Shown: piece by piece, positions 1-64,000 of the stretch
How positions within the stretch are numbered: position 1 is the first letter of the stretch
Layout of the letters: every line of letters begins with the position of its first letter
Program-made: the position numbers and the translations under genes
DNA from: Hemiscyllium ocellatum
Taxonomy: Eukaryota
Length of the DNA stretch: 64,000 nt
Direction: 5' to 3'
Assembly (NCBI RefSeq): GCF_020745735.1
Contig: NC_083426.1
Coordinates: 39,866,001 to 39,930,000, forward strand
Notes under the pieces: model-generated
What the model was told of the DNA's origin: nothing
The model's input: only the letters and a program-made list of their open reading frames with translations
The model's database searches: none

Positions 1-56
1 TCCTGCTCCTCGGATGCTGCCTGACCTGCTGTGCTTTTCCAGCACCACTCTAATCT
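1..56 (+). mobile_element. Penelope-like terminal (pLTR) fragment, family A, cut by the window edge
   Basis: Essentially identical to 61342-61399 and to the arms of the fold-back elements. Confidence 0.75.
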
Positions 57-365
57 ATTGGTTTAACCAGGCTGTCAAGTTGTAAGTCTGAATGGTCAAT
101 GTTGAACAAATTGATTAAGTATCACAAAGTATCACCTGAACGTCATAAATAAAACAATCATCTGTCTTGTGCTTTGTGTAGTTGGTTTATTATCACTTTT
201 ATTGTGTTTAGCTGGTTTGCACACTTCTGTAAATCCAGTTTGATAAAGCCATGCAGCTAATTTTAATTCAGAAACCACAAATAAATTCACTTGCGTGTTT
301 TCTTAATTTGTACAGCCAACCAACATCAGTGATTTGCTATCCTCTCACTCATACCACACACTTAC

Positions 366-569
366 CACATTTCCCGTCCACCCATTCCTGTCCAATGTTG
401 CAGGCTTCCACTTTCTCAGGAGCTTTTGCCAATTTCTTTGCCACTTCGTACTCAGTCCCAGAGAAGCGAATGTGGAAACGCTGCTGGTTGATTGATTTTT
501 TCAAAGTTTTAATTGCAGATTTCAGTTTCTTCTCCATCTTCTGCCTCAGACAGTTAATATTGCAGTTGC
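366..569 (-). CDS. SCUBE3: SCUBE3-like exon, end of spacer and start of Cys-rich region (GNCNINCLRQKMEKKLKSAIKTLKKSINQQRFHIRFSGTEYEVAKK...CNIGQEWVDGKC)
   Basis: 204 nt, ctttgcAG...GTaag, phase 1-1; CLRQKME...KSINQ.RF resembles SCUBE3 (CLRQRME...KSINQDRF); the gene continues beyond position 1. Confidence 0.9.
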
Positions 570-1719
570 CTGCAAAGAATGGGTTTCATTTTGTCAAAAG
601 TGAGTTTGTGTGAATGAGCAGGGGAAAGAGCCAGAGTGAAATAGCTGAGGCAATCTCAATTTAGTGCCCAGTGGACCAAGTGCCTCCTTCAATCAAAAGA
701 GATTACAAAGTGGTTTATCTGCTACAGTGTAGGTTGCTCCTTAAGGACTTCATTGAGGCATGGCTTTTTTCTGCAAGCAACTGTTCTACACATGCCATGG
801 GAGTCCTTATAAAGAACGTTTCATTCTACCTCACTAACTTGTTTGATAACCAAAAGTACATCTGTAATTTTGAGCAAGGGAATCATTAGTACTACATTCA
901 TTAATTTATTTTCTTCAGATTGTACAAAATATTTATCTGCAAGCACAGTTACACCAATGATTGATAATTTGTGAGTGATATTTAAGGCCTACTGTGGTTT
1001 CTGTATACTTTAATGTTTTGTACAAGGAATTATTATATATTGTCATAAAATGAATATACTTGCAGCATTGTCTACATTTATTCTATTTTAAAAAATGCTT
1101 ACAATAAAATAAAGAGTAGAATTTTTCCTGTTCCTTTGTTTTTACTTGAATCTATTTCTAACAGCACAGGTGGTCTGACTGAGTGCGTATGTGTACTAAA
1201 CGTGAGCATGCATCAGTATCACTAAACAAAAGCCCAAAAATTAACCAATATCTAATAAGTCTCCTTAATTGAGATATCTTTTAAACAAACCTTTTCTTAT
1301 GACCAGATTGGTGAATAAATTACTGACCATTTTAAGCAACTTGTAGTATTACTAAATACAACTGAGCAATGAGCAGCTCATTTGAAATGATGGAGATGTG
1401 ATACAGTTCCAACAGCAATACTCTATTCCCGCTTGCATAATAAAATGATTTTCAACTTTATCTGGGACAAGAGTTTGATTTAGGTGGTAATTTATAAGGA
1501 GCAATGGTAAGCAACCAACCTTTATGCCCCAAATTCTGGAGTTCCTTGTCTAAACAACTCTGGCTCTCTTTTTGCCTTAAACGTGTCCTTTAAATTCTAC
1601 TTTTTGACCAAGCTTATGAACATTTTCCCTAACCTGTCTTTATATGATTCAGTGTTGAATTTTGCATAATGACATTCCAGCATAGCAGTATGGAATGTTT
1701 TATTAAGTAAAAGATCTTT

Positions 1720-2038
1720 TAAAATTCATTCATGGGATGAGGGCATCACTGGCTAGGCCAGCATTTATTGCCCATCCCTAATTGCCCAGAGGGCAGTTAA
1801 GAGTCAACCACATTGCTGTGTGCCTGGAGTCACATGTATTCTAGACCAGGTAAAGTTGGCAGTTTCCTTCCATTCATGAACCAGACAGGTTTTCTCAACA
1901 CTTGACACCAGATTGATGGTCATCATTAAACTCTTAATTCCAGGCGTTTTTCATTGAATGCAAATTCCACCATCTATTGTGGCGGATCCTGGAAGGTTAC
2001 CCATGTCTTTGGATTAATAACTCTATGATATTACCAGT
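1720..2038 (-). mobile_element. Decayed shark SINE (family not named with confidence)
   Basis: Resembles a recalled chondrichthyan SINE; its 3' end (ttattgcccatccctaattgccc) recurs at about 63590. Confidence 0.55.
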
Positions 2039-2667
2039 AAAAGATGCTATTTGTTGTTGATAGAATGTGACCATAAATTTGGAATAAGATGCCTTTTCCA
2101 TAAGACACCACAGACTTAATTTAGTACATACCTGATCAACCAACAGAATGGTGTGGGGCATTCAGAAGTGAGGATGTCCCTTTGACACCATCAATTGCTC
2201 CCTGGCCTGGGCTGAGTGACAGCCTTATCTTGCAGCAGAGGTTGCCTTGTAGATAGGGTTCTATGCTGGTAAGGGTGCGGTGATTAGGATGCCTGAGAAT
2301 GCCAGAGTTGGCAGCTGGCAGAGTGGGCATAACATCAGAGGCTTTGGGGCAAAGGTTTCAGAGGTAGCCATGTTGGGCTAGAGTTGGCCCATTTGCACAG
2401 GTTTGGGTGGTGTTTGCTTAGGCTTGGGTGGTGTTTGTTCAGGCAAATCCAGCTGCAAAGGCATATCCCTATTGGATATGTCAAGCCTGTCACCTGGATG
2501 TAGCTGCTGGACTTTATGAGACTTGTGGTTAGGTGCCTGACCATTTTCTAGCTTTTACTAATGGTCTAGAGACTGATTTGGCCAGAATTTGGACATTTTA
2601 GATTTTAAATCAAAGAGAGTTCCATTGCGGAGGTGGTAATTTTGCCCCTATTTCCCTGATTGGTTGA

Positions 2668-2872
2668 ACCAGTGTTGGACTGGGCTGGACAAAGTTAAAA
2701 ACCACTCAACACCAGGGTATAGTCCAACAGGTTTATTTGGAAGCACTAGCTTTTGAAGTGCTGTTTCTTCATCAGGTGAACTTTGATTTCTCTCCACAGA
2801 TGCTGCTAGACCTGCTGAGCTTTTCCAGCAATTTGTTTTTGTTTCTGATTTACAGCATCTGCAGTTCCCTCA
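2668..2872. mobile_element. Adjacent decayed PLE terminal fragments (family B on -, family A-like on +)
   Basis: 2690-2779 matches the arm of the 34034-34950 element; 2793-2870 resembles the gatgctgcc...cagcatctgcag terminus. Confidence 0.65.
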
Positions 2873-3066
2873 GTTTATCTCCAACTTCACATTGTGCTTA
2901 GCAAATTTCCAAACACAGTGTTAGAAATTGGGGGTAAAATACAAAAAGCTGGTCAAAGAGCATTTGTGGAGAGCACAACCCATCGCTATTTTGTGTTCAC
3001 TGTTTCTCTCCATGAGGAAAATGTACAAGTCTGAAAGACCATCAATCCTTATTGGAACAGTGGTGC

Positions 3067-3365
3067 CAGTGTGGAAACAGGTCATCTGGCCCAACAGGTC
3101 CACACTGACCCTCCAAACAGTAACCCAGCAAGACCCCATTACCCTACATTTACCCCTGACTAATGCACCTAACACGATGGGCAATTTAGCATGGCCAATT
3201 CACCTGACCTGCACATCTTTGGACTGTGGGAGGAAACCGGAGCACCCGGAGGAAACCCACACAGACACAGGGAGAATGTGCAAACTCTACAAGACAGTGG
3301 AATTGAACCCAGGTCCCTGGCGTTGTGAGGCAGCAGTGCTAACCACTGAGCCACTGTGACACCCC
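3067..3365 (-). mobile_element. HE1-type tRNA-derived SINE
   Basis: Reverse complement of the 16025-16346 copy over head, core and tail. Confidence 0.85.
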
Positions 3366-3420
3366 TTTTAGATAAGAGAAATGTGGGTCAGGAATCTGAA
3401 TAGGGAATGAATGGGAACTG

Positions 3421-3833
3421 AAAAGGTGTTGCTGGAAAAGCTCAGCAGGTCAGGCAGCATCCAAGGAACAGGAAATTCAACGTTTCGGGCATAAGCCTTA
3501 TGCCTGAAACGTCGAATTTCCTATTCCTTGGATGCTGCCTGACCTGCTGCGATTTTCCAGCAACACATTTTCAGCTCTGATCTCCAGCATCTGCAGTCCT
3601 CACTTTCTCAATGAATGGGAACTGAAAAGGTGTTGCTGGAAAAGCGCAGCAGGTCAGGCAGCATCCAAGGAACAGGAAATTCAATGTTTCGGGCATTGGC
3701 CCTTCATCAGGAATGAAGGGCTTATGCCTGAAACGTCGAATTTCCTATTCCTTGGATGCTGCCTGACCTGCTGCGATTTTCCAGCAACACATTTTCAGCT
3801 CTGATCTCCAGCATCTGCAGACCTCACTTTCTC
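3421..3833. mobile_element. Two tandem fold-back PLE derivatives (family A) with triplicated 15-bp flank
   Basis: Each unit is an inverted repeat; aatgaatgggaactg occurs at 3406-3420, 3610-3624 and 3834-3848. Confidence 0.85.
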
Positions 3834-4447
3834 AATGAATGGGAACTGCCAGAGTTTCTGGTTTCGCTGAGTAATCAGGGCAGATAGTGGGGTAAAGAGT
3901 CCATTCTGCAAAAGGAAGGAATTCTAATTAAAAAGGTTGCATTCTGAGTAACAAGGCCTCAACAGCACTTGGATTTGTAGGATGGAGAGGAAGCCTGCGA
4001 AGGCTGTGTCCTAGATCTCTCACTCTTATCTGGAGGTGATGCTCTGAGACCAAAAAGACTGTGGTGAGGTTCGGTTAGAAGGACAAGAGCAAAGAGACTA
4101 GTCTTGCAAGTGGCTCCTAATGTCAGCAACACGGAGGTCTTGTTTATTCAATGTGGAGACAGGGCATCAAGGAGACAAGGACCTTGGGAAGGTGGGAAAG
4201 GTGAGAAGTGTAATATTTTCAGGCCCCAAGTCCAAAACTCTGCCCATGCCAACATTCATTTACACAGCACTTCTCAGATGAACACAGCGTACAGCTCCAC
4301 TCATTCTCTCCTCGCACCTCCTCACATCCCCATCTGAACAGTCAACACTCACTCACCCTCATCTTATTGTCCTTTTGCACTCATGCCTTCGTCACCCTGC
4401 ACAAACGTCATCTTCGCCAAACAAGCCATTGCAAACACTAGCACCTC

Positions 4448-4686
4448 AGTGAAAGTGAAGACTGCAGAAGCTGGAGATCAGAAGTCTAGATTAGAGTGGT
4501 GCTGGAAATGCACAGCAGGTCAGGCAGCATCCAAGGAGCAGGAAAATTGATGTTTCCGGCAAAAACCCTTCATCAGAAAAGCCATTCCTTCCTGATGAAG
4601 GGCTTTTGCCCGAAACGTCGATTTTACTGCTCCTCTGATGCTGCCTGACATCCTGTGTTTTACCAGCACCACTCTAATCTAGACCC
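4448..4686. mobile_element. Fold-back PLE derivative (family A), 16-bp TSD
   Basis: Inverted arms; caaacactagcacctc at 4432-4447 and 4687-4702. Confidence 0.88.
4589..4622 (+). ncRNA. Minimal type-I hammerhead ribozyme motif (family A), weak stem I
   Basis: uuc-CUGAUGA-a-GGGC-uuuu-GCCC-GAAA-C-GUC-gau; core intact, only 2 bp of stem I. Confidence 0.6.
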
Positions 4687-5451
4687 CAAACACTAGCACC
4701 TCTCTACTCTCTCTCTTTGTAGAAGAGAGCACATAGCTTTGGGCAAAGGCAGAAGCCTGAATGGAATGTGGTTGGAAATTAAGGAGGGAGTTGAAGTGGG
4801 AGACACTGAGAGGGGGAGGGGCAATGTGTCCTGCTACTGACAGACCACTTGATGATTTTTGGGAAGGTGGTCTTGTTCCAGAAAGTGTCAGCAGTGACCG
4901 GCTGTGATAGCCTGCGCCTCCTGAGGCATAAGGTGCTCAGACAGAGCTCATCCTCTACCCTTTAGTACAATGGTGGGATCTCACCTCCCTCTAGCTGAAT
5001 CTCTGTATCGATCCCCTCTGCACTGTGGAGGATCACATACTGAGGGACAAACAGATGGTGCTGTTGCTCTTACTGTTGCTGTGCAGTTGACTGTGGCATG
5101 GATTCTGCTCTTGATCCTCAAATGAGGGGGAAGGTGAAGCTACGTAAAGTGTTCCCACGGTGTAGTGCACACAATTAAATAGGAAAATGCTGGACAAGGG
5201 AAGTGACTTTTCAACATTGACAACACCTGACAAACAATGATAGCAATTTCAGACACAGAAAGTACTTTGGATAGCAGCCTCACACCAATCCATGTCTGGG
5301 ACTCTTCAACTACACTGATCAAAACCTCTCTACTCCATTAGTTTTACTCAAAAGTTATTCCTGCTGTCACTCACCTCAGTGATCCTAGGGAATTTTACTT
5401 AACAGTTCAGGAAATAGGTATAGTAGCAGGAAAACCAAGAATTAAAATGGC

Positions 5452-8400
5452 AGAAGAGGCAAGATGGCGGTGATCTAATAGGTCTGCCCTGCTGAGCTTT
5501 GCACCATAACCCAGGCAAGGTGGTGTTTTTACCCTCCCTTTATTAGTTATTTCGGCAAAAATCGGTAATTTTAAGTCCCCAGAATCTTTGTGCCTCAGTT
5601 TTGGCAATCAGGGAAAAATGACTAAGGGAAAAGGGCCATGTGGATCGCAACAAGCAGGGCATTCCCCTGCAGCAACGGATACGCCTGCAGCCGCAGTGTT
5701 GGCCTCAGCGAATGTCCCTTTGGACCTACCTGTGCAGCAGAGCCTGGTCTTGGAGTCTGTGAAACTCAGAGAGAAGATTGATTCAGTGATGGAGGAGACC
5801 CAGACTAGGCTGGAACCGATCATGCTGCAAAAGCATGAGCAGGAGATCCAGTGTCTTGGGCAGCGCATGGAGGAGGTGGAGCAGCAGACTGCGGCTTCAG
5901 AGACTGCAGCAGAATCCTCGGTGGGTCAGGTCCAGGCCTGAGAGAGGCAGGTATGGACCTTAGTGGAACAGGTTGGCGGAAGAACATCTGCCTTACTGGG
6001 AGGCTGGAATGGGAGGAAGAAGGCCAACTAGTCAGTTTTCTGGAGCAATGGTTCCCACGCTTCTTGGGGCTGGAGGTTGAGGTGGGTTGAGGATTGGCCC
6101 AGCACCCCCACCCAGTCCTAGTGTGACTCCAGCATTACCAAGATAAGCACATGGTGTTAGAAGCTTCCAGAGCACTGGGAAAGGATGCACAGGCTCTGAT
6201 CTACAAGGGATCAAAAATTGTGTGTTTTCAGGACTTTTCTGTGGCTGTGATCCACAAGAGAAAGACCTTCGATGAAGTAAAGAAGAGGCTCAGAGACTTG
6301 AATATTCAATATTCTGTAAGGTACCCCCAGAGGAGGATCCATGCACAATTTTGATTCATCAGAAAAGGCAAAGCACTTCCTGGACACTTTAAAATAGACT
6401 GGTTGGTTCAAATAATATAGACAATAGTGTTTCCTTTGTTTTCTCTGTTGTTTACCTGGTTTTGCTCTTTTAATATATGGGGGTCCGTTTTTCTCTTCTT
6501 TCTCCCCTCCCATTGTCTCTATTCACCGCCCCCCCCCCCCAGCCACTTTTTTCCCTTTTCTCTCTCTTGGTTTGAGATTGGGGGTGGGGTGGGGTTTGGG
6601 GAATTTGTTTTTTTTAATCAGTAATGACTGGGGTTGATATACGGGTAGGATGGGTTGAATGCCCACTTTTAATTTTCTTGTTATAAGCTACATGTATTCT
6701 TCACTTTGTTTTGCCTAGGTTTGGGGTATGGCTTCAGCTAGAAGGAGCCATGGAGGGGTTAGTGGGTAGTGTGAGAGCCCCCTGTGGGCAAGGGGGAAAG
6801 TGTCCTCTTATTTGTTTTATGTGTTGGTTCATTGCAGAAGTAGCTTTCAGAAGTTTTACTTTGATAGTTTTGTAGTTGTATTTTCTAGTTTATACGTATC
6901 TCTAACTGTTTTCACTCGGCATGTTATGAGTAGGGTTCTTCCTCTCGGGGAATCGCGGGCTGTCTCGGACAGCTATGGCTAATTGTTTGTTTAATTGGAG
7001 CACCTGGAATATTAAGGGGGGTCATTCACCGATTAAGAGAAAGACGATACTTTCGAGCCTTAGAAAAGAAAGGGTCGATGTAACCATACTGCAAGAGACA
7101 CATTTAGGCAATAAGGGTATTTCAAGTTACACCAGGGAGGGTTCGGCCGGGTGTTTTTTTCGTCCTTTAATTCTAAAAGCAGAGGAGAAGCTAAACCCAT
7201 CCAGAAGAATCTTCCATTTCAGCTGTTAGACCAAATTAAAGACGATTTTGTGATCCTCAAAGCTTTAATACATGGGGAGAAGTACGGGATTTTGAATGTT
7301 TATTGCCCCCCCCCCCCCTCAAATGTTTAACAGATGCACTTTCCAGGTTGATGGCCCTTGGAGCACGCCACACGTGGGAGACTTCAATCATCTTATGGAC
7401 CCTGAGGTGGACAGGATGCTCAGGGGTCTCGCAGTCATATCCCCGCAATCCAGACAACTGCTGGACCTTAGTGGGGAGCTGGGGCTGGTGGATGTTTGGC
7501 GATGTCTTCACCCTGAAGGTAGGGACTTTACCTTCGTCTCTAACTCACACAAGTGCCACACTAGGATTGACATTTTTTTTGCTCCACCTGCCTTTTTGAA
7601 TTCAGTGCTGTCCTGTAGAATTGGGAACACAATCATTTCTGACCATGCGGCAGGGTATCTGGAGGTTATGGCCAGAGGCAATTGGACAGGCTTGCAGCAT
7701 TGGCTCATGGATCCTTTCCTCCTGAAGGACAGTAAATTTATTGAGTACTTTTTACAGGAATTTAAATTTTTTTGATATATTAATTTGGGTACAGCCAGTA
7801 ACCCATTGGTGCTCTGGGAGACTGCCAAGGCCTATGCAAGGGGTTTGATTATTTCTTACTTGGTGACCCGGAAGCGGCAGAGGGGAGAGCATTAGCATAT
7901 GCTTGAGGCCTGGTTGAAGGCAGCCAAGATGGCATACTTTAATAGGCCGTCTGTGACCAAGTTGCAGTGGATTGCAGCACTCAGGGCTGCTCTGAACTCT
8001 GCGCTCACCCAGACAGCAAAGAGGGAGATCTCTTTTGTGAAACAGAAGTTAATCGAGTATGGTGACAAGCTGGGTAGATACCTAGCATGTCTGGCCCGGA
8101 AGAAGAATGCCCCCCAATCTATTACATCCATCAGAGAGTGTGCTGGTACTCTTGTGATGCCTGAAAGATTAATGCGGCATTCAGGAAATTCTATTCCGAG
8201 TTGTACCAGTCGGAGGGCTGTGAGGACAGGTTGGTGAAGGTGGAGTTCTTTTTCAAGAACTTGGATCTCCCAGGCATAACTGAAGAGCAGGTGTCCCTTT
8301 TGAATGCCCCTCTGATAATCCAAGAGATATAAGAGGCGGCGAGGCAACTCCAGAGCGGTAAAGCGCCAGGCCCAGATGGATTTCATAGCGAGTTTTATAA

Positions 8401-11090
8401 GGAGTTTATAAACATGTTGGCCGGCCCAACGTTGGATATATACAATTATTCATACAGTCAGGACTGCCTCCAATCCCCTTGGACAGAAGCTAATATCTCC
8501 CTTATTCTCAAGAGAGGGAAAGCTCCAGAGGACTGTGCTTTGTACGGGCCCATATCGCTGTTAAGCATAGATTTTAAAATTCTGTTGAAAATGCTAGCAG
8601 TGAGGTTGGAGAAGGTCTTTCCCTCTATTGTAAAGGTGCACCAGACAGGTTTTATTAAGGGTTGCAGTTCCTGTAATAACATTAGAAGAGTACTGAATAT
8701 GGTCCAGGTGTGCGAGCAGAGGTCGAATCTGGGCTTGGTAGTCTCCCTAGATGCAGATAAAGTGTTTGACTGGGTTGAGTAGCCATATCTTTTTTATGTC
8801 CTGGAACAGTTTGGTCTTGGGTGAGTCTTTGCCAGGTGGGTGGCAGTATTATACAGTGAGTCTAAGACAGCGGTTCTCACTAATAGCATAAGGTCTGACA
8901 ATTTTAGTATTGATAGAGGCAGCCGACAAGGGTGCCCCCTTTCACCGCTGCTGTTTACATTAATGATTGAGCCGTTGGCAGAGGCTATCCAGAGGGACCC
9001 CAATATAGTTGCTCTGGGGTTGGGACCGGGGGAGAGGGCATAAAATCACCCTTTATGCAGACAACATTATTCTTTTTCTATCTAATCTGACAATGTCTGT
9101 GCCCCATTTAATACAAAAGATTAATTTATTTAGTTCTCTCTCACGGTATAAAATCAATTTTATGAAGGTGGAGGTTTGTGGGGGGGCGGGGGAGGGGGAG
9201 GGGCGGTGTCTTGTCAGAGTACCCGATCTTGGGGGTGGAATCTGATTCCCTTTCAGGTGGTCACAGGGAGGTTTCCTGTATGTAGGCATTTTTATTACTC
9301 TGGCCTTTCATCAATTATACAAAGCTAATATTGTGCAGTTTGCTAGAGAAGATAAGACAGGACCTTTAGCATTGGGAGGCTCTTCCAATATCTTGGTTGG
9401 GTAGAATAGCTCTGGTTAAAATGAATGTTCTTCCTCATTTATTATATCCCATGCAAATATTCCCTCTGCTGTTACCCAGGCAAGCACTATGGAGGCTTAA
9501 CAGTCGGCTCATTTCTTTCATGTGGCGTCATAGGCAACCTCTAATTAAGCTTGCTAAACTGCAACTTCCACAGGGGATAGGGGGTGTGACTTACCAGAAA
9601 TATCAATTAAGTTCCCTATTATCCTATGTGACTGATTGTGCTTGTCAGGACCTGAGGTCAATTTGGCTGGACATCGAGGCCTCCCAGGCAAAATGTCTCC
9701 TCGTTAATTTTTTGTTTATGGACAAGTTAAGGACTGTCATGAAGCATTGTAGAAACCTGATTGTCCTTAACACGGTTAAAGCATGGAGAATGAAGCGACA
9801 AAGCAAGGGCAATTTATATAAAACTTCCCTTTTTATTCCGATAGCAGGAATGCCAAGATTTCGGCTGGAATTGATGGATTCTGGCTTTAGGTTCTGGGAG
9901 GCTCGAGGAGTCTCTTATTTGGGAATTTGAGGGGGAGGTCATGATGTCTTTCAATCAACTGAGCCAGAAATAGGAATTGTCCAGTAGGGACCCTTTGGTT
10001 ATTTTCAGATTAGGGACTTTATACAGAAAAAGACTACATTATTGGTTAATTCCTTTAAGTCTGATGTGGAGAGGACAGTACTTCGGTCCACAGGAACTCT
10101 CTCGATCAATACCATATACTATTTACTAGGAGGTCATGTTTCGAAGGTCATTGAGCAGCTGTGTGGGATCTGAACTCAGGAATTCGGAGTGGAGATCTGG
10201 TCAGAGGCATAGGAAGATATTTGGGAGAACATGAGGAAGATTTCGATTTGTAATAGGACGCAGGCTATGCAACTGAAGGTTCTCCACAAGGTCTACTTGG
10301 CATCGGAGCGGCTTGTGAAATTCAAGAAAGGAATATCTCCAATGTGCCCCAAATGTAAAACAGATGTAGGCACTCCTACTCATTGTTTGCGATCATGACA
10401 CAAGCTTTGGAGGTATTGGGGTGTTATAGCGAGTGTTTTGGAAGGGGTCTTGGGAACCGAGGTCAAGGTAGATCTGGTGTCCTTCCTCTTGGGTCTGTCG
10501 AATCTGCTCTCTTTAAATATGCATGGGAAGAAACTGTTGAATATTCTTTCATATTGTGTGAGGAAGAACATTCTGATGAGCTGGATATCAGAAAACACTC
10601 CCCAGGAATTTTGGGATGGTGTAGGTTAGTTATGGAACATATCTCCTGAGACTTCCTTTCAAGCATTGTGCACCAGAAAATGGAACTTCTTTTATAGGAC
10701 ATGGTGGTCCTTTTTGAATTATATGGACACGGACTTGTCGGCTTTTTGATTAGGGCCTTTGTGTAGCCGCAAGGGCTGTGTCTGGTGGGCCGGAGGCCCC
10801 TGAGAGGAAGAATCCGAATAAATACGGGTACGCCAATGATGGGAGCTTTGGTGGGGTTGTGCTGAGTGTTAAAATTTAACTTAGTTCAGCCTCATTTAAT
10901 TTAGTTTATTTTGGTTCATTATTTATTGAATTGTAGTATGGGTAGTTTTTTTGTCTAATTTGTTTGTGAAGTAGAGTAATAGTTTGTTTATTGTTATTGC
11001 TATTATATTATAAGATTGTTACAATATTTTATAATAATTCTATAATTTTGTAAAAAATTTAAAATCTTTTTCAATAAAAAAATTAAAAAT
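5452..11090 (+). mobile_element. Full-length decayed L1-clade LINE (ORF1, APE-RT-Cys ORF2), antisense to SCUBE3
   Basis: 15-bp TSD aagaattaaaatggc at 5437-5451 and 11091-11105; ORF1 pieces 5617-6400 (FQDFS...RYP); ORF2 from 6975 (TWNIKG, LQETH, GDFN, SDH, RQGCPLSPLLF, YADN, CPKC..HC); AATAAA 11073-11078 and A-rich tail; many stops and frameshifts. Confidence 0.92.
5461..5470 (+). promoter_or_regulatory. YY1-type motif AAGATGGCGG at the L1 5' end
   Basis: Exact motif 9 nt inside the element start, the position where L1 internal promoters carry a YY1 site. Confidence 0.55.
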
Positions 11091-11748
11091 AAGAATTAAA
11101 ATGGCTTTCAGTTTAAAAACTTTAATTATTTGCCGGTCAGATTCAAGGGTATCCACTTGCCTTCAGTCTAGCCGTGCTGAAATCCAGGAGAAGATGGTAT
11201 GTTGTCAGGATACTCAGTCTCAGCTTCAGGGAATTTAACTCCTGTACACGCCTAAATGCACCTTGTCTGGGATAATTTCTGGGATAGACTTTCCTATTCA
11301 CAGATGCCAACTAAGTTCCTATCCATTTTCAGCTTTTTCTATAGAAGATAAAACCTGGACTAATGTGAAATCTGTCCTGTTCAGGAAATGTTCAATTAGC
11401 CAAGCTCCTGAATTCGGCTAGGATTTCTACTTTTGATTGCTGGGAGTCAGGTCCTGCTCAAGTTGCCAGTATTTAACTGTGAGCCTGGATGGTGAATGGT
11501 GTTCAATCATAGAAGCAATGATTGCCCCTACTTCTGGTCAAATGACCTCATTGATTTATCTGTTATCAATGTGGAACCCGACCTTCTGCCCGCAGTGACG
11601 GATGTACAGTACCCAGTATGAGACCAGAATCAAACATGGAACCCTCCCTCAACCTTTCATCTCAGTTTCTCACCAGATAAACTTGCGTTGTGGTTTTATT
11701 TTAATTATAAGACCTTAAATATAACAGCAAACAAAGCCCTCCTTTCAC

Positions 11749-11913
11749 CTGTTATATCTTCCTTTCTTATTTCTGCTTCAAAATCCAATGTTATTCTTGT
11801 CACTTCTTTTCCTGGGGGATTACGGGTCCGTCGGCCTTTTGCTTTCTTGGAAGAATCACATTTTAGGTTTACGAATGTAACCTGACAGTTGTCGGTACAA
11901 GGGAAGGCACCTC
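11749..11913 (-). CDS. SCUBE3: SCUBE3-like spacer exon ([55 protein letters not shown])
   Basis: 165 nt (162 if the second AG of a tandem AAG-GAG acceptor is used), donor GTgaaa; [25 protein letters not shown] is SCUBE3-like; within ORF 11705..11974. Confidence 0.9.
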
Positions 11914-12244
11914 CTTCATGAAACGACAAGAAAACAAAGTTCATACAGTGAGTGATATCAGAGGCAATATGCACTGCTCAATAACAACAAAATTTCTCTC
12001 CTGTTCTCCCAAATGTCCTGCCAAGTATTTATCCCGAAATCAAAGGTTTTGTGATTATGTTTTCATTTTGTGCAAGGGCTGAACAAGACTCAGGCCAATC
12101 ATAGTGCCCAAGGCTGGGACTGCAAAGGGCAGGAATGCAGAATAATTAGTCTAAGGTATACTCACATTCTAATCGAAGCAGAAATGGAGAGGCTCAAGCA
12201 AAACAAAGAATTACATGAAAAAACAACTACCAAATGTTTTGTAC

Positions 12245-12358
12245 CTGTGATAATTGGGCGCCCACTGTCCTGCTTTCCCTTAATGCGTGGATGAAGGTGA
12301 CACTTCGCATCTTTAATCTTGAAGGAAGCTCGATGTTTGACCGGGACAGCTAAAGTCT
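12245..12358 (-). CDS. SCUBE3: SCUBE3-like spacer exon (ETLAVPVKHRASFKIKDAKCHLHPRIKGKQDSGRPIIT)
   Basis: 114 nt, cgttttAG...GTac, phase 1-1; RASFKIKDAKC matches recalled SCUBE3. Confidence 0.88.
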
Positions 12359-12521
12359 CTAAAACGAAACAACATAATTTAAAGACATCTTAAGGCAGCA
12401 TTTAAATGTAAACTAAATGGCCATTCATGCAGTTTCCATTGCCTGCTGTATATACTTGACAATACAGGGACATTTAACAGAATGGCGATATGTGGGGCAC
12501 TTTTACAATCTGGCACTCCCA

Positions 12522-13290
12522 ATGAACATAAGAACTTAAAATCAGGAGGATGATCATATCACACACTCCGTTGAACCTGCTCTGCATTTCTTAAAATCAC
12601 AACTGAATTTTAGCATCAACTCTTTTTTTTTGTGCCTATCCCAATATTGCTCAATTCTGTGAACGTCAAAAAACTTAATGAACTCATCTTGATTTTGTGC
12701 AAAAACTGAGCATCCCTAGCTCTCTGTAAATGTAGAACTGGCAGTAGTAGTAGGCCATTTGATCCCAAGGAGCATGCTCTACCATTTAATGAAACCATAG
12801 CCAATCTGATTGTTGCATCAACTCTTTGTCCTGTTTTTCCAGCTGCATCCTTCTTCCTCATAACCCTCCATTTCTTTGTGAAGAATTTCTCCTTATGTCA
12901 ATCCTCAGTGGCTGACTCCTTATCCTGAAACCATGACTCCCTCTCCATCCTGTCCTCAACATTCCAGCCAGGGGGAACAACCTCTCAACATCTACTTTAT
13001 CAAGTCCTTTAAAGATTTTATTCCTAACAATGTGATCACCTCTCATTCTTTTGAACTGCACAAAACACCAGCTCCTTCGACTTGGTGCTCTTTCATTTGA
13101 CAGCTGTCTTCTCCCAGGATTAAATGGAGTGAATCTTCATTACACACTCATCTAGACAAGTGTACCTACACTGGGAAAGAAGACCAAACTGCACGTAGTA
13201 CTCTAGAAGGCAACTCTATAAAGCCCTGCATAATTTCAGCAAGGCTTCCTTACATCTTTTACTGCACCATTCTTGCAATAAAGACTCATT
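12522..13290 (-). mobile_element. Old CR1 LINE 3' fragments
   Basis: ORF 12858..13061 (RMRGD...KIFKGLDKVDVERLFP) matches the CR1 ORF2 C-termini elsewhere in the window. Confidence 0.65.
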
Positions 13291-13592
13291 GCTTTTCAGG
13301 TTGGCAGTGCTTAATCCGTCAGTGTATCCTGCTCAACCTTGTGCTAATCTCTGTCTAAGACGCACTCCAGTTTATGTAATTGTGTGTAGGGAATGCAGAC
13401 AGACTCTGAAAATCTCCTGCAGAGAGTGATATGGGGTCAGTGACTGCTGGAGTCTGACTCTACAATGAGAAACTCCATACTAGGACAAAAACATTGGTGC
13501 TAAATAGTGCAGCTCTGACCAAAATGGCTTACACCAACAAAACATTTCAGCAATACTTATGAGAGTAGGCCATCATTTTGTCAGGGGCTTAC

Positions 13593-13685
13593 CTACACAG
13601 CCTGTGATGTTGGTGTTCAGTCGTTGTTGAGCATCAGCCCTCCTTATAGGAGCCCCACAGCTCACAGTGTAACTGTTATCAGAAC
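13593..13685 (-). CDS. SCUBE3: SCUBE3-like spacer exon (GSDNSYTVSCGAPIRRADAQQRLNTNITGCV)
   Basis: 93 nt, tttctgccAG...GTaag, phase 1-1; YTVSCG motif and N-I-T sequon at the position expected between the neighbouring exons. Confidence 0.85.
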
Positions 13686-16024
13686 CTGGCAGAAACAGGA
13701 ACAGTAGAGGAAGAGACTTATATTTACTGACAGCAATTCACTGTTTGAAGCATGTGCAGAATAATTATACTGAACAACAGTTACAATTCAGGGTAACCTT
13801 CTTCCCTCCTAAAGTTGGTGACCGATGCAGATTTCTGCAATGTTGGACAACTTCAAGTATCGTGCCCAGCTGACCTCTCTTCACTTGCGAAGTTATAACA
13901 TGAACTCTGACAGGATCTTCAGTTTTGACAGGACATCAAAAGCAAAGCCTAATCCTGGTTTCTGTCCTGTCCATCCATGCTATACATGTACATATACACT
14001 GACATACGCACACAAACGCTTGCTCTCACTGGAGTCCCACCTTTACACAAACTGCTGCCTATCCCCATAGGGCTACTGGGGCTAACTGCATTGCCTATGA
14101 TTCTACTAGACAGTGCTAAGTGAATTGCTGTACAAAAAAAAACAGCATGGATTTGATGGGCTGGTGACCTTTCTGTCGTTATAACTTTTCTCATTGAGAA
14201 TAATGAATTCAGTTCAAGCTGGGAAGGGAGGGCGGGGTTTACAGTTTCAAAGAGTTAGGCTGACTCCTTGGCCTTTAAAAGTGGCAGGTGGGACCCGAAT
14301 GCAGAAACTGCATCTCTGCTTCTGGCAGATCCCATTTTGCTGGCAATGGAAGAGGGTGGGGAATGGAAGAGGGGAAGAACTCGAGCTCAGCCAGGCCATT
14401 TGACATTAGTTCTTAGCTCAATCGGAAACCATAGTGACTGTTCTAAAGCTTATCCGGAAGTGTCGGTGTCACAAATTGATGGAGGGGACATAACCAGTTT
14501 TCAAGGGCACATAAAAGTCTATAATTTATCATGATCTGAAGTTGAACAGCATGTTATATATCAGTAGTCTGAAGAGCACTGGTGTGATGACATTGCCTTA
14601 ATTGACCTCCATTTGTATTCATACTGAGTCTGTTGTGGATCTGTTGGTGAGGATGATGGCTTGCATGTTGTGCAACTGGCAGAGGATGGTGACAAACTTC
14701 TCTGGGCAACCAAATTTGAGAAGGACACTCCCTAGTTTGTCTCAGTTGGCAGAGTTGAATATGAGTTCAAAGAAGACCACATATAAAGGTTGCTGCTGGT
14801 CTCTGCCCTTTACTTGACCTTGCCTTGCTGGGAAGATCATGTCCATTGTGCCTCTTCATGGATGACACCTGCACCATGACTCAGGAAGTCTTCAGCCCCT
14901 GGGAAAAGGTGATTGAGGAGGATCCTTGCAATCACCTTCTCTGGGACAAACCTCTGTACATCTTTATGACTCTATGACTGCAATTGGGCTTATCTCCTTT
15001 ATTGAATATGGTCACAATTAGAGTCTCAGAGATCCTTGGAATATTTTCCTCCTTTCTGGTGAGGTCATGTATTCATGCCCAAAAGTGCTTCTTCATTGGA
15101 TTTTAATATTCCAGTGGGAATTCCATTTGTGCTGATGGTCTTGTTGGCTCCGAGCTGTCAGATTGGCTTATTTAACCACATGTCAAACCAGAGATTGGCT
15201 ACCACTACTTACACAGAACTACCTGGATGCTGAGGTGGTAGCATGCTATGGGATGTGATCAGGGCTACCCACATTAAGGACTGAGTTTCTGGTGAGAAGA
15301 TTCTCAAAGTACTCCGTCCATGAGGGCTTGCTGCCTCACTGTCCTTGATAAGATCAGTTCATTCTTAGCTCTTAATGGGGTAAGCTCTCACTTGGGTCAG
15401 AGATCGGTCTTGACTGTTTGAAGAATCCACACCTGTCAGGACTATTGACCAGTTGTTGAGTTCCTTGCACTTTTTCCACCCAACATTCCTTTCTTTGGGT
15501 CATGCTTTAACGTTGGGCCTCAGCCTTCATTTGTCTGTAGACTTGTTTTCTTTCCTTCAAGATTTCATAGTGTTTACAGTTCAAAATCAGCTTACATTTG
15601 CAATTTATTAGCTCTTGGACCTCCTGACCATTCTTCTCAAACCTGCCTTGATGCTTCCCTTTGGAGAAAGCCAAATTCTCCTCACAGGTGCTGTTTATCA
15701 TGGATATAAGAGCAGACTGACTGTGGTTCCTGCTCATTTGTGTGCTGCCAAGTTAACTGTGGGGTGCTGACTGAGTTATTCTTTCTTCGCAGACCCCTTG
15801 AGTATGGGTTTATGTCATGGTCCTGTTAGGTGTCCCTCGCAGAATCTACGTTATGATGATGATGATGATGCCCAGTCTGAGCTCCAAATTATTTTCAAAA
15901 TTTGTGTCCTTTCCGTGTGAATCACTGCATCATTTAGTTTTTCCCCTTGATACAGGATTTTATGATTTGAATTCAGTCTCTGATTATGTTCACTTACTAG
16001 ATGAACTCAGAACCCAAGATTTGT

Positions 16025-16346
16025 GGGCGGCACGGTGGCACAGTGGTTAGCACTGCTGCCTCACAGCGCCTGTAGACCCGGGTTCAATTCCCGACTCAGG
16101 CGACTGACTGTGTGGAGTTTGCACGTTCTCCCCGTGTCTGCGTGGGTTTCCTCCGGGTGCTCCGGTTTCCTCCCACAGTCCAAAGATGTGCGGGTCAGGT
16201 GAATTGGCCAAGCTAAATTGCCCGTAGTGTTAGGTAAGGGGTAAATGTAGGGGTATGGGTGGGTTGCGCTTCGGCGGGTCGGTGTGGACTTGTTGGGCCG
16301 AAGGGCCTGTTTCCACATTGTAAGTCTAATCTAATCTAATCTAATC
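16025..16346 (+). mobile_element. Full-length, young-looking HE1-type SINE
   Basis: tRNA-like head with A box (tggcacagtgg) and B box (ggttcaattcc), central core, CR1-like tail ending in (taatc)n; CpGs retained. Confidence 0.92.
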
Positions 16347-17158
16347 ACTTCCAGAAATCTCTACCAATGATTCTCACAATGCTGCTCACTGTGCTGTATG
16401 AAGAGGCAGATCCTTTGTCAGATCCCATTTAGATCACCATCGCTGTTCACCATGTTGTGTGTGCTGCCATCAATATCTTCTAGGTATACCTTTCTCCATG
16501 GCCCACGTGATCTAGTGTAGGTAAGGATAGCCAACTTATCGAGTCACTATAAGAGTCTCTCATAGCAAACATGATCGAGTTTATTGTATCTCTGCAACTA
16601 TTTACTTTTACAACCTATGAGGAGAGACTGTGAGGATGACCTGGTCTTAAGTCTGAATCCTTTAAGAACTTTGTGACTCTTTGCTCCAGTCCTCATAGCA
16701 TCATCAACGCTTACTATACTCAAGCAACTATTAACCCTTTCAGACCTGAGTACAACTGTAAAATTGGGAGCAGCCTCTGCACCCAAGCCATAGTAAAATT
16801 TTGCTGTAATTTGATAAATAATCACCTACCTTCAGAAGAAGAACTCAGGAAAAACATGGCTCCTCAATATCCAATTTAGAAATCATGGCAGTCAGTGAGA
16901 GTTTTACATTCAATACATATTTAACAAACAAACAAAAGTTTTAAAAAAAAACAACTTTCTAATGCCTTGATAAATGTACTCCCTGGACTGCCCTTAGCAG
17001 CATTCAGAAAGATGGAGTTCTATATTGAAGGCTCCAGGGATGATCTGAAAGACTGGCAACTCAGTTTCCACCAGTAAGGAAGGACATCCAGTGGCCTCAT
17101 GTTGAGCCTAGAATACTGAACAGAATGTGGGTCTCTCCTGACTTTGCATGAGGCCTAC

Positions 17159-17275
17159 CTGCCTGGAAGTGAGCCTTGGAGGCACAGCTGAGTGAGCAGG
17201 TTTCTCTCTTCCCACTTTTGATGCAGGAAAGTTGCGCTCGGGGAGGATTGGAACCCAGCAAACACTTTGCTGCCT
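17159..17275 (-). CDS. SCUBE3: SCUBE3-like spacer exon (EAAKCLLGSNPPRAQLSCIKSGKRETCSLSCASKAHFQA)
   Basis: 117 nt, ttttcAG...GTagg, phase 1-1; Cys spacing matches recalled human SCUBE3 EPLKC...[24 protein letters not shown]; lies within ORF 17097..17348. Confidence 0.88.
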
Positions 17276-17565
17276 CTGAAAATTTCAAAGAAATCAGTGT
17301 CACACATCTTGAAAAGCTACAGAAAAGCTGGAAAATATTTAAACTCAAAACGAGGGAGAAAGGAGTAATCTTAAACTAAACAGATTGAATGTAAAATCAG
17401 GGGAGTGTCTAATCTAAACCTGTCAGTTTCCCACTGGGAAGATTAAGTAAAATATCAAATAAAATGTTTACTTTATTCTGAGAGGTCAGCAGAGAACACA
17501 GCATCAACTGAGCCCGTTCTAATTTCCTGCAGGATCCAACAAGTCCAAAAAGTTCAGCTGACACA

Positions 17566-18593
17566 ATAGAACATAGAACATTACAGCGCAGTACAGGCCC
17601 TTCAGCCCTCTATGTTGCGCTGACCTGTGAAACCAATTTGAAGCCCATCTATCCTACATTATTCCATTCTCATTCATATATTTATCCAATGACCATGTAA
17701 ATGCCCTTAAAGTTGGTGAGTCTACTACTATTGCAGGCAGTGTGTTCCAGACAGTTCCTTACCATTCTCTGAGTAAAGAACCTACCTCTGACATCTGTCC
17801 TATATCTATCACGCCTCAATGTAAAGCTATGTACCCTTGTGCTAGCCATCGAGTGGACTCGATGGGCCGAATGGCCTTACTTCCACTCCTATGTCTTATG
17901 TCTTATCACCATCCACGGAAACAGGCTCTCACTGTCCACCTATCTAATCCTCTGATCATCTTGTATGTCTCTATTAAGTCACTTCTTAAACTTCTTCTCT
18001 CTAATGAAAACAGCCTCAAGTCCCTCAGCCTTTCCTCATAAGACCTTCCCTCCATACCAGACAACATCCTGGTATATCTCCTCTGCACCCTTTCCAATGC
18101 TTCCATATCCTTCCTATAATGTGGCGATGTAAACTGTGTGCAATACTCCAAGTGCAGCTGCATCAGAGTTTTGTACAGCTGCAACTTGACCTCATAGTTC
18201 CGAAACCAATCCCTCTACCAATCAAAGCTAACACACTGTATGCCTTCTTAACAACCCTATTAACCTGGGTGGCAACTTTCAGGGATCTATGCACGTGGAT
18301 ACCTAGAGATCTCTGCTCATCCACACTACCAAGAATCTTACCATTAGCCGAGTTCTCTGTATTCCTTTTACTCCTTCCAATGTACACCTTCACACTTTTC
18401 TGCATTAAACTCCATTTGCCACCTCTCAGCCCAGCTCTGCAGCTTATCTATGTTCCTCTGTAACCTGCAACATCCTTCTGTACTGTCCACAACTCCACTG
18501 ATCTTAGTGTCATCTGCAAATTTACTAACCCATCCTTCTATGCCCTCATCCAGGTCATTTAAAGAAATGACAAACAGCAGTGGCCCCAAAACA
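17566..18593 (-). mobile_element. 5'-truncated CR1 LINE with a 54-bp opposite-strand CR1 tail nested at 17851-17904
   Basis: GPLLFVI..NDL, KFADDTK, HLEYC, LERVQRR in minus-strand ORFs; (atagaac)n tail. Confidence 0.88.
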
Positions 18594-19286
18594 ATATTTC
18601 AGCAGAGTCTTTTGCATCCAAGCCCCAGGTTCTGATAAGACCAACAGTTTTCAGAAAACCCTTAAAAGGTTCCAATTGAACTTTGCTGAGGAATGCAGAA
18701 GCCCGATTGTTGATGAAGGGCGAGTTACTTGAATCTTTCTAATTTCTTGGTTACAACTTATTTCTTGGTTACAACTTGCATAATTAGAGATACAAAAACT
18801 GTTAAAAATTTTAAAAAACAAATTCAAAACTAATTGAATAAAATAAGAATGGAGGGTCAGGTGACATGCTGTGGGAGCTGGTGGACCCCATTGTGGTTCC
18901 CAGCAACCATGTCTGTAGTAAATGTTGGTTGCTGGAAGATTGTTGGCTCAGAGTTGATGATCTGGAGTCTGAGCTTCAAACATTGTGAGATATCAGGGAG
19001 GAGGGGAGAGTTACACCCCTTAGACTAACTAACTCAAGTTCAGCCAGTGGTCAGGGACAGGAGGGTGTGGCTAAGAGTGAGGCAGGCAGACGGATTCAGG
19101 AGCCTCAGCCCCTGACTTTGTCCAATAAATTCAAGAGCGCTGCTCCCTCTGTGGACGGGAATGGAGACTGCAGGGAGGATGAGCCGAATGACTGTAGCAT
19201 TGTGGTGCAGGGAGCCATTCAAGTAGGGGTAGAAAAGGGAAATGTTGTTGTAATTGGGGATAGTATAGTTAGAGGCATAGACGCTG

Positions 19287-19374
19287 TTCCTTGGATGCTG
19301 CCCGAACTGCTATGCTCTTCCAGCACCACTAATCCAGAATCTGGTTTCCAGCATCTGCAGTCATTGTTTTTACC
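19287..19374 (+). mobile_element. PLE family A terminal fragment inserted in CR1 ORF1
   Basis: Matches 61342-61437; flanked by ctgttc on both sides. Confidence 0.75.
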
Positions 19375-19438
19375 TACTGTTCTCTGTGACCAGGATCGAG
19401 AGTCCTGAAGGTTGTGTTGCCTGCTTGGTGCTCAGGTA

Positions 19439-19700
19439 TGGCACGATGGCACAATGGTTATCACTGCTGTGTGCTGTTTGCACATGCTCCCCGTGTCTGC
19501 GTGGGTTTCCTCTGGGTGCTCTGGTTTCCTCCCACAGTCCAAAAATGTGCAGGTAAGGTGAATTGGCCATGCTAAATTGCCCATCGTGTGAGGTCAAGGG
19601 GTAAATGTAGGTGAATGGGTCTGGGTGGGTTGCTCTTCGGAGGGTCGGTGTGGACTTGTTGGGCCGTAGGGCCTGTTTCCACACTGTAAGTAATCTAATC
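19439..19700 (+). mobile_element. HE1-type SINE with internal deletion, inserted in CR1 ORF1
   Basis: Aligns with 16025-16346 but lacks the B-box segment. Confidence 0.85.
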
Positions 19701-20964
19701 ATCTCATCTGGGCTGCAGACGAACTTGGTGTGGGAAGGTAAAGATGCAATGTTATGGTTCACGGAAGTATCAATGACAGACACAACAAGGGTAGGGAGTA
19801 TGAACAGCTAGGAGCTAAATTAGAAAGCAGAACCAAAAAGGTAATAATCTCTGAATGACTACCTGAGCCATGAGCTAATTGGCACAGGGTCAATAAGATT
19901 AAGCAGGTAAATGCATGGCTCAACGATTGGCGAAATGGGTTTGAATGCATGGGACATTGGCACTAATACTGGGGAATAAGGGACCTGTCCCAATGGGATG
20001 GTCTTCATCTGAACCGTGCTGGGACCAGTGTCCTAGCGAATCACATAACTAGGGTTGTAGACAGGGCTTTAAATTAAATGGGGGGGGGGGTGTTCTGTTA
20101 CACGGGAAATTAGAAGGAAGAGATAAGACTACAGAACTCAGGAGAGGTTATTAAAATCTCCAGCACAGACACAAACAGGACAGAGTGTATGGAAAGGGTT
20201 AGCAATCAAACCTCAAGCACACTGGACAAATGAATGACGATGGGAAGAAGCATGGTGAGTATAGGACTGAAGCTATTATATCTGAATGCATGCAGTATAT
20301 GGAATAGGTAAATGAGCTTGTGATGCAGATTGAAATTGGCAGGTACGATATAGTGGGCCTCACAGAGGCATGACTGCAAGGCCATAAGGATTGGGAGCTG
20401 AATATTCAAGGATATACATCCTACTGAAAACATAAGCAGGTGGGCAGAGGGAGTGGGGTTGCCTTATTACTAAAAAATTAAATTAAATCAATACAAGAAA
20501 TGAAGTAGGGTCAGATAGTGTAGAGTCTGTGTGGGTAGAATTGAGGAATTGCAAAGGTAAAAAAATCCATAGTTGGAGTTGTGTAAAGGCCTCTAAACCG
20601 TAGTCAGGAGCTAGGACAGAGATACACCAGGAGATAGAAAAGATATTTAGGGAAGGCAAAGTTACAGTGAACATGGGGAATTTCAATATATAGGTGGACT
20701 GGGAAATCAAGTTGATAGTTGACTGCAAGAAAAGGAATTTGTGGAATGTGTACAAGATGGCGTTTTGGAGCAGCTTGTGGTGGAGCCCACTAGGGAACAG
20801 GCAATACTGGATTTAGTGTTGTGCAATGAGGCAGACTTGATAAGGGAGCTTAAGGTGAAGGAACCCTTAGGAGGCAGTGATCATAATATAATTGAATTTA
20901 CTCTGCCTTTGAGAGGGAGAAGATAGAAACAGAGGTAACAGTATTACAGCTGAATAAAGGCTAC

Positions 20965-23900
20965 TTAAACCCTTGTGAAGAGCTCTAGCAAGCCTCCCGC
21001 CCGGGATATTGGTACAACACCAGTTCAGGTACAATCTGTTCTCCCTGGGATCTGTACAAGGAGGACAGGTTGCGCCTGAACTGGTGGTGTACCAATATCC
21101 TGGGCGGGAGGTTTGCTAGAGCTCTTTGCAAAGGTTTGGCAGGGGGATGAGAACCGGAGCTACCAATCAGAGGATGGAGTGGCTGGTGAGCAGGCAGATA
21201 CAGTGTGCAAAGAGTCTGTGATGAAGGATAGACAGCTGATAGGGCAAAGTTGCAGTCAGTGTGAGGAGTTGAAGTGCATCTAATTTAATGCAAGAAATCT
21301 CAGGAACAAGGGTGATGAACTTAAAAACATGGATCAATACTTGGAGCAATGATGTTGTGGCCATTACAGAGACTTGGATATCACAGGAGCAGGGATGGTT
21401 GTTGGATGATCTGGGGTTTAGATGTTTCATAAGGAATAGGGAGGGAGGTAAAAGAGGTGGCGGAGTGGCATTGCTACTCCGGGATAGTATCAAAGCTGCA
21501 GAAAGGGAGGTTGTCGAGTAGGGTTTGTCTATTGAGTCATTATGGGTGGAAGTCAGAAATAGGAAAGGAATTGGAGTTTTCTATAAACTCCCCATTAGCA
21601 ACAGAGATATGGTGGAGCAGATTGGGAGAGAGATTTTGAAAGGTGCAGAAGTAACAGGGTTGTGGTCATGGGTGACTTCAACTTCCCTAATATCGATGGG
21701 AACCTCCTTAGTGCAAATAGTTTGAATGGAGCAGATTTTGTCAGGTATGTCCAGGAAGGATTCCTGACTCAATATGTAGATAGGCTGACTACAGGGGAGG
21801 CCATATTGGATTTGTTGCTTAGCAACAAACCAGGTCAAATGTCAGATCTTTCAGTGGGAGAGCATTTTGGTGATAGTGATCACAACTCCCTAACCTTTAC
21901 TATGTCATGCAGTGGGATAGGAGCAGATGGCATGGAAAGTATTTAATTGGGAGAGGAGGAATTATAATGTTATTGGCAGGAACTGTGCAGCATAAATTGG
22001 GAATAGCTATTCTCAGGGAAGTGCATGACAAAAAAATGTTTTCTGTTTAGGAAGCACTTGCTTTGAGTGCTGGATAGGTTTGTCCCACTGAGGCAAGGAA
22101 GGGATGTAGGGTGAAGGAACCTTGGATGACAAGAGATGTGGAGCATCTAGTTAAGAGGAAGAAGGAAGCTTACTTAAGGTTGAGGAAGCAAGGATCAGAC
22201 AGGGCTCTAAAGGGTTGCAAGGTAGCCAGAAAGGAACTGAAGAATGGACTTAGGAGAGCTATAGGGGCATTATAAATCCTTGCCGGGTAGGATTAAGGAA
22301 ATTTCAAAGATGTTTTACATTTATATGAGGAACACGAGGATGGCCAGAGTGAGGTAGACAGATCAGGAATAGTGGAGGGAACTTGTGCCTGGAGTGGGAG
22401 GAGTTGGGGAGGTCCTTAATGAATACTTTACTTCAGTATTCACTAGGGAGCGGGACCTTGTTGTTTATGAGGACAGTGTGAAACAGACTGATATGCTCGA
22501 ATAGATTGATGTTAAGAAGGACAATGTGCTAGAAAGTGTGGAAAACACTAGGATAGATAAGTCCCCTGGGCCAGGTGGGATATGCCCAAGCTTTCTACAG
22601 GAAGCGAGTGAAGAGATTGCTGTGCCTTTGACAATGATCTTTGCATCCTCACCATCCACTGGAGTAATACCAGATGCTTGGAGTGTGGCAAATGTTATTC
22701 CTTTATTCAAGAAAGGGAATAGGGATAACCCTGAGAATAAGGTAAAGATGAGGAATGTAGATGCTGGAAACCCATGTCTGGATTAGAGTGGTGCTGGAAA
22801 AGCACAGCAGGTCAGGCAGCATCCAAGGAGCAGGAAAACTGACATTTCAGGCAAAGGGCTTTTGCCCGAATCGTTGATTTTCCTGCTTCTTGGATGCTGC
22901 CTGACCTGCTGTGCTTTTCCAGCACCACTCTAATCCATAACCCTGGGAATTACAGACCAGGCAATCTTACATCTGTGGTGGGCAAATTATTGGAGAGGAT
23001 TCTGAGAGACAGGATTTATGATTATTTGGAAAAGCACAGATTGATTAGAGATAGTCTGTATGGCTTTGTGAGGAACAGGTCATGCCTCACAAGCCTTATT
23101 GAATTCTTTGAGGATGGGACAAAACACATTGATGAAGGTAAAGCAGTAGACGTGGTGTATATGGATTTTAGCAAGGTGTTTGACAAGGTTCCTCATGGTA
23201 GGTTCATTCAGAAAATAAGGAGGCACGGGATACAGGGAAATCTGGCTGTCTGGATACAGAATTAGCTGGCCCATATAAGACAGAGGGTAATAGTAGGTGG
23301 AAAGTATTCAGCCTGGAGCTGGGTGACCAGTGGTGTTCCACAGGGATCTGTTCTGGAACCTCTGCGCTTTGTGATTTTTATAAATGACTTGGATGAGGAA
23401 GTGGAAGGATGGGTTAGTAAGTTTGCTGATGACACAAAGGTTAGTGGAGTTGTGGATAGTGTGGAGGGCTGTTTTAGGTTGCAATGGGACATTGACAGGA
23501 TGCAGAACTGGGCTGAGAAGTGGCAGATAGAGTTCAACCTGGAAAAGTGTGAAGTGATTCATTCTGGAAAGTTGAATTTGAATGCAGATTATTAAAGGCA
23601 GGATTCTTGGCAGTGTGGAGGAACAGAGGGATCTTAGGGTCCATGTCCATAGATCCCTCAAAGTTGCCACCTAAGTTGATAGGGTTGTTAAGAAAGCGTA
23701 TGTTGTGTTGGCTTTCATTAGCAGGGGGATTGAATTTAAGAGCTGTGAGGTTATGCTGCAGCTGTATAAAGCCCTGGTTAGACTACACTTGGAATATTGT
23801 GTTCAGTTCTGGTCGCTTTGTTATAGGAAAGATGTGGAAGCTTTAGAGAGGATGCAGAGGAGATTTATCAGGATGCTGCCTGGACTGGAGGGCATGTCTT

Positions 23901-24270
23901 ATAAAGAAAGGTTGAGGGAGCTAGGGCTTTTCTCATTGGAGTGAAGAAGGATGAGACGTGACTTGATAGAATTGTACAAGACGATGACAGCCAAAGATGG
24001 AATGGATGGCTAAAGACTTTTTCCCATGGGCGGTAATGGCAATCATGTGGGGGCATAATTTCAAGGTGATTGGAGAAAGGTTTAGGGGAGATGTCAGAGG
24101 TAGGTTCCTTTCACACAGAATGATGTGAGCAAGGAATGCACTGCCAGCAGCGGGAGTAGAGTCAGATACAATCGGGTCATTTAAGCAATCTTGGATAGGT
24201 GCCTGGATGATAGTAAAATTACTCTTAGAGTAGGTTAAAAGGTCGAGGGCCTGTACTGTGCTATACTGTT
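20965..24270 (+). mobile_element. CR1 LINE 'B' nested in CR1 'A', with inverted duplication at its 5' end
   Basis: End of ORF1, second APE (AITETW, GDFNFP, SDHN), RT (KFADDTK) and 3' tail; 20965-21046 is an inverted copy of 21058-21139. Confidence 0.85.
22739..22936. mobile_element. Fold-back PLE derivative (family A) inserted in CR1 'B' ORF2, 14-bp TSD
   Basis: ataaccctgagaat at 22725-22738 and ataaccctgggaat at 22937-22950; interrupts the DNPGNYRP motif. Confidence 0.9.
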
Positions 24271-26429
24271 AAAAAGAAAGGAGTCTAACAGGAAAGGCAG
24301 TGGAACAGCAATGGTAGGAGTTTCTGGGAGTAATTCAGGAGGCACAGCAGAGATTCATCCCAAGGGAAAAAGAAGCATTGTACAGGGAGGATGAGGCAAC
24401 CTTGGCTTACTAGGGAAGTCAGGGAAAGCATAAAAGCAAAACAGAAAGCATGTAACGTGGCAAAGGGCAGTGGGAAACAAGAGGATTGGGAAGCTTACAA
24501 AGACCAACAGAGGGCAACAAACAAAGAAATAAGGAGGGAGAAGCTTAAATGTGAGGATAAGCTAGCCAGTAATATAAAGGAAGACTGTAAGAGTTTCTTT
24601 AGATATATCAAGAGAGCAAAAGAGAGGCAAAAGTGGACATTGGGCTGCTGGAAAATGGCGCTGGAGAGGTAGTAGCGGGAACAAGGAAATGGCTGAGGAA
24701 CCGAATAATTACTTCATCAGTCTTCACAGTGGAAGACATGACTAATTTCCCAAAAATTCAAGAGAGTGAGGGGGTCGAGCTGAATATGGTGGCCATCACC
24801 AAGGAGAGGATGCTAGATAAATTGAATGCGCTGAAAGTGGATAAATCACCTGGACCAAATGGACTACTTCCCAGAGTTCTGACAGAGATACTGAAGAGAT
24901 AGTGGAGGTGTTAGTGGTGGTCTTTCAGGAATCACTAGAATCAGGGAGGGTCCCAGAGGATTGGAAAATCGCTAACATGGCACCTCTGTTTAAAAAGAAG
25001 AAAGGCAAAAGACAGAAAATTACAGACTGATTAGCCAAACTCCGCCGTGGGTAAGATCCAGGAATGCATTGTGAAGGATAAAATAACTGAATATTTGAAA
25101 TTGTATGGTAAAATAGTGCAAAGTCAGCATGGTCTCATCAAGGAGAGGTCATGCCTGATAAATGTGCTATAATTCTTTGAGGAAGTAATGAGTAGGTTAG
25201 ACCAAAGAGAGCCAATGGATGTTATCTACCTGGACTTCAAGAAGGCCTTTGACAAGGTACTGCGCAGGAGGCTACTGAGTAAGGTAATGGCCCATGGTGT
25301 CACATGCAAAATGGATTGAAGCTTGACTGTCTGTCAGAAAGCAGAGCGTGGGGATAAAAGGATTCTTCTCAGGATGGCAGCTGGTGATAAGTGGAGTTTC
25401 ATAGGCTCAGTGTTGGGACCACAACTTTTCACTGCATACATTAACGACCTAGATGAGGGAACTGTGGGTATTCTGGCTAGGTTTGCAGATGATACAAAGA
25501 TAGGTAGAGGGACAGGTAGCATTGAGGAGGCAGGGAGGCTGCAGAAGGATTTGGACAGGTTAGGAAAATAGGCAAAGAAGTGGCAGATGAAATACAATGT
25601 GGGAAAGTGTAAGGTCATGCATTTTGGTAGGAAGAATAGAGGCATGGACTATTTTCTAAGTGGGGAGAAAATTCAGAAGTCTGAATTTCAAAGAGATTTG
25701 GGAGTCCTAGTCCAGGATTCTCTTTAGGTAAACCTGCAGGTTGAGTTAGTAGTTAGGAAGGCAAATGTAATGATGGCGTTTATTTTGAGAGGACTTGAAT
25801 ATAACAGCAGGGACGTACTTTTGAGGGTCTATAAGGCTCTGGTCAGACACCATTTGGAGTATTGCATGCAGTTTTGGGACTCATATCTCAGGAAGGATGT
25901 ACTGGCCCTGGAGCATGTTCAGAGGAGGTCCATGAGAATGGTCCCAGGAATGAAAAGCTTAACATATAAGGAATGTTTGAGGACTCTGTGTTTATACTAG
26001 TTAGAGTTTAGAAGGATGAGGGAGGATCTAATTGAAACATACAGAATACTGAATGGCCTGGGCACAGTAGATGTTGAGAAGATGTTTCCATTGGTGGGAG
26101 AGACTAGGATCTGAAGGCACAGTCTTAGAGTAAAGGGAAGACCTTTTAGAACTGCGATAAGGAGAAACTTCTTCAGCCCAAAGAGTGGTGAATCTATGGA
26201 ATTCATTGTCACAGAAGGCCGTGGAGGCCAGGTCATTGAGTGTATTTAAGACTGAGAAAGATAGGCTCTTGAGTATCGAGGGGATCAAGGGTTATGGAGA
26301 GAATGGGGTTGAGAAACGTATCAGCCATGATTGAATGGAGGAGCAGACTCGATGGGCTGAATGGCCTAATTTCTACTCCTCTGTCTTATGGTCTTACTCT
26401 TTTGCTTCACTTTAGCTCACTCTCTCAGC

Positions 26430-29400
26430 AGAGCAGGTAAGGGCTGTTTGGTAGTGGCTGCTTGAAGGCTCGGTGACGTTTGTTTAATGGTTTAAATTTG
26501 AATTATTTTTTAAAAAAAAGCGCGGAGCGCACCCGGAAGCTGGTGTAGCGCAAGCTTACCTGGGTAAGTTGTTTTCCTATAAAGGTGCGCAGGAGAGGAA
26601 CCCGAGGCACTACAAGGGTAGAGCCTCCCACCCGCCCTCCTCCTCTCACCTAATAATAAGACCCGTTGTGGTAAGCAGGTAAGTGCTGCATTTTGCTTAT
26701 TCTCGTGTTTAGACCTAGTTTTTTTTAAAGGTTACTTTTAGAGGGATGGCAGTGAAGACAGTGCAATGTTCCTCTTGCAACATGTATAAGGTGAGGGATG
26801 CCATGGTCGTCCCTGCTGATTACACTTGCAGGAAGTGCACCCTTCTCCAGCTCCTCCAAGACCGTGTTAGGGAACTGGAGCTGGAGTGGGATGAACTTAG
26901 GATCATTCGGGAGGCAGAGGGGGTCATAGATCGGAGCTTTAGGGAAGTAGTAACTCCAAAGATTGCAGACAGATGGGTGACAGTGAGGAGGACTGGGAGG
27001 AAGCTGCCAGTGCAGAGACCCCCTGCGGCCGTTCCCCTCAAAAACAAGTATACCGTTTTGGATACTTATCGGGGGGACAACTTACCAGGGGTAAGAATGG
27101 GGTTCAGGCCTCTGGCACAGAGCCTATCCCCGTTGCTCAGAAGGGAAGGGTGGAGAAGAGCAAAGCAATAGTTATTGGGGACTCGATAGTTCGGGGCACA
27201 GATAGGCGGTTTTGTGGGGGTGAGAGAAACTCACGATTGGTACGTTGCCTCCCAGGTACAAGGGTACGTGACATCTCTGATCGTGTTTCCCGGGTCCTTA
27301 AGGGGGAGGGGGAGCAGTCCGAAGTCGTGGTCCACATTGGCACCAACGACATAGGTAGGAAGAGGGATGAGGATGTTAGGCAGGCTTTTAGGGAGCTAGG
27401 TTGGAAGCTCAGAATTAGAACAAACAGAGATGTTGTCTCTGGTTTGTTACCCGTGCCACGTGATAGAGAGTCGAGGAATAGGGAGAGAGAGCAGTTAAAT
27501 GCGTGGCTACAGGAATGGTGCAGGAGGGAGGGATTCCAGTTTCTGGATAACTGGGGTTCTTTCTGGGGAAGGTGGGACCTCTATAAACAGGATGGTCTAC
27601 ACCTGAACCTGAGGGGCACCAGTATCCTTGGGGGGAGGTTTGATAGTGCTCTTTCGGGGGGTTTAAACTAACTCTGCAGGGGCATGGGAACCTAGACTGT
27701 AGTTTTAGGGTGCAGGACCTCGAGTGTAGGGAGGTTAGGAACCAGGCATCAATCTCGATGGAGGGTGCCTGTAAACAGGAAGGTGGCTTCAAGTGTGTAT
27801 ACTTCAATGCGAGAAGTATACGAAATAAGGCAGGTGAACTTGCAGCGTTGGTTGGTACTTGGGAGTTCGATATTGTGGCTATTACGGAGACATGGGTAGA
27901 ACAGGGACAGGATTGGTTGTTGCAGGTTCCAGGGTTTAAATGTTTTAGTAGGGTCAGAGGTGGGGGTAAAAGAGGGGGAGGTGTGGCATTGCTTGTCAAA
28001 GATAGTATTACAGCAGTGGAAAGGACGATGGATGAAGACTCGCCACCTGAGGTAGTTTGGGCTGAGCTTAGAAATAGGAAAGGTGAGGTCACCCTGTTAG
28101 GAGTTTTCCAAAGGCCTCCTAATAGTCCTAGAGACGTAGAAGAAAGGATTGCGAGGATGATTCAGAAGAAGAGTGAAAGTAATAGGGTGGTTGTTATGGG
28201 GGACTTTAACTTTCCAGATATTGACTGGGAAAGCTATAGCTCGAGTACGTTAGATGGGCCGGTGTTTGTCCAATGTGTGCAGGAGGGTTTCCTGACAAAA
28301 TGTGTAGACAGGCCAACAAGAGGTGAGGCCATACTGGATTTGGTTCTGGGTAACAAACCAGGCCAGGTGCTAGAATTGGAGGTAGGTGAACACTTTGGGG
28401 ACAGTGACCACAATTCGGTGACTTTTACTCTAGTGATGGAGAGGGATAAGTGTGCACTGCAGGGCAAGAGTTATAGCTGGGGGCAGGAAAATTATGATGC
28501 GGTGAGGCATGACTTAAGATGCGTGGCTTGGAAAAGTAGGCTTCAAGGGAAGGGTGCAATCGATATGTGGAGCTTGTTCAACTGAGTGTCCTTGATAAGT
28601 ATGTACCTGTCAGGCAGGGAGGAAAGAGTCGTGTGAGGGAGCCGTGGTTTAATAAGGAATTGGAATCCCTTGTTAAAGGGAAGAGGGCGGCCTATGTAAA
28701 GATGAGGCGTGAACGTTCAATTGAGGCGATTGAGAGTTATAAGGTAGCCAGGAAGGATCTAAAGAGAGAGCTAAGAGCAGCAAGGAGGGGACATGAAAAG
28801 TCCTTGGTTGATAGGATTAGGGAAAACCCAAAGGCTTTCTATCGGTATGTCAAGAATAAAAGAATGACTAGGGTAGGAATAGGTCCCGTCAAAGATAGTA
28901 GTGGGAAGTTGCGTGTGGAGGCTGAAGAAATTGGGGATACACTGAATGAATACTTTTCGTCAGTATTCACTCAGGAACAGGACATTGATGCCGATGTGAA
29001 TATTGAGTCACAATTAATTAGAATGGATGACTTTGAGATATGTAGGGAAGAGGTGTTGGAAATTCTGGAAAGGGTGAACATAGATAAGTCCCCTGGGCCT
29101 GATGGCATTTATCCTAGGATTCTCTGGGAAGCAAGGGAGGAGATTGCAGAGCCATTGGCCTTGATTTTTATGTCCTCGTTGTCTACAGGAATAGTGCCAG
29201 AAGACTGGAGGATAGCAAATGTGGTTCCCTTGTTCAAGAAGGGGAGTAGGGATAACCCTAGTAACTATAGGCCGGTGAGTCTCACTTCTGTTGTGGGCAA
29301 AGTCTTAGAGAGAATTGTAAGGGATAGGATTTATGAACATCTGGATAGGAATAATGTGATCAAGGATAGTCAGCATGGTTTTGTGAAGGGCAGGTCGTGC

Positions 29401-30628
29401 CTCACAAACCTTATTGAATTCTTTGAGAAGGTGACTAAGGAGGTGGACGAGGGTAAAGCGGTTGATGTGGTGTATATGGATTTTAGTAAGGCGTTTGATA
29501 AGTTTCCCCATGGTAGGCTACTGCAAAAAATACGGAGGTATGGCATTGAGGGGGAGTTGGAGGTTTGGATTAGGAATTGGCTGGCTAGAAGAAGACAGAG
29601 GGTAGTAGTTGATGGTAAAGGTTCATCTTGGAGTGCAGTTACCAGCGGTGTTCCGCAAGGATCTGTTTTGGGACCATTGCTGTTTGTCATTTTTATAAAT
29701 GAACTGGAGGAGGGGCTAGAAGGTTGGGTGAGCAAGTTTGCGGATGATACGAAAGTCGGTGGAGTTGTTGACAGTGAGGAAGGATGTGGCAGGTAACAGC
29801 GGGATATAGATAAGCTGCAGAGCTGGGCAGAAAGGTGGCAAATGGAGTTCAATGTCGCTAAGTGTGAAGTGATTCACTTTGGTATAGAGTAACAAGAAGA
29901 TGGAGTACTGGGCTAATGGTTGGATACTTGGTAGTGTGGATGAGCAGAGGGATCTTGGTGTCCATGTACACAGATCTCTGAAAGTTGCCACCCAGGTAAA
30001 TAGTGCTGTGAAGAAGGCATATGGTGTACTGGCTTTTATTTGTAGAGGAATTGAGTTCCGGAGTCCTGAGGTCATGTTGCAGTTGTATAAGATTCTGGTG
30101 CAGCCGCATCTGGAGTATTGTGTGCAGTTTTGGTCGCCATACTATAGGAAGGATGTGGAGGCACTGGAACGGGTGCAGAGGAGGTTTACTAGGATGTTGC
30201 CTGGTATGGTAGGAAGATCGTATGAGGAAAGGCTGAGGCACTTGGGGCTGTTTTCATTGGAGAAAAGAAGGTTTAGGGGAGATTTGATAGAGGTGTACAA
30301 GATGATTAGGGGTTTAGATAGGGTTGACCATGAGAACCTTTTTCCACGTATGGAGTCAGATATTACGAGGGGGCATAGCTTTAAATTAAGGGGTGGTAGG
30401 TATAGGACAGATGTTAGGGGTAGATTCTTTACTTAGCGAGTCGTGGGTTCATGGAATGCCCTGTCAGTAACAGTGGTGGACTTTCCCTCTTCATGGGCAT
30501 TTAAATGGGCATTGGATAGGCATATGGAGGAAAGTGGGCTAGTGTAGGTTAGGTGGGCTTGGATTGGCGCAACATCGAGGGCCGAAGGGCCTGTACTGCG
30601 CTGTATTTTTCTATGTTCTATGTTCTAT
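26430..30628 (+). mobile_element. Near full-length, young CR1 LINE 'C' (ORF1 zinc finger/coiled coil/SGNH esterase; ORF2 APE-RT)
   Basis: ORF1 26746-27671 (CSSC..CRKC, GDSIVRG, HIGTND, DGLHL); ORF2 27710-30550 in three long ORF pieces; (ttctatg)n tail; about five lesions; 5' boundary approximate. Confidence 0.93.
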
Positions 30629-31529
30629 TTTTTCCAACAGCAATCTGGACGGTCAACTTGCTTGAAGTGTGGCCCTAACTGAATGGGCTGAAATTAATAA
30701 TGCCTGGCCATTAATGAATGCATTGAGCACAAAGGCATTTCAAGCCGGATTTGTGAAATATTCGGGAAAATAAATTGGAGTCAGAGGAGAAGAGCTCATG
30801 TCTAATGGGCTAAGGATTTATGCCGCCGTTGATAGGAAAAGACATCAGTGGCCGGTCCCTGCCTCTGGGTGTTGTACCTTTATAAATATTCTGTTGCAGC
30901 AGTATTTAGAGCACCAACTGGGGTCTGCTACTAAAAGGTACTTTGTCCTAAATCCCCCGAGGGAGGACGTGTCAAGGTCACAATGTGGGGATGTTAGTAA
31001 ACTTCTGTTCAATGAGATGCCAGGCATAAAAATCTTCAATAACCTTGGACTGAAATTACAGTGGAAAGTGTTGATACAATGCAAAATCTGACCTTGTGCA
31101 AATGATCCGTGAAAGAAATGATCACACAGGGACTGGGAACACCTCTATTCTTTATCCCCAGAAGTAACTCTTTAACACAATCACAGTCATTGTCAGCTCA
31201 GTTCCTTGAACCATATAAACAGTAAAGCCTTTTAAGAATAACACATTGGAAAGTGACATTTCTCTGAAAGTGAACAGACTAAGGTAGCAAGAATTGGACA
31301 GATAGAATGTTTTAAGGAAAGCTTCCTGTTGGAAAACAATACCTAACAGAAAGTTCCACACTCTATAATAACCTGTTGCACAATTCATGCAAAAATAGGC
31401 CCAAACATTCACTATATGCATTGTGCTTAATTTTCCTTAAACCATCCAACCAAGCGATTAGAGTGATGACAGAGCTACATATAGCTTTTCTTAGTCTGTG
31501 CCAATATTGGCACTTGTTCTGCCATTGAA

Positions 31530-32263
31530 GAACATAGAACATAGGACAGTACAGCACAGAACAGGCCCTTCAGCCCACGATGTTGTGCCGACCATTGATC
31601 CTCATGTATGCACCCTCAAATTTCTGTGACCATATGCATGTCCCGTAGTCTCTTAAATGTCCCCAATGACCTTGCTTCCACAACTGCTGCTGGCAACGCA
31701 TTCCATGCTCTCACAACACTCTGTGTAAAGAACCCGCCTCTGACATCCCCTCTACACTTTCCTCCAACCAGCTTAAAACTATGACCCCTCGTGTCAGTCA
31801 TTTCTGCCCTGGGAAATAGTCTCTGGCTATCAACTCTATCTATGCCTCTCATTATCTTGTATACCTCAATTAGGTCCCCTCTCCTCCTCCTTTTCTCCAA
31901 TGAAAAAAGTCTGAGCTCAATCAATCTCCCTTCATAAGATAAGCCCTCCAGTCCAGGCAGCATCCTGGTAAACCTCCTCTGAACCCTCTCCAAAGCATCC
32001 ACATCTTTCCTATAATATGGCGACCAGAACTGGATGCAGTATTCCAAGTGCGGTCTAACCAATGTTTTATACAGCTGCAACAAGATCTCACGACTCTTAA
32101 ACTCAATCCCCCTGTTAATGAAAGCCAAAACACCATATGCTTTCTTAACAACCCTGTCCACTTGGGTGGCCATTTTAAGGGATCTGTGTACCTGCACACC
32201 AAGATCCCTCTGTTCCTCCACACTGCCAAGAATCCTATCCTTAATCCTGTACTCAGCTTTCAA
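31530..32263 (-). mobile_element. 5'-truncated CR1 LINE with uninterrupted ORF2 C-terminus
   Basis: 215-aa ORF 31616..32263 (RPHLEYC, LERVQRR, TRGH..KL, WNALP); (gaacata)n tail. Confidence 0.92.
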
Positions 32264-32709
32264 ATAAGAAACTTATAAAAAACATCAGTCATTTCAATAA
32301 CCATACTTCTAAGACATAGATATGGGAGACAATATTAAAAACATCTTTTATTTACAAAGAATAATCAAACAATCATGCCTGTTTTAATCTTAGATATTTC
32401 TGGACCAAGAATTTAAAAATGCCTAGTTCAAAACTGGGTAGATGGCAACATGAGGAAAACAAATGGAACATAAACTTGATTTGCTCTGAGGAGCAAGTGT
32501 AATAAATACAGAAATTTGTCTGTGTTTCCTAAATTTCTCAGCCTTGAACCTTCTTTGAGAAACTCCTCAAAAACCACCACGTTACCAAGCTTCTGGTCAC
32601 CTACACTAGAATCTCCTAATGTAGCTCAGTGCCTAATTTTTGTCTGATATTACTTCATCAAATGACTTCAAGGCAGTATGTAAATACAGGCTATTAGTAT
32701 TGTTGTAAG

Positions 32710-33631
32710 AGTAAAAAATGAGGTCTGCAGATGCTGGAGATCACAGCTGCAAATGTGTTGCTGGTCAAAGCACAGCAGGTTAGGCAGCATCTCAGGAATA
32801 GAGAATTCGACGTTTCGAGCATGAGCCCTTCATCAGGAATAAGAGAGAGAGAGCCAAGCAGGCTGAGATAAAAGGTAGGGAGGAGGGACTAGGGGGAGGG
32901 GCGATGGAGGTGGGATAGGTGGAAGGAGGTCAAGGCGAGGGTGATAGGCCGGAGTGGGGTGGGGGCGGAGAGGTCAGGAAGAGGATTGCAGGTTAGGAGG
33001 GCGGTGCTGAGTTGAGGGAACCGACTGAGACAAGGTGGGGGGAGGGGAAATGAGGAAGCTGGAGAAATCTGAATTCATACCTTGTGGTTGGAGGGTTCCC
33101 AGGCGGAAGATGAGGCGCTCCTCCTCCAGCCGTCGTGTAGTTGTGTTCTGCCGGTGGAGGAGTCCAAGGACCTGCATGTCCTCGGTGCAGTGGGAGGGGG
33201 AGTTAAAGTGTTGAGCCACGGGGTGATTGGGTTGGTTGGTTCGGGCGGCCCAGAGGTGTTCTCTGAAGCGTTCCGCAAGTAAGCGGCCTGTCTCACCAAT
33301 ATAGAGGAGGCCACATCGGGTGCAGCGGATGCAATAGATGATGTGTGTGGAGGTACAGGTGAACTTGTGGCGGATATGGAAGGATCCCTTGGGGCCTTGG
33401 AGGGAAGTGAGTGTGGAGGTGTGGGCGCAAGTTTTACATTTCCTGCGGTTGCAGGGGAAGGTGCCGGGGGTGGAGGTTGGGTTGGTGGGGGGTGTGGATC
33501 TGACAAGGGAGTCACGAAGGGAGTGGTCCTTGCGGAACGCTGATAGGGGAGGGGAGGGAAATATATCCTTGGTGGTGGGGTCCGTTTGGAGGTGGCGGAA
33601 TTGGCGGCGGATAATACGTTGTATGCGCAGG
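32710..33631 (-). mobile_element. 5'-truncated Penelope-like retroelement, family A, with intact GIY-YIG endonuclease frame and 3' pLTR
   Basis: ORF 32974..33702: CNRRKCKTC, IIYCIRC..C.LLYIGETGR, RFREH, VAQHFN, GTLQPQGMN; 3' region matches the fold-back arms. Confidence 0.93.
32805..32840 (-). ncRNA. Minimal type-I hammerhead ribozyme motif in the PLE 3' terminal repeat (family A)
   Basis: AUUC-CUGAUGA-a-GGGC-ucau-GCUC-GAAA-C-GUC/GAAU: 4-bp stem I, 4-bp stem II with one G-U, palindromic ACGU in place of stem III. Confidence 0.75.
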
Positions 33632-34086
33632 TTTTGAATGACATGGTATGCATTAAATATATGAAGCAACTGAGTAAAGTAACCCTTGCTTTGAAAGGCC
33701 AAGTGCAGTGAGAGATGGCCTTGATGAACAGAATGTGGGTGACCTTCCCTTCGTTTTTGACCAGGACTGTTCCCTCTCCCTCAATCAAACTTTGTCTCCA
33801 ATGTCATGCCTAGCTCAGGGGGCAAGTGACCCCAAGATAATTTTGCCATCTTCTTTTTTGATGTTCACATCCTGAATAAATACTCACTCCCTTCCAAAAA
33901 GAAAATATACCATCTGTGTTCAAACTATTTGAAAATAATCTACATAATAACAGTCATGACAGCTCAGACTAATTATTTATTTGTGAAGCACTGGAGATTT
34001 GCTGAGACACGTTAAGTGGCCTATAATCAAGTAAAAAAAAAGTCACACAACACCAGGTTATAGTCCAACAGGTTTAATTGGAAGCA

Positions 34087-34121
34087 CACTAGCTTTCGGA
34101 GCGACGCTCCTTCATCAGGTG
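34087..34121 (-). ncRNA. Minimal type-I hammerhead ribozyme motif (family B, left arm)
   Basis: CAC-CUGAUGA-a-GGAGC-guc-GCUCC-GAAA-G-CUA/GUG; palindromic AGCU. Confidence 0.72.
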
Positions 34122-34274
34122 ATAGTGGAGGGCTCGATCGTAACACAGAATTTATAGCAAAAATTTGCAGTGTTATGTAACTGAAATTATACATTGAAAA
34201 ATTGATTGTCTGTTAAGCATTTCATCTGTTAGAATACAGTGATAGTTTCACTCCTTTCATGTGTAAATCACAAA

Positions 34275-34435
34275 ACCCACACACCCACACCCCACACACA
34301 CCCTTTTAGACACACACACTCCCACGCAGACTTAAGACACTCTGCACCCCCCCCCCCCACACACACACACACACACACAACCCCCACCCCAAACAGACAG
34401 ACAGACACAGACAGACAAAGACCCACATGCACACA
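34275..34435 (+). repeat. Imperfect (CA)n/(CAGA)n microsatellite inside the family B element
   Basis: Visible CA and CAGA runs plus a poly-C tract. Confidence 0.85.
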
Positions 34436-34827
34436 TATGTTTTGTGGGGTGAATTTGTATTGCACTTTGCTCAAAATTGCATACATTCATGTAGAACTCG
34501 GAGCTCAAAAACTGCAGGAATTTATGTAAAACACTGTTATCTCACTTATTAGATTAGAATCAATCTAAACATCAGGTCATAGACAGAAAACACAGAGGGC
34601 TAACACCTTCAACATATTGCCTAGCTATCACCATTGTTAGCAGCTAACCCGAGAATGTAACTTTAAAAAGAAGGGTTTTGTGATTTACACATAAAAGAAG
34701 TGAAACTATCACTGTATTCTAACAGATGAAAGGCTTAACAGACAATCAATTTTTCAATGTATAATTTCAGTTACATCACACTGCAAATTTTTGCTATAAA
34801 TTCTGTTACGATCGAGCCCTCCACAAT

Positions 34828-34862
34828 CACCTGATGAAGGAGCATCGCTCCGAAAGCTAGTG
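34828..34862 (+). ncRNA. Minimal type-I hammerhead ribozyme motif (family B, right arm)
   Basis: CAC-CUGAUGA-a-GGAGC-auc-GCUCC-GAAA-G-CUA/GUG; differs from the left-arm copy only in loop II. Confidence 0.72.
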
Positions 34863-35044
34863 TGCTTCCAATTAAACCTGTTGGACTATAACCTGGTGTT
34901 GTGTGATTTTTAACTTTGTACACCCCAGTCCAACACCGGCATCTCCAAATTATAATCAAGTATTTCTCATGAAGGCGACATTACAGGATTGCTACATCCA
35001 TTAGTACCACTAGAGGACACCAGAGATCTGAGTTCTTCACATAC

Positions 35045-35170
35045 CCACACAATCTTTTTTATTCCAGTGTAGTTTGTAACCACCGTTGGGACAAGAGCAT
35101 TGATAGCTTCCCAGTGTATTAACACAGCCGTGCTTACAGCCACCATGGTTCATGCTGCATTCATCGATAT
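35045..35170 (-). CDS. SCUBE3: SCUBE3-like exon, EGF repeat 9 ([42 protein letters not shown])
   Basis: 126 nt between ctttttcAG and GTatg, phase 1-1; LHWNKKDC motif; [10 protein letters not shown] has the SCUBE3-type length as recalled (human CPAGQGRLHW). Confidence 0.9.
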
Positions 35171-35256
35171 CTGAAAAAGGCACAGGCAAAATTAGTTGGC
35201 TTATATTAAGCAAGTCTATTCTGGCACAAGCAACTTTGTCGTTTGTATTTTTTCAG

Positions 35257-35333
35257 TGGAACACTTCATGACTTTGTGTGTCGTACTTAAGCAGGGGCCA
35301 TGCTAATCTTCTTTGTACCATTCCAACTTTAGT
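35257..35333 (-). pseudogene. 5'-truncated U6 snRNA retrocopy
   Basis: 77-nt ungapped match to recalled U6 nt 24-100 with 12 mismatches by manual count; AGATTAGCATGGCCCCTGC intact, ACAGAGA box mutated to ACAAAGA; short A-run follows. Confidence 0.88.
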
Positions 35334-35523
35334 TTCAGGTCTCAGCTATTGTAATGTTAGTATGACAGCAGCTCTGGGTATCTCTTGCATTTAGATTCCC
35401 CAAAAGCAAGGTCCTGATGACAGGTGACTGTATGATCTTACAAACATGGCTATGACTGGTTCTATGCTGCATAAGTGGGTTCCACATCCTCAAATGCTTG
35501 ATGTGGAAAGATCTGGATTCTCT

Positions 35524-35755
35524 CAGTGTCTGCGTGGGTTTCCTCCGGGTGCTCCAGTTTCCTCCCACAGTCCAAAGATGCGCAGGTCAGGTGAACTGGC
35601 CATGCTAAATAGCCCATAGTGTTCAGGGATGTGTAGTTTAGGTGCCTTAGTCAGGGATAAATGTAAGGGAATGGGTCTGGATGGGTTAGTCTTCCGAGGG
35701 TCGGTGTGGACTTGTTGGGCCAAAGGGCCTGTTTCCACTCTGTAGGGATTCTATG
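35524..35755 (+). mobile_element. 5'-truncated HE1-type SINE
   Basis: Core and tail align with 16025-16346. Confidence 0.85.
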
Positions 35756-36589
35756 CATTGAGGTGGTAAAGTGGTAATTGTAACCAACAGTTTGTACCTA
35801 ACAGTGACATATGCAGCGTTGAATATTATCTGAGCTTTCAAGGTGATGTTAAGAATGTTCACATTTTTTCACCTTGTCTTGCTGTAGTGAGAGATGATTT
35901 GCAAAATACCATTAATCCCCTTTCATCCCTTCAGCAACATACACTTATTAAAGGTCAATATAAATGATCCCACTAGAGGGAGTGGCTGCTCAAGAATATT
36001 TATATACAGTTCTGTTGGTGAAAGGGAGACTTTGCTTCTATTTCCTGAACTAACCTGCTCAGAAACAGACCAAGTTGTGGTGATGTGTAGATGCCAACAA
36101 TTCAGTGGCACATGGGGTTGGCACACATTTGAGTTCTTTCACAGAACATACAGTTGATCTTCTATGACTGTGGGAAACCAAGTCCCTCGCTCAGCTGGGG
36201 AGAGATCTGGGTCAAAGCACTGTGCACCCAAAAGAGTGAAGGAAAATGGGTAAACTTAATCTAAAAAAAACATCCTTCATAGGTAGCAGACAGCTGGTTA
36301 TAAAACAACAAGGATTTAGAAATATTTCAGAAACAAAGGGCTGTATCTTATGGTTTTTGGCCAAGTCTGAGTTTGTGGAAAATTTTCATCTGAGGCCTAG
36401 CTTGTCTTCTTAGTGTATCTTCCCAAATTCACCTACCGACTGCACTCTATGACATCCCTGACATCTGATCCTAGCCCCAACTTACCATGCCCATCTTCCC
36501 AGTGTGCTTGTGCTTAGTTTTAAGAGGCTATTGGGCATCAGGAAAAGCACAGCAACTCAAAGATGCCCTTTTTGTTCAACAGCAGAGTG

Positions 36590-36810
36590 CGAACATGTCA
36601 GAGAAGGAGACAATGCCGTTGTAAATCTCCAACAGGTTGAGGGGTTAGTGTGGAGGAGAGGAGAACCAGCAAAGGAGACTGCACCACCAGACCCTGCCAA
36701 CCTGCTCTAAGGTTGCCACCCGGGTCAGTACTGTATCCATGGTGTAGAGGAATGGCCAGCAGTGCCAGAAGGAAAATGACCAATGATCTCCTCCACTGTG
36801 CCAGTTCAGG
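36590..36810 (+). mobile_element. Decayed PIF/Harbinger Myb/SANT-like coding remnant
   Basis: Manual translation: EGLVWRRG...QTLPTCSKVATRVSTVSMV*RNGQQCQK/KMTNDLLHCA, resembling the W..VA..VS.....R...QC.KK.NDL trihelix pattern. Confidence 0.5.
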
Positions 36811-38658
36811 TGCAACACTCCTTTTTCTGCTACCTCACAATCACTATCTCGGCTACTGTACCAACTTCCAACCAGGCTAATGCCTCACATGGATGCATGG
36901 CAGTGCCAAATGGCACTCAGCTGGAGGAGGAATACACATAGGCCCCTCAGAGAGGAGCTATCTCAAATCTGTCTATCCCAACTTTTGGAAATTCCCGTTG
37001 AGGAGTGTCAACTTACTTCTTTGCACATCTGGCTCGGCCAGACAGTCACTCTGGGATCACCCTGCCAAATCTCCAGACCTATACATCAGGGCAGTGCCAA
37101 TGCACTGTGCTTGTTTTATGCTTATTTATACGTGGCACTGATTTGACCTGACACCTGGATATTTGTCTCACTGTGTAGCCCTGATGTCATTGTTACGTTG
37201 TCAAGCACCAATTCATGTCCACACACAATGGTCCATGGACAGAGGTCAGTGCTGAGAGCCTGCTGGAAGCAAGATGAACACTGCATACACATGGCTGTGG
37301 TGACACCTCATGTCCTCCTCATGCAACATCTCTCTTCCTTTGTGGCCTCTGTGTCCAAAAGTGTAGGTGTCGATGAGTCATTCAGAAAGGTGCAAAGAGG
37401 TGCAACACACAAGAGTATTGAGGGTGGGATGGGGCTAGTAGTTCCCAAGGAATAGGGTCTCCTCAGGTCTCTGTCATGTACAGTAAATGGGTCTGTGGGC
37501 AATGTTCTTCCCCTTTAAAAGCCTTATTAATGGTGGGTGCTACAGCCTCCTTTCTCACTTGCCTGGCCCACTCACAGCTATCTTCTTTCTCTTGTGCATT
37601 TCTGATTTCCAGCACGATGGAAAGTGGCAGTCTCAGCCTGACTCTGCCTGAGTTTCCAAGCATCCAAAGCCCTTTCTGTAAAGCCTATAAGTTACACACC
37701 TCCTTAGGCCCCCACACAAATCCATCTACAGCACAATCCCATTCCTATTCATGCTTTACCATATCCCACTTTTGCAGAAACTGATGTCCCTGTTGACAAC
37801 TGTCATCTCCCCCACATCCACCTTCACCCTCCAGTCCTAAAGCCTAACTTGCAGAATCTAATTTCGACGGCAATGGCTGCTCTTACTCCGCTCCCCTGCC
37901 CGCGTCATTTCACAAATCCTCTTTGTTCCTTAATTTCTGAAGCTGAAGTGACGGACTGACTGTGGTTCACACACTCCCATCATTCTCAGGTGACAAGTGC
38001 CCAGATTCCTGACTGGTAGATATACATTTCCACTGCTGCATTAGCCCTGCTGTTTAACTGGCTGCTATGGAGTGATGGGACTGACTGTGACCCATTCCCC
38101 GAACTGCAGAGACACGGACCCCCGACTGAGAACACCTCGACCAGATGCCTGACCATAGCCAATCATCTGGTATGGCATTGGAGCTTGCCCTTGATTTTCT
38201 GTGCTAGGAACCCCTGTCTGACTGGTGCCTCCATTGACTATGCTGAGGATGACTCCCCTGAAACCTTATGACACAGCTGCCTGCTTGCTGCACAATGCAG
38301 TGGCACTGCCACATATGCTGTTGGCACAGGGTACAGTGTGAGACTGATGGAGCACACTACCTTTTTAGAGAGGACCGCTGACCAGCAAGGCAAGCTACGT
38401 GGCCATATGACTATGCGAACTGACACAGTAAGGCAATACAAGGCAAGGCATGGATCTGTGAGTGTGCAGGTAGACACTAAGTGAGTGAGTGCTAAGACAG
38501 CAAGGAATGAGATGCAGCGTGGTTCAGTCTATGAGGTGGGCCCCTGTCTGAGCCCACCAGATGTCCCTACTGCAACCTTTCAATTGTAGTTGCCAGTGCA
38601 CCTTGCAATACAAATGGAAAGTACCCTGCCAGTGCATTCGAGAGGTCACCAAGATCAC

Positions 38659-39305
38659 GAGTCATAGAGTCATACAGCGCGGAAGCAGACTTTTTGGTCC
38701 AACCAGTCCATGCCGAACATAATCTCAAACTAAACTAGCCCTATCTGCCTGCCCCGAGCCCATACCCCTCCAAACCTTTCCTTTTCATGTATCTATCCAA
38801 CTGTCTTTTAAATGTTGCACACGAACCATTCTCTGTGTAAAAAATTTGCCTCTTATGTTTTTTTAAAATCTCTTTCCTCTCACCTTAAAGATGTGCCCCC
38901 TAGTCTTGAAATCCCCCATCCTAGGGAAAACACAACTACCATTAACCTTACCTCGGCCTCTTATTATTTTCTAAACTTCTATAAGACCATCTCTCAATCT
39001 CATACACACCAGTGAAAACATTCCAACCTATCCAGCCTCTCCTTATAGCTCAAACTTCCATACCCGACAACATCATAGAGTCATACAGTGCAGAAGCAGA
39101 CCTTTTGGTTCAACCAGTCCATGCTGAACATAAATCCTGGTAATTTTTTTCTGAATCCTCTCCAGTTTGATAATATCCTTTCCATAAGTGGGCAACCAGA
39201 ACTGGACACAGTATTCCAGAAGAGGCTTCACCAATGTTCTATACAATCGCAACATGACTTCCCAACTCCAGTACTCAAAGGACTGAGCAATGAAAACAAG
39301 CATGT
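38659..39305 (-). mobile_element. CR1 3' fragment with a second copy of its own tail inserted at 39073-39133
   Basis: (catagagt)n tail at 38659 and again at 39073; ORF 39073..39303 (LYRTLVKPLLEYCVQFW). Confidence 0.8.
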
Positions 39306-39479
39306 CAAGGATCTAGGAACATTGAAGAGATGAAAAACATCATGGGAATCCTAAGACACACAACCCGAAATCCACACACCCTAGTCACAAGGGATGCTGC
39401 CCACTTGTGGTTGAGCCTGGCACAACCATCAAGAGTAAAAGTTGAAAAGTGCAAGCAATAACAGAGGGTGGCATCTTCC

Positions 39480-41612
39480 CAGGCCCTGAACAATGTCGAC
39501 CCTGGCAGGAAATTGGGGAAAACTGTGGGAGAAGTAGAGCAAGGCCCTTCTTAACGTTGGGAGAAATAAACTGCATTTCTAATGAAGTTCCAGACATCAA
39601 GATGTTCTCACTCGAGAGAGGCAAGTGGCCCATTAACGGGGATTATCACTCATTGTCACCCAGATTTTTACTTAATCTTGCCTCATTAATGTGCACTCAC
39701 CTATTCCAACAGATAGAAACTGGGCATTGAGAATTGCTGACATGCAAGTACCTGCTTAATCCAGTTTGTCTCTCCAAACCTCCATCTTGGATCCTGACAC
39801 CAATGTGTCTGGGCATTATTCATGGGCTGTGACCTCATATCCACAGACACCAAAACCACCATTATAGCACATCTCTGATCCAATGACAATTTACCGCTGA
39901 TCTGTAATGCTGCAGTTTGGACATTAGCAACTAGCATCAGAATGTTACAGGTACCCACCACCCTTCACAGATTGAACCAGGCTGCACCTCAGAGCTGATT
40001 GGCTAATTACTTAACGCTCACTCACTTAGCACATCCCTCATTGTCTTTTAGAGCTTTCCACCTGAGACAGAGCTACTTACACACCTTATTTCTGCCTTGC
40101 TGTTTAGTACAGATTCAGGTCCGTTCAGCAACAATCTGTGATCAGTCAAGAGGGTGGTGGACAGGTTGCTGAATGGTACTGAGCTATGTCAGTCTCACAC
40201 CTATACCATGTCTCAGCAGTGGACACAGCAAACACACTGAATGTGCTTCAAGCAAATGGCCAACATCTCAAAATCGCCCTCAGTCAAGGCAAGAGAGATA
40301 CTCTTCAGCCAGGCTTTCTGCAGGCTGTTTGCTCCTGGAAACAGACAAAGGGAGGGATTCAAAGAGATGAAAATAGTCATAGTCATATAGCACGGGGACA
40401 GACCCTTCAGTCCAACCAGTCCATGCCGAACACAACCCCAAATCGAACCAGTCCCACCTGTCTGCTCCTAGCCCACATCCTCCCACCCAAACCCTTCCCA
40501 CCCACGTACCCATCCAAATGTCTCCCAAATGTTGCAATTGTATCCACATCCACCACTTCCTCAGGACGTTCATCCCACATGTGAACCATTCTCTGTGTAA
40601 AAAGATTGCCCCCATGTCTTTGTTGAATCTCTCTTCTCTCACATTGAAAACGTCTCCCCACCGAGTCTTGAAATCCCCCATCCTAGGGAAAAGACAACTA
40701 TCATTAACTCTATCTATATCCCTCATTATTTTATAAACTTATATAAGGTCCCCTCTCAACCTCTAATGTTCCAGTGAAAAATGTCTCAGCCTATAGGTCA
40801 AGCAGTTGGAGCAAGGTGATGAGGTGTCCCAAGTGAGTGAACGGACCCATACAAAAGCCCTGCTGTGTTATTTGGGGAACTGGGTAAGAGTGAGTGAGGG
40901 AAGATATTGCAATGTGTGAGCATGGTCGACCACGGGGCTTGGTGTGCAGTAGCAGAGATACACAATGAGTGTTTGGTAGCAGAGAGAAGATGGTAACACT
41001 TACCATTGCAGAGAGAAAATGGTTATTTGAGCATCTTTAAACATCACTGAACATTCCTTCAGTGGACCGAGACTGCACTGACTCAACTGGCAAACTCAGA
41101 ACAGCTGAGAGTGCCTAGTGTCAGTCTCCTCTCAGCCGGTCCTTGGGGAAAGGGGGGTGCCCTTTCTCTGGACCACCATGTCCATGAGGAGCTGCAGGAT
41201 CTAGTCCAGAAAGTGGTGTGCTAAAATCCTCTGAGTGGTTGCTGGATGCCTCACGCCAATGTCCATGGAGGAAGGGTATGTGTGGCTGGTGCCCATGGAT
41301 TATGCATTGAGCTGCACTTTGTACCTAACATGGAGGTCATTTGGAGCAAGTGGCAAACAGAAATTGCCAGGTACCCGTTCTGGTTTCCATGTCAGGTTTG
41401 TGTTCGGTGAGTTTGGGAAGACAGAAAGCTGAATATTAACAAGGTGAATTAGGCTGTCAACAAGATGTTTAACAAGCAATAATCCCCCTTATCTGACAAC
41501 TCGCCAGTGAGAAACTCACCACAGCACTCCGTGAAAGTAAAATCAGGAGCACGGTGCTCCCGACGTTCAAACAGACCTCACTGACCTCTCATCGAATTGT
41601 GACATTCAACCC
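39480..41612 (-). mobile_element. Probable decayed PIF/Harbinger element with Myb/SANT exon remnant at about 41000-41230
   Basis: Minus strand reads LAHHFLD*ILQLLMDMVVQRK...SEFAS*VSAVSVH*RNVQ*CLK then GTAAGT; weak inverted similarity between 39600-39700 and 41430-41520. Boundaries approximate. Confidence 0.45.
40374..40795 (-). mobile_element. CR1 3' fragment
   Basis: FTQRMVHMWDERPEEVV-like C-terminus and (catagt)n tail. Confidence 0.8.
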
Positions 41613-42651
41613 TTCAAAGGCTCAAACCTTTTCAGATTTTGCCTGTTATGCTTTTGAAACAATTTCCCTTACCAAAATGACCAAGAGCTGTTTTGCAGTT
41701 GTCTGATGTTTACAGCTGCATTACACAACTTACATTAGTCATAACAATACACTAAGACCTTGATGTGGTTCCGAGGCAAATGTATAGCAATCTAGAATCT
41801 GACGAGTGCTAACGTCGTCGCCTTAAAATGCAGTTCTGCACAGACCAAGTTCTTCTAGTAAGTGTATCATAACAAAGATCACCTTCTCATATTGTGTTCA
41901 GGTTTTGACTGAAAAATCATTCCCTTCAACAAGCAAGAATTATAGCAACAGTTTCAAAACAGTGTTTACCTCAACGCTTTGAGGAAGATGGAAAGGAAAA
42001 GCGGCTGGTAAAAATGGAAGATAAAGAAAGAATGGGAAGTGATTACTGAATCATTAAAAAAAAGAAAAATTATAAAACAAAATATGGGAAGAGAAATGAA
42101 AGGTCCAAAAAATGAAGAATTTAAGGAACAAAGTGACTCCAGGGAAGGGAAAATTAAAGGATTAAAAAGCAAATAAAAAGAATGTACCATTTCATTAATA
42201 AAATACAATGTCAACTTTAATTGAAAGATTAGAAGCTGTTAAGTCAAATTTAATGGACTCCAAACTCGAGGCTACTGGCAAAGGGCCATCAAGTCTGCAG
42301 TTAGATGAAATAATGAGTCTGAGCTACATAACAAGGGGGATGTCTCCTAGCTCACCGCAGCCTGCAGAATAATAAGATGTTATGTTTCATCTCTATTCAA
42401 TAATTTTGGAGGGTTCAATGCATGGTGTGGTTTGGGAGAGTTTGTAGGGGAAAGGAATACTTCATCGCTTCTAGTAGGCAAGATGTTTTTAACTGTAAAA
42501 TCTGAAATACATCCTCCACATTCATTATTGGATTCTAACACTTTTCAAACTGTTTGAAGACCTCTCCAGTGAAGTGCCTTTAGATTATGCTGAATACACT
42601 GTCTCTGTACATAAATATATTTTCACAAGATGTTCTCAGCAAAGCTGCTGA

Positions 42652-42983
42652 GGTGCTCACAGTGGCTCCGTGGTTAGCACTGCTACCTCACAGCACCGGC
42701 TTTAATTCCAGCCTCACGTGACTGTGTGGAATTTTCACATTCTCTCTGTGTCTGTGTGGGTTTCCTCTGGGTGCTCCGGTTTCCTCCCACTATCTTAAGA
42801 TATGCAGGTTAGGTGAATTGGCCATGCTAAATTGCTCATAGTGTCCAGGGATGTGCAGGTAAGGGGCATTAGTTAGGGGAAATGTAGAGTAGTAGGGGAA
42901 CAGGTCTGGGTGGGATGCTTTTCAGAGGGTCAGTGTGGACTGGTTGGACCAAGTGGCCTGTTCCTATACTATAGGGATTCTAT
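42652..42983 (+). mobile_element. Older HE1-type SINE
   Basis: Aligns with 16025-16346 with CpG decay. Confidence 0.85.
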
Positions 42984-43621
42984 AGTCGAGAAGATGTTTT
43001 CACAGTTGATTCTAGTTGTTCCTAGCTTATGAAGGCCCATTGAAGACAGACATTAAGAGAATGCATGAGGTTGATTAATTAACTTTTGTTTCGATATGTT
43101 ATTTATAAATGTGGTTTAATTTAGCATTTTGGCCAACGGGACCCAGTGTGGGTCAGTGATAGAAGAATAGTAAGGCATGGAATTGGGATTGTGTTCACTG
43201 ATATAGCAGGTGAATGAGTCGTTCACAGACAGCCTGGCCAGCAAGGGACTATGTTGATTGCCTTTTTCTCAGTATTTCCCACATACCTGGGAGCAAGAGC
43301 AATGCTCTCATGATGCTGTGCAGTCAGCAACACGTCATCATGAGACTTGACACCCACTCTGTCACCTAATGAAGGGCTGATCCACAGCTGTCCAGACAGT
43401 AGATGTATTATGTAAGTACCTCAGTGATCTGCTCCATCATATTCCATGTTGCAATATGGCTTTCACTTATTATGCACACCAGAATCAAGAGCAATGTGGT
43501 CAGTGGGTACCCCTTAGTTCTCAGTTGCCGCTCTCCACTTTGCTGTGGTGGCCCAAATGATGATGGTACAGTAGATTTGTGCAGTGTGAAGGCAACACAA
43601 CAGCTGTTCAGATACTGATAA

Positions 43622-45351
43622 GATATTAAGTCTAGAAGGCTGTAAAGTGTCTAGTCTGAAGATGAGACGTTGCTCTTCCAGTTTGCACTGTGATTCACTG
43701 GATTACTGCAGCATTCCGAAGACAGACACGTGGGCACGCGAGCAGGGTGCTGTGTTAAAACGACTGGCTACAGGAACGTCAGGGTCCTGCTTGAGCACAG
43801 ACTGGAGGTGTTCTGCAAAGTGGTCACCCAGTCTGTGTTTGGTTTCTCCAATGTAAAGTAGGCCACCTGGCTGACTTATTCTCTCAGTGAACAAATTCTC
43901 CTTTGATTCACCTCACTTCTGCCAATTCAAAGGATTGGCTATGGACATCCACATGGGTCCCAGTTCTGCCTGCCTCTTTTTGGGACTGGTGGAACAATCC
44001 TTGTTCCAGTCTTACACTGGACCCCTCTCACAATGCTTTTGTTGTACATTGATGACTGTTTCAGTGCCACTTCATGCTCCCGTCAGGACTTTGAAAACTT
44101 CATTAATTTTGCCTCCAATTTCCACCCCTCTGTAACTTTCACATCATCCATTTTGGACACTTCCCTTCCTTTTGTTGACCTCTCTGCCTCCATTTCCACT
44201 GCCATCCACTTCAAAGCCACTGACTCCCATAGCTACCTTCACTACAGCTCGTCACACCCTATGTCCTGCAAGGACTCCATCCCATTTCCCAGTTCTTTTG
44301 CCTACGTCGTATTTGTTCAGATGATACCACCTTCCAAAGCAGCGCTGCTGACAAGGCTTGTTTTTCCATGACTGTGGTTTCCCACCCACTGTGGTTGACA
44401 GGGGCCTCAACCACATCCGGCCTATCACTCGTGCTTCCACCCTTACCCCTTCACATCACTCACAATAGCATGATTGGGTTCCCCTTGTCCTCACTTTTCC
44501 TCCCACCAGCCTCTGCATTCAAATGATCATTCTCCACCATTTCAGACAACTCCAGCAGAACGCCACCACCAAACACATCTTCCCCTCAATTCCCCAGTCT
44601 GCATTTGCAGGAATTGTTCCTTCCAGATACCCTAGTCCATTCCACAATCACCAGCACCACACCCCTCTCTCCACAGCAACTTTCCATATAACTGCAGAAG
44701 GTGCAACATTTGCCCCTTCACCTCTCCCTGCTCACCGTCAAAGGGCCCAGACTGTCGTTCCAGGTGAAGCAGCATTTCACCTGTACCTCCTCCAATCCTG
44801 TGTATTGTATTCGCTGCACCCAATGTGGCCTACTCTACATTGGAGAAACCAAATACAGCTTTGTGTGACCACTCTGTGGAACACGTCTGGTCTGTGCTCA
44901 CGCAGGACCCTGACATTCCCATAGCCGGGCATTTTATCACAGCACCCTGCTGGCATGCCCATGTGTTTGTCCTTGGCATGCTGCAATGTTCCAGTGAATC
45001 ACAGCGCAAACTGGAGGAACAACATCTCAGACTACACACATTACAGCCTTCTGGACTAATTATTGAGTTAACTGTCAACATTTCTTCCTTTTCTTTTAAC
45101 TTGTTAGCATGTCCTCCCCCTCACCCCCTTCCCACTTACTGTCCTTTCTAGTCTGGCAGGAGACACACTGTTGTGCTGCCATTCTCACATTCCGATCACC
45201 CAATCTGAACTATCAACATGTTTTCTTCACTGGACCCTCCACCCACTACCCCCAGCCCCACCATTTCACTGCCACCCCTCAGCTATAGCATAAATGCTGT
45301 CCCCTCCCCACTTTACTTCAGCTTTGATGAAGCGTCACTTAAACTCAAAAC
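43622..45351 (+). mobile_element. Decayed Penelope-like element (family C) with inverted 5' segment
   Basis: 43880-45060 forward: GLAM..HMGPS.ACLF, YIDDC, LPFVDL, KATDSHSYL, GIY-YIG pieces; 43622-43865 is an inverted second copy of the GIY-YIG region (LLYIGETK); decayed hammerhead-like motif at 45324-45351. Confidence 0.85.
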
Positions 45352-45364
45352 AAAATAAAACGGA

Positions 45365-45625
45365 GATGCGGAAGAATTTCTACTCTCAGAAGATTACAAA
45401 TGTTTGGAATTCCCTACCCTAGAGATATATGGAGGTTAGATTACAGAAAGTATTTAAAGATAGCTGGATAGTGATTTCAAATATCAGAGAGTTGGGGACT
45501 GTGACAAAAGGGTATGAAAGAGGTGTTGATGCCTGGGGCAGATCAGCCATGATTATACTGTACAGTGGAACAGAGTTCAGGGGACAAATGGCCTTCTCCT
45601 GCACCTATTTCTTCTGTTCCTTACT
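45365..45625 (+). mobile_element. Old CR1 3' fragment
   Basis: tggaattccctacc...gatcagccatgat...aatggcct tail motifs shared with 26180-26390. Confidence 0.65.
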
Positions 45626-45954
45626 CTGAGATTATTAATTAACCCTGCCACATGATACAATACCAAGTTTAATATAACCGGGTTCTGGTCAGATTCAAAG
45701 CATACCTCTGTGAGAAACTATCTTGAATGCACCCTGTGACCCCCTCATCCAAATTTCTCCTGCCAATTTGACTTTTTACAACTTATATGTAGGCTAAAGT
45801 CACCCATGGTTATTGCTATTCTTACATATTTTATCCTACATTGTGGTTATTGTTCAGGAGTTTATCAATCAATGACTTCTTTCCCCTACTATTTTCCATC
45901 TCTATCCAAGCTGATTTTAAATCTTGAGGCCTGAACCAAGGTAATCTCTAACAA

Positions 45955-47215
45955 CGTTTTGTGCATGGGAAATCATGTCTCACTAACTTGATTGAGTTTC
46001 CTCAAAGTAATGAAAAGGATTGATGAAAGAAGAACAGTGGACGTGATCTATATGGACTTCAATAAGGCATTTGACAAGATTCCGCATGATAGACTGGTTA
46101 ACAAGCTTAGACCACATGGAATACAGGGAGAACTAGCGATTTGGATACAGAACTGGCTGAAAGGTAGGAGACAGAGGATGGTGGTAGAGGGTTGCTTTTC
46201 AGACTGGAGGCCTGTGACTAGTGCAGTGCCACAAGGATCGGTGCTGGGTCCACTATTTTTTGTCATTTATAGAAATGTTAATATAACAAGTATAGTTAGT
46301 AAGTTTGCAAATGACACCAAAATTGGAGGTGTAGTGGACAGCAAAAAGAAAGTTACCTCAGAGTACAATGGGATTTTGATCAGATGGGCCAATGGGCCAA
46401 GGAGTGGCAGATGGAGTTTAATTTAAATAAATGTGAGGTGCTGCATTTGGGGAAGGCAAATCAGGGGAGCACTTATACATTTAATAGTAAAGTTCTGGGG
46501 AGTGTTGCTGAACAACGAGACCTTGGAGTGCAGGTTCATAGCTCCTTGAAAGGGGAGTCACAGATAGATAGGATAGTGAAGAAGGCGTTTGGTATGCTTT
46601 CCTTTATTGTTCAAAGTATTGAGTACAGGAGTTGGGAGGTCATGTTGCGGCTGTACAGGATGTTGGTCAAGCCACTTTTGGAATACTGCATGCAATTCTG
46701 GTCTCCCTGCTATAGAAATGATTTTGTGAAACTTGAAAAGTTCAGAAAAGATAAAGAAGGATGTTGCCAGGATTGGAGAATTTGAGCTACAGGAAGAGGC
46801 TGAATAGACTGAGACTATTTTCCTTGGAATGTCAGAGGTTGACCAGCGTCCGTAAAGAAATTTATAATATCATGAGGAACATGGATAGGGTGAATAGCCA
46901 TGGTCTTTTCCCCAGGGGGTGGGGAGTCAAAAACTAGATGGCACTGGTTTAAAGTGAGAGGGAAAAGACTTAAAAGGGACAGAAGGTGGAACCTTTTTCA
47001 CACAGAGGGTGGTGTGTGTATGGAATGAGCTGCCAGATGGTGGAGGCTGGTACAATTACAACATTTAAAAGACATCTGGATGGGTATAAGAATAGGAAGG
47101 GTTTAGAGGGATATGGGCCAAGTGCTGGCAAATGGGACTAGATTTATTTAGGATACCTGGTCGAAATGAATGAGTTTGACCGATGGATCTGTTTCCTACA
47201 TCTCTATGACTCTAT
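45955..47215 (+). mobile_element. 5'-truncated CR1 LINE (RT to tail)
   Basis: [37 protein letters not shown]; ctatgactctat tail. Confidence 0.88.
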
Positions 47216-47216
47216 A

Positions 47217-47400
47217 ATTGCGCACATACCATCCTTGATTAACAGTGCTACCCCTCCACTTTTACCTAGTGTCCTATTCTTCTTCAATGCCATATACCAA
47301 TCCTGGTCATCCAGTAGCCCGGTCTCCATAATAGCTGTCAGGTCATTTTTATTCACATTAATATGTGCTATAAAACTAACATGTTCTCTCAACCAGGTTT
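47217..47400 (-). mobile_element. CR1 APE endonuclease fragment
   Basis: ORF 47204..47488: DLTAIMET...GKSGGVALLIKD. Confidence 0.6.
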
Positions 47401-48142
47401 GACTAAATGACAGAAAAAACTGAGGGCATGTAGAAAAGGAGGAAGAAAACCATTTACTTCCATCAACACAAATCACCATTGAAAACATATGTTACCCATT
47501 ACTGATACACAATTCAGTGCAAGATAGCAACCATTAAATATTTGTAGTCTAAAAACCACATAATTAAATCCTGCAGGGTAAGTTTACTTAATTTGATATC
47601 CAACAACCTCATTTTTATCAATCATTGGTAAATAACTGAAAGAGGAAAGTAATCCAACCTGGAAGGTGAATTTTGAGAGAAATGCAGTCACAAACAACTT
47701 GGTTGTGTAACTGAGGTGAAAAAAGAACATGACCCAAATGGGTTTCAGAATCTAATCTCAGGTCTTGATTTACCCAGACTTCACTGTATTAACATTATAA
47801 ACAAGGATGATTGGAGTTCAGGAGGAACCACAGCTGTCGTCCCAAGACACTGACAGTTCTAACTCAACCACTGTTCCCATTTATTTCCATTTAAACAGGG
47901 CACCGCAAACCCTCTGATATTTTCATTAATTGGAGGCATCAAGACCAATTCCCGCTCAGACACACAGACACTTTCCAAGTGGCCAAGAAAAGCAACTCCA
48001 GTTGTTTTACCCTCTTACCAAGCTAAGAATGCAAAGGCCAATCTTTACATCTCTACCACAACTCCCAGTACAAATTGCAACCTGAACTCAGGACCTTCAT
48101 GATATATATGAATTCATATTACACTGGCTCGAACACTTAGCA

Positions 48143-48564
48143 ATTCCGTCGGTTTTCCAATAACAGGATGGTTCTGTTCTTTGTGCAATCCCGTGTTATA
48201 AGAAAATTGTGTAATAGCAGCACCATTCAAACTAATGGGGTTGGAATCACGTTATAACCAATACAGGGTGACCCCCTTATCCATGGGTTTGGTTACCGTG
48301 GCTTCAGTTACCCATGGTTTCCCGTGGCCCAAACATATAAAAGAGAATATCCTGGAATCAGGGACCAGGAGGCTGCTGGTAGGGTAGGTTTCCCATTTAA
48401 ATGGATGAGTTCATATCTATCTGTGGTTTCAGGCTTTGACATATCCCATTCAAGTACGGAGGGGACTACTATTCACATTTTAGAAGTTTGCGCTATAGAA
48501 ACAGTGTCCCCAACCTGTCAATCATGTTATTAACCAATAGCGCATTATAGCAGAACGATCAGTA
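48143..48564. mobile_element. Nested Tigger/pogo-type MITEs (inner 48262-48471)
   Basis: Inner ends tacagggtgaccccttatcc...gagggactacta resemble recalled Tigger/MER44-type TIRs at a TA; outer right end ttatagcagaacgatcagta has a decayed inverted partner near 48143. Confidence 0.55.
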
Positions 48565-48806
48565 GGCCAGCAACAACTTGTTCTCAACTTGTTAATCAAC
48601 GCTAACATCACATTATAAAACATGTCAATCATGATAATATGGAAAAAAAAACCTTATCATTTTAAACTGGTTTTCACAGCACTTTTGTTGCTCCAAGTCT
48701 CTATTTTGAACAAAATGATCAATATAACTTGTGTTATAAATCTGAAATTGAAACACAAAATGCTGGACAGTGGGGTAATATCAGGCAGCATCTGTGAAAA
48801 AGAAGG

Positions 48807-61499: not shown

Positions 61500-61775
61500 G
61501 GGGGAGTCAGGATTTAGGACTGAGTTGAGGAGGAACTTATTCACCTAAAGGGTTGTGAATCTATGGAATTCCCTGCTCAGTGAAACAGTTGAGGCTACCT
61601 CATTGAATGGTTTTAAGGCAAAGACAGATAGATTTTTGAACAGTAAAGGAATGAAGGATTATGGTGTATGGGAGATAAGTGGAGCTGAGTGCACAAAAAG
61701 ATCAGCCATAATCTTATTGAATGGTGGAGCAGGCTCGAGGGTCCAAGTGGTCTATTCCTGTTCCTATTTTTTATG
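61500..61775 (+). mobile_element. CR1 3' fragment
   Basis: NLWNSL..ETVEA.SL..FK peptide and tail shared with 26180-26390. Confidence 0.75.
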
Positions 61776-62244
61776 TACAAGAATATCAAGTAATTACAAC
61801 ATAAGTGTATTCTGTTACATAGCCCTGATGTGCTTGCAATGTGGTTCAGATTCCCACCCAGGTGAGATGCAGGTATCCTTTCATAGACAATCCAGCTTGC
61901 AGAGATATGATGGCATGTTGCCAACTAGCCGCCTCCTAAACATATAACACGCAGCTCTGTTGATAATGAACTGCTGCATTTCTCAGGATAAGGTCTGTTT
62001 CTATCGTCTCATAGGCACATCATCATAACACAGATATGATGGGGAATAGAACCATAATCAGAGTATGAATGTCTAACGTGTCCCAAAATGAACAGAATTC
62101 AGAACTCCCTTATGTCAGGACAGAATAGTTCAAATGCACCAAACTGTCATTCGTAAAACATCCCACATCCTCAGTTCCCCGTGTGACTGAATTTTCATTC
62201 CAGCTCTTCCTAGAACAATGTGAAATCTGACAGCATCCACCTAC

Positions 62245-62361
62245 CTCCACAGTGTGTCAGGCCATACAGTGTGTAACCTTTGTGGCAAAAGCATTCAAAG
62301 CTGCCAGGGGAGTTCACACAGATGTGATCACATGTTCTGTCAAAGGAGCATTCGTCAATAT
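62245..62361 (-). CDS. SCUBE3: SCUBE3-like exon, Ca-binding EGF repeat 8 ([39 protein letters not shown])
   Basis: 117 nt between ttgttttAG and GTagg, phase 1-1; six-Cys cbEGF pattern, nearly identical to recalled vertebrate SCUBE EGF8. Too short for the ORF track. Confidence 0.9.
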
Positions 62362-63792
62362 CTAAAACAAAAATGAGAGATAGATCATGGTACTGCAGAT
62401 ATTTACCCTGGACTCATCTAACTTGTGGAACATCTCAAACCATTCGAAATGACTGGAGCACAATCCAAATCTCCCAGGCTGCAATAATCTATATGTAGAC
62501 AATCAGAAAAACACAGCAGACTGAATATGAAGTGCATGCATAACCACAAACTGCAGATGGGAATTAATATTGATTCAAAGGTGTAAAACTAACCACTTGG
62601 TCTTTGAAGAAAGTTATGCAATATGATTGTAGGGAGCTGCAGGAGATATAAAGTGACACAAAGACTCAAGTTGCATTTCTGTTGGCAATTCTTGAAATAT
62701 CTGCTAAAGAACTCACTTACACCTGCTTCTCATGTAAGCTCATCCATTACCTTCACAAAGTCCAAGCCTGATTTTTCCAGTACATCTCCCATGGCTTCAC
62801 ACCAACCTCAAAGAGCAGATTTACCAGAATAAATGAAGGGTCAGTGATGCAAAAAGCAGTCAAATAGTCTCTGACTCATTGGCTTACATGTTGCAGAACC
62901 AGTATGGGCGCAATTTCAAAATCATGGTCCCTGGTCACCTTGGATCCTGAGACTGGTTTATCATTTTTAAAGGGAGTATGGGAAGGAAAGGAAAACCCAT
63001 TTGCCTCCAATTGAAGGTCCATTGAGTTCCTTAATGGGCAAGTTAAAGAGATTATCCAGTGCAGAAAGGAATTTTCAAACCATAATTTGGCAAATCTAAA
63101 TAATCTGTTGCATGTCAATGCACAGCTGTCAAGCACACCACAAGGCCAAGTAAAGTTTATTTTGTGTTTAAGTTCAAACTGTTTCTTATGGATCTACTTG
63201 AGTTGGCACCAGGACTTGGCCTTCACATTTCCTTTAACCCCCGTCGATGATGCTGCCTGGTTCTCTTTGGATTGGCAGCAACATCCCTCATCATGGCTGC
63301 TGTCCACCTTTGCCCCTGGTACCAGCCAGGCAGTTGCACTAATTGGGCCCACCATCTGGCCAATATGGGCACTAACATTTCCAAAAAGCACCGTGAGAGT
63401 GGGGCAGCTGAGGCACAGAGTCCAGACATGAAATTACTCCATGTGTCAGTTTCCCGAGCTCACTGAATATTCAGCCCAGTATCTTACAGCAGGAGATAAG
63501 GTCGGTTACAATACCTCACCACTACAGAAAAACAAACCTTTTTCATTCATGTTTCATGGAATATAGACAGCAGTAGCTGGGCCAGCCTTTACTGCCCATC
63601 CCTAATTTCCCTTTAGAAAGTGCCAGTGAATTGCCTTCTTGAACCACTGCTATTCACATGGCTTGGGTACACTCAAGAGTAAGGTGGTTTTGCATGGTTG
63701 ACAAGGTGTGTACCTGTAGGTTCACTATTTTTTAATCAGACTTTGTAGCAGTTAGACATACTGAGTGGTTTGCCTTGCCATATCTGAGTGTT

Positions 63793-64000
63793 GGGGTGGT
63801 ACAGTGGCTCAGTGGCTAGCACTGCTGCCTCACAGCACCAGGGATGCAGGTTTGATTCTAGCCTCAGGCACATTGTCCCTGTGTCTGCGTGGGTTTCTCC
63901 TCCAGGTGCTCTGGTTTCTTCTCACAGTTACAAACATGTTCAGGTCAGGTGAATTGGCCATGCTAAACTGCCTATGGCGTTAGGTGCATTAGTCAAAGGG
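63793..64000 (+). mobile_element. Decayed HE1-type SINE cut by the window edge
   Basis: Head and core align with 16025-16230. Confidence 0.8.

Follow-up and report, generated by a model that had tools for sequence, protein, structure and literature searches.

Minimal type-I hammerhead motifs in the 3' termini of Penelope-like element insertions of Hemiscyllium ocellatum

Hammerhead motifs and Penelope-like insertions in the window

The DNA analyzed here, referred to as the window, is a 64,000-nucleotide stretch of the Hemiscyllium ocellatum genome (NC_083426.1, positions 39,866,001 to 39,930,000). Its center carries minimal hammerhead ribozyme (min-HHR) motifs of two families, A and B, within insertions of Penelope-like elements (PLEs). 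The features of this region are as follows.

32714-32804, minus strand: 3' tail of the A1 copy, long version (17-copy A-type alignment; alifold and fold)
32805-32840, minus strand: family A min-HHR, copy A1 (direct reading, descriptor, and the covariance model R2)
32974-33640, minus strand: Penelope-like ORF remnant with GIY-YIG, in the ORF 32974-33702 (ORF, Pfam, homologues, and Atlas neighbours)
34022-34033, plus strand: left target-site duplication, 12 bp, TATAATCAAGTA
34034-34950, no single strand: ORF-less Penelope-type insertion, family B (inverted arms and target-site duplication)
34087-34121, minus strand: second intact family B min-HHR, copy B2 (descriptor; R2, 40.7 bits)
34828-34862, plus strand: family B min-HHR, copy B1 (direct reading, descriptor, and R2)
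34951-34962, plus strand: right target-site duplication, 12 bp, TATAATCAAGTA

Read along the minus strand from 32840 to 32805, A1 is AUUC CUGAUGA A GGGC ucau GCUC GAAA CGUC / GAAU (the slash marks the predicted cleavage site), with stem I AUUC/GAAU, stem II GGGC/GCUC, a bulged A, and the palindrome ACGU; cleavage is predicted at GUC, with C17 at position 32809. On the plus strand B1 is CAC CUGAUGA A GGAGC auc GCUCC GAAA GCUA / GUG, with stem I CAC/GUG, stem II GGAGC/GCUCC, the same bulged A, the palindrome AGCU, and a predicted cleavage site CUA with A17 at 34859. The letters and coordinates of A1 and B1 agree with those in a preliminary description of this DNA, from which B2 is absent; B2 differs from B1 by a single loop base and lies in the opposite arm of a 240-nt inverted repeat. 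The catalytic core (C3-U4-G5-A6-N7-G8-A9 together with G12-A13-A14) is exact in A1, B1, and B2. Helix II is loop-closed and begins with G10.1-C11.1 in A1 and B1, and the open helix I is 4 bp long with a GUC triplet at the NUH position in A1 and 3 bp long with CUA in B1 and B2. Loop 3 is absent, and it is positions 15.1-15.2-16.2-16.1 that make up the 4-nt palindrome. The unpaired A between A9 and G10.1, present in 9 of 9 window copies and in all 5 distinct motifs of the relatives described below, was earlier regarded as noncanonical, but it is an already known and typical min-HHR trait (PMC4209133).

The simple pattern CTGATGA-N8-30-GAAA occurs nine times in the 64-kb window against 2.0 expected, with eight of the nine matches starting with CTGATGAAG. 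A strict RNAmotif-like min-HHR descriptor (core, 0- or 1-nt bulge, stem II, GAAA, and N-N-U-H) gives six matches versus 0.06 in 500 dinucleotide-preserving shuffles. The full descriptor, which adds a palindromic helix III and sets minimum lengths of 3 bp for stem I and 4 bp for stem II, gives three matches (A1, B1, and B2) and none in 500 shuffles. Allowing one core mismatch yields four matches versus 0.025 expected, the sole addition being an older A copy at 3679-3714. Rfam reports no hammerhead in the window, either at the gathering score or at E values up to 10, and its output at those thresholds is limited to a U6-like match and a noise match. We attribute the silence of Rfam on min-HHRs to its models requiring helix III.

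A1 sits 134 nt downstream of the stop codon of the ORF remnant, which encodes a C-X4-C-X2-C linker and a GIY-YIG endonuclease domain (Pfam GIY-YIG, 22.7 bits; cut-off, 22.6). The ORF is 5' truncated and the endonuclease part alone survives beside A1; no reverse transcriptase (RT) of Penelope type is found in the 64-kb window. A phmmer search of 1.84 billion representatives with the A1-linked protein returned 7635 homologues, and the long ones (800 to 950 aa) match it C-terminally and bear RVT_1 together with a GIY-YIG domain at their C terminus. An RT with a C-terminal GIY-YIG is the canonical architecture of endonuclease-positive Penelope elements, and A1 therefore most likely marks the 3' end of a Penelope-like element that has lost its 5' part. 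The A1 tail includes a terminal extension of ~35 nt and a long-range helix, GAGAUGCUG/CAGCAUCU, predicted by both alifold and fold.

There are five additional A-type copies of the motif in the window (3679-3714, 4545-4580, 4588-4623, 53415-53450, and 61306-61341), and the following insertions carry four of them.

3406-3835, no single strand: two tandemly duplicated head-to-head A-type insertions
4448-4686, no single strand: head-to-head A-type insertion with hammerheads at 4545-4580 (minus strand) and 4588-4623 (plus strand)
61087-61434, plus strand: A-type Penelope 3' fragment with the hammerhead at 61306-61341, its palindrome decayed to ACAU

One of the two insertions at 3406-3835 has a complete hammerhead (3679-3714, minus strand) and the other is joined within stem II, and the insertion at 4448-4686 is flanked by a 16-bp duplication, CAAACACTAGCACCTC. 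More head-to-head A-type pairs are located at 22734-22936 and 56666-56850, and a solo copy is at 54459-54544. Every inverted A-type pair has one long arm, with ~35 nt of extra tail, and one short arm. The palindrome has changed from ACGU to ACAU by CpG decay in three of the six A copies, and many short A-type copies are without part of the core.

Covariation between families and among relatives

The preliminary description held that every paired position differs between the two families. This is true of five of the nine comparable pairs, which are changed on both sides between A1 and B1 (2.2-1.2, 2.3-1.3, 10.3-11.3, 10.4-11.4, and 15.2-16.2), but three pairs are identical (2.1-1.1, C-G; 10.1-11.1, G-C; and 15.1-16.1, A-U), and at 10.2-11.2 at most one side differs. 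Because two families are too few for statistics, we fetched relatives, namely 12 loci whose products are full-length relatives of the A1 protein, selected by protein homology and blind to RNA; one of these (L004) is without flanking DNA. With a descriptor that allows either C3-G8 or U3-A8 and requires neither bulge nor palindrome, the 12 loci contain seven min-HHRs (five of them distinct) versus 0.005 by chance. Each of the seven lies outside the ORF on the coding strand and carries the bulged A and a 4-nt palindrome; among the 12 loci, L001, L002, L008, and L011/L012 have no descriptor match. Two of the relatives' motifs have a U3-A8 core covariation, as was previously reported for Cercyon elements (PMC4209133). 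In one locus (L005), identical U3-A8 min-HHRs with the palindrome AAUU flank the ORF at 1120-1156 and 5071-5107, both on the plus strand and spaced 3951 nt apart. This direct pair corresponds to a pseudo-LTR (pLTR) arrangement, and a cis dimer could form there. A third, different min-HHR is present in the same locus near the contig end (5236-5274, minus strand).

The covariance model R2, trained on B1 and four foreign motifs and on no sequence of family A, recovers A copies in the window with E values from 4e-7 to 1e-3 (A1, 27.1 bits, E 1.2e-4). An A-only model, R1, is dominated by A primary sequence and reaches B only at E ~6; a candidate that it proposed at 18700-18749 (E 0.08) looks like chance and was set aside. 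In an alignment built to fit stems I and II of the model, with the C3-G8 and helix III pairs lying outside the model structure, standard pairs occupy 92.4% of the cells versus 63.5% when shuffled, both sides change in 10 of 11 pairs versus a shuffled mean of 7.0, and the covariation score is 0.854 versus 0.269; neither the pairing nor the score is reached in any of 500 shuffles. Sliding the partners by one to three columns leaves 44% or less paired, and in helix II of the 12 distinct motifs 97.9% of the cells are paired. MAFFT alignments of A and B were excluded from the pair counts, as they place the length difference outside the loop and leave GAAA or stem II mis-registered. The covariation noted in the preliminary description is strong by these measures. 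A point against the hammerhead reading is that within family A the proximal tail (identity 0.82) comes close to the core in conservation, with the values for the core raised by the choice of copies on the basis of that core.

These data bear on whether the matches are simply chance resemblances to a short hammerhead consensus lying inside repeats, as might be suspected of a motif with only ~13 fixed bases, for which Rfam is silent and folds are not unusually stable. We give this essentially no credence, as the full form is missing from every shuffle, the same architecture recurs beside PLE ORFs that were fetched blind to RNA, and the cross-family covariance-model matches are significant; with the covariation added, the chance reading is refuted.

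A third family, C, is represented by an old fragment.

44510-45351, plus strand: old frameshifted Penelope-like 3' fragment, family C, with a putative decayed hammerhead relic at 45324-45351

Global alignment places UUUGAUGAAGCG...CUCAAAAC of 44510-45351 opposite CCUGAUGAAGGG...CUCGAAAC of A1, and the distance of 45324-45351 from the decayed endonuclease-coding region upstream of it is as expected. It departs from the consensus with U3, A12, and a broken stem II, and it is undetected by R2 (E >5). The earlier assignment of these nucleotides to a third-family relic has positional support only; the motif alone is not significant, and a decayed hammerhead homologue is plausible.

Insertion scars, family B, and the inner ends of the arms

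Target-site duplications of 12, 16, 9, and 14 bp are present in the window at the B insertion and at A-type insertions; A1, A5, A6, the 56666-56850 pair, and the junction of B3 (see below) with an A arm yielded none. The published PLE signature is an inverted 5'-truncated copy together with a 30- to 40-bp tail at one end only (PMC8557442), and the scars in the window, seen in the B insertion and in four A-type insertions, match it. The PLE protein cleaves and extends both DNA strands and there are two adjacent RT start sites (PMC11167929), which accounts for the one-sided tail and the inverted copies.

The family B insertion is 917 bp long, has no ORF, and is bounded on both sides by the perfect 12-bp duplication. 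Its arms (34038-34278, minus strand, and 34673-34911, plus strand) are inverted and 97% complementary, with the right arm longer by a tail of ~40 nt at its outer end. B1 and B2 occupy one inverted arm each, and a single event produced the whole insertion. The 394-nt center between the arms (34279-34672) is nonpalindromic and starts with a CA-/C-rich microsatellite-like run; a second copy of it is absent within the window, and it may be either part of the B element or captured sequence.

An ORF-less, hammerhead-bearing insertion raises the question of whether family B is a non-LTR retrozyme, in which a tandem hammerhead repeat releases a small circular RNA, and non-LTR retrozymes derived from PLE pLTRs have been reported in one chondrichthyan genome (bioRxiv 10.64898/2026.07.22.740005). 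This is very unlikely, however, as no direct tandem repeat of B was found, A1 is solitary, and B1 and B2 are on opposite strands, so that there is no transcript with two sense copies and no unit between two cleavage sites; the inverted B orientation contradicts a retrozyme at this locus. The family B locus is better read as a Penelope-type insertion.

A further B copy, B3, is found at some distance from the others.

2744-2778, minus strand: decayed family B hammerhead B3, abutting the A-type tail arm 2780-2880 (R2, 23.5 bits)

In B3, G12 is changed to A and stem II is eroded. The junction at 2666-2880 consists of a decayed B arm (2666-2779, minus strand) head-to-head with an A tail arm (2780-2880, plus strand), and it could reflect either two adjacent insertions or one event with two template RNAs.

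The inner (5') ends of the short arms are clustered at the motif. In 12 of 12 short A-type arms and in the B3 arm they fall in the stretch that runs from 13 nt upstream of C3 to A14, and at 3418-3609 the join between the two arms lies precisely within the stem II hairpin. We considered whether the motif is kept in PLE termini mainly for a role other than self-cleavage, for example as a structural landmark that sets the inner end of short insertions; it could bind a protein, stop the reverse transcriptase, link two RNAs into a dimer, or anneal one cDNA to another. Several published observations point the same way: hammerhead catalytic mutants left in vitro insertion unchanged, RNA-seq reads with ends at the cleavage site were absent, and protein was required for cleavage (PMC11167929), and Naiad PLEs thrive without a hammerhead (PMC8557442). 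We nevertheless regard such a role as improbable, as unrelated families keep the core letter-exact, down to a double change from C3-G8 to U3-A8, which is hard to explain without catalysis. The arms are also few and include two tandemly duplicated pairs, and those of family B extend 157 nt past the motif on its upstream side. The two motifs at the head-to-head B-arm/A-arm junction could not pair, and the inner-end clustering would follow equally well from a short nonautonomous master RNA with its start at the motif.

A narrower version of this proposal, in which the min-HHR marks the point where both cDNAs of a twin-primed Penelope insertion end and become joined, is more doubtful still. The protein-bound motif would act as an RT block or, alternatively, the stem II hairpin and palindrome would provide the first self-complementary annealing site for identical cDNAs. 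If true, this would explain the ends of all of the short A-type arms and the stem II junction.

Helix III, the dimer model, and known hammerheads

The interpretation that we favor, and hold to be very probably correct, is that these are minimal type-I hammerhead motifs in the 3'-terminal, pseudo-LTR-derived part of PLE insertions, with the local copies being inert relics and dimer cleavage by master elements taken from the literature. Motif, PLE ORFs, insertion scars, and relatives all agree with the preliminary reading of minimal type-I hammerheads of Penelope-like elements.

A15.1 and U16.1 are two bases apart, leaving no loop, and a single copy therefore cannot close helix III. As previously suggested for this DNA, and as in PMC4209133, helix III is predicted to form only between two copies, through 4 bp of the 4-nt palindrome. 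In active master elements, two copies would pair via the palindrome and with swapped stem I strands to give a double hammerhead, which would cleave after position 17, weakly alone and probably aided by the element's protein. The swap of stem I between the partners is a feature that we infer from the double-hammerhead topology; with it, stem I (AUUC versus GUG) would exclude A/B heterodimers, and so would the palindrome. That pairing might be confined to one family by its own palindrome is a logically sound but weak proposal. With A15.1 and U16.1 fixed there are four possible palindromes, all four of which are present among the relatives, and ACGU is common to A, L003, and L009, and AGCU to B and L007; the palindrome is a weak and redundant family label, because few exist and families share them.

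Thermodynamic models (RNAcofold and explicit evaluation) are either uninformative or do not favor the dimer for A and B. Nearest-neighbour energies for the double hammerhead versus two monomers are -9.7 versus -16.8 kcal/mol for A and -16.3 versus -18.2 kcal/mol for B, and single-copy folds are not better than shuffles (z -1.3 to -1.6). The unfavorable dimer energies agree with the low in vitro activity of min-HHRs and with protein-assisted cleavage.

Within the 64 kb, every intact motif is without a same-strand, same-family partner, and the older copies have broken pairs and a CpG-decayed palindrome; for these reasons the local copies are most likely inert relics.

We note that the A tail (32714-32808, minus strand) and the B tail (34860-34950, plus strand), otherwise unrelated, both end near CCRGCAUCU. 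In the B tail a predicted long-range helix, GUUGGACU/AGUCCAAC, joins the optional terminal extension to the proximal tail, and the A tail is arranged likewise. As modeled, these tail helices may be an RT initiation structure; the A and B tail folds are not significantly more stable than shuffles.

The min-HHR was defined by Cervera and De la Pena in 2014, who also proposed and tested the dimer (PMC4209133). Their motifs include families with compensatory changes, a nucleotide between A9 and G10.1, G10.1-C11.1, and a palindromic 15.2-16.2; they also occur as pairs on opposite strands, 100 to 700 bp apart, and they cleave weakly as dimers, with low in vitro activity (PMC4209133). Passages in PMC6765202 and PMC7761336 credit dimer cleavage to Lunse, Weinberg and Breaker 2017. 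The loop-less helix III, dimer, bulge, palindrome, and covarying families described here have thus been known since 2014. The PLE min-HHRs of PMC4209133 and those in the window share the type-I topology, an open helix I of 3 to 4 bp, no helix III loop, the A15.1-N-N-U16.1 palindrome, the unpaired A9/G10.1 nucleotide, G10.1-C11.1, location in PLE terminal repeats, compensatory families, and opposite-strand pairs. Helix II is 4 to 5 bp here versus 7 to 8 bp in the Schistosoma min-HHR families, and there is otherwise no structural difference; families A and B may individually be absent from earlier listings.

The canonical metazoan type-I hammerheads of the newt and Schistosoma satellites and of the non-LTR retrozymes share the catalytic core with the motifs here, and they have a weak helix III and dimer-dependent cleavage (Forster 1988, as cited in PMC4209133). 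They have a 6-bp helix I, loop-loop tertiary contacts, a looped helix III of 1 to 2 bp, and direct tandem arrays, unlike the motifs here, which lack loop 3 and tertiary-contact loops and do not form a tandem array. The PAc Poseidon element of Anolis (PMC11167929) has a hammerhead in the pLTR; its protein cleaves and extends both DNA strands, and two RT starts give an optional 30- to 40-nt tail, in keeping with the long and short arms in the window. The PAc ORF starts within stem II, whereas here the motif lies past the stop codon and the AUG in CUGAUGA opens a frame of only 13 to 17 codons.

The locus provides a clean, controlled example of a published motif class and carries little weight as a discovery. 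Since min-HHRs are unflagged by Rfam, thousands of copies in the genome would go unannotated without a dedicated model, for which R2 is a workable seed. The open biology that it touches is the role of the hammerhead in Penelope transposition, and it is on this role that the inner ends of the insertions bear.

The window has several other features. A U6 snRNA match at 35250-35354 (minus strand) scores 59.2 bits, above the Rfam gathering score, with a mismatched 5' stem and an A-run replacing the terminal U-run, and it is probably a retropseudogene. Consecutive ORFs at 26973-30436 (plus strand) match a GDSL-type esterase, an AP-type endonuclease, and an RT (Pfam), which looks like a largely intact non-LTR element of CR1/L2-like type, with related 3' fragments at 31616-32263 (minus strand) and after 45352. 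A short ORF at 35037-35213 (minus strand) has a calcium-binding EGF domain (EGF_CA, FXa_inhibition) and is probably a host-gene exon, and the repeats here would therefore be intronic.
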